64,000 nt of DNA from an uncultured delta proteobacterium (lineage in GTDB: Bacteria > Myxococcota_A > Polyangia > Polyangiales > Polyangiaceae), in contig CAVQUB010000015.1 in assembly GCA_963716725.1 (NCBI GenBank), positions 416,001-480,000 of the forward strand, written 5' to 3'. The position numbers and the translations under genes are program-made. This document shows, in pieces, positions 1 to 64,000 of this stretch. The notes beneath the pieces were generated by a model. It did no database searches and was not told the DNA's origin. It saw nothing but the letters and a program-made list of their open reading frames with translations. The stretch's first letter is position 1. The number at the start of each line of letters is the position of its first letter.

Positions 1-70
1 TTCGTGCGTGCCGTGGCTGTTCTCGGCACGAAGTTGACGGTCGCCATTTGCGCGTCGCGGTCGCCGCGGC

Positions 71-685
71 ATGCACCGGACCATGACACAGCCGGCCGCG
101 GACGCCCCGAACTGGGACGCCATCACCCCCACCGTCCTCCAGGCGTGGAAGGAGACCGAGCGGCGCGGGGCGCAGCTCTTGTTCGTGATCCCGTTCTTCG
201 GGCTGCCCCTGCTCGCAGCTGCCTACTTCGCCATCCCCGCGTCGGCGGTTCCGGCCCTCGTGGTCCTCGGCATGCTGGTGCTTTCACTCGCGTACGTGGG
301 CGTCGGCCGCCGACGCCTGCTGACCCAGAACGTCCTCTGGATCCGAGGCGGAATCGTCGACAAGAGAATTCACCAGAGCACCGAGTCGAGCGCGCGCCAG
401 GTCGGTCGACGCCACTACCTGACGCTCGAACCTCGCGAAGCTCGGGCCCTGACCCGCAGTGGCCAGTTCGTCGTCGCCGAGGCGCCTCGCGGCGAGCGAG
501 CCACGACGACGGAGATCTACGATCGCGTCGGCGTTGGGGACGAGGTGTGGGCTGCCGTGATGCCCCACGACCGGGCCATCTACTTCGTCGTCGCCGCCGA
601 CGGCGTCTTGGTGGGCGGCGACGGTGCCGCCGCTGACGCGGAGCCCGCGTCGCCGCAGGACAGTCCCAAGCCCCCGGCCACTTGA
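71..685 (+). CDS. hypothetical membrane protein (two N-terminal TM helices)
   Basis: 204-aa ORF with hydrophobic segments LLFVIPFFGLPLLAAAYF and ALVVLGMLVLSLAYVGV; start may be ATG at 83. Confidence 0.7.
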   Translation: MHRTMTQPAADAPNWDAITPTVLQAWKETERRGAQLLFVIPFFGLPLLAAAYFAIPASAVPALVVLGMLVLSLAYVGVGRRRLLTQNVLWIRGGIVDKRIHQSTESSARQVGRRHYLTLEPREARALTRSGQFVVAEAPRGERATTTEIYDRVGVGDEVWAAVMPHDRAIYFVVAADGVLVGGDGAAADAEPASPQDSPKPPAT

Positions 686-811
686 AGTGGCTCGCCGCCA
701 CTCGAGCCGAAGGAGGGAAGCCTTGAAGGCAGCTCATGGCGCTCCTGCTCGGAGCCGCCCGGCCTGCTGGTCCAGCAGTCGCGGTCGCAGTCGCGGTCGC
801 GGTCGCAAGCG

Positions 812-2077
812 TCACGGCACGCAGTCGAGCCGGGCCATGTACACACGGTACTGCCCCCCCACGTTCTCAGACCAGGTCGCGACCACACCTTCGCCGTCGG
901 GCGGGCCGTACAGTGCCGTGGGCGACATGCTGTTGCCGGAGACCAGGGTGGCTTCCGCGGTCTTGGTCAGCGACTCGTCCCAGATCGACACCACCAAGTT
1001 GGGCCCGTCGCGCTGGGCGACTGCGAGCTTGTCGCCGACCGCGCCGGCGGTGAACGATGTGTTCCCGGCGCTTGCCGCCACGATCTCGACGGGGCCGACC
1101 GTCAGGCCGGTGTTCCGCTCCACCCGTGCAGCGAATACGCGGGCTCCGGTCACTACGGAGCGGCTCCAGACGGCGTAGAGCCCCGCTGGATGCGGCGCCG
1201 CGTGGACGTCGATGATGGTGTCGCCGGTGCTGAAGCCAACCAATGCGGCGTGGGGCCCGCCGGGATTCACCTCGAGCACCGTGAGTTCGGTGGGCGCGCC
1301 GCTCGAGCTCGTCTCGCAGCCCGCGGCGAGAGGGCTGCGTGAGATCGCCACCAGCCAGTGATCTTGGAAGGGCACCGCCGCTGCGCGCAGCGGTTGTCCG
1401 TTCGCGCAACCCAGCGGCTCGAGCTCGGTGGGCGTGCCCGCCGCGTCGACGAAGGTGGCGCGCACCACTTGACTCTTCGCCATCACGTCGAAGGTACCGA
1501 CCAGGTGCGCTTCGGGTCCCGTGAGCCGGCGCGACACGAACACCGGCTCGATGCCGGGCAGGGGGATCTGCGCTGGCGGCGTGCCTCCTTGTTCGGCGGC
1601 GAGCCCGCGAATGAACCGCGGGTCAGCGACCGCGCGTACGACCGCTGCCCACTCGCTGGAGCCCGAGCGTCCGACCTCGAAGCGGGAGGTCGACTCGATG
1701 CCGGGTGCGTGCATTGGCCCGAGCGCGGAGTCCTGAGGCCAGTCGTCCCAGGGCCTCAGGGTCGTGTGGCGGAGCGCGAACGTGCCTGCCGCATCCTTGC
1801 GAGCGAAGACGGCGGTGATCCGACGTCCGTCGTCGCTGGTGGGCGTGACCTGCAAGAGGTCATCCTGGCCGCTGGGGGGGACGTCTTTCGGACTCAGGAC
1901 CGTGCCGAGGGGCAGGAGGCCGAGGCACGGAGCCGTGTTCACTCCGCCACCGGTCGATGAGCCACCGGCGCCGTCGGCACTGGGGGCGAACATCCCCAAT
2001 CTCGAGCCGCAACCCAGAGCCAGGAGGCCGAGGAGTAGGTAGCGACCCAGCGATGGGAGCGTGGGCTCGCTCGACAT
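812..2077 (-). CDS. hypothetical lipoprotein, beta-rich
   Basis: signal peptide/lipobox LLLGLLALGC, Gly/Ser linker, beta-strand-rich body. Confidence 0.75.
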   Translation of the reverse strand: MSSEPTLPSLGRYLLLGLLALGCGSRLGMFAPSADGAGGSSTGGGVNTAPCLGLLPLGTVLSPKDVPPSGQDDLLQVTPTSDDGRRITAVFARKDAAGTFALRHTTLRPWDDWPQDSALGPMHAPGIESTSRFEVGRSGSSEWAAVVRAVADPRFIRGLAAEQGGTPPAQIPLPGIEPVFVSRRLTGPEAHLVGTFDVMAKSQVVRATFVDAAGTPTELEPLGCANGQPLRAAAVPFQDHWLVAISRSPLAAGCETSSSGAPTELTVLEVNPGGPHAALVGFSTGDTIIDVHAAPHPAGLYAVWSRSVVTGARVFAARVERNTGLTVGPVEIVAASAGNTSFTAGAVGDKLAVAQRDGPNLVVSIWDESLTKTAEATLVSGNSMSPTALYGPPDGEGVVATWSENVGGQYRVYMARLDCVP

Positions 2078-2133
2078 GAGAGCAGGCTAACACATCGAGC
2101 GTGTTGGCTCGCCGCTCACGGCGTGTGCGAGGC

Positions 2134-2836
2134 CTACTTCGCGCGCGTTGCGACCACCTTCACACTGCAACCTCCCATGGAGAAGCCGTCGCCAGCGAAG
2201 CTGTAGGTGCCCGTGGCCGTGTCTCCGCTGATGTCGAGCTTCAGAATCGCGAGACTCCGAGCCCGTCTCGTACTGGTCGTACTCGTAGTAGTCGTGGAGG
2301 TGGAGTTTGCACCCATCTGCGGAGACGCTGGCGTCCCACTCCGACTTCAGTGATCCATTTGGACCTGGAAGCACGCTGACCTTCGAGGGGGGCCCGTTGG
2401 TGCCACACCACTCGTCGGGACCGGCGGGCTCGGCATCGATTGACCACGTGCCCAGCGGGTTGCAGCTCGAGCCCGAAGTGCAGGTGCCCGTGTCCGACTC
2501 GGACCAAGTTCCGCCGCTGCACTCGACCTCGGTCGGGGTGAAGCCGCAGGCGTCCGAGTAGTCCGCGTAGCTGCACGTCATCGCGTTGGTGCAGGGCGTG
2601 CCGACGGCGGGAGGGCTCTCGGGGCAGGCCGGCTTCGGGGTGGGGGTGGGTTTCGGCGTTGGCTTCGCGGGCATGTCGACTGGGTCCTTCGGGGGTTCCG
2701 GTGCGACCTCCAGCTCGTCGCAGCCCGCCCCGGGCGCCGGGCCCGGATCGGCGCAGCGATCGTCGTTCGTTCGTCCCGCACAACCTGCGGCCGCCGCCCC
2801 GAGAAACACCGCGAGAACCCAGAACCCTCGTCGCAT
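2134..2836 (-). CDS. Cys-rich lipoprotein, +1 frameshift near 2245 (probable sequencing error)
   Basis: MRRGFWVLAVFLGAAAAGC lipobox; CPxxxPxxGxxC motif; removing one base at ~2245 joins ...GSESR to LKLDISGDTATGTYSF...RAK*. Confidence 0.7.
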
Positions 2837-2848
2837 GGCCAAGGTGAT

Positions 2849-2864
2849 TGCAACGGTCGTGCCT
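2849..2864 (-). promoter_or_regulatory. sigma-54 (-24/-12) promoter
   Basis: minus strand AGGCACGACCGTTGCA = GG-N10-GC with GCAC and TTGCA, just upstream of the lipoprotein ATG at 2836. Confidence 0.65.
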
Positions 2865-2901
2865 CGCGGGCTGGCGCACTTTGGCACTATCTTCACCGGT
2901 C

Positions 2902-3726
2902 ATGGCGAGCTTCGAAGACGTGATGCCGACGGCTGCCGATCTGGACCTGGCGCTCCTTGGACGCAGCGTGGCCACGACGGACCGAGCCGTGGCCATCTTG
3001 GTCAGCGGTCGCGCGGTGCAGCGCTCGAGTTGGAGCGACGAGGTGGAGGTGAGTGAGACCGATTTCGATCGGCTGCTCACCGAGAAGCCACCGCCGCCCG
3101 ACGTCGACGACTTGAACGGTGCCAAGTTCCGCACCCTCGATCCGAAGTCACGCGCTGCGCAGCGCCGGCGGTGCAGCGCCTGTCAGTTCGCCCTCCAGAA
3201 CAATCGCTGCCTGCGTTGCAGCGGCACAGGTCGAGTGGCGACCAGCGGGAACGAGACCGAAAAGTGCTCGGCGTGTGACGATGGCGTCGCGCGTCCGTGC
3301 GCGGTCTGCGGCGGGACGCGTCGCTCGGTCACCGTGAAGATCGTGTTCGGCGAGGACGTCGTGCGCCACTTCGCTCACATCTTCTTGCCCGAGCTGCCGG
3401 CGCCCATGCAGGAGCCGCTGAGCCGGTTCTTCAAGTCGCGAGGGGCGGTGCCGGACGTGCTGAGCATCGATCTCGCGGACGATTTCGCCGCAGCGGACGC
3501 CTACCGCGGCCGTCGCTCGCGGGCGGAGGTGAGGGGACACCGCGCCGACTCGGCGCTGGCCCTTGCACGCACCTACGCGGAGCGCGTGACGCGCCTGCCG
3601 ACCATGGCGGCGGTGCGGGTGGCAGCCTTCGCCTGGCCCCTGGTGATCGGAAGCTACGCGGGCGACGTCGATCCCGCGTTCGTCGTGGTCAAGGACGAGC
3701 TCGGCAGCGTTTGTTTGCTGCCCTGA
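2902..3726 (+). CDS. protein with DnaJ-type CxxCxGxG zinc-finger repeats
   Basis: CSAC, CLRCSGTG, CSACDDG, CAVCGGT motifs; no J domain/HPD. Confidence 0.7.
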   Translation: MASFEDVMPTAADLDLALLGRSVATTDRAVAILVSGRAVQRSSWSDEVEVSETDFDRLLTEKPPPPDVDDLNGAKFRTLDPKSRAAQRRRCSACQFALQNNRCLRCSGTGRVATSGNETEKCSACDDGVARPCAVCGGTRRSVTVKIVFGEDVVRHFAHIFLPELPAPMQEPLSRFFKSRGAVPDVLSIDLADDFAAADAYRGRRSRAEVRGHRADSALALARTYAERVTRLPTMAAVRVAAFAWPLVIGSYAGDVDPAFVVVKDELGSVCLLP

Positions 3727-3733
3727 GCGGGCC

Positions 3734-5392
3734 TCAGGGCATCGGCTGGGAGCGGTTCGTCGGCCCGCCGTACATCGTCGGCCACCCCGCCTCGAAGCCG
3801 ATGCGATCGACGAGCACGAGTCGGCCCGGAGCTTGCCCCGCCTTGCCGCCGAGCCACGAGTGGTAGACGTGGACCCAGTCGCCCTTGGGTGATCGCACCA
3901 CCGAGCCGTGACCGGGGCCCGCCCAGCCGGGCTTGCTCACCACGATCGGCGCGCCGTGCTTGGTGAAGGGCCCCGTCGGCGAGACCGAACGCGCCACGCC
4001 CACCGAGTAGCTCGGGCTCGCGTAGCCGCTGCCGCTGTAGAACAAATAGTAGTAGCTGCCTTCGTGGATCATCCACTGGCCTTCGACGAGGCCGCCCTCC
4101 CAACCCAGGGTGTTGGTCAGGATGGTGGTCGCGCTGCCGGTGCGCGAGAGGCCGTCGGCGGCCAAGGGCTGGATCCGGATCGGCGTCGATTTGCCCACCG
4201 CGTTGCCGTCGACCTTCCACAGCACGTAGTGCGTGCCGCTCGGGGCCTTGAAGTAGTGGGCGTCGATCACGCCAGGTGTCGGATCTTCGACCAGCGGCTT
4301 GCCGATGTCTTGATAGGGGCCAAGCGCGCTGTTCGACCACGCCGCGCCCACCGCGAAGGCGTTGTTCTTCGACGCGCGTGCGCTGAAGTACACCACGTAT
4401 TTGCCGGCGACCTTGTGCATCTCGGGCGCCCAGAAATCGCCCGAGGCCCATTTGGGCTTGGTGCTCGAGTCGAAGACGGTGCCTTCCAGCTTCCAACTCA
4501 CGAGATCGGACGACGATCGAATGGGGTAGCCCGGTCCGCCCGAGGTGCAGACCATGTAGTACTTGGATCCGTCCTTCAGCACGCCGGGATCGGGACAGTT
4601 GGCGTTCACGACGGGGTTGGCGAAGAGCCCGCCGCACTGCGTGTGTCGAAACGCGAGGTCGCAGGAACTCGAGCCTTGAAAGTGAGGCCCCCAGCCGTTG
4701 CTGAGGCGGGCCGACGAGTCCGAGCCCGCGGCGCTGCACACGCCGTCCCAGGTCACGACGCCTGAGACGTCGTCGTGCTTGGCCGGATGGTTGGGCGCCG
4801 CGAGCCACTTGGGTCCGTAGGAAATCCGCGTGGCGCAAGCGCCGGGCGCGGGGCTGCAGGCGCCGCTCGAGTCGAGGGCAATCACGCAGCTTCGACCCTG
4901 AAAGACGGGCTTCCAGCCGTTGGAGAGGGTCGCGGACGCGTTGCCGGAAGAGTCGACGGTGCAGCTGCCGTCCCAGGTCACGACGCCCGAGACGTCGTCG
5001 AAGCTGCTGGGATGGTTGGGCGGGTGCAACCACGTGTTGCCGTAGGTGATGCGGGTCGTGCACGGCTTCGGCGTCGTGCCTCCGCTGCCGCCGCTGCCTC
5101 CTGACGAAGCGCCTCCGCTGCCGCCGCTGCCTCCTGACGAAGCGCCTCCGCTGCCGCCAGACGGTGAGCCTGCGCTGCCGCCCGTCGAGCCGCCGCCGGA
5201 CGAGCCGCCGGAGCCGGAGCTGCCGCCACCGCCCGCCCCGCCGCCGGACGAGCCGCCGGAGCCGGAGCTGCCGCCACCGCCCGCCCCGCCGCCGGACGAG
5301 CCGCCGCCGTTCGAGGGGGACGAGTCAGCGTCGTCGCTTTGCCCGCACCCCGCGAGGGCGAGCGCGACGCAGATCGAGAGCTCGAGGCGCAC
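3734..5392 (-). CDS. GH43 glycoside hydrolase lipoprotein with duplicated N-terminal module
   Basis: lipobox LALAGC; Gly/Ser linker; GH43 motifs NPV..PDP, FWAPE, VIDA, LVEG, GPGHGS. Confidence 0.85.
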   Translation of the reverse strand: MRLELSICVALALAGCGQSDDADSSPSNGGGSSGGGAGGGGSSGSGGSSGGGAGGGGSSGSGGSSGGGSTGGSAGSPSGGSGGASSGGSGGSGGASSGGSGGSGGTTPKPCTTRITYGNTWLHPPNHPSSFDDVSGVVTWDGSCTVDSSGNASATLSNGWKPVFQGRSCVIALDSSGACSPAPGACATRISYGPKWLAAPNHPAKHDDVSGVVTWDGVCSAAGSDSSARLSNGWGPHFQGSSSCDLAFRHTQCGGLFANPVVNANCPDPGVLKDGSKYYMVCTSGGPGYPIRSSSDLVSWKLEGTVFDSSTKPKWASGDFWAPEMHKVAGKYVVYFSARASKNNAFAVGAAWSNSALGPYQDIGKPLVEDPTPGVIDAHYFKAPSGTHYVLWKVDGNAVGKSTPIRIQPLAADGLSRTGSATTILTNTLGWEGGLVEGQWMIHEGSYYYLFYSGSGYASPSYSVGVARSVSPTGPFTKHGAPIVVSKPGWAGPGHGSVVRSPKGDWVHVYHSWLGGKAGQAPGRLVLVDRIGFEAGWPTMYGGPTNRSQPMP

Positions 5393-5411
5393 GATCCGGA
5401 GCCTATCACGG

Positions 5412-7646
5412 CTATGGGTTGGATGACGCGGCCGCCGCGCCGATCCCCAGAGAGCTGCGGACCTTGGCGCAGCGCGCCGAGACCGAGAATGGGATCAAAT
5501 CGCGGATCCGATCCGCGGCGCTGAGTCCTCCGACCACGCGTCCATCCACGGCCAACATGCGGGCGGCCGCGGTGATGTCGCCGCAGACCAGGAGTCCGGC
5601 GCGGCACGACGCTAGCTCGATGGCTCGGATCCAGGGCTTGAGGTCGAGTCGACCGCCACGGGCCTGCAGCGCCTCCACGACGCGCTCGAGCTCGGCGCGA
5701 TGCGCGGGATCGATGCGGGCCTGCAGCCCATCGCGCAGCTGCAGGACATCGGAGGGCAGGCTCGAAGGCAGGACCTGCGCGACGCCCGCCACGAGCACCG
5801 ATCGGAGCTCGGGCATGGTCGGGTAGAACGTGACGAGGCGGCGGGTGAGGTGCTGACACGCGAGCTCGCGCCCGATGGCGAACGCGAGCTCGGGAACCGA
5901 GCGTCCGGTGAGCATCGACTTGCCGAGCAAGAGCGCAGGCTCAGGCAAGGGCAAATGCGCGATGCCGCCCGGCAGGTCCTCGGTCTTCGCGTACACATCG
6001 GGGACCGGGATGCCGAGCACCGCGCAGGCCCAGGCCACGGTACGCACGGCGGTCAGGGTCGTCTTGTCTGGATCGTGGCGCTCGGCCGAGCTGAGATCCG
6101 GCATGCGTCGGCTAGCGCGCAGCTGCTCGATTCGCAGTGCCGTCGCGGCCGGCGCTACCGCGTGCACGATGCGCGAGACGACCTCATCGTGCTCCGGCGC
6201 GTAGATCTCGGCCCAAGCCCCAGCGTCGAGGGGGGCTCGGGGGCGGGGAGTCGTCTCCGGCGCAAAGCGACGGTAGATCTCCTGTTCCTCGACGTCGGCT
6301 TCGCCGAGGTGGACGAGCACCGCGCAGGCGCAGTAGCCGCGGTCCACGTCGCCCAGGCGGTCGCAGACGCGACGCAGATCCCGAAACGTCTCGGGCCGAG
6401 TCGGGCCCCACTCGGCGGCGGTCTCGAGGCAGCGTGCGGCGAGCTCGACCTCGTTGGTGCGCTCGAGCAACGACGCCAACCGCACGCGTGCTTCGACGTT
6501 CGACGGCGCGAGTACCACCAGCTGATCGAGGGCGACGATGGCGCCCCGCATGTCGTACAGGCGGTCGGCGCGCAGGGTGGCCAGCCGATCGAGCAGGCCG
6601 GTGGCGGCGGCCGTCTCGCCGCGCTCCACCAGGCGCTCGAGCTGCCGGGTGGTGGCGCGATCGATGCCCCCGAAGTCCTCGTTTCTCAGCAGAACGGCTT
6701 CGATGGCCTCGAAGGCGCCGGGCGCCGAGGGATCGTCAGCGATGGCGGCTTCGTAGAGCGCGACGGCGCGGGGCACGTCGTTGGTGCGCCGAGCGCACAT
6801 GCCCGCGGCGGCCGTCATGGCCCGGGCCCGATCGCGCGGATTCTCGATGGTCTCGGACAGCGCCACTTTCGCGTCTACCGCGTCGCGCCAGCGACCAGCT
6901 GCCTCGAGGGCAGCTTGCAGCCGCTCGAGCAGGCGAGGATCACGTGGTCGGAGCGTGAGCGCTTGCTCGAGCGCTTCGATGGTGGCGGTCAGCGAGTCGT
7001 CCGCGATGGACGAGAGCAGATCCGCGCGTTCGGTGGCAGTCTCGACGTGACCGAGCAGGCGTCGTCCGAGGGCGGCAGAGACGGCGGCCTCGTGGGAGGC
7101 CCGCGCCAGATCGATGCGTCGACGGAGCCCCGCCTGATGGTCTGGAAAGATCGCCAGTGCTCGATCCAGGAGCGCCGACGCGGCTGCGTCCGACCCGCGC
7201 GCGGTCTCGATCTTTGCCAGGCACACCAACACCTCGGCGCGTCGCGGCCCGTGCTCCCAAGCGAGCAGCGAGTCGGCCGTGGCGTAGGCGCGGTGGGCGC
7301 GCTCCCAGTCGCCCCGATCGAAGTGCTGCGCCCCTTCGGCGATGGCGCCTTCGATGGCCGGATCTTCCACGGGCTCGATGCGGCGCACGCGTCTCGCGAG
7401 CTCCAGCGCGTCCCAGTCCCGAGCGTCGCAGCGCCCGCTTCCCGCGCGGGCAAGCACCACGAAGCCGCCTTCGCCTGGCTCGTGCTGCCCGAGCGCCTCA
7501 GCGAGTGCGCGAGTCAAGGGGTCGACTCCGGGCAGGGTCACGAGCGCTGCGCTGCCTGCGTCAACGGCTTCGCGCAGCCAGGCCGCGGGGCTGGTCTTGT
7601 AGATCGGCGGATCGAGGACGACGACGATGCGCATTGGGGAGCTCAC
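5412..7646 (-). CDS. large TPR-repeat protein
   Basis: many TPR-like helices; C-terminal region typical of myxobacterial TPR proteins (RAGLLVCGDITAA); GTGA overlap with upstream gene. Confidence 0.8.
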   Translation of the reverse strand: MSSPMRIVVVLDPPIYKTSPAAWLREAVDAGSAALVTLPGVDPLTRALAEALGQHEPGEGGFVVLARAGSGRCDARDWDALELARRVRRIEPVEDPAIEGAIAEGAQHFDRGDWERAHRAYATADSLLAWEHGPRRAEVLVCLAKIETARGSDAAASALLDRALAIFPDHQAGLRRRIDLARASHEAAVSAALGRRLLGHVETATERADLLSSIADDSLTATIEALEQALTLRPRDPRLLERLQAALEAAGRWRDAVDAKVALSETIENPRDRARAMTAAAGMCARRTNDVPRAVALYEAAIADDPSAPGAFEAIEAVLLRNEDFGGIDRATTRQLERLVERGETAAATGLLDRLATLRADRLYDMRGAIVALDQLVVLAPSNVEARVRLASLLERTNEVELAARCLETAAEWGPTRPETFRDLRRVCDRLGDVDRGYCACAVLVHLGEADVEEQEIYRRFAPETTPRPRAPLDAGAWAEIYAPEHDEVVSRIVHAVAPAATALRIEQLRASRRMPDLSSAERHDPDKTTLTAVRTVAWACAVLGIPVPDVYAKTEDLPGGIAHLPLPEPALLLGKSMLTGRSVPELAFAIGRELACQHLTRRLVTFYPTMPELRSVLVAGVAQVLPSSLPSDVLQLRDGLQARIDPAHRAELERVVEALQARGGRLDLKPWIRAIELASCRAGLLVCGDITAAARMLAVDGRVVGGLSAADRIRDLIPFSVSARCAKVRSSLGIGAAAASSNP

Positions 7647-9229
7647 TCGCGGAAGAGTACCGCGTACTCATCGCGACGAAACTCCCGGGCCAGGCTGGCG
7701 ACGGAACGGACGTAGTGATCGGGGCGTTCAGTGAAAAAACCGCCGTGATCGAGCTCGAAAATGAAGTTTACCGCGTCCCCGCGCCGCGCTGCGGCCACCG
7801 CCTTGGGGTAGCGACGCATCAGCATGTCGACGTAGTCGAGGGCTCCGTGCTCCGGAGCTTCGTAGCTGCGGAAGCGGGCCCGCACGCGCAGGGTCTTGTC
7901 TTTGGTCTCTTCCCAGGTCCACCAATTCGCGGTGCCACCGTCGGGAGCACGCCCTTTCAGGCCGGCGTAGTTGAAGTCGACCATCCAGCGACCGCGTCCG
8001 GTCTCGAGAGCCCACTGTGCCCAGAGCACGCTGATGACTTCTTCAGTCGCCTGTTCGTTTGTGAGGTGTTCCCACGCCTGAGCCAAGTAGCGCGTGGCGT
8101 TGTTGGCGGACATGGGCGTGGGACGGCGCGGGCGATCGATGCGCTTCGGCTTTGGTGCGGGGCGCTGGCGCGCGGCGCTGGGTCGGAGAGTGGGCGGCGG
8201 CGCTGCGACGGGAGGCGGCGGCGCAACAACCGGAGGCGGCCGCGGCGGTGCGGCGGCGGGAGGCGGAGGCGGCGGCGCAACAACCGGAGGCGGCGGCGGC
8301 GGTGCGGCGGCGGGAGGCGGCGGCGGCGACGCAACAACGCGAGGCGGCGGCGGCGGCGCAACCACCCGAGGCGGCGGCGGCGGGGCTGGCGGCGCAACGG
8401 CCGGAGGCGGCGGCGGCGCAACCACGCGAGGCGGTGGCGGCGCAACCACGCGAGGCGGTGGCGGCGGAGCTGGCGGCGCAACAACCGGAGGCGGCCGCGG
8501 CGCAACAACCGGAGGCGGCGCGGTCCTGGACGGAGGAGGCAGTTTCGCGGCGACTGCGGGGGCCGGCGCCGTCAGTGGCGCGGATTCGGCCGAGCGCGGC
8601 GGCGCGGGAGCAGACGCGAGGGGCGTTGGATCCGAGGGGCGTGCGATGCTGGCAGGCACGACGTCGTCGAGCAGCTGCGGCGGGCGGCGCGCGGCGACGA
8701 TCCCAGGCGTGGGCTCGGTCTGCGCGACCGCGTTGGGGATGGTGAGCGAGGCCGGGATCGTCGCGGGTCGCGCTGCGGCGTGCGGCGGCGGGTCGGGGCG
8801 CGCAGGTGCCCGCTGCAGCTGCGGCTCCGCGGCCTTCGCCGCTGCGAGGGAGGCGCGCGACTTGGGCGCGGGCGCTTGGGCGACCATCGGTGGTTCGGGC
8901 GACGGCCTGGGTGCGCTGCGCGCGATCACCACCAATGCGTGCCGAGCCATGGCCGGGAAGCGAAGACCACGGCGGAGCACCAGCTTGGGCATGGGCTGCG
9001 GCTCGTCCGTCGCCAGGCTCGGGGTGGGTTCGGGGCCGAGCAGCGTGGTGACCCAAGAGGGCTCGGACTTTTTCGCGGCGGACTCGCCACTGCAAGCGTG
9101 CGCAAAGAGCCCGACGCTGAGCGCGCAGACGCCGAGGCTCGGACCCACGTCGACCGCACATGAGCGCACGCGCGCCCAGAATCCAGGACGTCGCGAGGGC
9201 GGGGGCCAGCTCAGGGATCGAACGCGCAC
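7643..9229 (-). CDS. Pro-rich protein with C-terminal GH73/FlgJ-like glucosaminidase domain
   Basis: AQWALETGRG, FNYAGLKG, FRSYEAPEHGALDY motifs; long VVAPPPPP-repeat stalk; start codon uncertain. Confidence 0.75.
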   Translation of the reverse strand: MRVRSLSWPPPSRRPGFWARVRSCAVDVGPSLGVCALSVGLFAHACSGESAAKKSEPSWVTTLLGPEPTPSLATDEPQPMPKLVLRRGLRFPAMARHALVVIARSAPRPSPEPPMVAQAPAPKSRASLAAAKAAEPQLQRAPARPDPPPHAAARPATIPASLTIPNAVAQTEPTPGIVAARRPPQLLDDVVPASIARPSDPTPLASAPAPPRSAESAPLTAPAPAVAAKLPPPSRTAPPPVVAPRPPPVVAPPAPPPPPRVVAPPPPRVVAPPPPPAVAPPAPPPPPRVVAPPPPPRVVASPPPPPAAAPPPPPPVVAPPPPPPAAAPPRPPPVVAPPPPVAAPPPTLRPSAARQRPAPKPKRIDRPRRPTPMSANNATRYLAQAWEHLTNEQATEEVISVLWAQWALETGRGRWMVDFNYAGLKGRAPDGGTANWWTWEETKDKTLRVRARFRSYEAPEHGALDYVDMLMRRYPKAVAAARRGDAVNFIFELDHGGFFTERPDHYVRSVASLAREFRRDEYAVLFRE

Positions 9230-9283
9230 GAGTGTCCGACATTGAACATGGACCGAGTGAGTTCGGCCAAGTCTGCGCGACGC

Positions 9284-9967
9284 TCAACGCGAGCACTGGT
9301 CTGGCGACGTGAAGCGTTCACAGACCCCGTTCTCCCACCACTTGCAGCACACCTTCCGTACTTTTGCGGCGGCAACCGAACGTTGTGCGTCGTCTGCGGC
9401 CCGCTCGCCCAGCGCGATGCAAGCGCCAAGCTCGTTGCGGGACGTGCACCGGTGTTCGAGCAGGGCCCGCGCCCGGTCCCTGCTTGGCTCGACGGCAAAT
9501 GGCGTCGCGCCGGGGGTCTGACAGCTCACCAGAGCAGTGCCGACGACGCAGCCGCGCCCGGCCTCGTAGGCTTCGACCACGGCGGCACATGGGCCCTCGC
9601 TCCTGGCGGCGTCGGGATCGGCGGCGAGGGGACCCTGGACCATGCAGGCGGCGTGGGCCCGCGCCAAGACGTTGGATGCGAGCCATCCGCGGCTGGCCAG
9701 TGCGACGACGTAGTACAAGCCGACCGACGCCGCAGTGACGCCGAGCCCGAGCAAGAGACCGCTCGGCTTCAGTCTCGACTTCCAGAAGTAGATGGGGGCG
9801 ATCAACGGGCCGAGCAACACCGTCGCCAGGGTCGACAGGGCGACGCTCGGTCCTGATTCGCCCGGCGCGCGGCGAGAGCGCATGAAGCGAGCCTCGACCA
9901 GGTACGAGACCGACAGCGCCGAGAACATCACCAGCCACGGGACGACGACTGGAACGAACTCGCGCAC
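9284..9967 (-). CDS. hypothetical membrane protein with Cys-rich (Sel1-like) C-terminus
   Basis: three hydrophobic segments followed by ARALLEHRCTSRNELGACIALG; start uncertain. Confidence 0.6.
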   Translation of the reverse strand: MREFVPVVVPWLVMFSALSVSYLVEARFMRSRRAPGESGPSVALSTLATVLLGPLIAPIYFWKSRLKPSGLLLGLGVTAASVGLYYVVALASRGWLASNVLARAHAACMVQGPLAADPDAARSEGPCAAVVEAYEAGRGCVVGTALVSCQTPGATPFAVEPSRDRARALLEHRCTSRNELGACIALGERAADDAQRSVAAAKVRKVCCKWWENGVCERFTSPDQCSR

Positions 9968-10014
9968 GGGGCGGAGTATGCCGGGCCCCGCGGGGGACGT
10001 GCTAGGACTTTGCC

Positions 10015-11175
10015 GTGAGCGAATCACCCGCGCGCCCGTCACCCGCGCGCCCGCCGCTGTGGAAACGCGCGGCGGTGTTGCTGCTGTGCTTGCTCGCGAC
10101 GGCCAGCGTGGTCCCCCGCCATGTCGCGGGCCGGGGAGCGCGCGCGCTGTTTCGGGGAGATCTCAGCGAGCAGGACGCGCTCGCGCGGCGAGTGGTCCGC
10201 AGCGTGATGCAGCAAGAAGATCTGCTGTTTTATCGCACCGGGCAGAGTCGATTCGACGGGCAGAGCGCCATCGCCATCTACCAGATGACGCTGCTGGGGC
10301 TCGGGCAGATCGTGCTCGACCATCCCGAGAAGAAGCCGGACTACCTGCCCGCCATGCAGCGGGCCGCCAATCGGCTCGCGGATCCTCGCACACTCGCCTA
10401 CGCGGCGCAGGTCTACGGCGCTCACGGGGTGTCGCGTATGCGTGACGGCGAAGGGCACGCCTACCTGGGCTACGTGAACCTCGGGCTCAGTATGCTGCGG
10501 GCGGTCGAGCCCGACACGCGCCACGCGGCGCTCAACGACCGCATCACCGACGAGCTGGCTCGACGGGTGTTCGCCGCACCCACGGGCATGACCGAGACCT
10601 ATCCGGGTGAGACGTGGCCTCCGGACGTGGCCGCTGTCGTCGGATCCATCGGGCTGCACGCGCGAGCCACCGGCCGGGATCGCTCCGCCGAGTTGGAAGC
10701 GTGGGCGACCCGCTTCTCGAAGTGCGCGGTCCACGTCTCGGGCTACTTGGTGCAGCGCTCACGGAGCGGGACCTGCATTCCGCTCGACGCCCCGCGTGGC
10801 TCGGGCACCGCGGTGGGCGCCTATTTCCTCAGCTTTGCCCACCGTGGGCTGTCGTCGCGGCTTGCGACGGCCGTCGTGGGCAGGGGGCGCCGCTCGCTCT
10901 TCGGCTTCGGCGCGATCCGAGAGTACGCCGACGGATTCGAGGGCAAGGGCGACGGGAACGCCGGCCCTATCGTGCTCGGAGTATCGGTGGGCGCGACGGG
11001 GTTCGGCATCGGCGCTGCGCGTGCCCACGGCCACGCCGACTCGTTCGTCGAACTCGCACGCACCGCGTCGCTCTTCGGTGTCTCGGTTTCGCCCGGGGAT
11101 GAGCGCGGTTTTGCCATTGGAGGTGCGCTCGGAAACGCTCTGCTCTTGGCCATGCTCACGGCGAGGCCCGGATGA
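10015..11175 (+). CDS. secreted alpha/alpha-barrel protein, linalool dehydratase/isomerase-like
   Basis: signal peptide; YLGYVNLGL and ETYPGETWPPD motifs recalled from that family (not searched). Confidence 0.55.
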   Translation: MSESPARPSPARPPLWKRAAVLLLCLLATASVVPRHVAGRGARALFRGDLSEQDALARRVVRSVMQQEDLLFYRTGQSRFDGQSAIAIYQMTLLGLGQIVLDHPEKKPDYLPAMQRAANRLADPRTLAYAAQVYGAHGVSRMRDGEGHAYLGYVNLGLSMLRAVEPDTRHAALNDRITDELARRVFAAPTGMTETYPGETWPPDVAAVVGSIGLHARATGRDRSAELEAWATRFSKCAVHVSGYLVQRSRSGTCIPLDAPRGSGTAVGAYFLSFAHRGLSSRLATAVVGRGRRSLFGFGAIREYADGFEGKGDGNAGPIVLGVSVGATGFGIGAARAHGHADSFVELARTASLFGVSVSPGDERGFAIGGALGNALLLAMLTARPG

Positions 11176-11432
11176 AACGCGCGCTTTGGGTCGGTGTGGC
11201 CTGCGTTGTGTTGATCGTGAGCGACCAGATCTTCGCGCGCGTGCTCGCTTCGCGTGAGCCGCTGCAGGCCATCCTCACGGGGCAGTTCTGGGTCGGTCTG
11301 CTCGCGGTGGCCGCACTCGGGCTGCGGCTCGTGGTCTGTTGGGCGCTGCCGGCTTGGTTGGCGGCGAGCGCGATTGAAGGTGTGCTCCGCTGGCGCGAGC
11401 GCGGACGTTCAGCGCCGGCACGCCCGCGCTGA
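11172..11432 (+). CDS. small membrane protein
   Basis: ATGA overlap with upstream gene; 86 aa, mostly hydrophobic. Confidence 0.65.
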   Translation: MKRALWVGVACVVLIVSDQIFARVLASREPLQAILTGQFWVGLLAVAALGLRLVVCWALPAWLAASAIEGVLRWRERGRSAPARPR

Positions 11433-11441
11433 GCTCGACCG

Positions 11442-12116
11442 TCACGACAGGCGGTCGAGGCGCGACAGATGGTGGTGGTCCCCGAGCAGGGCCAAGACGT
11501 CTTTGTCACGTAGCCTCTCGTCGGCGCTGGGAGAGACCTTGGTTTGCTGGCCATCGTCGTCGTCGGCACCCCGCTGGATGGCGATCAGCGTCAGTCCGAA
11601 GCGAGGGCGCAATTCCAGCTCGCGGAGCGTCTTGCCCACGAAGGACTTGGGGCAAGAAACTTCCACGATCGAGTAGTCGCGTGACAGCTCGATGTAGTCG
11701 AGGACATTGGGCACGAGCAGGCTGCGCGCCACTCGCACCGCCATGTCGTGTTCGGGATAGACCACGCGGGTCACCCCCAACTTCTGCAAGATTTTGCCGT
11801 GCAGCGGCGTGGCCGCCTTGGCGATGATCTCGCGAATGCCGAACTCCGCGAGCTGCATCACGATCAGCACGCTGGACTCGATGTTCTCACCGATCGACAC
11901 GACCGCTACGTCGGCGTCCTGGACCCCTGCGGCCTTCAGCGCGCGCTCGTCGACGGCGTCGAGCACGACGGTCTGACTGAGCGTGTCCGCCAAGTCGGCG
12001 ACGCGCCCCTCGGAATTGTCGATGCCGATGACCTCTTGCCCCAGCTCCATCAGAGTTGTCGCCATGGCCGTCCCGAAACGGCCGAGCCCGATCACCACAA
12101 AGGTACGATGGTCCAT
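11442..12116 (-). CDS. ktrA: TrkA/KtrA-family K+ uptake regulatory (RCK) subunit
   Basis: VIGLGRFG Rossmann motif, RCK-C domain, adjacent to the KtrB-like gene. Confidence 0.92.
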   Translation of the reverse strand: MDHRTFVVIGLGRFGTAMATTLMELGQEVIGIDNSEGRVADLADTLSQTVVLDAVDERALKAAGVQDADVAVVSIGENIESSVLIVMQLAEFGIREIIAKAATPLHGKILQKLGVTRVVYPEHDMAVRVARSLLVPNVLDYIELSRDYSIVEVSCPKSFVGKTLRELELRPRFGLTLIAIQRGADDDDGQQTKVSPSADERLRDKDVLALLGDHHHLSRLDRLS

Positions 12117-12120
12117 GAAT

Positions 12121-13461
12121 TCATCCGATCAGAACCCGGCCCTCGGGGTAGCGCAGTCGTGCTCGCTCGCGACGGGCCGCGAAGGCGATCGCGACGGTGA
12201 GGGGACCCACGCGGCCGACGAACATCATGACTATCACGAGCAGTTTGCCCGCGGGAGAGAACTGCCCGGCCAGGCTCAGCACGCTGCCCGAGTGGCCCAT
12301 CGACAACCCGGCGGTGCTGAGCGCCGACGTCGTTTCGAACAAGGTCTCCAACAGACCCCGGCCCTCGATCATCAGAGTCACGATTGCAGCGCAGTTCAGT
12401 GCCAGGAAAGCGATGAAGGAAATCAGGAACGCCTTGAACACGACTTCGAGGCCGATCCGGCGTTTGAAGACCGTCGGTTCTCGGTCGCCGCGCACAGTTG
12501 CCCACAGCGCGAGCACCGTCACCCCGAAGGTGGTGGTCTTTACGCCACCACCGGTTCCTCCGGGCGACGCTCCCACGAACATCAGCGCCATGATCACGAA
12601 CAGGCTCGGAATGGTCAGACCGGCCATGTCCAGTGTGTTGAAGCCTGCGGTGCGTGGCGTGACAGACTGGAACCAGGCCGCCAGCAATTTGGTCTGGAGC
12701 GGGAGCGGTCCCAGCGTCTTTGGGTTCGACCACTCCAACAGCAAGATGGCCAGCATGCCGCCGAGCAACAGCGCTGCGGTGACGACTAGGGTGAGGCGAG
12801 TGTGCAGCATGAGGCGATCCCAGCGCTTGCGCGAGCGGAGCTCCCGCAGCACCAAGAAGCCGAGACCTCCGAGTATGACGAGCGCGGTCATCACCAGGTT
12901 GACGCTCGGATCCGACCGGTAAGACACGAGATTATCCGAAAACAGCGCGAATCCGGCGTTGTTGAAGGCCGAGACGGCGTGAAAGATGCCGTACCAAGCC
13001 GCCCGTGGCAGCCCGAACTCGCTCGTCCAGCGCGCGGTCAGGATGCTCGCGCCGACCAGCTCCACCACCATCGTCGTCTTGAACACGACGAGAACGAAAC
13101 GAACGAGGTCGTGCCTCGAGTCGAGGTTCAGTGATTCTTGGACCGTGATGCGCTCCTGCAAGCTGAGCTTTCTACCCAGCGCCACCGCCAGAGCCGTGGA
13201 CAACGTCATGTAGCCGAGTCCCCCAGCTTGAATCAGCAACATGATGATCAGCTGCCCGGTCGGCGAGAAGTCCACCGGCGTGTCCTTGACGATCAGGCCG
13301 GTGACGCATACCGCCGAGGTGGAAGTGAAGAACGCGTCCAAAGTCCCCACGAATTTTCCTGGGGCGGCGCTCATGGGTAGGCGCAGGAGCGCGCCGCCCA
13401 AGGCAATCAGAGCCAGAAACGAGACAGCCAGAAACTGCGGCGGGGAGAGCTTTCGCGGCAT
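12121..13461 (-). CDS. ktrB: TrkH/KtrB-family K+ uptake membrane subunit
   Basis: FTSTSAVCVTGL, SAFNNAGF, RTAGFN, GASPGGTGGGVKTTT, SALSTAGLS pore motifs. Confidence 0.92.
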   Translation of the reverse strand: MPRKLSPPQFLAVSFLALIALGGALLRLPMSAAPGKFVGTLDAFFTSTSAVCVTGLIVKDTPVDFSPTGQLIIMLLIQAGGLGYMTLSTALAVALGRKLSLQERITVQESLNLDSRHDLVRFVLVVFKTTMVVELVGASILTARWTSEFGLPRAAWYGIFHAVSAFNNAGFALFSDNLVSYRSDPSVNLVMTALVILGGLGFLVLRELRSRKRWDRLMLHTRLTLVVTAALLLGGMLAILLLEWSNPKTLGPLPLQTKLLAAWFQSVTPRTAGFNTLDMAGLTIPSLFVIMALMFVGASPGGTGGGVKTTTFGVTVLALWATVRGDREPTVFKRRIGLEVVFKAFLISFIAFLALNCAAIVTLMIEGRGLLETLFETTSALSTAGLSMGHSGSVLSLAGQFSPAGKLLVIVMMFVGRVGPLTVAIAFAARRERARLRYPEGRVLIG

Positions 13462-13572
13462 GCGCTCGTGGCGGCGATGGTAGTTCCTTGGCGCACGCGC
13501 CACCAGAGTTCGGCCTGGAGCTGGCCAAAGCAGTGACTGGGGGCCGCTTCGGATCCGGTGTATGGCCGGGTC

Positions 13573-15345
13573 ATGGGGCTTTTCGATCGCTTCACCCGCA
13601 AGCCGACTGCGCCGCCGCCCCCGCTCGCTCCGCTCGTCGCGCTGCCAGTCTCCGCACAGATCGCCAGCTTCGACGTCACTGACGCCGTGGGCACCTTGGT
13701 GCTGGACGCATCGACGCGCTTGCGCTTCGGTCGTTCGGCCTGCCACGGATTCGAGCCGGTGGTGGGAGCGAAGGTCAGCGTCCGAGAGGTGGAGCCCAGT
13801 CGCTTCGGGCCGCGAGCAACCCGGCTGGAGCTCGACCCAGACGACGCGGACTATGATCGTCTCCTGCGCGAGCGCGACGCGAAGGCGGGCATTCACCCAG
13901 AAGAGCAGCCGGAAGACGCCGCGGCGGCAGCCCGGGCGCTCGCCTGGATCACGATCCTATTGGATCGTCCAGTTCCGCAGGGACCGCAGGCTCAACGCGC
14001 CTGGGTGGGCGAGATCGGCCTCGAAGAGCCGGGTCTCGAAATCAAGACCGACGCACGTCTCGGGTTCCGCTTGCTCGGACACGATTTCCTGACTCACGTG
14101 AGCGATCAGGGGTTTCCTCGAGCCGATCTCGATCTGCGCGACGTGGGCGACGACTTCGACCTCGGCGCGGGCTTCGTCGCGCTGGGGCTCGGAGAGCCGG
14201 GCATGTTCCGCGCATCACGCGCCCTCGGAGACCTGCCCGACGTGTGGGCGCCCAAGGGGGCGCTCCGCGCGCTGTCGAAGCTCGCGGCGACGCTGGTGCA
14301 GCACGGCCGCGGCGTCGTCCTGCACCGCGCCGGCAACTTGGTGGTCGGCAAGAGCGACTTCCTCCGGCAGATCGGCGATCTCGACGATCCAGAGTGCATT
14401 CCCTTCTCTGCCTGGCTCGACTTCACCATCGAGGGCGCGACTCCGGTGTACCGCAGCTGGGGCATGGACGCCTTCGCGTTTCCCGACGTCGAGGTGGCCG
14501 TAGATCCGGGTGACAGCTGGCAACGCTCGCGGCGTCACGAGGCGGTGATTGTCGCGTGCGCACGCATGGTGCGCGAGAACCGCGAGCTTGCAGTGGGCGA
14601 TGAGCTGGCGGTGCCCATCGGCGTGCGAGTGGGCGCCTACCCGGTCGCGAGCGCCGAGGGCGACGTCGAACGCTACCGGGTGAGCGGCGCAGCGGGCCGA
14701 ATCGAGCTCACGGCGTCGGGGCCGGCCATCGATCCCGCCGAACGCTGGGCCAGGGCTTCCGCGCCGGAAGGGCGGGATCCGTCGCTGATCGCGCCCAACA
14801 CCTATCGCGCGCTCTTCAGCGGACGATTCTCGGAGGCGTACCCGAGCGAAGTCGTGGCCGATGTGCCGTGCATCGCCGAGGGAGTCGTCCCGCATTCCAT
14901 CGAAGTGCGACGTCCACGCGCCGATCCGGGCTTCGTGATCCTGACGGCGGGGCTCGGCCGGCAGGCGCAAGCCGGCGGTGACGCCGTTGGTTTTCCCCAC
15001 GTGGAGCTGGCGGCCTGGGTCGATGACCACTCCTTCGAGCTGGTCACTTGGGTGGGGCGGCTGGCCCGGACCCTGCACGGTCGCGGATCCGATGCGAAGC
15101 CGTGGAAGACCGGCGACACCCTGCGCGCGCCCATCGCGGAGCTCGACATCGGCGGTTTCGTCCTGGCAGAAGGCGGGTTTGTGGTGATGCCGAAGGGCCA
15201 GCCGGTCACGGTGCTGTCGCTGGTGCCGCTCGCGCCTGCCGAATACGACGAGGCGGCGGGCGCGGGCTCGGAGTGGCTCGAGAAGCACTGGCACGATCCG
15301 GAGGTGCGTTCCCGCGTGCGCGCCCGCTGGCAGAAGTCGACCTAG
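13573..15345 (+). CDS. multidomain hypothetical protein with C-terminal Suppressor-of-fused (SUFU)-like domain
   Basis: 590-aa ORF; C-terminus ILTAGLG...HVELAAW...GDT...VTVLSLVPLAPAEY resembles SUFU. Confidence 0.6.
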   Translation: MGLFDRFTRKPTAPPPPLAPLVALPVSAQIASFDVTDAVGTLVLDASTRLRFGRSACHGFEPVVGAKVSVREVEPSRFGPRATRLELDPDDADYDRLLRERDAKAGIHPEEQPEDAAAAARALAWITILLDRPVPQGPQAQRAWVGEIGLEEPGLEIKTDARLGFRLLGHDFLTHVSDQGFPRADLDLRDVGDDFDLGAGFVALGLGEPGMFRASRALGDLPDVWAPKGALRALSKLAATLVQHGRGVVLHRAGNLVVGKSDFLRQIGDLDDPECIPFSAWLDFTIEGATPVYRSWGMDAFAFPDVEVAVDPGDSWQRSRRHEAVIVACARMVRENRELAVGDELAVPIGVRVGAYPVASAEGDVERYRVSGAAGRIELTASGPAIDPAERWARASAPEGRDPSLIAPNTYRALFSGRFSEAYPSEVVADVPCIAEGVVPHSIEVRRPRADPGFVILTAGLGRQAQAGGDAVGFPHVELAAWVDDHSFELVTWVGRLARTLHGRGSDAKPWKTGDTLRAPIAELDIGGFVLAEGGFVVMPKGQPVTVLSLVPLAPAEYDEAAGAGSEWLEKHWHDPEVRSRVRARWQKST

Positions 15346-15372
15346 GCGTTCGGCGTTCGGCGTTCGGCGTTC
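15345..15372 (+). repeat. 7-bp tandem repeat (GGCGTTC)x4
   Basis: read directly, starting at the stop codon of the upstream gene. Confidence 0.9.
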
Positions 15373-15443
15373 GGCGCTGGGCGCTTACGCTGGCTTCGCG
15401 AAGGCGGGGGCGAGATTGAGAAGAATGCTCTAACCTCGCGCTG

Positions 15444-15803
15444 ATGGCCTACCGGGACTCGGGCTCGCAGCTGCTCTCCAAGGTCCTCGAACTCGAGGCG
15501 CACCTCGACGGTCTGCGGCCGCGCATCGAAGCCCTCGAGAGCGCCGTGAGCCGACTCGAAGTGCGCGCCGCGATGGCGCCGATCCCCGGGCAACGCGACC
15601 ACGGCGGTGATCTCTCGGTAGCCGTTGCGCAGAACGAAATCCGCGACCAACACGTCGCCAAGCAGGTGGGGCATCTGGCACTACGAGTGAAGTCTCTCGA
15701 ACAACGGCTGGGCGCTGAACCGCCGCCGGCACGGGATCACGATGACCTGCGGGCGCTGGTCGACGAAGAGCTGGCCCTGGGCCCGCCGCATCGGCGGCGG
15801 TGA
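15444..15803 (+). CDS. hypothetical coiled-coil protein
   Basis: 119-aa ORF with heptad pattern (LLSKVLELEAHLDGLRPRIEALESAVSRLE). Confidence 0.65.
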   Translation: MAYRDSGSQLLSKVLELEAHLDGLRPRIEALESAVSRLEVRAAMAPIPGQRDHGGDLSVAVAQNEIRDQHVAKQVGHLALRVKSLEQRLGAEPPPARDHDDLRALVDEELALGPPHRRR

Positions 15804-16007
15804 CACTTCAGGATCTGTCGAACAAAGGGTGATGGATGGATGGCAGCGACTGCGGCGGCGGCCATTCGTACGGGTCGCTGCGCGTCGCCGACGTGATCCA
15901 TCGGCCGGCGGGGCACGGCCCGTGCGGGAGACCGGCTCAGGTCGTCGTGGTGGTTGGGAGTGTCGAGGCGGCTGGCGTGTGGAAGGTCGGCTGCCGTCGA
16001 CGCTGCG

Positions 16008-16594
16008 TCAGCCGAGCAGCTTTGGGGCGTGCCGCAGGAGGTTGGAAGAGATGGCGTTGAGCAAGATCACGCAAGTGATCTTGGCCGCGCCGCGGACGAG
16101 CACCTGGGTGATGCCGTGATGGGTCTTCTGGTGATCCGCGTGCCGTCCTGCGCCACCAGATCGAGCGACAGGAGCCCCTTGTGCCTCAGCGACGCGAGGA
16201 TGTCGGTCATCAACTGGTCGAGCGCCTCGCCGTGGTCGACGCGAAACGACGACAGCGTGTGATGGCTCACCTTCAGGTCCCCGATGATCCAGCGATACGC
16301 ATCGTCGCTGCCGGTCAGGCGCTCGATCTCAGGCGCGCCGCCGACGGCCTGCGAAATGGCGTACAGCCAGAGCACCAGCTTCATTCGCGGTGACAGCGTC
16401 TTGCGCCCGACTGTGCCCTCCACCGCCTTCACACCGTCGAGAAACGCGCCGAGGTCCAGCGTGCCCACCACGTTCCAAAGCACGCGCGCCGGGTGCGTCG
16501 GCGCAAGCGCCTCCTCCGGCAGCTCGAATCGGATCACGCACTGGCTCCGCTGCGGCTCTTTGACTCGTGGCTTGCCACCGCGCTCGTCGTTCAT
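16008..16594 (-). pseudogene. IS1182-family transposase, internally deleted
   Basis: N-terminal DUF772-like region (HPARVLW, LVLWLYA, IERLT...YRWI...HHTLSSFR) up to DGTRI, joined out of frame at ~16133 to the C-terminal tail KTHHGITQVLVRGAAKITCVILL...NLL. Confidence 0.85.
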
Positions 16595-16637
16595 GCCTAC
16601 GGCACAGGAGCCAGCCGATTTCCATTTCCGGAGACTT

Positions 16638-17960
16638 TCATTCTTGGGTCTCCTCACATCTTCGTGGATGCGGGGAGTAGCCACCGTCGGGGAGGCCGCG
16701 CCGGCGAGTCGGGTCTTCGCCTGCACCAGGGGCTCCGGGGACGCCGGCGCTCCCTCGGCATCGCGCAGGCGACACGGTGGGGGTGAGCTCGGCGAGCGCC
16801 GCCCTGAGGAGCGGCTCGAGCCCGGGCTCGACGCCTCGAGCGCGCGCTTGCTCGACCGCGCGGCGAGCCTTCGCAACGCGAAAGCCGAGCCGTACCAGTG
16901 CGGCCTGGATCTTCTCTGAGCTCTCGTCCCGCTCGGTCGGCGTGTCCGGACCTGGCTTCTTCTCGCTCGCTTCAGCGATCTTCTTCCGGATCTGATCTTC
17001 GCCGAAGACTTCTCGTGCGCGCAGGGCGTTGTGCGATGAACACAGGAGAGAGAGGTTGTCCACGGTGGCCGGACCGCCGAGCGCGTGCGGCTCGATGTGC
17101 TCGACGGTGACGAAGCGCCGCTCCGAGCAGCGCCGGCCCTCGCTGTCGAGGTAAGTGCACTGCCCGCCATCCCGCTTCCAGACGACGCGGGCGACCTCCA
17201 CGGGGACATGCCGCGAGCCTGGCTCGATCGCGCGTCGCTTGCGCGGCTTGCCCGCGCCGAAGCGGCGCTTCGTCTCGGCCTCGAGCAGCGCCTCGATGGC
17301 GCGCTCGAACAGCGCGGCGAGATCCCCGCTGGGGATGGCGTGGCCCAGGAGGTTCTGGGCCTTCACGAGCTTGTCGTGGAGCGCGGCGCTGGCGGTGAAT
17401 TCGACCCGGTAGCTGGACGCGGAGAGCGGCTGCACTCGGGGCTTCGGAGCCGGCGCGGGCGCGGGCTCCGTGCACGCGCCGGGCGCCGCGGTGGAAGGAC
17501 CATGCTCGAGCATGATCGCTGGACAGCCGGGCAAGGGCGTCACGCTCGGCAGAACGTCCGACCGAGGAAATGAGCGGGCCAGCAAACACTCGAGGTCACG
17601 CCGAGACTTGCCCCGAGCTTCGGCGAGCAGGGCATCGGCGTTCTCCAAGGTCAGCCGCCCCGACAAAAGGAACAGGCCGGTCAGGTGGATTCGCCCGCTC
17701 CGGAGCTCGTCCAGGGCCTGGGGCAGGCGCTGGCAGAGCCGGGCCACGCCGACCCGCACCTGGGCCTCGTTCTCGGAGTAGCCGAGCCGCTCGGTGCAAT
17801 ACGAGGAGAGCGATGAGCACGCCGCCGCTGTGTACAAGCGGCGGCGGTCGAGCTCGCAGAGGTACGCGATGAGCTCGGCGGTGGCTTCGCGTTCGAGAGC
17901 CCGAAGGCTGGGCAAACGCGCGAGGAGAGCCTGGTTGTCGAGAGAGTCGAGCGCGAACAT
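16638..17960 (-). CDS. HNH endonuclease with helical (DUF222-like) N-terminus and RuvA-C-like tail
   Basis: VWKRDGGQC...RC...VEHIEPHALGG...DNLSLLCSSHN HNH/Zn motif; tail ALVRLGFRVAKARRAV...LLRAALAEL. Confidence 0.88.
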   Translation of the reverse strand: MFALDSLDNQALLARLPSLRALEREATAELIAYLCELDRRRLYTAAACSSLSSYCTERLGYSENEAQVRVGVARLCQRLPQALDELRSGRIHLTGLFLLSGRLTLENADALLAEARGKSRRDLECLLARSFPRSDVLPSVTPLPGCPAIMLEHGPSTAAPGACTEPAPAPAPKPRVQPLSASSYRVEFTASAALHDKLVKAQNLLGHAIPSGDLAALFERAIEALLEAETKRRFGAGKPRKRRAIEPGSRHVPVEVARVVWKRDGGQCTYLDSEGRRCSERRFVTVEHIEPHALGGPATVDNLSLLCSSHNALRAREVFGEDQIRKKIAEASEKKPGPDTPTERDESSEKIQAALVRLGFRVAKARRAVEQARARGVEPGLEPLLRAALAELTPTVSPARCRGSAGVPGAPGAGEDPTRRRGLPDGGYSPHPRRCEETQE

Positions 17961-18518
17961 GTCTCGGCATACCACGAGGATTTTCCGGTCCCGCCGCGGC
18001 CACCGAGAGCGACGAACGCAGAGCTCGACGCGTCGAAAGTCATCCGAGAGCCAGAGCGCCGTCGTGGATCATCCTCGCGCTCGCACGCGGCAATTTTCGA
18101 ACGAAGCGTCATCCCCGCGCGTCGTGCGTTCAGAAACCTGTCCACCGAAATCGTGCGAGAAGCGTTCTTTTTCGATTCGCAGCCAGCTGAAGCGTGCGCC
18201 AGAACCACGGTGCTTGCACACCCCCCACACAGAACCAAGCAAAGGGTCGTGCACGGATTGCCGTCGGTGGGCTTGGCAGCGGCAGCGTCGTGGGTGTGGC
18301 GGCGCGCACGTGAAGCGAAGGTCTCCGGCTCCTGCCTGCGCTCGTCCACATCACGCGCATGCGCGGCTTCCTCGATGCGTGCGGGACGATTGCCGTCGCC
18401 GCAGTCGTAATTGATCGTGAACGCGTCGCTTCTTGCGCCCGTCCGGCCCGACTACCGAGCAAGACTGGCTTCAGACGCCCACGAACATGTCAGGAGAGCC
18501 TCATTTTTCGACAGATCT

Positions 18519-20084
18519 TCAGCCGTAGCGGTCGCGGCCCATCCGCGCGCCGAGCACCGATTGGTCGAATAGATCTCCGGCGAGGGTCTCGATGACCTCC
18601 CGGAGTTCGACCTCGTCGAGCCAACGTGCGGGCAGCGCGGTGGTGCCGTGCGCGGCGCCGAGCAGGCTTCCCACCAAGCTGCCGGTGCTGTCGCTGTCGC
18701 CTCCGTGAGCCACCGCCCGCCACAGCGTCTCGGCGACTGCGTCGCTCGTGAGCGCGCATGAGAGCGCGATCGCCAGCGCGCTCTCGCCCGTCCAGCCGCC
18801 GCCGAAGGACTCGATGTCAGCCGCGCTCGGCGGCCCGCCCATCGACAGCTCCTTGGCCCGAGCCACGAAGCTCTGGGTCTCTTCGGCGCTGAACTCACAG
18901 GCCAGCAGCGCGTCTGCCGCGTCCATCGCTTCGCGCAACTCGCCGCCGCGGGAGAGATCGTGGATCAACGCGGCGAAGTATCCGGCCGACAGGTAGCCGC
19001 TCGGGTGGCCATGGGTGAGTGCGCCGGCGTCTCGACCGAGCTCGAAGGCGACGTCGCGCGAAGCTGCTGCCAGACCAATCGGGGCCGAGCGCATGATCGC
19101 ACCGCAGCCCTTGCTGTCGTTGGCGCGAGCGTTGACACTGAAACGCGCGCTGCCCCGAGCCCGGGCGTTCAGGGCCGAGAGACAGGTGTTGCCGGGGGCC
19201 CGTCGGGCATGCAGCCGCTCCACGGAAGTGAGCCAGCCTCCGACCGGCGGCGAGGTCGCGACTTGGGTGGCGAGCCAGCGCAGATAGGCTTGCTCGATGC
19301 GGTCGAGGGCGTCCCTGGGATCGTCCGCCACGATCAGGCCTTCGGCGGTGAACAACGTCATTTGCGTGTCGTCGGACACCAGCGCCGGCGGCGAGTCGGA
19401 GTAGGCCAGGGGGGCAGGCGCCGTCGGACCCCAGCGCGTCACGATGGAGTGGGCGTTGTCGAACTCGACGGGATAGCCCAGCGCATCCCCGATGGCGCCC
19501 CCGAGCAGGCAGCCTTCGAATCGAGTGAAAGGGACTGGCAACGCTGGGCGCTCCGCGTCGGGTAGCGCGTGGACCAGGTCGAGCTGTTCGCTCGTCTCGA
19601 TGGCGCCGGGGCGTACCTGGCGCACGGCGGCGACGGCTTGCTCGGCGCTGAGGCCGCGCGCTCGCAGGCAGGCGGCGACCACCACTCCGCTGCGTCCGAG
19701 GCCGCCTCGGCAGTGGACCGCCACGTTGTGTCCCTTCGCAGCCGAGTCGATGATGGCGCGAACCAGCTCGTCGAGATCCGATCGAGATCCTGGCACCGAG
19801 GCGTCAACGACGGGAAGTTCACGGAAAACCAGGCCAAAGCTGGCGGCGCGTTCGGGCAGCGCGGCCATGCCGAGTCGCCCGCGCTCGTCGGGCTCCATCA
19901 ACGAGATCAAGTGATCGACGCGATGGACCTCACGCAGCCGCCTCAGATCTTCGTCGAGATCGCGTTGCCAGCGCCCGTCGCATTTTCCTGGTCCAATCGT
20001 GATGCCAATGCGGCCGGCGAGACCGGTGAGGTGGCCGGGGACGAAGGCGACCCGGATCGGGCTCTGGATCGAGGTGACCCCCAT
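18519..20084 (-). CDS. fusion of CDKN3-like dual-specificity phosphatase and ADP-ribosylglycohydrolase
   Basis: HCRGGLGRS (CX5R) P-loop; GCLLGGAIGDALG, SDDTQMT, THGHP, GGDSDSTG ARH motifs. Confidence 0.9.
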   Translation of the reverse strand: MGVTSIQSPIRVAFVPGHLTGLAGRIGITIGPGKCDGRWQRDLDEDLRRLREVHRVDHLISLMEPDERGRLGMAALPERAASFGLVFRELPVVDASVPGSRSDLDELVRAIIDSAAKGHNVAVHCRGGLGRSGVVVAACLRARGLSAEQAVAAVRQVRPGAIETSEQLDLVHALPDAERPALPVPFTRFEGCLLGGAIGDALGYPVEFDNAHSIVTRWGPTAPAPLAYSDSPPALVSDDTQMTLFTAEGLIVADDPRDALDRIEQAYLRWLATQVATSPPVGGWLTSVERLHARRAPGNTCLSALNARARGSARFSVNARANDSKGCGAIMRSAPIGLAAASRDVAFELGRDAGALTHGHPSGYLSAGYFAALIHDLSRGGELREAMDAADALLACEFSAEETQSFVARAKELSMGGPPSAADIESFGGGWTGESALAIALSCALTSDAVAETLWRAVAHGGDSDSTGSLVGSLLGAAHGTTALPARWLDEVELREVIETLAGDLFDQSVLGARMGRDRYG

Positions 20085-20139
20085 GCTGGCAAGTGTCGCA
20101 CAAGTCGCGATCGATCGGTCAGTCGGCTAGGCTCCGCGC

Positions 20140-21823
20140 GTGCTCGGCCCCTTTGTCCGTGCGGCGATCCCGCTCTTGGTGCTCCTGCCGGCCTGCGGAA
20201 AGAAGCGCTCCGAACCGGCGCCGATCCCGAGCACGATCGTGACGGTAGGGTCGACGGCGGCGGACGCAGCGGCGGGGTCGGTGGCGGCGGACGCCGGGGC
20301 GGCGGCGACGGATCCCGGCGCCGCGCGGCCTCCGAAGCGGACCGCCTGTCCTGACGAGATGGCCCTGATCGACGCGCGCTTCTGCGTCGACCGCTGGGAG
20401 GCGACCACCGTCGAGTCCGGCGGCAAAGCGCACTCGCCGCACCACGCCGTGGGTCCCAAGAAGGTCGAAGCACGCAGCCAGGGCGGTGTACTGCCCCAGG
20501 CCTACATCTCGGCGGAGGAGGGCGACGCGGCCTGTCGCCGCGCGGGCAAGCACCTGTGCACGACCCAACAGTGGCAGGACGCCTGCATGGGCGTGGCCCG
20601 CCCGTATCGCATCTACCCCTACGGCATGGAGTACGAGAAGGGTGCGTGCAACGTCGCCCGGCGCTTGCACCCCGTCGTGCGAGTCCACGGCAAGTACCTG
20701 CACGACTCGGTGATTCTCGAACGATCCGAAGCTCAACCAACTGACCGACACGGTGGCGAAGACTGGCGAGTTCTCTGGGTGTTCGACCCCCGAGGGAGTG
20801 TTCGACATGCAGGGCAACCTGCTCGAGTGGACGCAGGGCGACCAGAAGGCGCTGCTGATGGGCGGCCACTACGTGGAGGCAAAGCTACACGGCAAGGGCT
20901 GCCGCTACGTGACCGCGGGGCACGGCGCCGAGTATCACGACTTCACCACTGGGTTTCGTTGCTGCAAGAAGGCGGACAAAGAAGCGCTGGCGCAGTTGGC
21001 GGATGCGCCCGCGCCCGCGTCCGCGTCCGCATCAGCGCCCGTGGCTTCGAGCGCGCCCTCCGGCGCGGGACCCTCGGATCCGCCGGGCATGCGCGGGTTC
21101 ACCAGCAACACCGGCAAGCTGCCCAAGCTCTCACCGCCCGCCTACGCGGCTCCGGATGCGACCTGCCCAGTCGACATGGCGCACGTCGCCGGCCTGCGCT
21201 GCGCGGAGCCCAGGCAAATCTGCAAGCGCTGGCTTCCGCGGCTCAGCGCCGGGAAGAAGATCGCGTGCGCGGAGTTCGCCGAGCCCAGCGAGTGCGCCGG
21301 CGCACGACGCAAGCTCGACTATTGCATCGATCAATACGAGTTCACGCCGCCGGGCTATTCCCACCCGCTCACCCACGTGAACTGGGGTGAAGCCCAGAAC
21401 CTGTGTCGCGCGATGGACAAGCGTCTGTGTTTCGAGGACGAGTGGGAGTTCGCCTGCGAGGGCCCGGAGGCGCTGCCGTACCCCTACGGATTCGTGCGCG
21501 ACGGTAAGCGTTGCAACCACGATTTTCCCGAAGAACAGCTGGTGACCGGGCCGGATCAGTTCATCGACCGTCGTGTTGCCAAGGACTCGTTGCCCGGCTG
21601 CAAGAGCCCCTTTGGCGTGTTCAACCTGGTGGGCAACGTGGACGAGTGGACGGTGCGCTACAACCAGCCAGCCGGGCGTCGTGCGATCTTGCGCGGTGGC
21701 TGGTGGCTGATCGGGCGCAACCGCTGTCGGGCCGCCACGGACAATCACGGGGAGCAATATGCGGGCGTGCAGACCGGGTTTCGCTGCTGCAAATCCAGCC
21801 GTGGTAGCCTGAAGTCGCAATGA
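20140..21823 (+). CDS. lipoprotein with two FGE-sulfatase (SUMF1-like) domains, +1 frameshift near 20719
   Basis: FCVDRWE, GVFDMQGNLLEW, GFRCC; second copy YCIDQYE, EWEFAC, GVFNLVGNVDEW, GFRCC; removing one base at ~20719 restores ILNDPKLNQL. Confidence 0.8.
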
Positions 21824-22083
21824 GCCGGGTGCCGGTGAGCGTGCTGGTCAGCGTGCGGGGAAAGGACGTGCCGCTCGATCAGGTTCGGGATCCTTCCGTC
21901 GTGCGTGCATTCCGTCAGCTCGCGGACGACGTTGGCAAGAAGCTGGCGACGGTCACCTGTGCACAGCACAAGCAGGGACCGACGCAGGTTCGGCTCGCGG
22001 TGGACCACGCGGGCAACGCAGATTTGCGCTACGAATCGTGCTGCCTCGCGCTGCGCGACGCCGTCGGCAAACAGCTTGCTTGA
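21820..22083 (+). CDS. small hypothetical protein (C-x2-H ... CC, possible metal binding)
   Basis: ATGA overlap with upstream gene; CAQH and ESCC motifs. Confidence 0.7.
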   Translation: MSRVPVSVLVSVRGKDVPLDQVRDPSVVRAFRQLADDVGKKLATVTCAQHKQGPTQVRLAVDHAGNADLRYESCCLALRDAVGKQLA

Positions 22084-22086
22084 GCC

Positions 22087-23901
22087 TCAGTGCCGCCACT
22101 CGCGATGGTCGGTCCGGCTCACGACTTCGACGGAGGCGAGGGCCGTGCCGAAAGCCTTGTCGTAGAAGCGCTGGGCCGCTCCACGCAGCTCGTCGGGCGG
22201 TTTCGCCAAGATCGCGGTCCAGAGCTGGGCGAAGCGCCCGGGGCGGATCACGCCTTGGCCGACGAGGGCGTCGGAGTCGAGTCCGAGCTCCGCCGCGATC
22301 CCCCGGAAGGCGGCCAGGGCGGCGTGCCAGTAGGTACCGCCGCGGCCGACGAAGACATGCCGGGACAAGAGGACCAGCTCGAGCACTGGCGAGTGAGTGC
22401 TTGCGATCACGCTAGCCAAGTACGCGGAGAGTTCTTCGCGCGCGCGTGCGCGCAGGGTTCCTTCGGGGGCATCGAGAGGGTCGTCGACTCCGAGCTGCTT
22501 GCAGAGGATCTCCGGGACCGGAAACAAACCGCGCGCGAAGTCGATGCGGTGCTGCACCTCGTGGCGCTCGACGGAGCTCGCGTAGAAGTCCCGAAGGCGG
22601 CGAAAAGCTGCGGCCGGACCCGGCCTCGACAGCTCCGCGTGCAGTGAGTCCCACTCGCCGAGCTGGGCGCGAGGCACGCGCAGCGAGAGATCTTCGGCGT
22701 AGTCCGCTTCGGGCACGAGTCGTTCGGGCACGCGCAGCACCTGGCCGAGGCCGGCGAGATCCTTGCGCCAGCTCTCGACCAACGTGCGCCTGCGAGCGAG
22801 CAGCTCGCCGACGCGACGCACCTCGCCGTCGCGTCCCGGATCGGTGGCGGCAAAGTAGCTTCGCACCAGCTCACCCGCGCGGGCGTTCACGGCGGGGACC
22901 CAGCTCTGACCGCGCATATCGGCCTCGTAGTCCGCGGCTTCGTCCACCAGGCTCATCGGCTGCCCCTCGGGCAATGCCGGCAACACGTAGCGCACCAGAT
23001 CGCTCTCGACCTGATCGAGCAGCACCGTCGCGGCGGGCATGCTCGGCCGGGTGTACCCAGTGTAACCCTGCACCACGTTCAGCCGGTCGAGGCGCCAAAG
23101 GTGGACCACCCGATGGGTGTCGCCGCCGCTCTTCATCAACACCTCGCGCTCGACGTAGAACCCCAGCAGGGCGGCTCGGGGCCCCGTCGGTCCAGGCAGC
23201 AGGTCGGTGTCGACAAAGAAGGGATGTTTGCCCTCGGCGAGCGCCCGGTTGAAGGCGCCGGCCGCCAGCGTCATGCGGTGACTGGCCTCCTGGATGTGCT
23301 CGGCGCTCGACGTGCCGCCGACGGCCGCCGCCGCGTCGAGCAGCTCTGCCAGGCGATCGGTGGGCGCGGGCCCGAGGGCCTTCCGCACCGCGGCGCTGGT
23401 CGCGGCGGTTCGGGCTTGGCGCTGAGCCGCCGCGTCCCCGCGGCTCGTCGCGATCACGAAGCTGGTCATGTGCTCGGAGAGGGCTCGACCGTCGGCAGCG
23501 CTGCGGGGATCAAAGGGACGCGTGAGCTTCCACCCCACGAAGGCGGCGAGGGTGGACAACAGCGCGATGGCCACCAGGCTGAGCGTGAGCCACGGGCCGC
23601 GCCGTGGCGGCTTCAGCGTGGCCGCCAGCCCCAACTGCTCGGCGGCGACGGCCGCTATATCGTCAAAGTCCGCATCGGGGGAGCCCTTGGCCACCGACAA
23701 GAAGGCGATGCGGGCCAGGTGGACCGGGTCGTGAACGTTGGTGCCGAGGTGCGCGCGATCCAGGGCCGACAGCAGGATGCGCTTGGCCCGCCAGCGGATC
23801 AGCGGATCGAAGCGACGGAGCTCTTGCTTTGCGAGCTCCGGCCGGCCGCCCTCGATGGCGGCGGCGAGGGCCGCGAGGGTGGCTCGCTGCACTCGCTTCA
23901 T
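22087..23901 (-). CDS. membrane-anchored hypothetical protein with HExxH zincin-like motif
   Basis: ATG overlaps upstream stop (TGATG); TM helix WLTLSLVAIALLSTLAAFVGW; HEVQH and downstream EELSAY. Confidence 0.7.
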   Translation of the reverse strand: MKRVQRATLAALAAAIEGGRPELAKQELRRFDPLIRWRAKRILLSALDRAHLGTNVHDPVHLARIAFLSVAKGSPDADFDDIAAVAAEQLGLAATLKPPRRGPWLTLSLVAIALLSTLAAFVGWKLTRPFDPRSAADGRALSEHMTSFVIATSRGDAAAQRQARTAATSAAVRKALGPAPTDRLAELLDAAAAVGGTSSAEHIQEASHRMTLAAGAFNRALAEGKHPFFVDTDLLPGPTGPRAALLGFYVEREVLMKSGGDTHRVVHLWRLDRLNVVQGYTGYTRPSMPAATVLLDQVESDLVRYVLPALPEGQPMSLVDEAADYEADMRGQSWVPAVNARAGELVRSYFAATDPGRDGEVRRVGELLARRRTLVESWRKDLAGLGQVLRVPERLVPEADYAEDLSLRVPRAQLGEWDSLHAELSRPGPAAAFRRLRDFYASSVERHEVQHRIDFARGLFPVPEILCKQLGVDDPLDAPEGTLRARAREELSAYLASVIASTHSPVLELVLLSRHVFVGRGGTYWHAALAAFRGIAAELGLDSDALVGQGVIRPGRFAQLWTAILAKPPDELRGAAQRFYDKAFGTALASVEVVSRTDHREWRH

Positions 23902-26012
23902 CAGCGTGCGCCGCGAGGCGCCCCGGTCGGACGTTCGCGCAGACCGCGCGCCGGCCAGGCCGTGACCAATTTGGCTGGTGACATGCTCGTGTTCGGATCC
24001 GAGAACTGCGAATACCGATACTGCGACGTCGCTTGTCCCCACCACTGGAGACTCAAGTGGATGTGGTGATGGTGGTAAGGCCAGCCGCTTCCGTAGGCGA
24101 GGCGGGAGTCGAAGACAGAGAGTTCCTGCGCGCTGAGCTGCTTGGGATCTCCGGCCGCCAGCGCACCGAGATCCTTGGCAGCCTGGGCGATCAGCGGGGC
24201 GAGCACTTGATCGACTCCGATGACCCGGGTTCGAGGGTTGGAGATCAGCTTGGCCATGAAGAAGGCCTGGCGCGGCAGATCGACGGTGTGCTTGGTCTTG
24301 GCGGCGTCGGAGCAGAAGCCGTCGGCGTGCTTCGAGCCGTCGCCGCAGACGATGCGCGAGCGGTTGTCCGGGCCGGTCTGGAAATAGGCGATGTCTTGGT
24401 TGCCGCCCTGGTCGTGGGTTGAGGCCGGGTGCCGCGGATCGTCCACGTCGTAGCCCGGTGTGATGCCGTTGATCTGGCAGGTGTCGATCAGGCCCAGGGG
24501 CTTGGTGCCCGGGAAGGCCTTCTCGGTCTCGGCCAGCGCCGAACGCACCATCATCACCAGCTCGCGGCGCGCGAAGCGGTAGTTCGAGTAGCTGTCCCAG
24601 GCGTAGTTGTCCTCGGCCTTGCCGCTCTTGGTGTCCGGGAAGGGGAAGGGGATAAGTCCCGCTCCGCCCGCCGCTTGGCCGATGCACTCCGCTTCGCTGA
24701 ACACGCTCTGGCAGTCCTTGCCGTCTTGGTAGGCCAGCTCGTCGACGTGCAGGCTGTAGGCGTTCTCTCCGCCCCCAAAGCCGACCACGCGGAAGAAGTA
24801 TTGGTCCCCGCCGGCCTCGGACCACAGCCCGTAGTACTCGGTGTCGGTTTCGGAGCTGCGATCCATGTAGGGATAGGTGTCGCCGATTCGCGAGCCGACG
24901 AGCTTGCCCGCGGCGTCGAAGACCACGAGATCGAGATCGCCGGCCGCGTGAGCGAACTCGATCCCGACGCGCACCACCTTGCCCTTCGGCACCGTGACCT
25001 GCCACCAGTCGCTGTCGCCGTTGCACGAGATCAGGCCTTCGGTCACGCCCTTTGGGGCGGGCTTGGCGGTGGCTTGGGTGTCGTTGTCCTCGAACGAGTC
25101 GTCTTTGCCGTTGCAGACGAAGGGCTCCTTGCTGCAGGTGCCCTGATCGCACCAGCTGTTCTTGGGGCACCAACCGCTGGGCTTCTTGGCCGAGCAGGCC
25201 ACGTCTTCGGGGATGCAGCCCGCGCTGCCGAGGCAGACGAGACCGGTTGGGCACGCCGCAGCCGCGTCGCAGCCGGGGCGACAATAGGTGCCAGATCCGT
25301 CCTCGGTCTTTGCGCACCAATGTCCGACGCGGCAGTCGAGATCCATGCCGCAGCCCTGCACGCAAATGCCGCTTCCATCCGTGGCCGCGGGTTGGCAGGA
25401 GCCCTGCCCACACACGCTCGAGTCTTGGCAGCCGAAGGAGAGGCAGTAGCCCCCGAGCCAGCCGTGCACGGCGCCGGAACCCTCGTAGCAGCTCGCGTCG
25501 GTGGTGGTGCACTCGGTGTCGTCGCTGCATTGGGCGCCGGGCTCCCCGGCGGGCGGCTCGAACAAGTCGCAGAAAGTGCCGCTCGTGGGGTCGCAACTCT
25601 TGCCCTTGATGGGCGCGCACACCTCGTGGCGGTTGATGGCGCCGCCGGTGCACGCCGCCGCGTCGATTTGCGGCAAGCAGAAGCCGTTGCCGCCGAGCAC
25701 CGTCGAGTTGAAGCAGAGGGCGCCCGGATCGCAGGCTTCAGCCGCGCCCGGCGCGGAGCACGGCGCGGTCGCCCGAGTCACGCACAGGCCGTGCAGGCAG
25801 ACGCCCGGGTGGGTCGCGGTGCCATCGCAGCCTGCGTTCGCAGTGCACGCGCTGCCCGGAGGCTGCGGGCCCAGCGCATCCGCGCCCGTGTCGCTGCCCG
25901 CGTCTGGTTTGTTCTGTGCGCCGCCGCCGTCGTCGGAGCTGCATCCGGGGGCGAAGACGAACGCGCCGGCGAGAGCGCCGAACGAGAGGACCGAAATCGT
26001 GCGGAGGGTCAT
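23901..26012 (-). CDS. Cys-rich lipoprotein with PPC domain and C-terminal MepA-like (LAS-type) Zn peptidase
   Basis: lipobox FAPGC; Cys repeats; DSDWW...GDLDLVVFD PPC motif; H-x3-THDQG-x3-DIAY and HHHHIH motifs. Confidence 0.7.
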   Translation of the reverse strand: MTLRTISVLSFGALAGAFVFAPGCSSDDGGGAQNKPDAGSDTGADALGPQPPGSACTANAGCDGTATHPGVCLHGLCVTRATAPCSAPGAAEACDPGALCFNSTVLGGNGFCLPQIDAAACTGGAINRHEVCAPIKGKSCDPTSGTFCDLFEPPAGEPGAQCSDDTECTTTDASCYEGSGAVHGWLGGYCLSFGCQDSSVCGQGSCQPAATDGSGICVQGCGMDLDCRVGHWCAKTEDGSGTYCRPGCDAAAACPTGLVCLGSAGCIPEDVACSAKKPSGWCPKNSWCDQGTCSKEPFVCNGKDDSFEDNDTQATAKPAPKGVTEGLISCNGDSDWWQVTVPKGKVVRVGIEFAHAAGDLDLVVFDAAGKLVGSRIGDTYPYMDRSSETDTEYYGLWSEAGGDQYFFRVVGFGGGENAYSLHVDELAYQDGKDCQSVFSEAECIGQAAGGAGLIPFPFPDTKSGKAEDNYAWDSYSNYRFARRELVMMVRSALAETEKAFPGTKPLGLIDTCQINGITPGYDVDDPRHPASTHDQGGNQDIAYFQTGPDNRSRIVCGDGSKHADGFCSDAAKTKHTVDLPRQAFFMAKLISNPRTRVIGVDQVLAPLIAQAAKDLGALAAGDPKQLSAQELSVFDSRLAYGSGWPYHHHHIHLSLQWWGQATSQYRYSQFSDPNTSMSPAKLVTAWPARGLRERPTGAPRGAR

Positions 26013-26095
26013 GCGGCCGCGGAGGGTGCCACGGCTTCTGCGTCTTGCCAGCTGCTTCGAAAAATGGCGGGTGATTTCGGCTGGGCGCGCGTGCG

Positions 26096-26692
26096 TCACA
26101 GACGCGAGAAGCTTCGCAGACGTTCCATCGCGGACTTCTGCCCGAAGCGCTCGGCGAAGTCCCGCGCACTCCGGCCGGCGTAGTCGGTGGCTCTGCCGTC
26201 GGCGCCGCGGGCCACCAAGACGTCGAGGGCCGCGGTGTGCCCGAAGGCCGCCGCGGCCATCAGCGCGGTGGTGCCTGCGGCGGTGGCGCGCCCTTCCGGG
26301 GCGTAGCGCGCGTTGGGATCGGCGCCGCGTGCGAGCAGGGTCCACACCGCTTCGCCGTGGCCGATCTGCGGCGCTCGAGCGCTCCACGCGGCGGAGCGGA
26401 CGTCGGTCTGGTCCGGATCGGCGAGAAAAGCGTGCAGCGCCGGGTGTCCGGCCGCCGCGGCGAAGAAGATGGGAGCCACGCCTCGGCCGTCCGGCGCGTT
26501 CGGGTTGGCTCCGGATTCGAACAGAACCATCACAACCTCGTTCGCGCCCGCGGCGATGGCGAGGCAGAGGGCGGTTGGGGTGAGTAGCGCGCCCGCAGCG
26601 ATCAGCTCCTGCGCCCGAGCAAGGTCCCCGGCTGCAGCCGATTCTTCGAGCACGGCGGCCAAAGAGGCTCTCGTTGCCTCCTGGTTGGACAT
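26096..26692 (-). CDS. ankyrin-repeat protein
   Basis: LFESGANPNAPDGRG, LLARGADPN, GTTALMAAAAFGH motifs. Confidence 0.85.
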   Translation of the reverse strand: MSNQEATRASLAAVLEESAAAGDLARAQELIAAGALLTPTALCLAIAAGANEVVMVLFESGANPNAPDGRGVAPIFFAAAAGHPALHAFLADPDQTDVRSAAWSARAPQIGHGEAVWTLLARGADPNARYAPEGRATAAGTTALMAAAAFGHTAALDVLVARGADGRATDYAGRSARDFAERFGQKSAMERLRSFSRL

Positions 26693-26806
26693 GGAGAGCC
26701 GATGGTAGCGCGACGGGGCGCCGCGGGTCGAATGAGCTGCGACGCGAGAGCGTCTGGGAGTGTGAGCGTGTCCGACGGCAGCTTGACCCGAAGCAGGTCC
26801 CGCCGC

Positions 26807-27898
26807 ATGTCCCCACCGCCAATGGCCGATCCCCCGTACCAGAACACCGAGCTTTCGACCGAGCTGCCTGTCGAAAACACCAACCTGACGGCCTTCTTGC
26901 CGCTGCCCGCGCCGCGCGTGGTGAAGGCGGAGTTGCCCGCACCCTCCCTCGTCTCGGAGTTGGTGCTCGCGGCTCGCAGCGAGATCCGCGACGCGATCTT
27001 CGGCCGCGATCTCCGGCGGACAGTGGTCATCGTGGGACCGTGCTCCATCCACGATCCGGACGCGGCCATCGAGTACGCATCCCGATTGGCGAAGGTGCGT
27101 CAGGCGACGCGGGATCGCCTGATCGTGATCATGCGCGCGTACTTCGAGAAACCGCGCACGACCGTGGGATGGAAGGGGCTGATCAACGATCCACATTTGG
27201 ATGGAAGCTGCGACATTGGCACGGGGCTGCGTCGGGCTCGCGAGACCTTGGTTGCGATCAACGCGCTGGGGGTGCCCTGCGGCAGCGAAATGCTCGATCC
27301 CATCACGCCGCAGTACGTCGCCGACTTGCTGTCGTGGGCGTCGATCGGCGCCCGCACCACCGAGAGTCAGACGCATCGCGAGATGGCCAGCGGGCTGAGC
27401 ATGCCCATTGGATTCAAGAACGGGACCGACGGCAGCCTCGACCCCTGCGTCAATGCGTTGATCTCAGCGGGCCACGCCCACCACTTCTTGGGCATCAACG
27501 CCGATGGCGTCACCAGCGTGGTGCAGACTCGAGGCAACCCCGACCGACACGTGGTGCTGCGGGGCGGTGCGAATCCGAACTACGGACCAGAAGACGTGAA
27601 GCTCGCCGCCGCTCGCGTGGCGTCGGCAGCCCCGGACCTCGTGCGCTCGATCATGGTGGACACCTCCCACGGCAACTCGATGAGAGACTGGCGTCGGCAA
27701 CCCGCGGTGTGTCGCTCGGTGCTCGAGCAGATGCGCGCGGGACAGCGAGTGCTCCTGGGCTTCTTGCTCGAGAGCAACCTGGTGGAGGGTAGACAAGACT
27801 GGCAGCAAGGGGTTGTGCTCACCCGCGGGATGTCCATCACCGACGGCTGCCTCGGTTGGGCGGAGACGGAAGCGTTGCTCTACGAAATCGCGGGCTGA
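26807..27898 (+). CDS. 3-deoxy-7-phosphoheptulonate (DAHP) synthase, class I-alpha (AroF/G/H type)
   Basis: GPCSIHD, YFEKPRTTVGWKGLINDP, IGARTTESQTHRE, GFKNGTDG, DTSHGNS, SITDGC motifs. Confidence 0.95.
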   Translation: MSPPPMADPPYQNTELSTELPVENTNLTAFLPLPAPRVVKAELPAPSLVSELVLAARSEIRDAIFGRDLRRTVVIVGPCSIHDPDAAIEYASRLAKVRQATRDRLIVIMRAYFEKPRTTVGWKGLINDPHLDGSCDIGTGLRRARETLVAINALGVPCGSEMLDPITPQYVADLLSWASIGARTTESQTHREMASGLSMPIGFKNGTDGSLDPCVNALISAGHAHHFLGINADGVTSVVQTRGNPDRHVVLRGGANPNYGPEDVKLAAARVASAAPDLVRSIMVDTSHGNSMRDWRRQPAVCRSVLEQMRAGQRVLLGFLLESNLVEGRQDWQQGVVLTRGMSITDGCLGWAETEALLYEIAG

Positions 27899-27899
27899 T

Positions 27900-28733
27900 T
27901 CAGCAAATGCCGCAGGCAGCGCAGGCGTCGGCGCAGCAATCGCCCCAGACCGTGCAGGCGCTGTCGCAGGCGCAACCGTAGGGGGTCCCAATGCTGCCGC
28001 AATACGCCTGGCACATGCAGGTCTTGCCCGGACAGCCTCCGGGATCGGGGTTCGTGCCGCCGCAGGAGCGCGGGTACTTGCCGCTGGGATCGGAGCCAGT
28101 GAAGCCCGTGCCGCCGCAGGAGTAGAACTTGTTGACGGGATCCCATCCGCAGGGATTGCCCTGGCACGAGCCGGGGCCGCCCTGGAGCTTGCCGCACTCC
28201 CAGTAGTAGATCTCGTTGTTCGAGCCGCAACAGCCGACCGAGCCGTGCGCTTCGCCGCAGCTCTTGGGGATGATGTTGGCGGTGGTGCCGCCGCTGCCGG
28301 TGGTGCCGCCGCCGGACGTGGTGCCGCCCGTTGCGCTGGTGCCGCCGCCGGACGTGGTGCCGCCCGTTGCGCTGGTGCCGCCGCCGGACGTGGTGCCGCC
28401 GCCGGACGTGGTGCCGCCGCCGGACGTGGTGCCGCCGGTTGCGCTGGTGCCGCCGCCGGACGTGGTGCCGCCGGTTGCGCTGGTGCCGCCCGTCGCGCCC
28501 GTGCCGCCGGAGGGGAAGCCCGCCGCGCCCCCGCTCGGAGAGCCGCCATTGCTGGGGAAGCCCGCCGCTCCGCCGAAGGTGTTGCCTCCGCTCCCACCGG
28601 AGTTCTTGTAGCCACCGACGGCAGCGTCACTCAGTGAGCCCCCGCCGAGATCGGCCTCGCCCGTCGCGCAGCCCATCGAGGTCACGAGGCAGAAGCCCGA
28701 AAGTACACCCGAGACGACCCGCGACGCCTTCAC
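27900..28733 (-). CDS. Gly/Thr-rich, Cys-rich lipoprotein with somatomedin-B-like C-terminus
   Basis: signal peptide ending SMGC; TSGGGT repeats; CQAYCG...CACDSACTVWGDCCAD. Confidence 0.75.
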   Translation of the reverse strand: MKASRVVSGVLSGFCLVTSMGCATGEADLGGGSLSDAAVGGYKNSGGSGGNTFGGAAGFPSNGGSPSGGAAGFPSGGTGATGGTSATGGTTSGGGTSATGGTTSGGGTTSGGGTTSGGGTSATGGTTSGGGTSATGGTTSGGGTTGSGGTTANIIPKSCGEAHGSVGCCGSNNEIYYWECGKLQGGPGSCQGNPCGWDPVNKFYSCGGTGFTGSDPSGKYPRSCGGTNPDPGGCPGKTCMCQAYCGSIGTPYGCACDSACTVWGDCCADACAACGIC

Positions 28734-28821
28734 GATCGGGAGCCTAGCAGGAGACCGTCGCCGGCGCGACGACGGGCAGGGAACATCGACGGCCAGGGGC
28801 TGTCCTGGTACGAGCCCGGCC

Positions 28822-30990
28822 ATGCAAGCTCGATCCTTCGCACTCTCCCTCCCGCTTCTTTTCTGCCTCGTCGGCTGCCAGTCCACGGGTCAGAGCAGCG
28901 CGGCGCCCTCCGTCCTGCCCTTGCGTTCTCTCAAGCTCTACGAGACCGGGGTCGGCTACTTCGAGCGGTCTGGGATTTTGGCTCGCGGTGAGGCCACGAC
29001 CCTGCCGCTGCCGACCGGACACCTCGATGACGCGCTGAAGACCCTGGTGGTGGCCGGGAGCCCCGGCGTCACGCTGACGGGGGTCGAATTCTCGAGCAGC
29101 CTGAGCCGCGGCATGGCGCGCGCTCTCGCGGGGCTGCCGCAGAGCGCCGACGAGCCGATGTCGTACCGAGCGCTGCTCGCGAGCCTGAAGGGGGCCGAGG
29201 TCGAGGTCCGCACCACGGGCAAGCAAGCCGAGACCATGGTGGGTCGCCTGGTCGACGTGCTGGAGCCCAAAACCGATGCAGCGCCCGCCGCCGAGAGCGA
29301 CGACGGCGACAAGAAGAAGAATGAAAAGCCCGAGCACCCCAAGCCCGAGTTGACGCTGCTGCTGGTGACCAAGGACGGCGAGCTGCGCAAGCTCGACACC
29401 GCCTCCGTGGCCAGCGTGCGCCCCACGGATCCGACCTACCTCACGCGCATGGGCGCGGCCCTCGATGCGCTCAGCGTGCGCGCCGCGCAGAACCAGCGTT
29501 CACTTCGGTTGCTGGCGCAGAGCGACAAGCCAGTGACCCTCGGCTATTTGGCTGAAGCGCCCATGTGGCGCACGACCTATCGACTGGTGATGGCCGAGGG
29601 CGGAGAGCGCGGCACGCTGCAGGGCTGGGCGCTCATCCACAACGACACTGAAGAGAGCTGGGCCAAGGTTCGCGTCGAGCTGGTCAATGGCCAACCCGAT
29701 TCGTTCTTGTTTCCGCTGGCCGCGCCGCGCTACGGCCGCCGCCCGCTCGCTGAGCCCGAAGAGCGTCTCGCGACGGTTCCACAGCTGCTCGACACGACCG
29801 TTGATCAAATTTGGGGCGACAATCTGGAAGAAGGCACCATCGGCCACGGCTCCGGAACCGGGACGGGACAGGGCTTCGGATCAGGCTACGGTCGAGTCGG
29901 CGGTAGCCATCGGGCACGGTCGCCGAGCGTGCGGATGGGCGCGACGGTCTCGAGCAGCGAATCGCTCAGCGTCGGAAACCTCGCGGCGATCGCCCCCGCC
30001 GAGGGCGTCGAAGCGGGCGCGCTCTTCAGCTACAAGCTGGCGCAGCCCTTGGATCTCCGTGCACACGGCTCTGCGCTCGTGCCCTTCCTGCAGTCGTCAG
30101 GGGTCACCCGCCGCATCAGCTGGTTTTCCTCGCCGGGCACGCCAGGGCGGACCGCCATTCGCTTCGTCAACGCCACGCGACAGACGCTGCCCTCGGGGCC
30201 CATCGCGCTCTACGAGGGCGGAGGGTTCGCGGGCGAGGCGGCGTTGTCCCGACTCAAGCCCACCGAGCGGGCGTTCTTGCAGTTCGGCGTCGACCTCGAC
30301 GTTGAGATCGAGAGCGTGAGCCACGAGTCCAAAGAGGAGTCGCAGCAGATTCGTTTCAATAAGCTGAATCTGGAGGAGGACTTCATCCGCACGAGCGTTC
30401 GGACCATCGCGCTCAAGAATCGCTCGCGGGCCGTCCGCACGGTCTACCTCTCCCTCGACGTGGTCAACAACTCGACCGTCGAGGGCGCCGACGAGCTCGA
30501 CTACGACGCTCAGGGCGCCAAGCCGCTGGCGGTCTTCAAGTCCACGCCTGGCAAGAAGCTCGAGCGGACGCTGAAGATCAAGGAGGGCCTGCAGCGCTCG
30601 ACCCACATGCAGAGCTTGACGGCCGAGCGCGTGACGGAGCTGAGCCAACTCGAGGTCCTGCCCGCGGCCGATCGGGCCGTGCTCAAGGAAGCCGCTGCCC
30701 GGCTCGAGGAGGCCGAGGCGCGGACCAAAGATCACGACGAGACCAAGGAGTCCATCGACGAAGTGAACAAGGACCTCGAGCGCCTGCGGCAGCATCTCGC
30801 CGCCCTCGGCGACAAGAGCGGTCAGGGGGCCAACGCCAACCCGCTGGTCAAGCGCATCCTCGACGCCGAAGACAGGCTGACGGCCCTCCGCGCCAAGTCC
30901 AAGGCCTTGGAAGCCGCCGTCAGCGACAAGCGCAAGGCTGCGCAGACGGTGCTCGAGAAGCTCGTGAAGAAGGACGCGAAGAAGCCCTGA
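28822..30990 (+). CDS. DUF4139-like lipoprotein with C-terminal coiled coil
   Basis: lipobox LVGC; LYETGVGYFER, WRTTYRL, GWALIHNDTEESW motifs. Confidence 0.75.
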   Translation: MQARSFALSLPLLFCLVGCQSTGQSSAAPSVLPLRSLKLYETGVGYFERSGILARGEATTLPLPTGHLDDALKTLVVAGSPGVTLTGVEFSSSLSRGMARALAGLPQSADEPMSYRALLASLKGAEVEVRTTGKQAETMVGRLVDVLEPKTDAAPAAESDDGDKKKNEKPEHPKPELTLLLVTKDGELRKLDTASVASVRPTDPTYLTRMGAALDALSVRAAQNQRSLRLLAQSDKPVTLGYLAEAPMWRTTYRLVMAEGGERGTLQGWALIHNDTEESWAKVRVELVNGQPDSFLFPLAAPRYGRRPLAEPEERLATVPQLLDTTVDQIWGDNLEEGTIGHGSGTGTGQGFGSGYGRVGGSHRARSPSVRMGATVSSSESLSVGNLAAIAPAEGVEAGALFSYKLAQPLDLRAHGSALVPFLQSSGVTRRISWFSSPGTPGRTAIRFVNATRQTLPSGPIALYEGGGFAGEAALSRLKPTERAFLQFGVDLDVEIESVSHESKEESQQIRFNKLNLEEDFIRTSVRTIALKNRSRAVRTVYLSLDVVNNSTVEGADELDYDAQGAKPLAVFKSTPGKKLERTLKIKEGLQRSTHMQSLTAERVTELSQLEVLPAADRAVLKEAAARLEEAEARTKDHDETKESIDEVNKDLERLRQHLAALGDKSGQGANANPLVKRILDAEDRLTALRAKSKALEAAVSDKRKAAQTVLEKLVKKDAKKP

Positions 30991-31002
30991 GCCCCGCGCT
31001 GC

Positions 31003-32550
31003 TCAGGGCTGCGGGGGCCGCGCCGCCAACGCCAGCCCGATGGCGTGCTCCAGTTGTTCCCAGGTCGCAGGCTTGCCCAGCTGCACCGTGGCGCCTTCGA
31101 GTTCGTCGGCCAAGCCGCTGAAGGCAATGATGGGCAGGTCCGCGGCGATTTCCCGCAGCTGCGCCAGCGTGGCCTCGGGGGGCTGCCCCGGCATGGATCG
31201 GTCGAGGAGCACCACGTCCACTCCTTCGGCCCGGGCGACGCGCACGCCGTCCTCGCCGGAACTCGCGCCGAGCGCTTGGTGGCCCATCAGCTCGAGCAGC
31301 ATGATCGTCGAGCGCAGCACGTGGGGCTCGTCGTCGATGATCAGCACCCGAGCCGACGAAGGAGGCGCGGGCGTGTCGGGCTTGCAGAGTGGTTGCGTGC
31401 CGAGCGAGCGGGATGGAAGCGCGAGCACGAAGGTCGTGCCGACGCCCGGCACCGACTCGCAGCTCAGATGCCCACCCTGGGCCTCGACTGCGCCCCAGGC
31501 CGTCGGTAGCCCCAGGCCCGTGCCCCGGCCGATGGGCTTGGTCGTGAAGAAGGGCTCGAAGATCCGCTGGCGAACCGCGTCGTCCATTCCGTCGCCCAGA
31601 TCGGCGACCCGGATCTCTACGAAGTCGCCCTGCGCGCCCTCGTGCGCGCTGAGCGTCACTGTCCTTCGAGGCGCCGGCAGGTTCTCGACTGCGTCGCGAG
31701 CGTTGACGATCAAGTTGAGGAGCACCTGCTCGGTCCGAGCTCCGTCGACGAACACGCCGCTCGCCGCTTGAAGATCACGGACTGCGACTCTCACCTGCTG
31801 GCCAAAGGTGCGGCCGCAGAGCTCCGCGGCCCGCCGAACCACGACGTCGAGGGCTTCGGGAACGCCCTTGGGATCGGCCTCGCGACGCGCGAAGAGCATG
31901 AGGTCTTTGACCAGCTCCGCCGCGTGCCGAGCGGACTGTAGCGCCAGGTCGAAGAGGTCCGCGTCTGACGGGGTCTTGAGCTTCGCCAGCTCGATCACGG
32001 GCACGATGGCGGCGAGCATGTTGTTGAAGTTGTGGGCGACGCCGGCCGAGAGCTGCCCGAGCGCCTCCAGCTTCTGGGTCTGCCGCATTTGCTCCTCGAG
32101 GACTCGCAGGCCGGTGACCTCGAGGACTCCGCCCATGAGGCCTGTGATGCGGCCTTCGGGGGTGCGCGTTGGGAAGCCTCGGACGACGAACCAGCGTTTC
32201 GACGGGGCGACGCCTACGGCCAACTCGAAATCGGGGTAGTCGCCGGTTTCGAGGGCGGCGTCGATCTGCGCGTCCATTTGCTCGCGATAGCCCGGGGGCA
32301 CTATCGCCATCCAGTCCGCGCGGCGCCGGGGTGCGTGGGCGGGTTCGAGGCCAAACATGGCGCAGAGGTGGTCGTGCCAATCGATGGAGTCTGCCGCGGC
32401 GTCCCAGCGCCAGAGCCCGAGGCGGCCCGCATCGAGGGCGACCTCGAGTCGAGCCCGGCTCTCCAGCAGCTCAGCGCGGGCGGCGGCGAGCTCGAACTCG
32501 AGCCTGGCCACCTTGGCGTTCGGGTGTTCGTTGTCGTCGTGTGTCCCCAT
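31003..32550 (-). CDS. PAS-domain hybrid sensor histidine kinase/response regulator
   Basis: H-box GVAHNFNNML, LNLIVNARDA, DLGDGM, FEPFFTTK, GTGLGL; receiver LIIDDE...LLDRSMP. Confidence 0.92.
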   Translation of the reverse strand: MGTHDDNEHPNAKVARLEFELAAARAELLESRARLEVALDAGRLGLWRWDAAADSIDWHDHLCAMFGLEPAHAPRRRADWMAIVPPGYREQMDAQIDAALETGDYPDFELAVGVAPSKRWFVVRGFPTRTPEGRITGLMGGVLEVTGLRVLEEQMRQTQKLEALGQLSAGVAHNFNNMLAAIVPVIELAKLKTPSDADLFDLALQSARHAAELVKDLMLFARREADPKGVPEALDVVVRRAAELCGRTFGQQVRVAVRDLQAASGVFVDGARTEQVLLNLIVNARDAVENLPAPRRTVTLSAHEGAQGDFVEIRVADLGDGMDDAVRQRIFEPFFTTKPIGRGTGLGLPTAWGAVEAQGGHLSCESVPGVGTTFVLALPSRSLGTQPLCKPDTPAPPSSARVLIIDDEPHVLRSTIMLLELMGHQALGASSGEDGVRVARAEGVDVVLLDRSMPGQPPEATLAQLREIAADLPIIAFSGLADELEGATVQLGKPATWEQLEHAIGLALAARPPQP

Positions 32551-32604
32551 GATCTCGTCGCCCGCCCGGAGCACCTGGGCTCGCTCTTTACGAGCTCGCC
32601 GCCC

Positions 32605-32970
32605 TCACTGAATCACGATCTTGCTCTTGTACATGCCCATGCCGCACTCGAAGCCCAGCGTCTTTGCTTCTTTGGTGTCGATGGCCACTTCGATCGGCTG
32701 ATCGAGGGGCAGATCTTTGGTGATCTTCAGGTCGGGGAACACGACCTTGTCCGCGCAGGTGTCCGCTGTCGTGCGCTTGAAGCGCAAGGTCGCGCTCTCA
32801 CCCTTCTTGAGCGTGATGGTGCTCGGGGTGAAACCGTTCTCGTCGGCCTTGACGTCGATGGTGCCGGAAGCGGGAGCAGAAGCCGAGGCGGCCCCGGCGG
32901 TGCCTGGCTTCTCGGACTTGTTGCAGGCGACGGCGGCAAGCAGCAGCGCGAGCGCAAAAATCTTCTTCAT
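32605..32970 (-). CDS. cupredoxin-domain lipoprotein
   Basis: lipobox AVAC; GFTPSTITLKKG, C...FECGMGM motif. Confidence 0.85.
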   Translation of the reverse strand: MKKIFALALLLAAVACNKSEKPGTAGAASASAPASGTIDVKADENGFTPSTITLKKGESATLRFKRTTADTCADKVVFPDLKITKDLPLDQPIEVAIDTKEAKTLGFECGMGMYKSKIVIQ

Positions 32971-34538
32971 CGGGGCGGGATCTTGGTGCCCGCCTGCGGC
33001 GATGTAAAGCGGCGCGTCGCCACCTGCAATTCGGCGTCGAAGCCGCCCAAATCCACCGGCGCGTGGCGCTCGACCTCGAGGCCATGAGTCGCGAGTTTTT
33101 GGGCGGTTTTTTCGGGAAATGGCGAGAGCCACACCAGCCGACCGCCCGCCGCGAGGCGAGGCGCGGCGCTGTCGATGAAGCGATCGAGAAGGTTCGCGAC
33201 ATCAGCGTCCCGCGCGATGCGCCGGCCCATGGGGGGATTGGTGATGATCAGGGTGACGCCGCTCGGCGTGTGGCCGGTCGCGTCACCTCGGATCAGGTCG
33301 ACGGACAGCCCGGCACGGCTGGCGTTCTCGCGGGCAGCGCGCAGCGCGTTGTCGGAGGTGTCGGTGCCGATCAGCTTGGCGAACGGGCCAAGCAGTCCGC
33401 GCTCGCACAGCTCGAGACCGCTGCCGACGAAGGGATCCCACACCACGTCGTCGGCGCGCACACCGGCCACGCGCGCGAGGCTCGCGGCGATGGTGGGATG
33501 AGACGCCGCGGGCACGTCTCGCCCGCGGTAGGCAAAACGCAGGTCGTCGTCCGGTCGGACCACCACGACCACGCGCCGGTTTGGTTCGTCGATTTGGGCT
33601 TCGAAAGGCGCAGCCCTCGGGTCGTTGATCAGTCGCGTGGGGTCGAGCCCCTCGGCGATGCGAAAGCTGCGCGCGCGCTGGTGACCCTTCGGCCACGAGA
33701 GGCGGAAGCGCGGCACCCCCGACGAGAGCGCCGCGAGCAGCGGCGCCAGCCCCGTGAGCGCGGCCACGATGCCGTCGTCCCCGGGCGACTCCAGCTTCGC
33801 TTCGAAGCCGACCGAGAGCGCGGTGCGCAACTCGAGCAGAGGGCGAAGTGCACCCGACCAGGTGGTCACGACTTCGTGACCCGAAGGCGCACGGAAGTCG
33901 CCGCGGGCGCGGGCCTCGTCGAGCAGCACCCACGCGAGGCCGCGCCGACAGGCGAGCACCAATGTGGCGGGTGAGGGCAGGGGGCGATCGATGTCGATGG
34001 TGGCGCTCAGGTCCCGGGTGGCGCTGCGCTCGAGCATCAGGAGGGCACGCGTCCGGCGTCGCTCGAGCTCGGGATCGTCCGACGACGCGCCCTTCAGAAA
34101 CTCGTGGCTCGCGGCGCCGCCGATCTTGCCCAGCGCCTCCACCAGCGCCCGCCGCTCCGGCAGAGCGGCGCCTTCGAAGGCCGCGAGCAGCGCGAGCTCG
34201 ACCCCGTCACCGCCGATCTTTCCGAGCCCCGTGACGGCTGCCCGCAAGACCCGGGGCTGGTCGTGGGAAAGCAGTGCGAGCAGGCGCGGTCGAAGCCGGT
34301 CGGCGTGATCCGTCGCGACGCGGGAGACGACGCGAGCGAGGTGGCTCTGGGCACCCGGATCGGCCTGCTCGAGGGCAGCGATGGCGGCCTCGGCCCCGGC
34401 GAGCCCTGCCCGGGCGAGGGCGCGCTCCGCCGCGTCGGCCGCGTCCCCGCCGCAGCGAGCGCAGAGCTCACGGAAATGCGCGGCGCCCGGGGTGAAGGCC
34501 GCGCTTTGCCAGTTGGCGGGCAGATCGGCGGTGCTCAG
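32967..34538 (-). CDS. HEAT-repeat protein fused to class I SAM methyltransferase (RlmL/Trm14-like); probable CTG start
   Basis: VWDPFVGSG and ITNPPMG motifs; HEAT repeats; frame stays open 97 codons upstream of the ORF-track start, to a CTG overlapping the upstream stop. Confidence 0.75.
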   Translation of the reverse strand: MSTADLPANWQSAAFTPGAAHFRELCARCGGDAADAAERALARAGLAGAEAAIAALEQADPGAQSHLARVVSRVATDHADRLRPRLLALLSHDQPRVLRAAVTGLGKIGGDGVELALLAAFEGAALPERRALVEALGKIGGAASHEFLKGASSDDPELERRRTRALLMLERSATRDLSATIDIDRPLPSPATLVLACRRGLAWVLLDEARARGDFRAPSGHEVVTTWSGALRPLLELRTALSVGFEAKLESPGDDGIVAALTGLAPLLAALSSGVPRFRLSWPKGHQRARSFRIAEGLDPTRLINDPRAAPFEAQIDEPNRRVVVVVRPDDDLRFAYRGRDVPAASHPTIAASLARVAGVRADDVVWDPFVGSGLELCERGLLGPFAKLIGTDTSDNALRAARENASRAGLSVDLIRGDATGHTPSGVTLIITNPPMGRRIARDADVANLLDRFIDSAAPRLAAGGRLVWLSPFPEKTAQKLATHGLEVERHAPVDLGGFDAELQVATRRFTSPQAGTKIPPR

Positions 34539-34672
34539 GCGGGCCCCTCGGTCTTGCAGGCCGCGCTGCAGCCGTCCCCGCTCTTCTTGCCGTCACCTCC
34601 GCAGCTGGTCGGCAGTGCGCTGCTGAGCAGGAGCAGGCTCAGACCCGTGGCAATCGACGCACTTCGCACCAT
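34535..34672 (-). CDS. 45-aa lipoprotein, probable deletion remnant of a Myxococcus Cys-rich repeat protein
   Basis: signal peptide + Cys (LPTSC) followed directly by GDGCSAACKTE. Confidence 0.5.
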   Translation of the reverse strand: MVRSASIATGLSLLLLSSALPTSCGGDGKKSGDGCSAACKTEGPA

Positions 34673-34695
34673 GCTCACAGCATAGCGGAGGCGCA

Positions 34696-35703
34696 TCAGC
34701 GCAGCGAGCCAAACAGGCCGATCTGCGCGCCGCCCGAGCTGGGCCACAGCGCGAAGCCCGTCTTTGGTGCGCGCTTTCGCTCCGGGGTCGAGAGCAGCAT
34801 CACCACGCCCACGCCCGCTGCGAGCACGCCCGCACCCACGCCGACGTAGCTGGCGGTTCGCGCTGATTTCCAGGAGGCGATGGAGTCCACCTCGGACTGC
34901 GCGGCCTCTCTCTTGCCGGGTTTCGCCGCGGCGCAGGTGTCGTCGTGGGATGAAACGGCGCAGAGATCCGCCAGCCGATCGCGGTGGGTCGAGACGTTGC
35001 TGAACGAGAGGCCCAGGGTCGCGCTGCTCAAGATGGTCAGGCCGGCGCCGCCAATGGTGAGCGTCCACGCCAGCGTGCTATCGGGCGGTGCGGCCGTGGT
35101 CGGCGGACGATCGGGCCCCGGCGCCAGGGTGTCTGCCGTCGGGGGGAGGGGCCGACGTACTCGAGTGAAGTCCACCAGCGCGGGCTGGCCAGCGCTGACT
35201 GCGAGCCTCTGTTCGTCGCGATCACCCCCGAAGCGCAGCTCGAAGCGGCGCTTGCCGGCGAAAACCACCAGCGGTCGGTCGAGCGGCAAGGTGCCGCGCC
35301 AGCGCGCAGCGAGCCAGATTTCGGCTCCGGCGGCGCCGCGCACTTCCACGCGTGCCATGGCCTTCGCGTGCTCGTCTACGAAGGCCCGAGCCTTGTCGGC
35401 GGCCGGACCCGTGAGTCCGAGGGCCAGCGCGGCCTCGAAGGCTTCGACCGCGACGTCATCTTGTTTCAGCCGCGCTGCGGCCGAGCCGAGCTCGTATTTG
35501 CTCTCCTTGGTCGAGCGAATGCGATTGGCTTCGATGAACAAGTCGACCGCGGCCTGCCAGCTCGCCGGGTCGTTGGTGTCGAGCGCTCGCTCCTTGGCAG
35601 CGATGGCGCGGGTGAAAGCGGCGTCGTACTCGTCCGCGCGCGCCGGTGCGCTCCGGACGGCAATCGCGACCAGCAACGACAACGCGCAGAATCGCGAGGT
35701 CAC
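34696..35703 (-). CDS. secreted TPR + PEGA-like protein with C-terminal membrane segments
   Basis: signal peptide ending APARA-DE; TPR helices; PEGA-like beta domain; Gly-rich TM pair; GTGA overlap with kinase stop. Confidence 0.75.
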   Translation of the reverse strand: MTSRFCALSLLVAIAVRSAPARADEYDAAFTRAIAAKERALDTNDPASWQAAVDLFIEANRIRSTKESKYELGSAAARLKQDDVAVEAFEAALALGLTGPAADKARAFVDEHAKAMARVEVRGAAGAEIWLAARWRGTLPLDRPLVVFAGKRRFELRFGGDRDEQRLAVSAGQPALVDFTRVRRPLPPTADTLAPGPDRPPTTAAPPDSTLAWTLTIGGAGLTILSSATLGLSFSNVSTHRDRLADLCAVSSHDDTCAAAKPGKREAAQSEVDSIASWKSARTASYVGVGAGVLAAGVGVVMLLSTPERKRAPKTGFALWPSSGGAQIGLFGSLR

Positions 35704-37031
35704 TGGCAGGTTTCCGCGGCGCATACCATGCTGGCGCACTCGCTGGAGCGAGTGCAGGGCGCACCCTTGGGCTTGCCGCGTGGGGGCGGGGGTCGCTCGG
35801 AGCTCGACGGGGCTGCAGACGCCGGCGCGGGCGCGGCGGTGGACTTGCTTCGGGGCAACGTGAGCGCCATCGGCGCGCTCGGCGCCGTAGCCGCCGGCTC
35901 GGGCGGGGCTTCACGCGGGGCTTCGAGCGTCGCCACGGGAGCGGCGGCGAGCTCCGGGACGGGGGGAAGACTCGCGCTGGACGTCGGCGCGGGCCCAGGG
36001 TTCACCCGAGCCAAGAAGACCGCCGCTGCGCCCACTGCTACGAGCGCGACGGCCGCGATGCCCCACAACCCTCGCGAGCGGCCCACCGACTTGGGGCCGT
36101 CGCGCCGGCTCTCGATGACCTGGGCGTCTTCGCTGAGCTGCGCCATCATCGGCGGCGGCGGGGCGCTGACGCTGGTCGCGGCAGTGACGCGGCCGGTGGT
36201 CGCGCCGGTCCGCACGCTGTCGCGCACGCTCCGGAGAAACTCGGGCACACCCGGCGGGCGGCGTTCGGGCCGCGTCGAGAGCGCTTCCATCACGGTGCTC
36301 GACAGTGCTTCCGGGATCGCGGCCCCCGCTTCGCCCGGTGGCAGCGGGTTGAGCCGCGCCTGCACGTTGGTCACGTCGTTCCACGGCAGGCGCCCCACCA
36401 GCATCGCGTAGAAGACCACCGCCAACTCGTAGACGTCGGTGCTCTTGCTGGCGGGCGCTCCGAAAAAACGTTCGGGCGCCATGGTCGCGGGCGTTCCGCG
36501 GGCGATGCCGGCCTGAGTCGTGGTCGACGCCGGCGCGTCGATCTCTTTGGCGATGCCGAAGTCCAGCAGCTTGAGCGCGCGGCCGCCGTCGACCAGAAGC
36601 AGGTTCTCGGGCTTGAGATCGCGGTGCAACAGCCCCGCGTCGTGCAGCGTCTCGACGGCGCTCGCCAGCTGCTCGAAGAGATCGAGCGCGTGCGCGACGG
36701 TCAAGGCGCCTTCGGCCGCCAGGTGCGCGGCGAGGGTCTGCCCTTCGTAGCGGCGCATGACCAGATAGGGCAGGCCGTCGGGCAACCGACCGGAGCCGAG
36801 GACTTCGACCACGGCGCGATGTCGCACGCGTTCGAGCATCTTGGCTTCTTCCAGGAATCTCTCTTGATCCTTGGCCGTCAGCTCGCGCTCCCGCGGTACC
36901 TTCAGGGCGACCGATTCACCGTCCCAGATCGCGTGGTACACGATGGCGCTGCCGCCTTCACCGAGGACGCCCCGGATGGCGAAGGCGCCCAGCGTCGTTG
37001 GGATCACCGCGGTGGGTTCGGAGGCCGCCAC
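35700..37031 (-). CDS. membrane Ser/Thr protein kinase (Hanks type)
   Basis: LGEGGSAIVY, VALK, HRDLKPEN, DFG, GTPATMAPE; TM helix; Cys-rich tail. Confidence 0.92.
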   Translation of the reverse strand: MAASEPTAVIPTTLGAFAIRGVLGEGGSAIVYHAIWDGESVALKVPRERELTAKDQERFLEEAKMLERVRHRAVVEVLGSGRLPDGLPYLVMRRYEGQTLAAHLAAEGALTVAHALDLFEQLASAVETLHDAGLLHRDLKPENLLLVDGGRALKLLDFGIAKEIDAPASTTTQAGIARGTPATMAPERFFGAPASKSTDVYELAVVFYAMLVGRLPWNDVTNVQARLNPLPPGEAGAAIPEALSSTVMEALSTRPERRPPGVPEFLRSVRDSVRTGATTGRVTAATSVSAPPPPMMAQLSEDAQVIESRRDGPKSVGRSRGLWGIAAVALVAVGAAAVFLARVNPGPAPTSSASLPPVPELAAAPVATLEAPREAPPEPAATAPSAPMALTLPRSKSTAAPAPASAAPSSSERPPPPRGKPKGAPCTRSSECASMVCAAETCQ

Positions 37032-37077
37032 TGGCCCGAGAATAGTGCATCTCGGCCTTCGGGCAACGCGAGGGGGG

Positions 37078-37554
37078 TCAGCGCTGGGCCAGCTCGGTGC
37101 ATCCCCCGCGGATTTCGATCTCACGGGTGTTGTCCTTCACCTCGACGCTGGCGAGGCCGTTCTCGCCCTGGTCCACGATCCAGAACAGGTCGCCGGGCCG
37201 GAAACTGTGGCTCTGCACCGAGTTGCTGCTCGCGGTGGAGTAGGTCCCGCTCCCGTACTTCGGCTTCGTTCCGTAGAAGACCTTCACGTTCTTGCCACAG
37301 GTATTGCGGATGTTGACGCTCACGCTGCTCGGGCTGGCTGGCTTCGAGTCCACCGCGCTCGCGGTGGGGGCCGAGGCGGTCGTTGGAGCTGGCGTCGTGG
37401 GGCTGCCTGCCGCCGGGGCGCCTGCCGCCGGAGCGCCTGCCGCTGGCGCGCCCGCCACACCGGGCTGGGCCATCATGGCGCCGTAGGCACCGAGGCTGCC
37501 GCAGCCAGCGAACACGGCGAGGAACAAGGGAGCGAGGCAATGCACGAGCTTCAT
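37078..37554 (-). CDS. hypothetical lipoprotein
   Basis: MKLVHCLAPLFLAVFAGC lipobox; GGAG RBS; Ala/Pro linker and small beta domain. Confidence 0.8.
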   Translation of the reverse strand: MKLVHCLAPLFLAVFAGCGSLGAYGAMMAQPGVAGAPAAGAPAAGAPAAGSPTTPAPTTASAPTASAVDSKPASPSSVSVNIRNTCGKNVKVFYGTKPKYGSGTYSTASSNSVQSHSFRPGDLFWIVDQGENGLASVEVKDNTREIEIRGGCTELAQR

Positions 37555-37589
37555 TTGGGATCTCCGTTCGAATGAGTCGACCGCCGCAG

Positions 37590-37605
37590 AGCAACGCGCA
37601 TGCCA
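37590..37605 (-). promoter_or_regulatory. sigma-54 (-24/-12) promoter
   Basis: minus strand TGGCATGCGCGTTGCT (GG-N10-GC), upstream of the lipoprotein and divergent from a sigma-54 activator gene. Confidence 0.7.
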
Positions 37606-37716
37606 GGCGGAACGGCCGTGATCTACGGCTGCGCTCCCACGGATGCGCGGCGGGCAGCCCGCAGTCCGGCCTCGGATTGGGGCGCTGGCGCCACAGCCGC
37701 GATATGCTCGCGGGCC

Positions 37717-39055
37717 ATGCGCATGACCCGGACCACCAACCGCATCCCCGTGACGGCCGGGGCGCGGCCGGCGAGGCTCTCGGTCCTGCACGGGCCCGAC
37801 GCCGGACTCGAGGTCGCGGTGCCGGCCATCGGGGTCGTGATCGGTGCCGATCCCTCCGCTGACGTGGTGCTCGCGGATGAGGCCGTGTCCCGCCGACACT
37901 GCTCGCTGGTGCCCAAGGGCGAGGGCTTCGAGGTGATGGACCTCGGTTCGCGCAACGGCACGCTGCTCGACGGCGTCTCGATTCAAAAGGCCGTGGTCCC
38001 GGTGGGCGCCGTGCTGCGCGTCGGCAGCAGCTTGATCCAGCTCGTGCCGGGCGACGAGGCGGTGCTCATCCCGCCCAGCGCCAGAGCGAGCTTCGGTGCG
38101 CTGGTGGGCGGCAGCCTCGCCATGCGCCAGGTCTACGCCGTGCTCGAGCGCGCGAGCTCGTCGAACGCCCCGATTTTGCTGCTCGGCGAGAGCGGAACGG
38201 GCAAGGAGCTCGCTGCCCGGGCGGTGCACGATCACAGCCCGCGTCGCGGTGGCCCCTTCGTGGTCTTCGACTGCGGGGCCTCCACCGAGTCGCTGATCGA
38301 GAGCGACTTGTTCGGACACATGAAGGGCGCGTTCACCGGGGCCCAGAGCGATCGCCCCGGCGCCTTCGAGCTGGCCCACGGCGGAACGCTCTTCCTGGAC
38401 GAGATCGGCGACCTGCCCATCAACCTCCAGCCCAAGCTGCTGCGCATGCTCGAGAGCGGCGAGGTGACGCCACTGGGCGGGAGAAAGCCGACGCGCTACG
38501 ACGTGCGCGTCGTCGCCGCGACCCACCGTGATCTCTCCGAAGAGGTCAGCCGTGGCGGCTTCCGCGGGGATCTCTACTACCGCCTGGCGGTGGTCGAGGT
38601 GCACCTGCCGCCTCTCCGACAGCGCCTGGAAGACGTCGAGGATTCTGGTGAAGGTTCTGCTGGCGCGAGAGGGGCGCCCGGAGGTCGAAGTGCGCTCGGA
38701 GAATCTCGATCGCCTGCTCGCCTACCACTTTCCGGGCAACGTACGGGAGCTGAGGAACATCGTGACCCGAGCCGTCGCGCTGTCGCCGCCGGAAACACGC
38801 TTTTCCGCCATGCCCATTCTGCTGGCGGGCTCGACGGCCAAGCGCGACACCGAGTGGGTGGCCCGGGCCGATCGGCCCTTCTCGGAGGCGAAGGCCGAGC
38901 TCGTCGCGCGCTTCGAGCGCGACTACCTCAAAGATCTGCTGCTTCGAGCCGGCAACAACATCTCCCAGGCCGCCCGCATCTCGGGGATCGATCGCAAGCA
39001 CCTGTACCGACTGCTCGAGTCGGCGGGGCTGCACCAGCCCGGCGCCAAAGCGTGA
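37717..39055 (+). CDS. FHA-domain sigma-54-dependent activator (FHA-AAA+-Fis HTH), +1 frameshift near 38640
   Basis: VSRRH and [11 protein letters not shown] motifs; [40 protein letters not shown] and HTH in the shifted frame. Confidence 0.9.
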
Positions 39056-39687
39056 CGGAGCGGATCGGCGCCGCGCTGGTCTGCTTCGTGATCAGCGGCG
39101 CGGCCGCGGCCGGTGAGCCTCTCCCGAGCGTCGACCTGCGAGAGGTCGGACCCGACGCGGAGACCTTCGACGATCGTCGCCGCCCCGAGGCGCGTCTGTG
39201 GGCCCAGCGCCCCATCGCGGTCGAGGCCCAGGTCGGACTCGGCGCGCCGCTCGGGCTGGCAGGGTTGGCCCTCGATTTGAGCCCGAGCGCCGGCTTCTCG
39301 TGGAACGTGGGCGCTGGGGTGGGCGGCAGCACCAAGACGCTGCAGCTTGGAACGGCGGTGCGCCTGCGCTTGATCCCGGTCCATGGCTTCGCGGTCGGCG
39401 CCGAAGGAGGGCTCGCCTTCGGTCGCTACGAGGAGCGGTCGGAGTGTGCGACGGGGCGGTGCCCGCCGGCCTATTCGTGGGACCAGGCGGTCTGGGGGCA
39501 CATCGGATTGGTGCTCGAGCGGCGCAGCGAGTCCGGCGTCACGCTGCGCTGGAGCTTTGGTGCTGCGGGGATCTTCAACGTGACGAGCGCCGACTGCGAG
39601 CGCTGCGACGCCACCGACGAGCCGACCCTGTGGCAGACGACGGTGCCGTACACGCTGGTGGCCGCGGGATGGGCGTTCGGCTCATGA
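39052..39687 (+). CDS. hypothetical secreted/outer-membrane beta-strand protein
   Basis: GTGA overlap; signal peptide; alternating beta strands; ends ...AAGWAFGS. Confidence 0.7.
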   Translation: MTERIGAALVCFVISGAAAAGEPLPSVDLREVGPDAETFDDRRRPEARLWAQRPIAVEAQVGLGAPLGLAGLALDLSPSAGFSWNVGAGVGGSTKTLQLGTAVRLRLIPVHGFAVGAEGGLAFGRYEERSECATGRCPPAYSWDQAVWGHIGLVLERRSESGVTLRWSFGAAGIFNVTSADCERCDATDEPTLWQTTVPYTLVAAGWAFGS

Positions 39688-41153
39688 AACGCGCGCTCTT
39701 CGCCTTGCTCTGCTGCACCGCGCCGGCCCTCGCCGACGGCCCCCTCGGGCCCAATGGTTCGCCGATCCGGACCAGCAGCTACGCGGTGGATTTGGCCGGG
39801 GGCCCCGTGCTCGCCGGATCCCGCGCCCTCGGCCTCGCCGGCGCCTACGTGGCCATCGCCGAAGGCGTGGACGGCAACCTGCACAACCCCGCGGCGCCCG
39901 CCGTGCGTGCGGCGTGGTCGGCGACTCACGTCGACTACGACGCGAGCTTGGGCCTGCTGTTCCCAGGAACGCTGGCGAGCACCGACTTCTACAACACGGG
40001 GCGCGGTCGCACCGATCTGAGGCGCAGCGATCCTCGAGAGTTTGCCCTGCTCGCTCCGGCGGCCAACCTGCAGATCGGACCCTGGGGGGTGGGCGTTGGC
40101 CTCGAGGTCTTCCGCTACGGCCTGCTGCGCCAACCCGATCCGACTCTGGGCGGCGAAGAGGAGGTGATCCGCGCGCAATTCAGCACCTTTCGTGCCTTTC
40201 TTGCCCGGGCGGTGGACGACGGGCAGATCGTGGGCGGCATCGGACTTCAGGTGACGGCGCTCGACGTCACCACGAAGGACGAGATCATCTCGCGGAGCGG
40301 GAACGTGTTCACGACCCGCGGCGTGAGCTTCGAGGGCGGTCTGCTCTGGCGACCGACGGGCGAGCGCTTTCGCCTCGGCGTCGCGCTGCGCGCGCCGGTC
40401 ACCACCGACGTGGACTCTCGGGGCCGCGCGGTGGGCGGCGACCTCGTGCTGCGAGACCCCCAGAGCCCCGACGCGATCTGGCTGCCACGGCGGGTCAAAC
40501 GCCCCTGGAGCAGCGACTTCGGCGCGGCGGTGCAGCTCGGCCCGCGACCCCTCAATGTCGGCTGGCTCGATCCGATCGTGGTCATGCGCCGCGTCGACAC
40601 TTACCTCGAGGCACGCGAGCGCCTGCGTGAGCGCCGACTCGAGCGTGCCGCGCGCCTGGGCTCGGACGCCAGGGAGGCCGCCGAGGACGAGCTCGAGCGG
40701 GAGGCGGACGCGGACCGGCGCTACCGTGGCACCCAACGGGAACGCGTGACCGAGCTGCTCCGTGAGCGATACGACCGAGTGCCGCGGCGCTACGTCTTGC
40801 TGAGCGCCGCGCTGCACGCCGACGGCGACGTGGCCAATGGCGTCGGCGTCGAGTCCTTCCTCCAGGGCTACGTCGATCGATCCGGCCAGCGCGTGAGCCT
40901 CACGCCCCGATTCGGCGTCGAGACCGAGGCCATCTCGAACTGGCTCAAGCTGCGCGCCGGGACGTACCTCGAGCCAACCCGCTTCCGAGGCAGCTCCCCG
41001 CGTATGCACGGCACCTTCGGCTTCGACACGCGGCTCTTCGAGTGGAGCCTATTTGGCCTGTTGCACGAGGACGAGAAGCTCGCGCTCGGCGGCGCCATCG
41101 ACGGCGCGCGCCAGTACTTTGGTTGGGCGGTCTCGGTGGGGATCTGGCGCTGA
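39684..41153 (+). CDS. outer-membrane beta-barrel, FadL/PorV-like
   Basis: RALGLAGAYVAIAEG...NPA motif; terminal aromatic strand WAVSVGIWR. Confidence 0.7.
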   Translation: MKRALFALLCCTAPALADGPLGPNGSPIRTSSYAVDLAGGPVLAGSRALGLAGAYVAIAEGVDGNLHNPAAPAVRAAWSATHVDYDASLGLLFPGTLASTDFYNTGRGRTDLRRSDPREFALLAPAANLQIGPWGVGVGLEVFRYGLLRQPDPTLGGEEEVIRAQFSTFRAFLARAVDDGQIVGGIGLQVTALDVTTKDEIISRSGNVFTTRGVSFEGGLLWRPTGERFRLGVALRAPVTTDVDSRGRAVGGDLVLRDPQSPDAIWLPRRVKRPWSSDFGAAVQLGPRPLNVGWLDPIVVMRRVDTYLEARERLRERRLERAARLGSDAREAAEDELEREADADRRYRGTQRERVTELLRERYDRVPRRYVLLSAALHADGDVANGVGVESFLQGYVDRSGQRVSLTPRFGVETEAISNWLKLRAGTYLEPTRFRGSSPRMHGTFGFDTRLFEWSLFGLLHEDEKLALGGAIDGARQYFGWAVSVGIWR

Positions 41154-41343
41154 TTCAGGGCGCAGCGAGGCCAGTACGGTAGGTGCGGAAGACCTTCGGC
41201 GGGGTCTCGATGCTGAGCGCCGAGACGGCGTAGCCCATGGCGGGCGCGCCTTCGGCGACGCTGCACGCGCCCGTGAAGCGTTGGTCCGGCGTGTCGATCA
41301 CCCGATGCACCAGGGGCGCGACAGGCCGTGATACCGTGCAGGG

Positions 41344-41832
41344 GTGATTCGCGGAGCCGGTCTCGCGCTAATGCTCGCTGCCTGCGCTCGCACCGCCGAG
41401 CCCACGATTGCAGAGCCCGCGATTGCGGAGCCCGCAACCGTCGCCGAGGCGCCGGCGACGACGCCCGAAGCGCTCGCCGCCCCGCCAGCACCGAGCGATT
41501 CAACCACCGCGCCAACGCCGGAGGCGCCCGCGCCCCCGGTCCCCGAGCCGCCCAAGGTCTCGACCGCCAGGAGCGCGCGATGCACCAGTGATTTCGACTG
41601 TGCCTTGAAGGTGACTCATCACTGCTGCGGGGAGTGCCCGGTGACGCCCATCACCGCGATCAGCGCGGCGGCAGCGGCGACCGCACAGAAGCGCGAGAGC
41701 GCACACTGCGCAGCCGAAGATCACGACTGCAGTCAGTTCAGGTGTCCGCCGGTCCCACCGAAGTGCCAGATCCGCGCGGTGTGCAGCAAGGGTTTCTGCG
41801 CTCCGGCGCTGTCCAAAGCCTGCGAGGGCTGA
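41344..41832 (+). CDS. Pro/Ala-rich, Cys-rich lipoprotein
   Basis: lipobox LAAC; CTSDFDC...CCGEC...CSKGFC. Confidence 0.75.
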   Translation: MIRGAGLALMLAACARTAEPTIAEPAIAEPATVAEAPATTPEALAAPPAPSDSTTAPTPEAPAPPVPEPPKVSTARSARCTSDFDCALKVTHHCCGECPVTPITAISAAAAATAQKRESAHCAAEDHDCSQFRCPPVPPKCQIRAVCSKGFCAPALSKACEG

Positions 41833-41862
41833 GGGCGGGACCTCGCTGCCGGGGCGGGGGAC

Positions 41863-45657
<3,795 letters not shown>

Positions 45658-45698
45658 GCGCGCCCAGGATAGCGCGGTGGGGGGCCGAGGCGGGGGAT

Positions 45699-46865
45699 CT
45701 AGTCGCGCATTGCGTCGATGGGCGACACGGAAGCGGCTCGCAGTGCCGGAAAGAAGCCGCCGACCACCCCCATGACGCCGCCAAAGACCAAGCTGGCCCC
45801 GATGATCTGGGGCGTGGGCGTGAATCGAAACACGATCTCGCTCCAAGTCGCGAAGTTCATCATCGAGAAGCTGACGAACCCCATGGCCAGCGAGGCGACC
45901 GCGCCCACCGCGCCTCCGATGCCCGCGATCAGCAGCGATTCGAACAAGAAGCTCATCACGATGTTCAGCCGCGAGAAGCCGAGCGCCCGGAGCACGCCCA
46001 CTTCGCGCCTGCGGTTGGCTACGGCGGCGTACATGGTGATCATCGCTCCGATCATCGCGCCCACGCTGAAGAACACCGCGATGAGCACGCCCATTGCCGT
46101 GATGAAGAGCGTCGTGCCTTCGCTCTGCTTCTCGTAGAACTCGCGCTCGGGCATGGCGTCGAGCCCCAGGCGCTTGTCGCTCTCGATGGCCGCCTCGAAG
46201 CCCTCGAAACGGCTCGGTGAATCGAGTCGGACGCGGACGCTCGAGACGACGCCGCGGCGCCCGAAGGCCTCGCGCAGGATCTCGAGATCTGCCCAAACCT
46301 CGCTCTCGAAGGAGGTGCCTCCAGCCTCGAACACACCCACCACCTTGACCGGGCGATTCTTCCGGAGCTCGAAGGAGTCACCGAGACGCAAGTTCTTGAA
46401 GCGCCCGCTGATGGCTCGTCCGACCATCACCTCGTCGGTGCCCGGCTTGAGCGGGCGCCCCTCGATCACGCGTACGTCGGGGCGGAAGTCCGTCACGTCG
46501 CTCGGAACGCCGCGGAGTTGCACGTTGGTGCGCCCCTTGCCGTCGGAAGTCTCCATGAAAGCGACGACCATCAGCTCGCCGACCGCCATCGGGGTACCAT
46601 CGCTCTTGGCCTTCACCCCTGGCGCGCTCCGCACGATGCTCACGGTCGGATCGTCGATGGTGCTCGAGAGCTCGGCGTTGTTGCCCTTGCGGAGCACGAT
46701 GGCGGTGTCGGCGCGCCCCGAGCTGGCCAGCGTGCGTCGCAGGCCCTCCGAGAGCATGAGCGACGAGGCCAGCACGAACACCACCAGCGCGATGCCGCCC
46801 GCGGACGCCACCGTGGTGGCCTTGCGCACCGCGAGGTTTCGCACGTTGTACGAGACCGGGATCAT
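45699..46865 (-). CDS. ABC transporter permease (MacB/FtsX family)
   Basis: RRREVGVLRALGF motif; four TM segments. Confidence 0.9.
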   Translation of the reverse strand: MIPVSYNVRNLAVRKATTVASAGGIALVVFVLASSLMLSEGLRRTLASSGRADTAIVLRKGNNAELSSTIDDPTVSIVRSAPGVKAKSDGTPMAVGELMVVAFMETSDGKGRTNVQLRGVPSDVTDFRPDVRVIEGRPLKPGTDEVMVGRAISGRFKNLRLGDSFELRKNRPVKVVGVFEAGGTSFESEVWADLEILREAFGRRGVVSSVRVRLDSPSRFEGFEAAIESDKRLGLDAMPEREFYEKQSEGTTLFITAMGVLIAVFFSVGAMIGAMITMYAAVANRRREVGVLRALGFSRLNIVMSFLFESLLIAGIGGAVGAVASLAMGFVSFSMMNFATWSEIVFRFTPTPQIIGASLVFGGVMGVVGGFFPALRAASVSPIDAMRD

Positions 46866-48028
46866 CCAAGCCTCCTGAGTGCTTCGACCGCGTCGAGCTT
46901 GGAGGCGCGCCAAGCCGGGATCAGCGCGGCGACCAAGCCGAGCACGATGGCGATGACGACCGCGCTTGCGGCGACCGTGACCGGGATACGGAAGTAGGGG
47001 AACCAAGAGCCCATGTTCTCTTCGAGCCAACGCCCCATGGCCTGCTGCACGATCGGGTAGCTGAGCGCGATGCCGGCCAGCCCGCCGAGCAGCCCTACCG
47101 CCACGCTCTCGCCGATCACGAAGCTGACGATGTGTCCCGGTCGAAACCCGAGCGCCAGCAAGACGCCGTACTCGCGTGTGCGCTCGCGAACGCCCATGGC
47201 GATGGTGTTGCCCAAGATCAGCATCATGATCGCCAAGATCACGATGCTGACCACGTTCAGCGCGCCCAGGATGGCCGAAGCGGCTCCAATGAACTGCGCG
47301 TTGAGCGCCCGCTCGCTCATGGTCTGGGTCTGGACGTCGCGTTCGTCGAAGGCTTTGTCGATGGCCGTGCCGATGGCGCCGCCTCGCGACACACTGTCGA
47401 TGGTGCTGGCGATCCAGCCGATCTGATCTTTGCGTCCCTGTGGCAGCGACTCGTTCATGTAGTCCCAGTGGAACAAGAACTGCGATTGATCCACCGAGCG
47501 CCTGGCCGCGCTGTAGACCCCGGAAATGCGGAACTTCCAGTCGCCGGGGTAGATGGTGCCGGTGAGCGTGACTTCGTCCCCGACCTTCCAGCCGAACTGC
47601 TTGGCGAGCGAGGAGCCGATGATGGCGCCTTGGCGGTCCTGCTTCCACGCCGAGAGCTGTTCCGGCGGCACCAGCATGTCGTCGTAGACGTCGAAGAAGG
47701 TCTGCGGATCGACGGCCATGTTGGCGAAGAACTCCCGATCACGCGTCGGGTGCTTGGCGCCGAACCAGTTGAGATAGGTCGCCTTCTTGACGCCGGGAAC
47801 CTGGCGTACCTCTTCGAAGTAGCGTTTCGGCAGCGGCATCACGAAGGTCACCTTGTGCCAGGTGGCCAGGCGATCCTGAGCCGCGTGTTCGGCGCCCGTG
47901 TTCCAAGCATCGAGCACGGTTCGAAGCAGCACGAAGGACACGATGGCGACTGCAACGCCGAGCACGGTCAGGGCCGTGCGCAGCCGGTTTCGGCGGATGT
48001 TCTTCAGCGCCAACGTGCCCAGATTCAT
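46862..48028 (-). CDS. ABC transporter permease (MacB/FtsX family)
   Basis: RNRLRTALTVLG, VRERTREYGVLLALGF motifs. Confidence 0.9.
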   Translation of the reverse strand: MNLGTLALKNIRRNRLRTALTVLGVAVAIVSFVLLRTVLDAWNTGAEHAAQDRLATWHKVTFVMPLPKRYFEEVRQVPGVKKATYLNWFGAKHPTRDREFFANMAVDPQTFFDVYDDMLVPPEQLSAWKQDRQGAIIGSSLAKQFGWKVGDEVTLTGTIYPGDWKFRISGVYSAARRSVDQSQFLFHWDYMNESLPQGRKDQIGWIASTIDSVSRGGAIGTAIDKAFDERDVQTQTMSERALNAQFIGAASAILGALNVVSIVILAIMMLILGNTIAMGVRERTREYGVLLALGFRPGHIVSFVIGESVAVGLLGGLAGIALSYPIVQQAMGRWLEENMGSWFPYFRIPVTVAASAVVIAIVLGLVAALIPAWRASKLDAVEALRRLG

Positions 48029-48705
48029 ACGAGCTGACCTTTGTCGAGCTTGCGAATGATGCTGGCCCGCTCAGCGGCGGCCGGATCGTGCGTGACCATC
48101 AAGATGGTCTTGTCGAATTCCTTGTTGAGCCTGGTCAAGAGCGTGAGAATTTCGTCTGCGCTCTGGCGATCGAGCTCGCCGGTCGGCTCGTCGGCGACCA
48201 AGATGGTGGGGTCGTGCACGATCGCACGAGCGATGCCGACCCGTTGCTCTTGACCGCCCGAGAGCTGGTTCGGGCGATGCCCCATCCGATCTTCGAGCCC
48301 GACGACGCGCAGGGCCGTGGCCGCACGCTTCTTGCGTTCCGGGCCCGGCAGCTTGGTCAGGAGCAGCGGAAGTTCGACGTTCTCGAGGGCCGTCAGCACC
48401 GGGATCAGGTTGAAGTTCTGGAAGATGAAGCCGATGTGCTGGGCGCGCCAGCGCGACAGCGCGGCGTCCCCGAGCTTGGCGATGTCTTTGCCGGCGACCT
48501 CGACGCTGCCCTTGCTGGGGCGATCGAGCCCCGCGATCAGGTTGAGCAGCGTGGTCTTGCCCGAGCCGCTCGGGCCCATCAACGCCTCGAAGGAGCCCTT
48601 GGCGATGTCGAGGTCGAGGTCGTTCAGGACCTCGAGCCGCTCCTTGCCGCGCATGAATGTCTTGTTCACGCCCCGGAGGGCGATCAGCGATTGTTGATCA
48701 CTCAC
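48025..48705 (-). CDS. ABC transporter ATP-binding protein (LolD/MacB-like)
   Basis: GPSGSGKT, LSGGQEQR, ADEPTG, VTHD motifs. Confidence 0.93.
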   Translation of the reverse strand: MSDQQSLIALRGVNKTFMRGKERLEVLNDLDLDIAKGSFEALMGPSGSGKTTLLNLIAGLDRPSKGSVEVAGKDIAKLGDAALSRWRAQHIGFIFQNFNLIPVLTALENVELPLLLTKLPGPERKKRAATALRVVGLEDRMGHRPNQLSGGQEQRVGIARAIVHDPTILVADEPTGELDRQSADEILTLLTRLNKEFDKTILMVTHDPAAAERASIIRKLDKGQLV

Positions 48706-49925
48706 GGCGTCTCTTTCTCCTTGACGTCTCTCCCGTCGGCGAGGTCGGCCGGAGGATCTTTGACCAGTCGCGTTCCACTCGGAGGGCCGTCGAGCAGCTC
48801 GAAGCCAGTGGCGATGGAAGCGCCGAGGGTGACGGCACGCATACGGACCTTGCCGTCGTCGATCACGAACACGACCTTGGCTCCCGCGCGATCCGTGACG
48901 GCGGCGCCGGGCACCAGGACCTTGGGCGGGTCTTGCATGCTCTTTGCGTCGAGCTTTTCTTCGAGGAAGTTCACCCGGGCGGCCATGTCCGGCAGCACTC
49001 CAGGGATGGCGTCGACGAACTTCACCTTGACCGTGACGGTGGCCTTGGCGCGGTCCACGCGCGGCCCCACCTGCGCGACCTCGCCCCGCAGGCGCTTGCC
49101 GGGAAAGGCGTCGAGCAGGACCTCGGTGGGCGCCCGGGGGCCCAGCAAGTGCACGCGGCCTTCTGGCACGTCGGTCTCGACCATGATCGACTCGAGATCG
49201 ACCAGCTTGGCCAGCGCGCCGGTGAAGGGTCCCACCATGGCGCCGACTCCCACGGGCTTGCCCACGACCGTGCCGCGGATGGGAGCCTTCACGGTCATGT
49301 AGTCGAGCCCCACTTGCACGTTGCGCACCTCGGCCCGGGCGGCCTTGGTCTGCGCGTCGGCGGCTTCGACCACCTTCTGCTGGGCCGCGAGCTGCGCGTC
49401 CAAATCGTCGGCGATGGCCGGCGCAGACACGCCCTCGCTGGCCATCGAGCGTTCGCGCTTGGCCTTGATCTCCAGCGCTGCCAGATCGGCACGAGAAACC
49501 TGAGCGCGGGCCTCCGAGCTGCTGACGACCGATCGGGCCGAGGCGATGGCCGCCTTGCGATCGGAGCTCTCGAGCGTCGCGATGATCTGGCCCACCTCGA
49601 CCAGATCGCCTTCTTTGATCGAAATGGTCTTCACGCGGCCGGCGACGACCGGCCCCACGTCGCTGGAGACCTGCGCCACGACGTAGCCGCTGGAGGTGAG
49701 CGTGACCGACGCTTGGGCGGGCGTGATGGTCGTGATCTCGGTGACGGCGACTTCCGGCTTGAAGAGGCGTGCCTCGACCTGGGGCAACGCGACGAAGTAC
49801 CCCGCGCCCAGGGTTCCCACTGCGACCGCGACCCACACCCCACGCCGGAGCCAGCCGGAACCCGCCGGGACCGCGGCGCGGTCGAGCTTGAGCGACGCGA
49901 GATCGTCCGAGAGGCGGTCCGCCAT
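48702..49925 (-). CDS. efflux periplasmic adaptor (membrane fusion protein)
   Basis: N-terminal TM; KEGDLVEVGQ lipoyl half, coiled hairpin, VKAPIRGTV. Confidence 0.9.
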   Translation of the reverse strand: MADRLSDDLASLKLDRAAVPAGSGWLRRGVWVAVAVGTLGAGYFVALPQVEARLFKPEVAVTEITTITPAQASVTLTSSGYVVAQVSSDVGPVVAGRVKTISIKEGDLVEVGQIIATLESSDRKAAIASARSVVSSSEARAQVSRADLAALEIKAKRERSMASEGVSAPAIADDLDAQLAAQQKVVEAADAQTKAARAEVRNVQVGLDYMTVKAPIRGTVVGKPVGVGAMVGPFTGALAKLVDLESIMVETDVPEGRVHLLGPRAPTEVLLDAFPGKRLRGEVAQVGPRVDRAKATVTVKVKFVDAIPGVLPDMAARVNFLEEKLDAKSMQDPPKVLVPGAAVTDRAGAKVVFVIDDGKVRMRAVTLGASIATGFELLDGPPSGTRLVKDPPADLADGRDVKEKETP

Positions 49926-50015
49926 GCCGGCCGTTGCTTAAGGCAGTGGGGGCGCAGATGGAACTGGCCCCGAGCGCCGACGGGCATGGCTGGTCGGAAG
50001 CTCAGAGGTTTGCGG

Positions 50016-50087
50016 TGACCCCAACGAGACTCGAACTCGTGTTACCGGCGTGAGAGGCCGATGTCCTAACCGCTAGACGATGGGGCC
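50016..50087 (-). tRNA. tRNA-Glu (CTC)
   Basis: GGCCCCATCGTCTAGCGGTTAGGACATCGGCCTCTCACGCCGGTAACACGAGTTCGAGTCTCGTTGGGGTCA cloverleaf; CCA not encoded. Confidence 0.95.
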
Positions 50088-50093
50088 GATGGG

Positions 50094-50164
50094 TTGGGGG
50101 ACCAGGATTCGAACCTAGATAACAAGGACCAGAGCCTTGTGTCCTGCCTTTAGACGATCCCCCA
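50094..50164 (-). tRNA. tRNA-Gln (CTG)
   Basis: TGGGGGATCGTCTAAAGGCAGGACACAAGGCTCTGGTCCTTGTTATCTAGGTTCGAATCCTGGTCCCCCAA cloverleaf; CCA not encoded. Confidence 0.95.
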
Positions 50165-50353
50165 AGACCTAGCCGGGGAAGGCTACCCCCGCCGTGCCGG
50201 GGTACGGCAGGGTGTAGGGGCCGGCTTCGTAGCGCCACTTTTGGGTTCAAGCAAGACAAACCGCACGCTAGTCCCTTACTTGACCCTTCACGCCGGGGCG
50301 CTGAGCGCCTAGAGATGCCGCGCCGCCCGCCGCGGCCACAAGGAGTCCCCAGC

Positions 50354-52069
<1,716 letters not shown>

Positions 52070-52223
52070 GCGGCGCGCCGCGCACTTCGAGACGCGAGAC
52101 CCACCGACGCGCGAGACCTGCCGACGCGGCAGCAGCGGCGGGCTCGCGTGTTGACGTTCGAAGGCGGAGCCCCCATGAAAGCGCCGCAGCCGATGCCGGA
52201 TCCCCGAATGGTTCAGGGGGGTT

Positions 52224-52253
52224 TTGACCCCCGTGCGCGCGGCGAGATACACT
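52224..52253 (+). promoter_or_regulatory. putative sigma-70 promoter
   Basis: TTGACC-N18-TACACT, ~22 bp upstream of the phosphodiesterase ATG. Confidence 0.5.
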
Positions 52254-52275
52254 CGGCCTTCTGTTTCGGAGCCTC

Positions 52276-53043
52276 ATGGAGCTTCGCGTAGTCGGCTGCC
52301 ACGGCGGGGAAACGCCGAAGCATCGCACCAGCGCCTTCGTTCTGGATGAACGAATGGCGCTCGATGCGGGCTCGCTCACGAGCGGCCTCGATCTCAAGCT
52401 GCAGTTTCGACTGCAAGCGGTGTTGATCAGCCACGCGCACCTGGATCACGTGAGGGATCTGGCAACCATTGCGGACAACCGCTGCCAGGCCGAGTGCGAG
52501 CCGCTGCTGGTGGCGGCCACGCCCTGGACCATCCGGGTGCTGAAGAAGCACTTCTTCAATAACTTGCTGTGGCCGGATTTCCCGGAGATCCCGAACAAAT
52601 CGCGGCCGACCATCCAGTTTGTGCCGCTGATGCCGGAAAAACCGCGCATCATCGCCGGCTATTCCGTGCGCAGCGTGATGGTGAATCACACCATCGAGTC
52701 CGCCGGTTTCATCGTGGAAACGCCTGAAACCGCCATCGCATACAGCGGTGATACGGGACCGACCGACCGCTTCTGGGAGCTCTTGCGCGAGACAGAGAAC
52801 CTGAAGGCGCTACTCATGGAGGTGAGCTTCCCAAATCGGGAGCAGAAGCTAGCCACCGTGAGCGGTCACCACACGCCGCGAACGCTGCACAAGGATCTGA
52901 AGAAGTTCGGGCGCCCCAAGGACTTGCCGACGCTGCTCTACCATATCAAGCCCGTGTTCCAGGGCGAGGTCGAGCAGGAGTGCGCCAGGCTCAAAGGCGT
53001 GAACCTCGGTGTCATGGGCATCGGGGATCACTACGTGCTCTGA
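52276..53043 (+). CDS. class II 3',5'-cyclic-nucleotide phosphodiesterase (MBL fold)
   Basis: [49 protein letters not shown] motifs. Confidence 0.88.
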
Positions 53044-53169
53044 CCGCCGACCAGCGCTCGAGCGATCGGGCTCAGGCACGGGGTCGACCTCCGGGGCCAA
53101 CGCACGGGCACGGGCACGGGGTCGAGGTCTGGGGTCGAGTTGGAGCCGCGCGATTCACCGTTCCTGAAA

Positions 53170-53197
53170 AGTTAACATAATCTATCTTATGCGATCT
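53170..53197 (-). other. dif: dif-like XerC/XerD recombination site
   Basis: minus strand AGATCGCATAA-GATAGA-TTATGTTAACT matches the 11-6-11 layout of E. coli dif (GGTGCGCATAA-TGTATA-TTATGTTAAAT); AT-rich island between convergent genes. Confidence 0.85.
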
Positions 53198-53328
53198 TTT
53201 AATTGGGGGTCGGGAGGGCCGATCTTGGCCGCAGCTGGAAATCGCGCGCAGTTCCAACCGGGCCCCGGCGCAATTCCAACCGGGCCCCGTGGGCCGCCAA
53301 TGCCACCAATGCCACGAGGTCGCGTGGC

Positions 53329-53423
53329 GCGACGGGTTCAGCGCCCCAGCGGAGTCGCGCGCTGCGACGGGTTCAGCGCCCCAGCGGAGTCGCGCGCTGC
53401 GACGGGTTCAGCGCCCCAGCGGA
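53329..53423. repeat. 35-bp tandem repeat, 2.7 copies, containing the 3' end of the bamB-like gene
   Basis: GCGACGGGTTCAGCGCCCCAGCGGAGTCGCGCGCT at 53329 and 53364, partial copy at 53399; no spacers. Confidence 0.9.
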
Positions 53424-54670
53424 CCGGCGACGTGCAGACTCAGCAGATCGCCGTGGTTGGAGACCACGAACGCGCGGCTGCCGTGAGCCGCCGGCGTGTG
53501 CGACGACCCGTCGACCATGTGGATGCCGTCGATGACGCTGCCGTCCAGCGGCGACAGCAGAAACACGCCCAGCTTGCTGGTGTTGACCAGGAGCGCGCCG
53601 CGGATCGGAACCGGTGCGGAGATGCCGCCGTCCGGCAGCGACCGACGCCACTCGTCACGGCCCGTCTCGGGATCCAGCGCCCACAGTCCGGTGGTCCCGG
53701 TCGCCGCGAGCAGCAGCTTCTTCTCCGGCACTTTTGGGCCACCGTCCCGGGCTGCGTGCGCCGGCTCGGTCCAGAGCGTGAGCTCGCTGACGCCCTCGAC
53801 CGCGGGATTCGACCAAATGGGCGTCCCACTGTCGGCGTCGAGGGCCCAGACGCCTCCCGCGTAGCTGCCGACGTAGACCACGGCGCCCGCTTCGATGGTG
53901 TCGGCGACCGGGGTCGTGTCCACGTCCAGGTAGGTCGGGATCTCTCCCTGACGTTGCTCGGCTTCCGCGGCGAGATCCACGGGTTGCCAGATCTCATCGC
54001 CGGTCTTGGTGTCGAAAGCCGTGACCGTCCCGTCGCTGAAGCCCGCGAAGACCTTGCCGCGCCAGACCAGCGGTCCCGAGTAGCCGGCGACCTCCATGCC
54101 GAGTGCCGGCGTCCGGTGCTGGCTCCAGACCAGCTTGCCGGTCTTGGATTCGAGGGCGACGACCGTGTCGTTGGCGTTGACCGCGTAGATCACGCCGCGA
54201 TCGAGGACCGGGCGGCGGGCAACCTCGGCGTTGGTCGAGAAGCGCCAGAGCAGCTCTCCTGTCGCCGCTTTGACCTTGTAGAGTGCGCCGTCGTTCGAGC
54301 CGAAATACACGACGTCTTCGACAGAGTCGTAGAGCGGCGCGCACTGCACGAATCCCAGAGTCTCGAAGCGCCAGAGCACCTCACCGGTCACGGCGCGAAT
54401 CGCGTACAGCCCGCGATCGCTCGAGCCGACGAAGAGCCGGCGGCCCTTCGGATCGATCTCCGGCTGGCCGCGTTCGTAGGGCTCGCCCACCCGGCGGCTC
54501 TCGGCGACGATCTGCCGCTTGTAGACCAAGCTCAGCGATCCGCTCGGCCGGTACTTCCATAAGGGCAGCTCGGGGTTCGCTCCGGCCCGCAGCGACTCAC
54601 AGCCCGCCACAGCCGTCGCCAGCGTGACCGCGGCCAAGCCTGCGCTGATCGCTTGCCGGAGCAACCTCAC
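53408..54670 (-). CDS. bamB: PQQ-type beta-propeller lipoprotein, BamB-like
   Basis: lipobox VAGC; repeated TGEVLWRF/TGKLVWS Trp-docking motifs; LDVDTTPV; downstream of a YfgM-like gene. Confidence 0.75.
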   Translation of the reverse strand: MRLLRQAISAGLAAVTLATAVAGCESLRAGANPELPLWKYRPSGSLSLVYKRQIVAESRRVGEPYERGQPEIDPKGRRLFVGSSDRGLYAIRAVTGEVLWRFETLGFVQCAPLYDSVEDVVYFGSNDGALYKVKAATGELLWRFSTNAEVARRPVLDRGVIYAVNANDTVVALESKTGKLVWSQHRTPALGMEVAGYSGPLVWRGKVFAGFSDGTVTAFDTKTGDEIWQPVDLAAEAEQRQGEIPTYLDVDTTPVADTIEAGAVVYVGSYAGGVWALDADSGTPIWSNPAVEGVSELTLWTEPAHAARDGGPKVPEKKLLLAATGTTGLWALDPETGRDEWRRSLPDGGISAPVPIRGALLVNTSKLGVFLLSPLDGSVIDGIHMVDGSSHTPAAHGSRAFVVSNHGDLLSLHVAGPLGR

Positions 54671-55950
54671 GGCGCTCCGCTACCCGGCGGCGCGGGCATC
54701 GGCTCGGGCAGCGGCACCGGCGCACCGCCGGGATCGCCAGTCGGAGGCATGCCGGGCACCTTCATCTTGCCCATGTCCTCCAGCATCTTCTTGAGCTTGG
54801 CCGGATCCTTCAAGATCTGGTCCCGCATCTGGTCCATCTGCTCTGGTGAGTAGCTCGATCCGCCCGCGGGTGCGGTGGAAGGATCGATGATGGCCAACAG
54901 GTCGCGGGAGGCTTTCTCGACATAGCCCTCGGTCATGTAGGGCGACTTCTCTTTGTCGAGCTTCTCTTTGACCTGGGTCAAGAGTTCTTTGGCCTTGGCC
55001 TTGTCGCCGCGTGTGAAGTGCACGCGGGCTTGATGATAGAGCCCCAGCGGCGAAAACCCGGGTTCGTCGGACTTCTCGAGCTCCTGGAAGATCTTGAGCG
55101 CTCCGTCTGCGTCGCTCTTGGCCTCGAGGCAGAGCCCCACGCCCTCGAGGGCGCGCAGCCGGACGTCGGCGTCGTGCTTGGCCAGATCCGAGCCTTGGAC
55201 CTTCTCGTAGAGGCTCTTGGCGTCGTCGTATTTGCCCTGATCGTAGAGCACACCGGCCTGACCGAGCATGCCCAGGATGGCGGCGCCCGATCCCGCCTTC
55301 GCCTTTTGCGTGGCGACGAAGGCCTTTTCGGCCGCCTCGAGCCGAGCCTGGTCAGTGGCAAAGGTCGGTCGCGAGCTGAGGGCGGCTTCGTCGGGCGTCT
55401 CGCTCTCCGTCCCCACTCGCCCCAGCTCTGCCTCCACGCCGGCCATCAGCCCGTCCGCGGTCGCGCCCGCGGATTTCTTCGCGTTCCACGAATAGACCTG
55501 GAAGCCGATCCCGCCGACCACCGCCAGCACGACCAGCCACTGCAGCGCGCTCGAGTGCTTGCGGACGAACTGCGTCGCCGCGTGGGAGCTGCGAGCGAAC
55601 GCGTCGTCCATCATCTCGGAGGCGTCGAGCCCTCGCGCGACGGCTGCGTGGCGTTCACGTTCGCGCTTGCTGCCGCGCTTCTCGGCGCCCTGGGCGCGCA
55701 GGCGCTTGTTGCGATCGCGCACCGCTCCGGTCGCGCTCTTCTCCTCCTGCCGGACGCGCTTCTTCTCGGACTTGCTCAGCTTCTGGGGCGCGTCGTCGTC
55801 CGGAGCCGCCTCGCCGGTCGTCTCGATGACCTCGGTGTCGCGCTCCACGGCCTCGGCGCTCGTGTCGTCCGTTTCGGGTTCTCCCTCGTCGGCCTCGGCG
55901 CGCCGACGCGCCCGCCGTGAGAGCCGTTTTTCGTCGTCTTGCTCAGCCAC
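54667..55950 (-). CDS. YfgM-like membrane-anchored TPR protein
   Basis: charged N-terminus, single TM, TPR helices; yfgM-bamB gene order. Confidence 0.75.
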   Translation of the reverse strand: MAEQDDEKRLSRRARRRAEADEGEPETDDTSAEAVERDTEVIETTGEAAPDDDAPQKLSKSEKKRVRQEEKSATGAVRDRNKRLRAQGAEKRGSKRERERHAAVARGLDASEMMDDAFARSSHAATQFVRKHSSALQWLVVLAVVGGIGFQVYSWNAKKSAGATADGLMAGVEAELGRVGTESETPDEAALSSRPTFATDQARLEAAEKAFVATQKAKAGSGAAILGMLGQAGVLYDQGKYDDAKSLYEKVQGSDLAKHDADVRLRALEGVGLCLEAKSDADGALKIFQELEKSDEPGFSPLGLYHQARVHFTRGDKAKAKELLTQVKEKLDKEKSPYMTEGYVEKASRDLLAIIDPSTAPAGGSSYSPEQMDQMRDQILKDPAKLKKMLEDMGKMKVPGMPPTGDPGGAPVPLPEPMPAPPGSGAP

Positions 55951-55996
55951 CGGCGCCTCTATACCACCCTCGGTGGGTCCCGCGAGGGCTCTTCCT

Positions 55997-58900
55997 TCAG
56001 TCCGAGTCGCCGGGCTTCCAGGGCTTCGGGGCGGGCGGAGGAAGCTCGTCCGCCAGCGGGACCACGACCACCGCCTCCACCGCGACGTGCTCTTCGGCGA
56101 AGACAACCAGAGTGAGCGGTCGGCCGGCCCTGGCGCCGAGGCCCCCGGGCAACGTCGCGTGCACCTCCGTCGAGGCCCCCGCCGGAAGCTGGAGGGTCAC
56201 TCGGTCAGTCGGGTGAATTTGCGGTAACTTTCGGTCCTTTATCGGTGCACCTTTACGGTCGTACTTGATGGGTTCCAGGGCGCTCCCGATGTGCACCGCG
56301 CCGCTCCGGCCATGCGCGCCGCCGCGCACCAGGACTCGTACGCCTCTGCCGTTCCCGCCCCTCGGGACCACCAGCTGAAGCTTGACGCCCACCGCGCTCT
56401 GTTTGGTCAGGCGGGCGAGATCGCGCGCATCGGGTCCGCCGATGTTCGGCAGGATGCCGGCCCGCCGCGCCAGATCGACGCCGCCGGGCAGCGGGTCGGG
56501 CACACCCAAGAAACGCACCAGCGGCTCGGCCATCTCGGCCTCGGCGCCCAGCTCCACGAGCGCAGTCGCGATGGCGACGCGCGCGCCCTGGTACCGCTCG
56601 CCCGCCAGGGCCCGCGCCAAGGGTACCCGCGCCGCGTCGTCGCCTATCCGCGCGAGCGCTTCGGCGATGAAGGGACGCAGGCGGACGTCGCCCAGGCTCT
56701 GGGTCAGGGGCCAGACCGCGTCCTTGCTCCGGATCTTGGCCAGCGCCGCCAGAAGCTCGCGAGACCGGACGAAGTCCCGTGCCGGCGCGTCGCGCCACCA
56801 CGCGACCAGCGCCGCCTCCCCGCGCCGGTCACCGGCCTCGGCGAGCGCCAGCGACGCGAGGCGCTTCCAGCGAAGGTCGTCGGAGCGTACGAGCTCGAAC
56901 ACCAGCGGCGCGCCTTGATCGAGGCGCGTCAGACCGAGCGCCGCCCAGCGCTTCACCTCGAGGTCTTCGTCGCGACCGAGGGCCAGGCGCAGGCTCTCCG
57001 CGGTCTCCGGCCGCCGCAGCTCGAACAGGAGCTCCGTGGCCTTTCGGCGGATGACCACGTCCGCGTCATCGAGCAGCGGCACCAGCTCGTCGGCGGCGTC
57101 GCCATCTCCCGAGATGCCTCGGAGAATGGCCTCGGGCCAGCCCTTGCCTTCGGCGCGGAGCCCCTTCACCTCGTAGCGACCGTGGGAGGCGCCCAGGTCG
57201 CGCAGTCGGGCGCGCAGCTCTCGAAAACGTCCGGCCTCGTGGCCCGATCGATCCGCGGTTTGCCGCGGGTCGCTGTCGACATCGAAGAGCTGGCAGGCGC
57301 CGAGTTTGCGCTGGCAGACCAGCCGCCAGGGGCCTTCGGCCAAGAGCGCCTGCTCTTCGGTCTCGGCCAGGGCGAGCCCGGGACCGCTCTCCCGTGAGCC
57401 ACTCAAGAGCGGCCCGAGATCTCGCCCGCGGATCCGCGGCGGCCGCGGGATGTCGAGGGCGGACAGGACCGTGGGCAGGAGATCGATGGTCTGCACGACC
57501 TCGGTGATCTTGCGCGGCGCGATGGCGTTCGGGGCGGATATGACCAGTGGCACCCGCAGCTGCTCTTCGTAGACGGTGGTGCCGTGATAGCGCCCGCCGT
57601 GGTCGCCGAACTCCTCGCCGTGATCGGCCGTGACGATCACCGCGCCGTCCGGGCGGTGCTGGCGGAACACGCGCACCAGCGCGCCGACGGTCTCGTCGGC
57701 GGCGCGGATCTCCGAGTCGTAGCGGTCCACGTCGCGGTTGCCGAAGTCGTGTCCTGCGTGGGCCTCGTAGGGCTCATGGGGACCGAAGAGGTGCACCCAG
57801 ACGAACAAGCGCCCGTCGGGGCCGACCTGGCCCAGATAGCTCGAGACCTGGTCGACGCGCCCCTGCCCCTCCATGAACTCCACCTTTCGGTACTCGAAGC
57901 CGAGAAAGGAGTCTCTGAAGGGCGCGAAGCGATCGGTGTCGATGAAGAAGACCGCCGGCGGGTAGAAAGCTGCGGTTTTCCGCGAGTATGTGCGCATCAG
58001 CGACGCCCACGTGTCCGAGTCCGAGCCGGCGCCCTGCAAGATCAGCGGACGCATGTACTTGCCCGTCATCAGCGAGGCGATGGAGTAGCTGGTGTGCGGC
58101 GTCGCCGCGTAGGCGTGGGTGAAGCGCGCGCCCGAGGCCGCCAGCTCGTCGATGTTGGGCGTGGTCTTCCGACTGTAGCCGTAGGCCCCGACGTGATCGG
58201 CGCGCAGGGCGTCCACGGTGACCAGCAGCAGATCACGATCACGGAGGTCGATGCTGCGGGAGCCCGCCGGGACGGTCGCCTCCGACTCTCCGGATCCGCC
58301 TTCGGCGAGGGGCGCGGGCGGAGAGAGCCAGGCCGCCAGCCGCACGGCTTGGCCGCCGATGGGCGCTTGGTCGATCACCACCACCCGAAAGTTGTCGAAG
58401 CCCGCGAGACGCGCCGCCGCCGGTCGAGCCAACACTCCCAAGGCGGCCAGCAGCACCAGAGCGACGACTGCCCCGAGCGGACCGCGGCGCCGCTGCCCCG
58501 GGGGCACCGCGGCCGCCAAGGCGGGAGCCAACGCCAGGCACGCGGCGGCGAGGGCGAGGTGCAGCGCGGGGTACAGCCTCACCAGCACGAAGCGGTTGGC
58601 GAGCTCGAGGGCGGCGATGAACGCGAAGGCGCCGAGGGCCGAGGTCGTCGGTCGGTGCCGGATCAGGCGGGCCAGTCGCGGCGCCGATACGTGGGCGGCG
58701 AAGGCCAGCGAAAACGCCACGGCGAGGACGAAGGTTGCGCGGCGCGGGAGGGGCGCGAGCAGACGCCCGCCGCTGACGGAGTGGGCGACCACTCCAGCCA
58801 AGACGCCGACCACGAGAGCGAGCGCGATGCGCGCTTCGCGCTCGGTCCCGCGCTCGAGCAGGGCGACGAGGGCTGCACCGACCAGGCCGCAGGCCGCTGC

Positions 58901-59086
58901 GAACAGCAGCAGCGTCGGCGCGAGGTACACGATCCCGAGCTGCACCTCCCACACTCCGGCCAAGTCGCGCCGTCGCAGGGCGAGCACCAGCCCGAGTTCG
59001 AACAACGCCACCAGCGCCGCTGCGCCGACCGCAGCCGTGACGCGAGCGCTTGGGCCGCGGCGCTCAGCGGAATTCGACGCTGACAA
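55997..59086 (-). CDS. multi-TM sulfatase/alkaline-phosphatase-superfamily protein with HEAT repeats
   Basis: [40 protein letters not shown] motifs; ~7 TM helices N-terminal; HEAT repeats C-terminal. Confidence 0.85.
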
Positions 59087-59537
59087 GCTCGTAGTGACGG
59101 GCGCCCCCAGGGAGCTCGACCTTGACCTCGTCCCCCGCCTCCTTGCCGAGCAGGGCGCGGGCCAGCGGCGCGGAAATGGAGATGGTGCCTTGTTTCAGAT
59201 CGGACTCGTCGGCCCCGACAATCTGGTAGGTCGACTCTTCGTCGGTCTCGACGTTGAGCAGGCTGACGGTAGCGCCGAAGCGCACCTTGTCCCCGCTCAG
59301 CGAGGCCGGATCGATGACCTCCGACCGGGAGATCTTGTCGGACAGATCCTTGATCCGGGCCTCGACCATGCCCTGTCGCTCCTTCGCCGCGTGGTACTCG
59401 GCGTTCTCGCTGAGATCACCGTGCTCTCGCGCCACGCCGATCTCTCGCGAGATCTTGGGCCGCTCCTCTTTGAGGCGGGCGAGCTCCTCTTTGAGCTTCT
59501 CCGCCCCCCGGGGCGTCATTGGGACCTTCTCGACCAT
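59064..59537 (-). CDS. greA: transcription elongation factor GreA
   Basis: AREHGDLSENAEYHAAKE, VRFGATV, ISISAPLARALLGK. Confidence 0.96.
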   Translation of the reverse strand: MVEKVPMTPRGAEKLKEELARLKEERPKISREIGVAREHGDLSENAEYHAAKERQGMVEARIKDLSDKISRSEVIDPASLSGDKVRFGATVSLLNVETDEESTYQIVGADESDLKQGTISISAPLARALLGKEAGDEVKVELPGGARHYELVSVEFR

Positions 59538-59646
59538 GGGCCCCCCCGATCTACCTGAGGCGCGGGGCTAATCAAGCGAGAACGGCCTGACCCCGGCGCT
59601 GGAGCTTGCCCTCGCTCCAGCGAGCCGCTACTCAAGCGTCCGCGTC

Positions 59647-60463
59647 ATGCGGCTGGTCGGCAAAATTGCGGTGCTCTTCGCCCTCGGCGCCGTGGCGCCC
59701 GCCTGCGGCGCCACCAAGCCGGCGGCGAGCCCGCTGGCGTACTCCGAGAACGCCAAGATCGAGTACGACGGGCGCTCAAGGCGTTCTTCGACAAGGACTG
59801 GGAAGAGGCCGCCCTGCTGTTTCGGGAGGTCAAGCGCAAGTACGGCTACAGCCGCTACGCGCGCCTGGCGGACCTGCGCCTCGCGGACATCGAGTTCCAG
59901 CAGGACAAGTTCGCCGAGTCGATCAGCGCGTACAAGGCGTTCGTTCACGACTACCCGAACGATCCGGACGTGCCCTACGCGCGTTATCGAGTCTCCAAGG
60001 CGCTCTTCGAGCAATCCGCGCCGACCATGCTCTTGCCGCCCCTCGAAGAGCGCGGACCTGGCCAACGTGCTACGACGCGTACGACACCATCCGTGCGTTC
60101 CTGGGAGATTTCCCCCACTACAAGCGGGCGCGAGAGCTCGAGTACATGCTCGAGATGGTGGCTGGGCTCTTGGCGCGCCACGAGCTCTACGTCGCGCGCT
60201 TCTACCTGGCCCGCGGCAACTTCCCAGCTGCCGTCGCCCGCTGCCAATACGCGCTCCGCACCTACGAGGGGTCGGGCCTGGAAGCCGAGGCAATGCTGCT
60301 GCTCGGCGAGACCTACATGAAGATGCACAAGCGGAAGCAAGGCCCGGACGGTCCTCCGCCAGCTGCTCTCGCTCTACCCAGAGAGCCCGTTCGGCATTCC
60401 CGCCGGGTTTCCTGCGCTTGATGCAGGACGACGCGGTCGTACCGCCCGCCCCGACTGAAGTGA
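59647..60463 (+). CDS. bamD: outer membrane assembly factor BamD, several frameshifts (probable assembly errors); end approximate
   Basis: lipobox APAC; across frames [43 protein letters not shown]. Confidence 0.8.
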
Positions 60464-60465
60464 CC

Positions 60466-61905
<1,440 letters not shown>

Positions 61906-61931
<26 letters not shown>

Positions 61932-62712
61932 TCAGAGCCGTGGTCGCCTGATCGGCCCCGGCGACCCTTCTGCCATCTTCGTGGAGGGATCGGCGCCGGC
62001 GATCCTCGGCATTCACGGCTTCGGCGGCACGCCCCTCGAGGTAGGTCTGGTCGCCGACGTGGCGCGGACTCTCGGTCGCCGCGCGCACCTGCCGCTCTTG
62101 CCGGGCCACGGCACCCACGCCGACGACCTGTCCCGCGCGCGTTGGGAGGACTGGACCGCCGCGGTCGAGGCCGCCCTCGATAGCATTAGTGCCCCCGGAG
62201 AGCCCTGCGTCGTCGTGGGGCTGTCGCTCGGCTCGCTGCTCGCGACCCACCTGGCGGTCACGCATCCCGAGCGCGTGAGCGCCCTGGTGCTCTTGTCCAA
62301 TGCGTTCTGGCTGACCGCGCCCTTCCCGGCTTGGGCCCTGCGGGCGGTCGATGCCCTCGGCCTGCCGGACTTCCGCCTGCCCAAGGTGGCCGCGGACATC
62401 GCCGATCCGAACGCCCGGCGCACGCACCTCACCTATGGCGAGCATCCGGTGCACGCCGCGGTGGCCGTCGAGCGGGCCGGTGCTCGCATGCGGTCCCGGC
62501 TGCCGGACGTGCAAGCCCCGACGCTGATCGTGCACGGCGCCCGCGATCGCGTCTGCCCCGTGGCCAACGCGGATCGCGTCGCCGCGCGGCTCGGCACCCG
62601 CGACGTGCGCGTGGTGGTGCTGCCGCAATCTCGCCACATCGTGACCCGCGATCTCGAGCGCGCGGCCGTGGCTGCGGAGCTTTCGCGCTTCATCGAGCGC
62701 TTCCCCAGCTAA
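61906..62712 (+). CDS. alpha/beta hydrolase (carboxylesterase-like); start uncertain
   Basis: HGFGG, LPGHG, GLSLG nucleophile elbow, HGARD, SRH. Confidence 0.85.
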
Positions 62713-62717
62713 CCTGC

Positions 62718-63239
62718 CTACAGGCAATACAGGAAGAAATCCGGGCAACAGTCCAGGTTCGCGATGCACACCACGTCGCAATAACACCCGGCGCCCTGCG
62801 GCTCGGGGGATCCACAGTTGCCGCCGCACTGTCCGCTCGGTGGCGGGGTGCCGCCGGCTCCCCCGCCCCCGCTGCTTCCACCGGCGCCGCTCCCCGCGCT
62901 CCCGCCAGCGCCTCCGCCGCCCGCCGGCGGACCGCAACAGTCGGTGCAGGTCATGGGGTGACAGAACTTGTCGTCGCAGCACGACTCGTCGCTGGCGCAG
63001 GTCTTGGTGCCGCACTGCGGACCGGTCTCCGCGCCTTCGTCCCCGTTGTCGCCCTTGGCGGGATCCGTGTTGCTCGCCCCGCCGCTGGCGGGGTTCTGCG
63101 CGGGCTCCTCTTCTTGTCCCGAACCCGACCCCACGGACGAGACGGGCGTGGTCTCGGGCAGCCGATCGGTGTCGGTCTCTTCGCCGGTGCCGGCGGCGCA
63201 GCCCAGGGTCACGACAGCGATCAACAGTAGGCGCCTCAT
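62718..63239 (-). CDS. Cys-rich lipoprotein with somatomedin-B-like C-terminus
   Basis: lipobox TLGC; CGGNCG...CYCDVVCIANLDCCPDF. Confidence 0.75.
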   Translation of the reverse strand: MRRLLLIAVVTLGCAAGTGEETDTDRLPETTPVSSVGSGSGQEEEPAQNPASGGASNTDPAKGDNGDEGAETGPQCGTKTCASDESCCDDKFCHPMTCTDCCGPPAGGGGAGGSAGSGAGGSSGGGGAGGTPPPSGQCGGNCGSPEPQGAGCYCDVVCIANLDCCPDFFLYCL

Positions 63240-64000
63240 CACTCGCACTCGACTCGGGTGTAGGTGACGCCCTGCTCGGTCCGGTGCGCGACGAGCACGC
63301 CGCCGTCGGGCAAGGCGGCCAGATCCCGAAACGACTCCTCGGGCAAGGTGTTGGCGGCCACGCTGGCGGTTCCCGTGGGCGCTCCGCCCAAGGGCTCGAG
63401 GCAGACGATCTTGATCTCGGTCTGGGTCTCGCTCTGGCCGGGCTGCACCTCGGCCGCGAAGTAGATCGTGCCCGCGCGGTCGCTATCGAGCAGGAGGATC
63501 TGGCGGACCGGGGCCTCGAGGCGGAGCTCCCGGGTGAAGCGGTGCTGGAGCGGCGCGCGATCGGTGACGGTCACGTAGGCTCTGCCGGAGGCAGCTTCGA
63601 TGATGCCCGACGCCAGAAAAGCCGTACCGTCGCGGCTCGGTCGCCCGGGGATCTCGCTCCGATCGGCGGCCGGCACGCCGGAGAGCGAGCCCAGCTTCAC
63701 CATTGGGCCGTGGGCGCGCTCGGCGTAGACGTCGTTGCCGTCGACCGCGATGCTGGTGATGCTGCCCGTGTCGGGCACGCCTGGGCCCTCCAGTGGGAGT
63801 TTGCCGAGGGGTCGCCCCGAAGCGTCGAAGAGCGAGACCGAACGATCGCGGAAGCGATCGAGCACGGCCATCGATCCGTCGTCTGCCCAGGCGACGTCCT
63901 CGGGGTAGCCGCCGACCGGGATCAACGTGTTCGCCGAGCCGTCGGCGTTGCGACGCACCAGTCGGTCGTTGACGTTGTCGAGCACCAGCAGCCCACCCTT
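63239..64000 (-). CDS. beta-propeller (NHL-like) protein, 5' end beyond the window
   Basis: frame open to the window edge; VLDNVNDRL, VLDRFRD repeats. Confidence 0.7.
   Translation of the reverse strand, partial: KGGLLVLDNVNDRLVRRNADGSANTLIPVGGYPEDVAWADDGSMAVLDRFRDRSVSLFDASGRPLGKLPLEGPGVPDTGSITSIAVDGNDVYAERAHGPMVKLGSLSGVPAADRSEIPGRPSRDGTAFLASGIIEAASGRAYVTVTDRAPLQHRFTRELRLEAPVRQILLLDSDRAGTIYFAAEVQPGQSETQTEIKIVCLEPLGGAPTGTASVAANTLPEESFRDLAALPDGGVLVAHRTEQGVTYTRVECE

Follow-up and report, generated by a model that had tools for sequence, protein, structure and literature searches.

An HNH nuclease gene apparently nested within insertion sequences of two families in an uncultured member of the Polyangiaceae

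Introduction

Transposons of the IS200/IS605 and IS607 groups encode a nuclease, TnpB or IscB, as a second protein beside the transposase, and for TnpB a role in keeping or copying its element is established. Here we analyze a stretch of 64,000 nucleotides (the window) from an uncultured member of the Polyangiaceae, in which an HNH nuclease gene and a long non-coding leader lie between the ends of an insertion sequence (IS) of the IS1182 family. The arrangement resembles the IS200/IS605 and IS607 elements in pairing transposase and nuclease within one transposon, but here the HNH module is accompanied by DDE transposases, which belong to the IS1182 and ISAs1 families.

Results

Structure and mobility of the window element

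The element comprises 2706 bp (positions 15812-18517 of the window) and is bounded by 16-nt terminal inverted repeats that match at 14 of 16 nt, nt 1-11 being identical (Table 1). The original prediction had proposed these 16-bp repeats, a TTCAG duplication and the 2706-bp span, and direct reading of the sequence confirmed all three, together with the predicted minus-strand order of inverted repeat, leader, HNH open reading frame, transposase remnant, approximately 200 nt, and inverted repeat; the transposase part proved to consist of an N-terminal remnant followed by a C-terminal one. On the same strand the parts are a 48-nt IS1182 left end, a foreign block of approximately 1.8 kb, the two IS1182 transposase remnants, and the right end. 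The left limit of the block was placed at the onset of leader homology to the left end of an ISAs1-type HNH element in the same-genus genome G156 (score 67), and the right limit where homology to copy C11 of the window's own genome (ISAs1 context) stops. The transposase-distal repeat is similar to the ends of plain, HNH-less IS1182 elements in genomes G129 and G001. The stop codon of the left flanking gene lies 4 nt ahead of the direct repeat, and that of the right flanking gene, which has orthologues in three same-genus genomes, lies inside the right direct repeat (18519-18521).

Table 1. Features of the window element and its flanks (positions in the window)
Feature	Positions	Strand	Basis
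Left flanking gene, 119-aa coiled-coil ORF	15444..15803	+	ORF list; weak DUF7310 match
Left direct repeat TTCAG; alternative reading TCA at 15808-15810	15807..15811	.	sequence
Terminal inverted repeat, transposase-distal end of IS-A (GATCTGTCGAACAAAG)	15812..15827	.	sequence
IS1182 transposase C-terminal remnant, ~100 nt	16026..16124	-	similarity to L102 gene
IS1182 transposase N-terminal remnant	16070..16594	-	NF033551 positions 2-147 of 488, E 3.7e-30; DUF772
HNH nuclease gene, 440 aa, intact	16638..17960	-	ORF list; Pfam HNH + RuvA_C
Putative nested HNH block (leader, HNH gene, short tail), approximate limits	16685..18469	-	homology limits
C-terminal domain, aa 345-395, RuvA domain III-like	16776..16928	-	PF07499; VIA-align
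HNH motif region, aa ~260-315: invariant Cys pair, His, Asn, Cys, His-Asn	17016..17183	-	Pfam; alignment
N-terminal helical domain, aa 22-137, ParB/KorB/Spo0J-like DNA-binding fold	17550..17897	-	predicted structure (AlphaFold), VIA-align
Non-coding leader, 545 nt	17961..18501	-	no convincing ORF
Homologue of the module's left inner inverted repeat	18242..18307	-	comparison with other elements
Terminal inverted repeat, HNH-proximal (left) end of IS-A (reverse complement: GATCTGTCGAAAAATG)	18502..18517	.	sequence
Right direct repeat TTCAG	18518..18522	.	sequence
Right flanking gene, phosphatase + ADP-ribosylglycohydrolase, 521 aa	18519..20084	-	Pfam

The N-terminal transposase remnant is a 175-aa ORF with homology over approximately 150 aa and the DDE core deleted, and the C-terminal remnant shares 69% nucleotide identity with the 3'-terminal part of the transposase gene of the plain IS1182 at L102. 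In copy C6 of the same genome a longer remnant survives, and its protein shares 68% identity with that of the plain G001 element. The window element belongs to the IS1182 family of insertion sequences as a copy of IS-A, but an internal deletion in its transposase makes it non-autonomous and unable to move by itself. Copies of this kind need transposase supplied in trans, while for intact copies of the sister family B and of the ISAs1 type, described below, it is supplied in cis. No intact A-type transposase was found in the window's own assembly (84% complete).

The same genome contains a second full IS-A copy (98% identity, same ends) and three more that are partial or longer. HNH sequence is present in all five A-family copies; gene and leader lie within one set of IS1182 ends and travel together with them. 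In the same-genus genome G028 the orthologues of both flanking genes abut with no element between them, an empty site that fits the limits read in the window. The filled site recurs in metagenomes: single contigs span both junctions in two studies (X1 and X6), and a contig from a third study (X5) spans the right junction only. A consistent reading of the relatives (two plain-IS copies in G129, one in G001, and seven B copies) places a 3-nt TCA duplication within a CTCAG-like target and extends the element by one base on either side; in the window copy TCA and TTCAG duplications are indistinguishable. The composite moves as one unit by means of the IS ends and generates a TCA or TTCAG duplication at targets of this kind.

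The HNH block in several IS lineages

A sister IS1182 family, B, is represented in the same genome by seven copies of 3.4-4.8 kb (97-99.9% identity), each with a leader and an open HNH frame and each flanked by TCAG. Its transposase matches the IS1182 model at 335.7 bits (cut-off 270) and is intact in four of the seven, and every tnpA- or tnpB-like match in this genome adjoins an HNH gene. The same block also stands upstream of ISAs1-family transposases. An ISAs1-family element of G156 (91.3 bits, cut-off 70) occurs at 17 assessable places, and at 15 of them HNH lies immediately ahead of it. Occupancy there is incomplete: plain copy L230 has its left end joined straight to the region 17 nt ahead of the start codon, and copy L220 has lost the HNH ORF and kept the leader. 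Copy C11 of the window's own genome combines an ISAs1-type remnant with an HNH gene 93% identical in DNA to that of the window, and a third example of the block upstream of an ISAs1-family transposase comes from a Polyangiaceae MAG. When the B element was compared with loci L041, L043, and L078 of that MAG, homology was confined to the stretch between and including the two inner repeats (B positions 223-1967); the block is followed by an ISAs1-family transposase in L043 and by a 14-codon stub of the same start in L041.

Plain IS1182 elements with similar ends (1597 bp in G129, 1718 bp in G315, and approximately 1.44 kb in G001) have just 70-120 nt or so separating the left end from the start codon. 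For each IS, the plain elements most closely related to it have no HNH block, and among the tnpB relatives at 22 loci in 17 other genomes HNH is upstream at two, both from the same-genus genome G157. In the transposase tree the plain G001 element is the row nearest tnpA (68% aa identity), a branch with 98% support separates tnpA from the tnpB clade, and the HNH-bearing IS1182 transposases do not form one clade. Plain relatives without the block, the scattered HNH-bearing transposases, and the block ahead of ISAs1 transposases support the alternative offered in the original prediction, an independent HNH module nested in an IS1182, better than a native pairing. By these sequence comparisons the HNH block appears to be a nested module and not a native IS1182 part; within these IS it always occupies the short gap between the left terminal repeat and the transposase start codon. 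Modules of its family are found there in at least three IS lineages, which represent two families (IS1182-A and IS1182-B; ISAs1-type). On its left side the module extends approximately 270 nt beyond the B limit when it lies in an ISAs1 context, and because this limit varies with context a single discrete mobile unit with fixed ends is not established.

Distribution and retention

The HNH family was found in 18 of 121 sampled genomes of the family, with at least two matches in each. In an HNH tree of 55 rows the copies group by genome, which suggests lineage-specific expansions. In the other genomes 74 of 77 HNH loci have no IS1182 transposase alongside; unit ends were traced for a minority of these 74, and we do not claim that all members lie inside IS. 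At all five G157 loci the HNH frame is open but the transposase has been lost in part or entirely. Two G157 insertions have ends of the IS-B type, L029 with 2004 bp and L036 with 1751 bp. The L029 insertion is missing at the matching site of five same-genus genomes (flanks abutting in three, a gap of 65-215 nt in two), and the L036 insertion at that of four, with approximately 680 nt of unexamined sequence at this place in G156.

The HNH protein and its leader

The window HNH gene is free of internal stops, and the last 45 or so residues of its product are a read-through past the usual C-terminus of the family. Pfam scans matched HNH at aa 283-314 (24.4 bits, cut-off 21.4) and RuvA_C (PF07499; 24.8 bits, cut-off 24). 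Seven residues (C268, C278, H288, N302, C307, H310, and N311), comprising catalytic and zinc-binding positions, are invariant in 12 of 12 aligned sequences; the HNH core of the AlphaFold model is poorly predicted (pLDDT <50). The N-terminal domain is modelled with pLDDT of about 84-95 across aa 11-130 and resembles ParB/KorB-like folds at VIA-align Z 6.2-7.1 over 91-102 residues, a middling range that according to the tool may mean merely a common helical arrangement. The C-terminal domain aligns with RuvA domain III over 51 residues (Z 7.7, rmsd 1.5 Å). Its predicted contact with RuvB of the same genome scored 0.69 against 0.00 for the best control, in three concordant runs with a partner pLDDT of 80. 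A score this high was obtained for 116 of 157 solved pairs and for 2 of 215 mismatched ones. It may be attained here simply from the existing solved RuvA-RuvB complexes, and it expresses likeness and not binding. Taken together, the models suggest a three-domain, protein-guided nuclease with a ParB/KorB-like DNA-binding domain, an HNH domain, and a RuvA-domain-III-like part that may bind RuvB.

The leader is conserved across genomes (mean column identity 66%, 10 sequences). Compared with copy C6, that of the window is missing approximately 340 nt, including a 27-nt tandem repeat, with the deletion point near 18375/18376. A conserved hairpin of varying loop length (approximately 18208-18256) follows the homologue of the left inner repeat; the right partner of this repeat was not detectable in the window copy. 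Inner inverted repeats were convincing in 9 of 45 elements tested, with lengths of 47 nt in B, 82-105 nt in G157, and 148-322 nt in one subfamily of genome G383 (five elements with long arms).

Discussion

We propose that the HNH gene belongs to a site-specific, recombination-coupled nuclease cassette nested in insertion sequences and riding inside them, an account to which we assign a probability of roughly one half. Its structural part by itself, a nested HNH module in an IS1182-A copy that is shared by IS lineages, is very probable. The mechanism is a tentative proposal drawn from domain content and distribution. The HNH protein would cut a fixed DNA site, the RuvB motor of the host would receive the break or junction from it, and recombination repair would then copy the module; such copying could carry the module into IS copies that lack it (homing) or restore the IS at a donor site. 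The IS would thus provide movement to new sites and the module its own persistence, and copying by cutting and repair would explain why the module is kept intact beside decaying transposases. The biochemical role of the protein is inferred.

Composites are successful, with seven near-identical B copies in the window's own genome and at least eight identical HNH copies in G156, and the former genome holds no module-free copy of either IS1182 lineage. Moreover, block and transposase lie on the same strand with 20-90 nt between the end of the former and the start codon of the latter, so that HNH and transposase could share one transcript. These data would also fit a true accessory factor in transposition or donor-site restoration, comparable to TnsA in Tn7 or to TnpB/IscB in IS200/605/607 and captured because it raised the fitness of the IS. 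However, plain relatives are themselves multi-copy (four transposase places in G129, where two full-length elements were compared end to end, and two copies in G315) and therefore functional without HNH, one module serving two unrelated transposase families is a poor fit to a specific transposase partnership, and HNH remains intact in transposase-less derivatives. We consider an accessory role unlikely.

Retention of open reading frames in decayed elements might alternatively reflect ordinary host-beneficial cargo, such as a restriction-like or anti-phage nuclease, that is merely spread by the IS. Some database sources name homologues McrA-like, the protein matches McrA weakly (PDB 6ghc, E 0.033), and the B protein gives a weak match to a type IV restriction model (E 0.0029). 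On the other side, PADLOC returned no match for the window protein at E up to 0.01, and a gene that benefits the host would be expected neither to exist as 8-20 diverging copies per genome, all equipped with a conserved leader of their own, nor to lie constantly between the left end of an IS and its start codon, which makes this explanation quite improbable.

The inner repeats raise the question whether the HNH protein is the mobility enzyme of a separate element that transposes alone with these repeats as its ends. They flank HNH in B, in G157, and in one G383 subfamily, the homology between B and the MAG loci runs from one to the other, the HNH gene is present in 30 of 30 arm-holding places of G383, and a G383 unit is absent at the matching site of a related genome. 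Against this, convincing inner repeats are confined to the one-fifth of elements given above, a target duplication was looked for at their boundaries and none was found, and two G157 units taken at first as IS-free proved to be bounded by IS1182-B ends. To our knowledge no HNH-only transposase has been described, and we regard separate transposition as highly unlikely.

RNA guidance was raised as a possibility in the original prediction. An RNA-guided nuclease with its guide encoded by the leader, as in IscB and its omega RNA, is supported by the long conserved leader directly upstream of HNH and by compensatory changes at two pairs of its hairpin, but is hardly credible given that the protein falls outside IscB/TnpB (IscB model NF040563, 24 bits against a cut-off of 175, confined to the HNH segment), that profile scans detected no RuvC domain, that Rfam gave no match at E up to 0.1 in five leader-bearing loci, that the RNAalifold covariation term of the leader is unfavourable (+1.04; 5 of 54 pairs compensated), and that the N-terminal domain resembles a protein DNA-binding fold.

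The nested, recombination-coupled cassette that we favor shares features with several known systems. As in IS200/IS605 and IS607 elements, decayed copies lose the transposase before the nuclease gene, and a role of the module in element retention or copying is plausible. Unlike those elements, it is common to unrelated IS families and absent from the nearest relatives, and unlike IscB the nuclease has no RuvC domain, fails the IscB model, and comes with no guide-RNA family that could be found. The free-standing homing endonuclease genes of the HNH type known from phages and organelles are similar single-ORF selfish cassettes. They combine an HNH and a separate DNA-binding domain and occupy a fixed position in host sequences of which empty versions exist too. 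Here, in contrast, the host sequence is a transposon, homing is only proposed, the protein has a RuvA-domain-III-like part, and there is a conserved leader of 0.3-0.55 kb with, in some lineages, flanking inverted repeats.

In mycobacteria, REP13E12 (DUF222-HNH) repeats, which PMC10589994 groups with repetitive elements next to insertion sequences, are likewise multi-copy chromosomal repeats with an ORF ending in an HNH domain. The module proteins differ in their RuvA_C-like end and, as judged by Pfam scans (E up to 0.01 for the window protein and up to 0.1 for the B protein), in having no DUF222. The C-terminal 50 residues match domain III of RuvA, of the RuvAB motor, in sequence (PF07499) and fold, and were modelled on the same face of RuvB; RuvA's DNA-binding domains I and II were not detected, and the domain III-like part is instead fused to a nuclease. 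Transporter IS, which carry passenger genes, and their non-autonomous derivatives also hold extra coding sequence within one pair of IS ends, and internally deleted derivatives moved in trans correspond to the situation of the window copy. The passenger here differs from a random host gene in being a recurrent, multi-copy module that appears at the same site in three IS lineages.

Results

Direct reading of the sequence placed TTCAG on both sides of the element, and directly inside the two copies lie the inverted repeats GATCTGTCGAACAAAG and GATCTGTCGAAAAATG, identical at 14 of 16 positions with the first 11 perfect. The outer limits of these repeats enclose 2706 bp. By its transposase, its ends, and its target duplication the element is an IS1182 derivative: we found homology to a DDE transposase, terminal inverted repeats with a short target duplication, copies at several sites, and ends that resemble those of plain IS1182 elements. 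Its cargo departs from the usual IS1182, which in ISfinder descriptions carries a transposase alone between its ends; here an HNH block of ~1.8 kb, consisting of a leader and an HNH gene, separates the left end from the transposase start codon. The match of the transposase remnant to the IS1182 model stays below the full-length cut-off for the sole reason that the remnant is truncated. No intact DDE core was found, the core being deleted in the window copy as in all five copies of its family (IS-A), so the window copy is unable to move by itself and is a non-autonomous derivative.

Two convergent genes flank the element. The right copy of the target duplication supplies the stop codon of the right neighbor, which encodes a dual-specificity phosphatase domain fused to an ADP-ribosylglycohydrolase domain. 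A scan of positions 15700-18650 yielded no sigma-70-like promoters, and terminator-like sites were at chance level.

Coordinates of the window element and of related features. Positions without a prefix refer to the window; L numbers are individual loci, and G000 is the genome that contains the window, followed by its contig.
Feature	Position or length	Strand	Basis
TTCAG, left copy	15807-15811		sequence read directly
TTCAG, right copy	18518-18522		sequence read directly
Leader, without credible ORF	545 nt	minus-strand reading	sequence
HNH ORF, 440 aa, HNH domain and RuvA_C-like end	16638-17960	minus	ORF list and Pfam
IS1182 transposase remnant, 175-aa ORF	16070-16594	minus	NF033551 positions 2-147 of 488, E 3.7e-30
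Transposase 3'-end remnant	~100 nt	minus-strand reading	sequence comparison
Right neighbor gene	18519-20084
27-nt tandem repeat	L021:830-900 (IS-B copy, contig C3); L022 (IS-A copy, contig C6); G000:C4:157623-157881
~1.5-kb insertion in IS-A copy	G000:C4:158785-160297
In-frame insertion in IS-B HNH genes	L021:1990-2085
~640-bp repeat in IS-B transposase	L112 (G000:C21, about 53705-54345)
~3.2-kb insertion in IS-B copy	G000:C13:58999-62260
Insertion near codon 46 of HNH genes in G156	L203:3915-4009 and seven further copies
IS-B derivative beside tRNA gene in G157	L033:4290-4405

The assembled genome (7.9 Mb, 35 contigs, 84% complete) contains five IS-A copies. A second full copy has the same ends and is 98% identical to the window element. 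The copy on contig C6 (3344 bp) keeps more of the transposase, has an HNH gene with a frameshift, and contains ~340 additional leader bases, a 27-nt tandem repeat among them; the copy on C4 is split by an insertion, and a partial copy lies on C11. The same-genus genome G028 has the site empty, its two flanking genes directly adjoining each other. Flank identity to the window is 71-81% there, which locates the junction to within a few bases. The filled site was recovered from public metagenome contigs: both junctions were bridged by single contigs in two studies (datasets X1 and X6), and in a third (X5) a contig bridged the right junction only. In the contigs of four DNA runs no contig joint spanned the whole element as expected of the empty site; the few joints listed were unrelated to the element boundaries or had short sides of 22-30 letters. 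The expression search listed 24 runs, none of which was RNA.

The sister family IS-B is present in seven copies of a 3.4-kb element that are 97-99.9% identical, and one further copy is broken. Its ends are related to those of the window element, its HNH protein is 54-60% identical to the window's, and the number of 27-nt repeats in its leader varies. All seven copies have TCAG on both sides, apart from one mutated right end. The 424-aa transposase scored 335.7 bits against the IS1182 cut-off of 270, and IS-B is the autonomous form. Its HNH gene is open in 7/7 copies and its transposase intact in 4/7, frameshifts or a 640-bp repeat having disrupted the other three. These results bear out the original prediction of an element bounded by inverted repeats and a TTCAG duplication. 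The other copies that it called for were found (five of IS-A and seven of IS-B, all HNH-linked), and every transposase match of the IS-A or IS-B lineage in the window's genome adjoins an HNH gene, so the pairing is not a one-off; the empty site that it expected in relatives is the one in G028.

Several further features of IS-B were recorded. In all seven HNH genes the motif is interrupted in frame by ~30 inserted codons, which fall between its first Cys pair and the catalytic His and are absent from all other aligned homologues. The ~640-bp repeat that interrupts the transposase of one copy occurs, also as ~130-bp and ~510-bp parts, at some 40 places in the genome at 93-99.8% identity and looks like a MITE. 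One copy is split by a ~3.2-kb insertion.

Four lines of evidence indicate that the HNH block is nested in the IS and not native to it. First, plain IS1182 elements with similar ends in the related genomes G129, G315, and G001 are 1.44-1.72 kb long and have 70-120 nt from left end to start codon, which leaves no room for an HNH block; the transposase of the nearest plain relative scored 274 bits (cut-off 270). Second, the pairing is rare. Relatives of the IS-B transposase (E up to 1e-40) were present in 18 of the 383 genomes of the taxonomic family, and an HNH gene lay upstream in two of 22 such loci from 17 genomes (own genome excluded), both in the same-genus genome G157. About 10 of the 20 HNH-less loci offered at least 1.4 kb of upstream sequence for inspection. 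One of the 22 loci comes from the unpublished genome G292, and the rarity is independent of it.

Third, a 16-row transposase tree places the plain G001 element nearest to the IS-A transposase (68% identity over 308 columns), and a branch with 98% SH-aLRT support (quick search, no bootstrap) separates the IS-A transposase from the IS-B transposase clade. Judged from this tree, the HNH-bearing IS1182 carriers are not one clade.

Fourth, the block recurs in a second IS family. The near-complete same-genus genome G156 has an ISAs1-family element (91.3 bits, cut-off 70) at 18 places, with an HNH gene directly upstream in 15 of the 17 assessable ones; a full-length transposase is present at three, and one internal deletion is common to six. 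One copy (L230) is plain, its left-end motif running straight on into the sequence 17 nt ahead of the start codon, and relative to this junction the filled copies carry an insertion of ~1.9 kb. At L220 the leader remains and the HNH ORF is gone. The same HNH and ISAs1 arrangement occurs in a Polyangiaceae MAG (L043), and in the window's own genome a copy on C11, whose HNH gene is 93% identical to the window's at the DNA level, is paired with an ISAs1-type remnant. On the minus-strand reading, the window element opens with ~48 nt of IS1182 end; homology of the leader to the left end of the ISAs1-type element (score 67) sets in at position 49, and the IS-A block therefore seems to derive from an element of this type. 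A right end of that element inside IS-A was not significant (score 30; shuffle mean 21.9, maximum 38). Between IS-B and three loci of the Polyangiaceae MAG (L041, L043, and L078) homology is confined to IS-B positions 223-1967 and ends 20-45 nt before either start codon.

One fixed position thus occurs with and without the cassette, as plain and filled ISAs1-type copies in one genome, and likewise in the plain G001 IS1182 versus IS-A. The original prediction had offered an HNH module nested in an IS1182 as its alternative, and the plain relatives, the rarity, the spread of the carriers beyond one clade, and the second IS family all favor it. The module is a separable insertion that occupies an equivalent site in three or more IS lineages, and the IS ends move the composite element.

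The leader is part of the module and under constraint. Ten leaders from five genomes aligned at 66% mean column identity and have in common a conserved run ahead of the HNH start codon. A segment of ~45 nt recurs inverted just past the HNH stop codon in several lineages; in the window copy this right-hand partner is no longer detectable, with an alignment score of 19 (shuffle mean 20.8) that is not significant. A leader hairpin shows compensatory changes at two stem pairs, and its loop carries variable repeats. In RNAalifold on the 10 leaders the covariation term was unfavorable and overall covariation weak, leaving this single hairpin with its two compensated pairs. A search of Rfam with five loci (E up to 0.1) returned a flanking tRNA only; introns and families of the HEARO type were absent from the matches. 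In these five loci Rfam thus lent no support to a ribozyme or to RNA guidance. The original suggestion that the nuclease might be RNA-guided found no support and is very unlikely, though the leader could encode an RNA of a new family, with the IscB model missed widely (24 bits for NF040563, cut-off 175, model positions 182-260 only), no Rfam family, and weak leader covariation. The 27-nt tandem repeat sits in the loop of the conserved hairpin; its copy number differs among otherwise near-identical IS-B copies, and the last 8 nt of its unit differ between the two families.

A protein database search yielded 378 homologues (E up to 0.001) among 8000 candidates, most of about 400 aa and named, where a name was given, HNH endonuclease or McrA-like. 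The window protein matched the Pfam HNH family above cut-off, and the catalytic and metal-binding residues C268, C278, H288, N302, C307, H310, and N311 (two Cys pairs, His, Asn, His-Asn) were invariant in 12 of 12 sequences. Pfam gave no RuvC match in the window or IS-B protein, and DUF222 (PF02720) was absent at E up to 0.01 (window protein) or 0.1 (IS-B protein). The AlphaFold model was confident at residues 1-130 and 345-395 and poor in the HNH core; Foldseek found no match in the PDB at E up to 0.001. With VIA-align 2, residues 345-395 matched RuvA domain III (Z 7.7, rmsd 1.5 A, 51 residues, 28% identity), and residues 22-137 matched the DNA-binding domains of ParB, KorB, and Spo0J (Z 6.2-7.1, 91-102 residues), a range that can reflect a common helical arrangement. 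Modeled in complex with the organism's own RuvB, residues 335-400 scored 0.69 (best control 0.00; partner pLDDT 80), a mark reached by 116 of 157 solved complexes and two of 215 mismatched pairs, and three runs agreed in at least 80% of contacts. Because RuvA-RuvB complexes are already solved, this predicted complex shows likeness to RuvA domain III and is not proof of binding.

Of 121 genomes sampled from the taxonomic family, 18 contained the HNH family, each with at least two matches. A scan of one genome per species gave 77 HNH loci from Myxococcota MAGs, of which three had IS1182 remnants beside the HNH gene. Within genomes the repeated HNH unit is about 1.6-2.9 kb long, with copies 72-90% alike; the ends of the units in SMAG_U333 and the Betzabe MAG were sought and found not definable. 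Among downstream ORFs of at least 110 aa (176 of the 335 listed were scanned: 150 from 26 loci, then 26 long ORFs), only L033 (IS1182) and L043 (ISAs1) were positive for a transposase. The HNH tree, of 55 rows, groups copies by genome, with a well-supported 10-row clade for the IS-linked ones and the window protein branching beside it.

Two loci of G157, L029 (2004 bp) and L036 (1751 bp), were considered as free-standing modules. This was rejected: both are clean insertions bounded by ends of the IS1182-B type with the transposase wholly gone, and in kind they do not differ from the window element. L029 is absent from the matching site in five same-genus genomes, with flanks abutting in three and a gap of 65-215 nt in two. 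L036 is absent from the matching site in four, among them G156, which has ~680 nt of sequence there. An IS-B derivative of G157 (L033) follows a tRNA gene at a distance of 12 nt.

In genome G383 one HNH subfamily is enclosed by inverted arms of 148-322 nt. A palindromic MITE colonized by HNH was rejected, as each of the 30 arm places contains an HNH gene and no HNH-free arm pair was found. One G383 unit is missing at the matching site of a related genome. A second, more distant subfamily in that genome (L151, L152, L154-L157, L159, L162-L166, L168, L171, and L172) is 30-34% identical to the IS-B protein and has the same ~240-nt arms as the closer one. Eight identical HNH copies in G156 carry an insertion of ~80-90 nt near codon 46, with the frame open from residue ~42 on; L208 and similar copies of that genome are without it.

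Discussion

A bolder reading makes the HNH module a selfish element of a new kind that parasitizes transposons, and we put the probability of this at roughly 0.3. It would be a protein-guided, RuvB-recruiting cassette that occupies the few dozen bases between left end and start codon, spreads among IS copies by cut-and-repair, switches IS families, and outlasts the transposases of its vehicles. In the mechanism that we consider most likely, the HNH protein would bind a fixed DNA site, its HNH centre would cut there, and the protein would engage RuvB, whereupon recombinational repair would copy the module. Such cutting and copying would account for the near-complete IS occupancy, the fixed position, and the HNH genes open beside decaying transposases: in G157 the HNH gene is open in 5/5 loci with the transposase damaged in 5/5, and in IS-B it is open in 7/7 copies against 4/7 intact transposases. 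Against it, neither cleavage nor conversion was observed, two module-less copies persist in G156, the left limit of the module differs between contexts, and the inner repeats are left without explanation.

A role of the HNH protein as a true helper of transposition is unlikely. We consider it improbable that the HNH gene is cargo that benefits the host; in PADLOC the IS-B protein gave a single weak type IV restriction match (E 0.0029) and the window protein matched none of the families at E up to 0.01. An HNH-only transposon is less probable still.

TnpB and IscB, nucleases of transposons, reshaped the understanding of transposon persistence and yielded genome-editing tools. To our knowledge, transposon-carried nucleases have so far been tied to IS200/605/607 and RNA guides. 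Here a different, seemingly protein-guided nuclease recurs in DDE transposons of two families, stays intact while transposases decay, and carries a domain apparently suited to the host branch-migration motor. If the module does further its own copying or help to keep its carrier in place, it would be a second, independent solution to the same problem and would offer a case, open to direct test, in which one selfish element lives on another. The original prediction knew of no description of the IS1182 and HNH pairing. The full-text literature searched, which leaves most subscription journals outside, likewise yielded no account of an HNH module carried by IS1182 or ISAs1 and none of HNH fused to RuvA domain III; the module may be in print elsewhere.

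One published account mentions REP13E12/HNH/DUF222 repeats beside insertion sequences in mycobacteria; unlike DUF222-HNH (REP13E12-like) proteins, the HNH protein is without an N-terminal DUF222. The window protein also differs from the PADLOC anti-phage nucleases, none of whose models it matches at E up to 0.01. The module works most like the TnpB/IscB transposons or homing endonuclease cassettes, and by the tests made it is a member of neither. In contrast to IscB and TnpB, its protein has no RuvC and no full-length family match. With free-standing HNH homing endonucleases it shares the conserved HNH residues and a fixed site that exists with and without the cassette, and it may be copied into sites that lack it. 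From the IS side, the parasite reading would give DDE transposons their first counterpart of the TnpB/IscB retention nucleases that works by protein alone.
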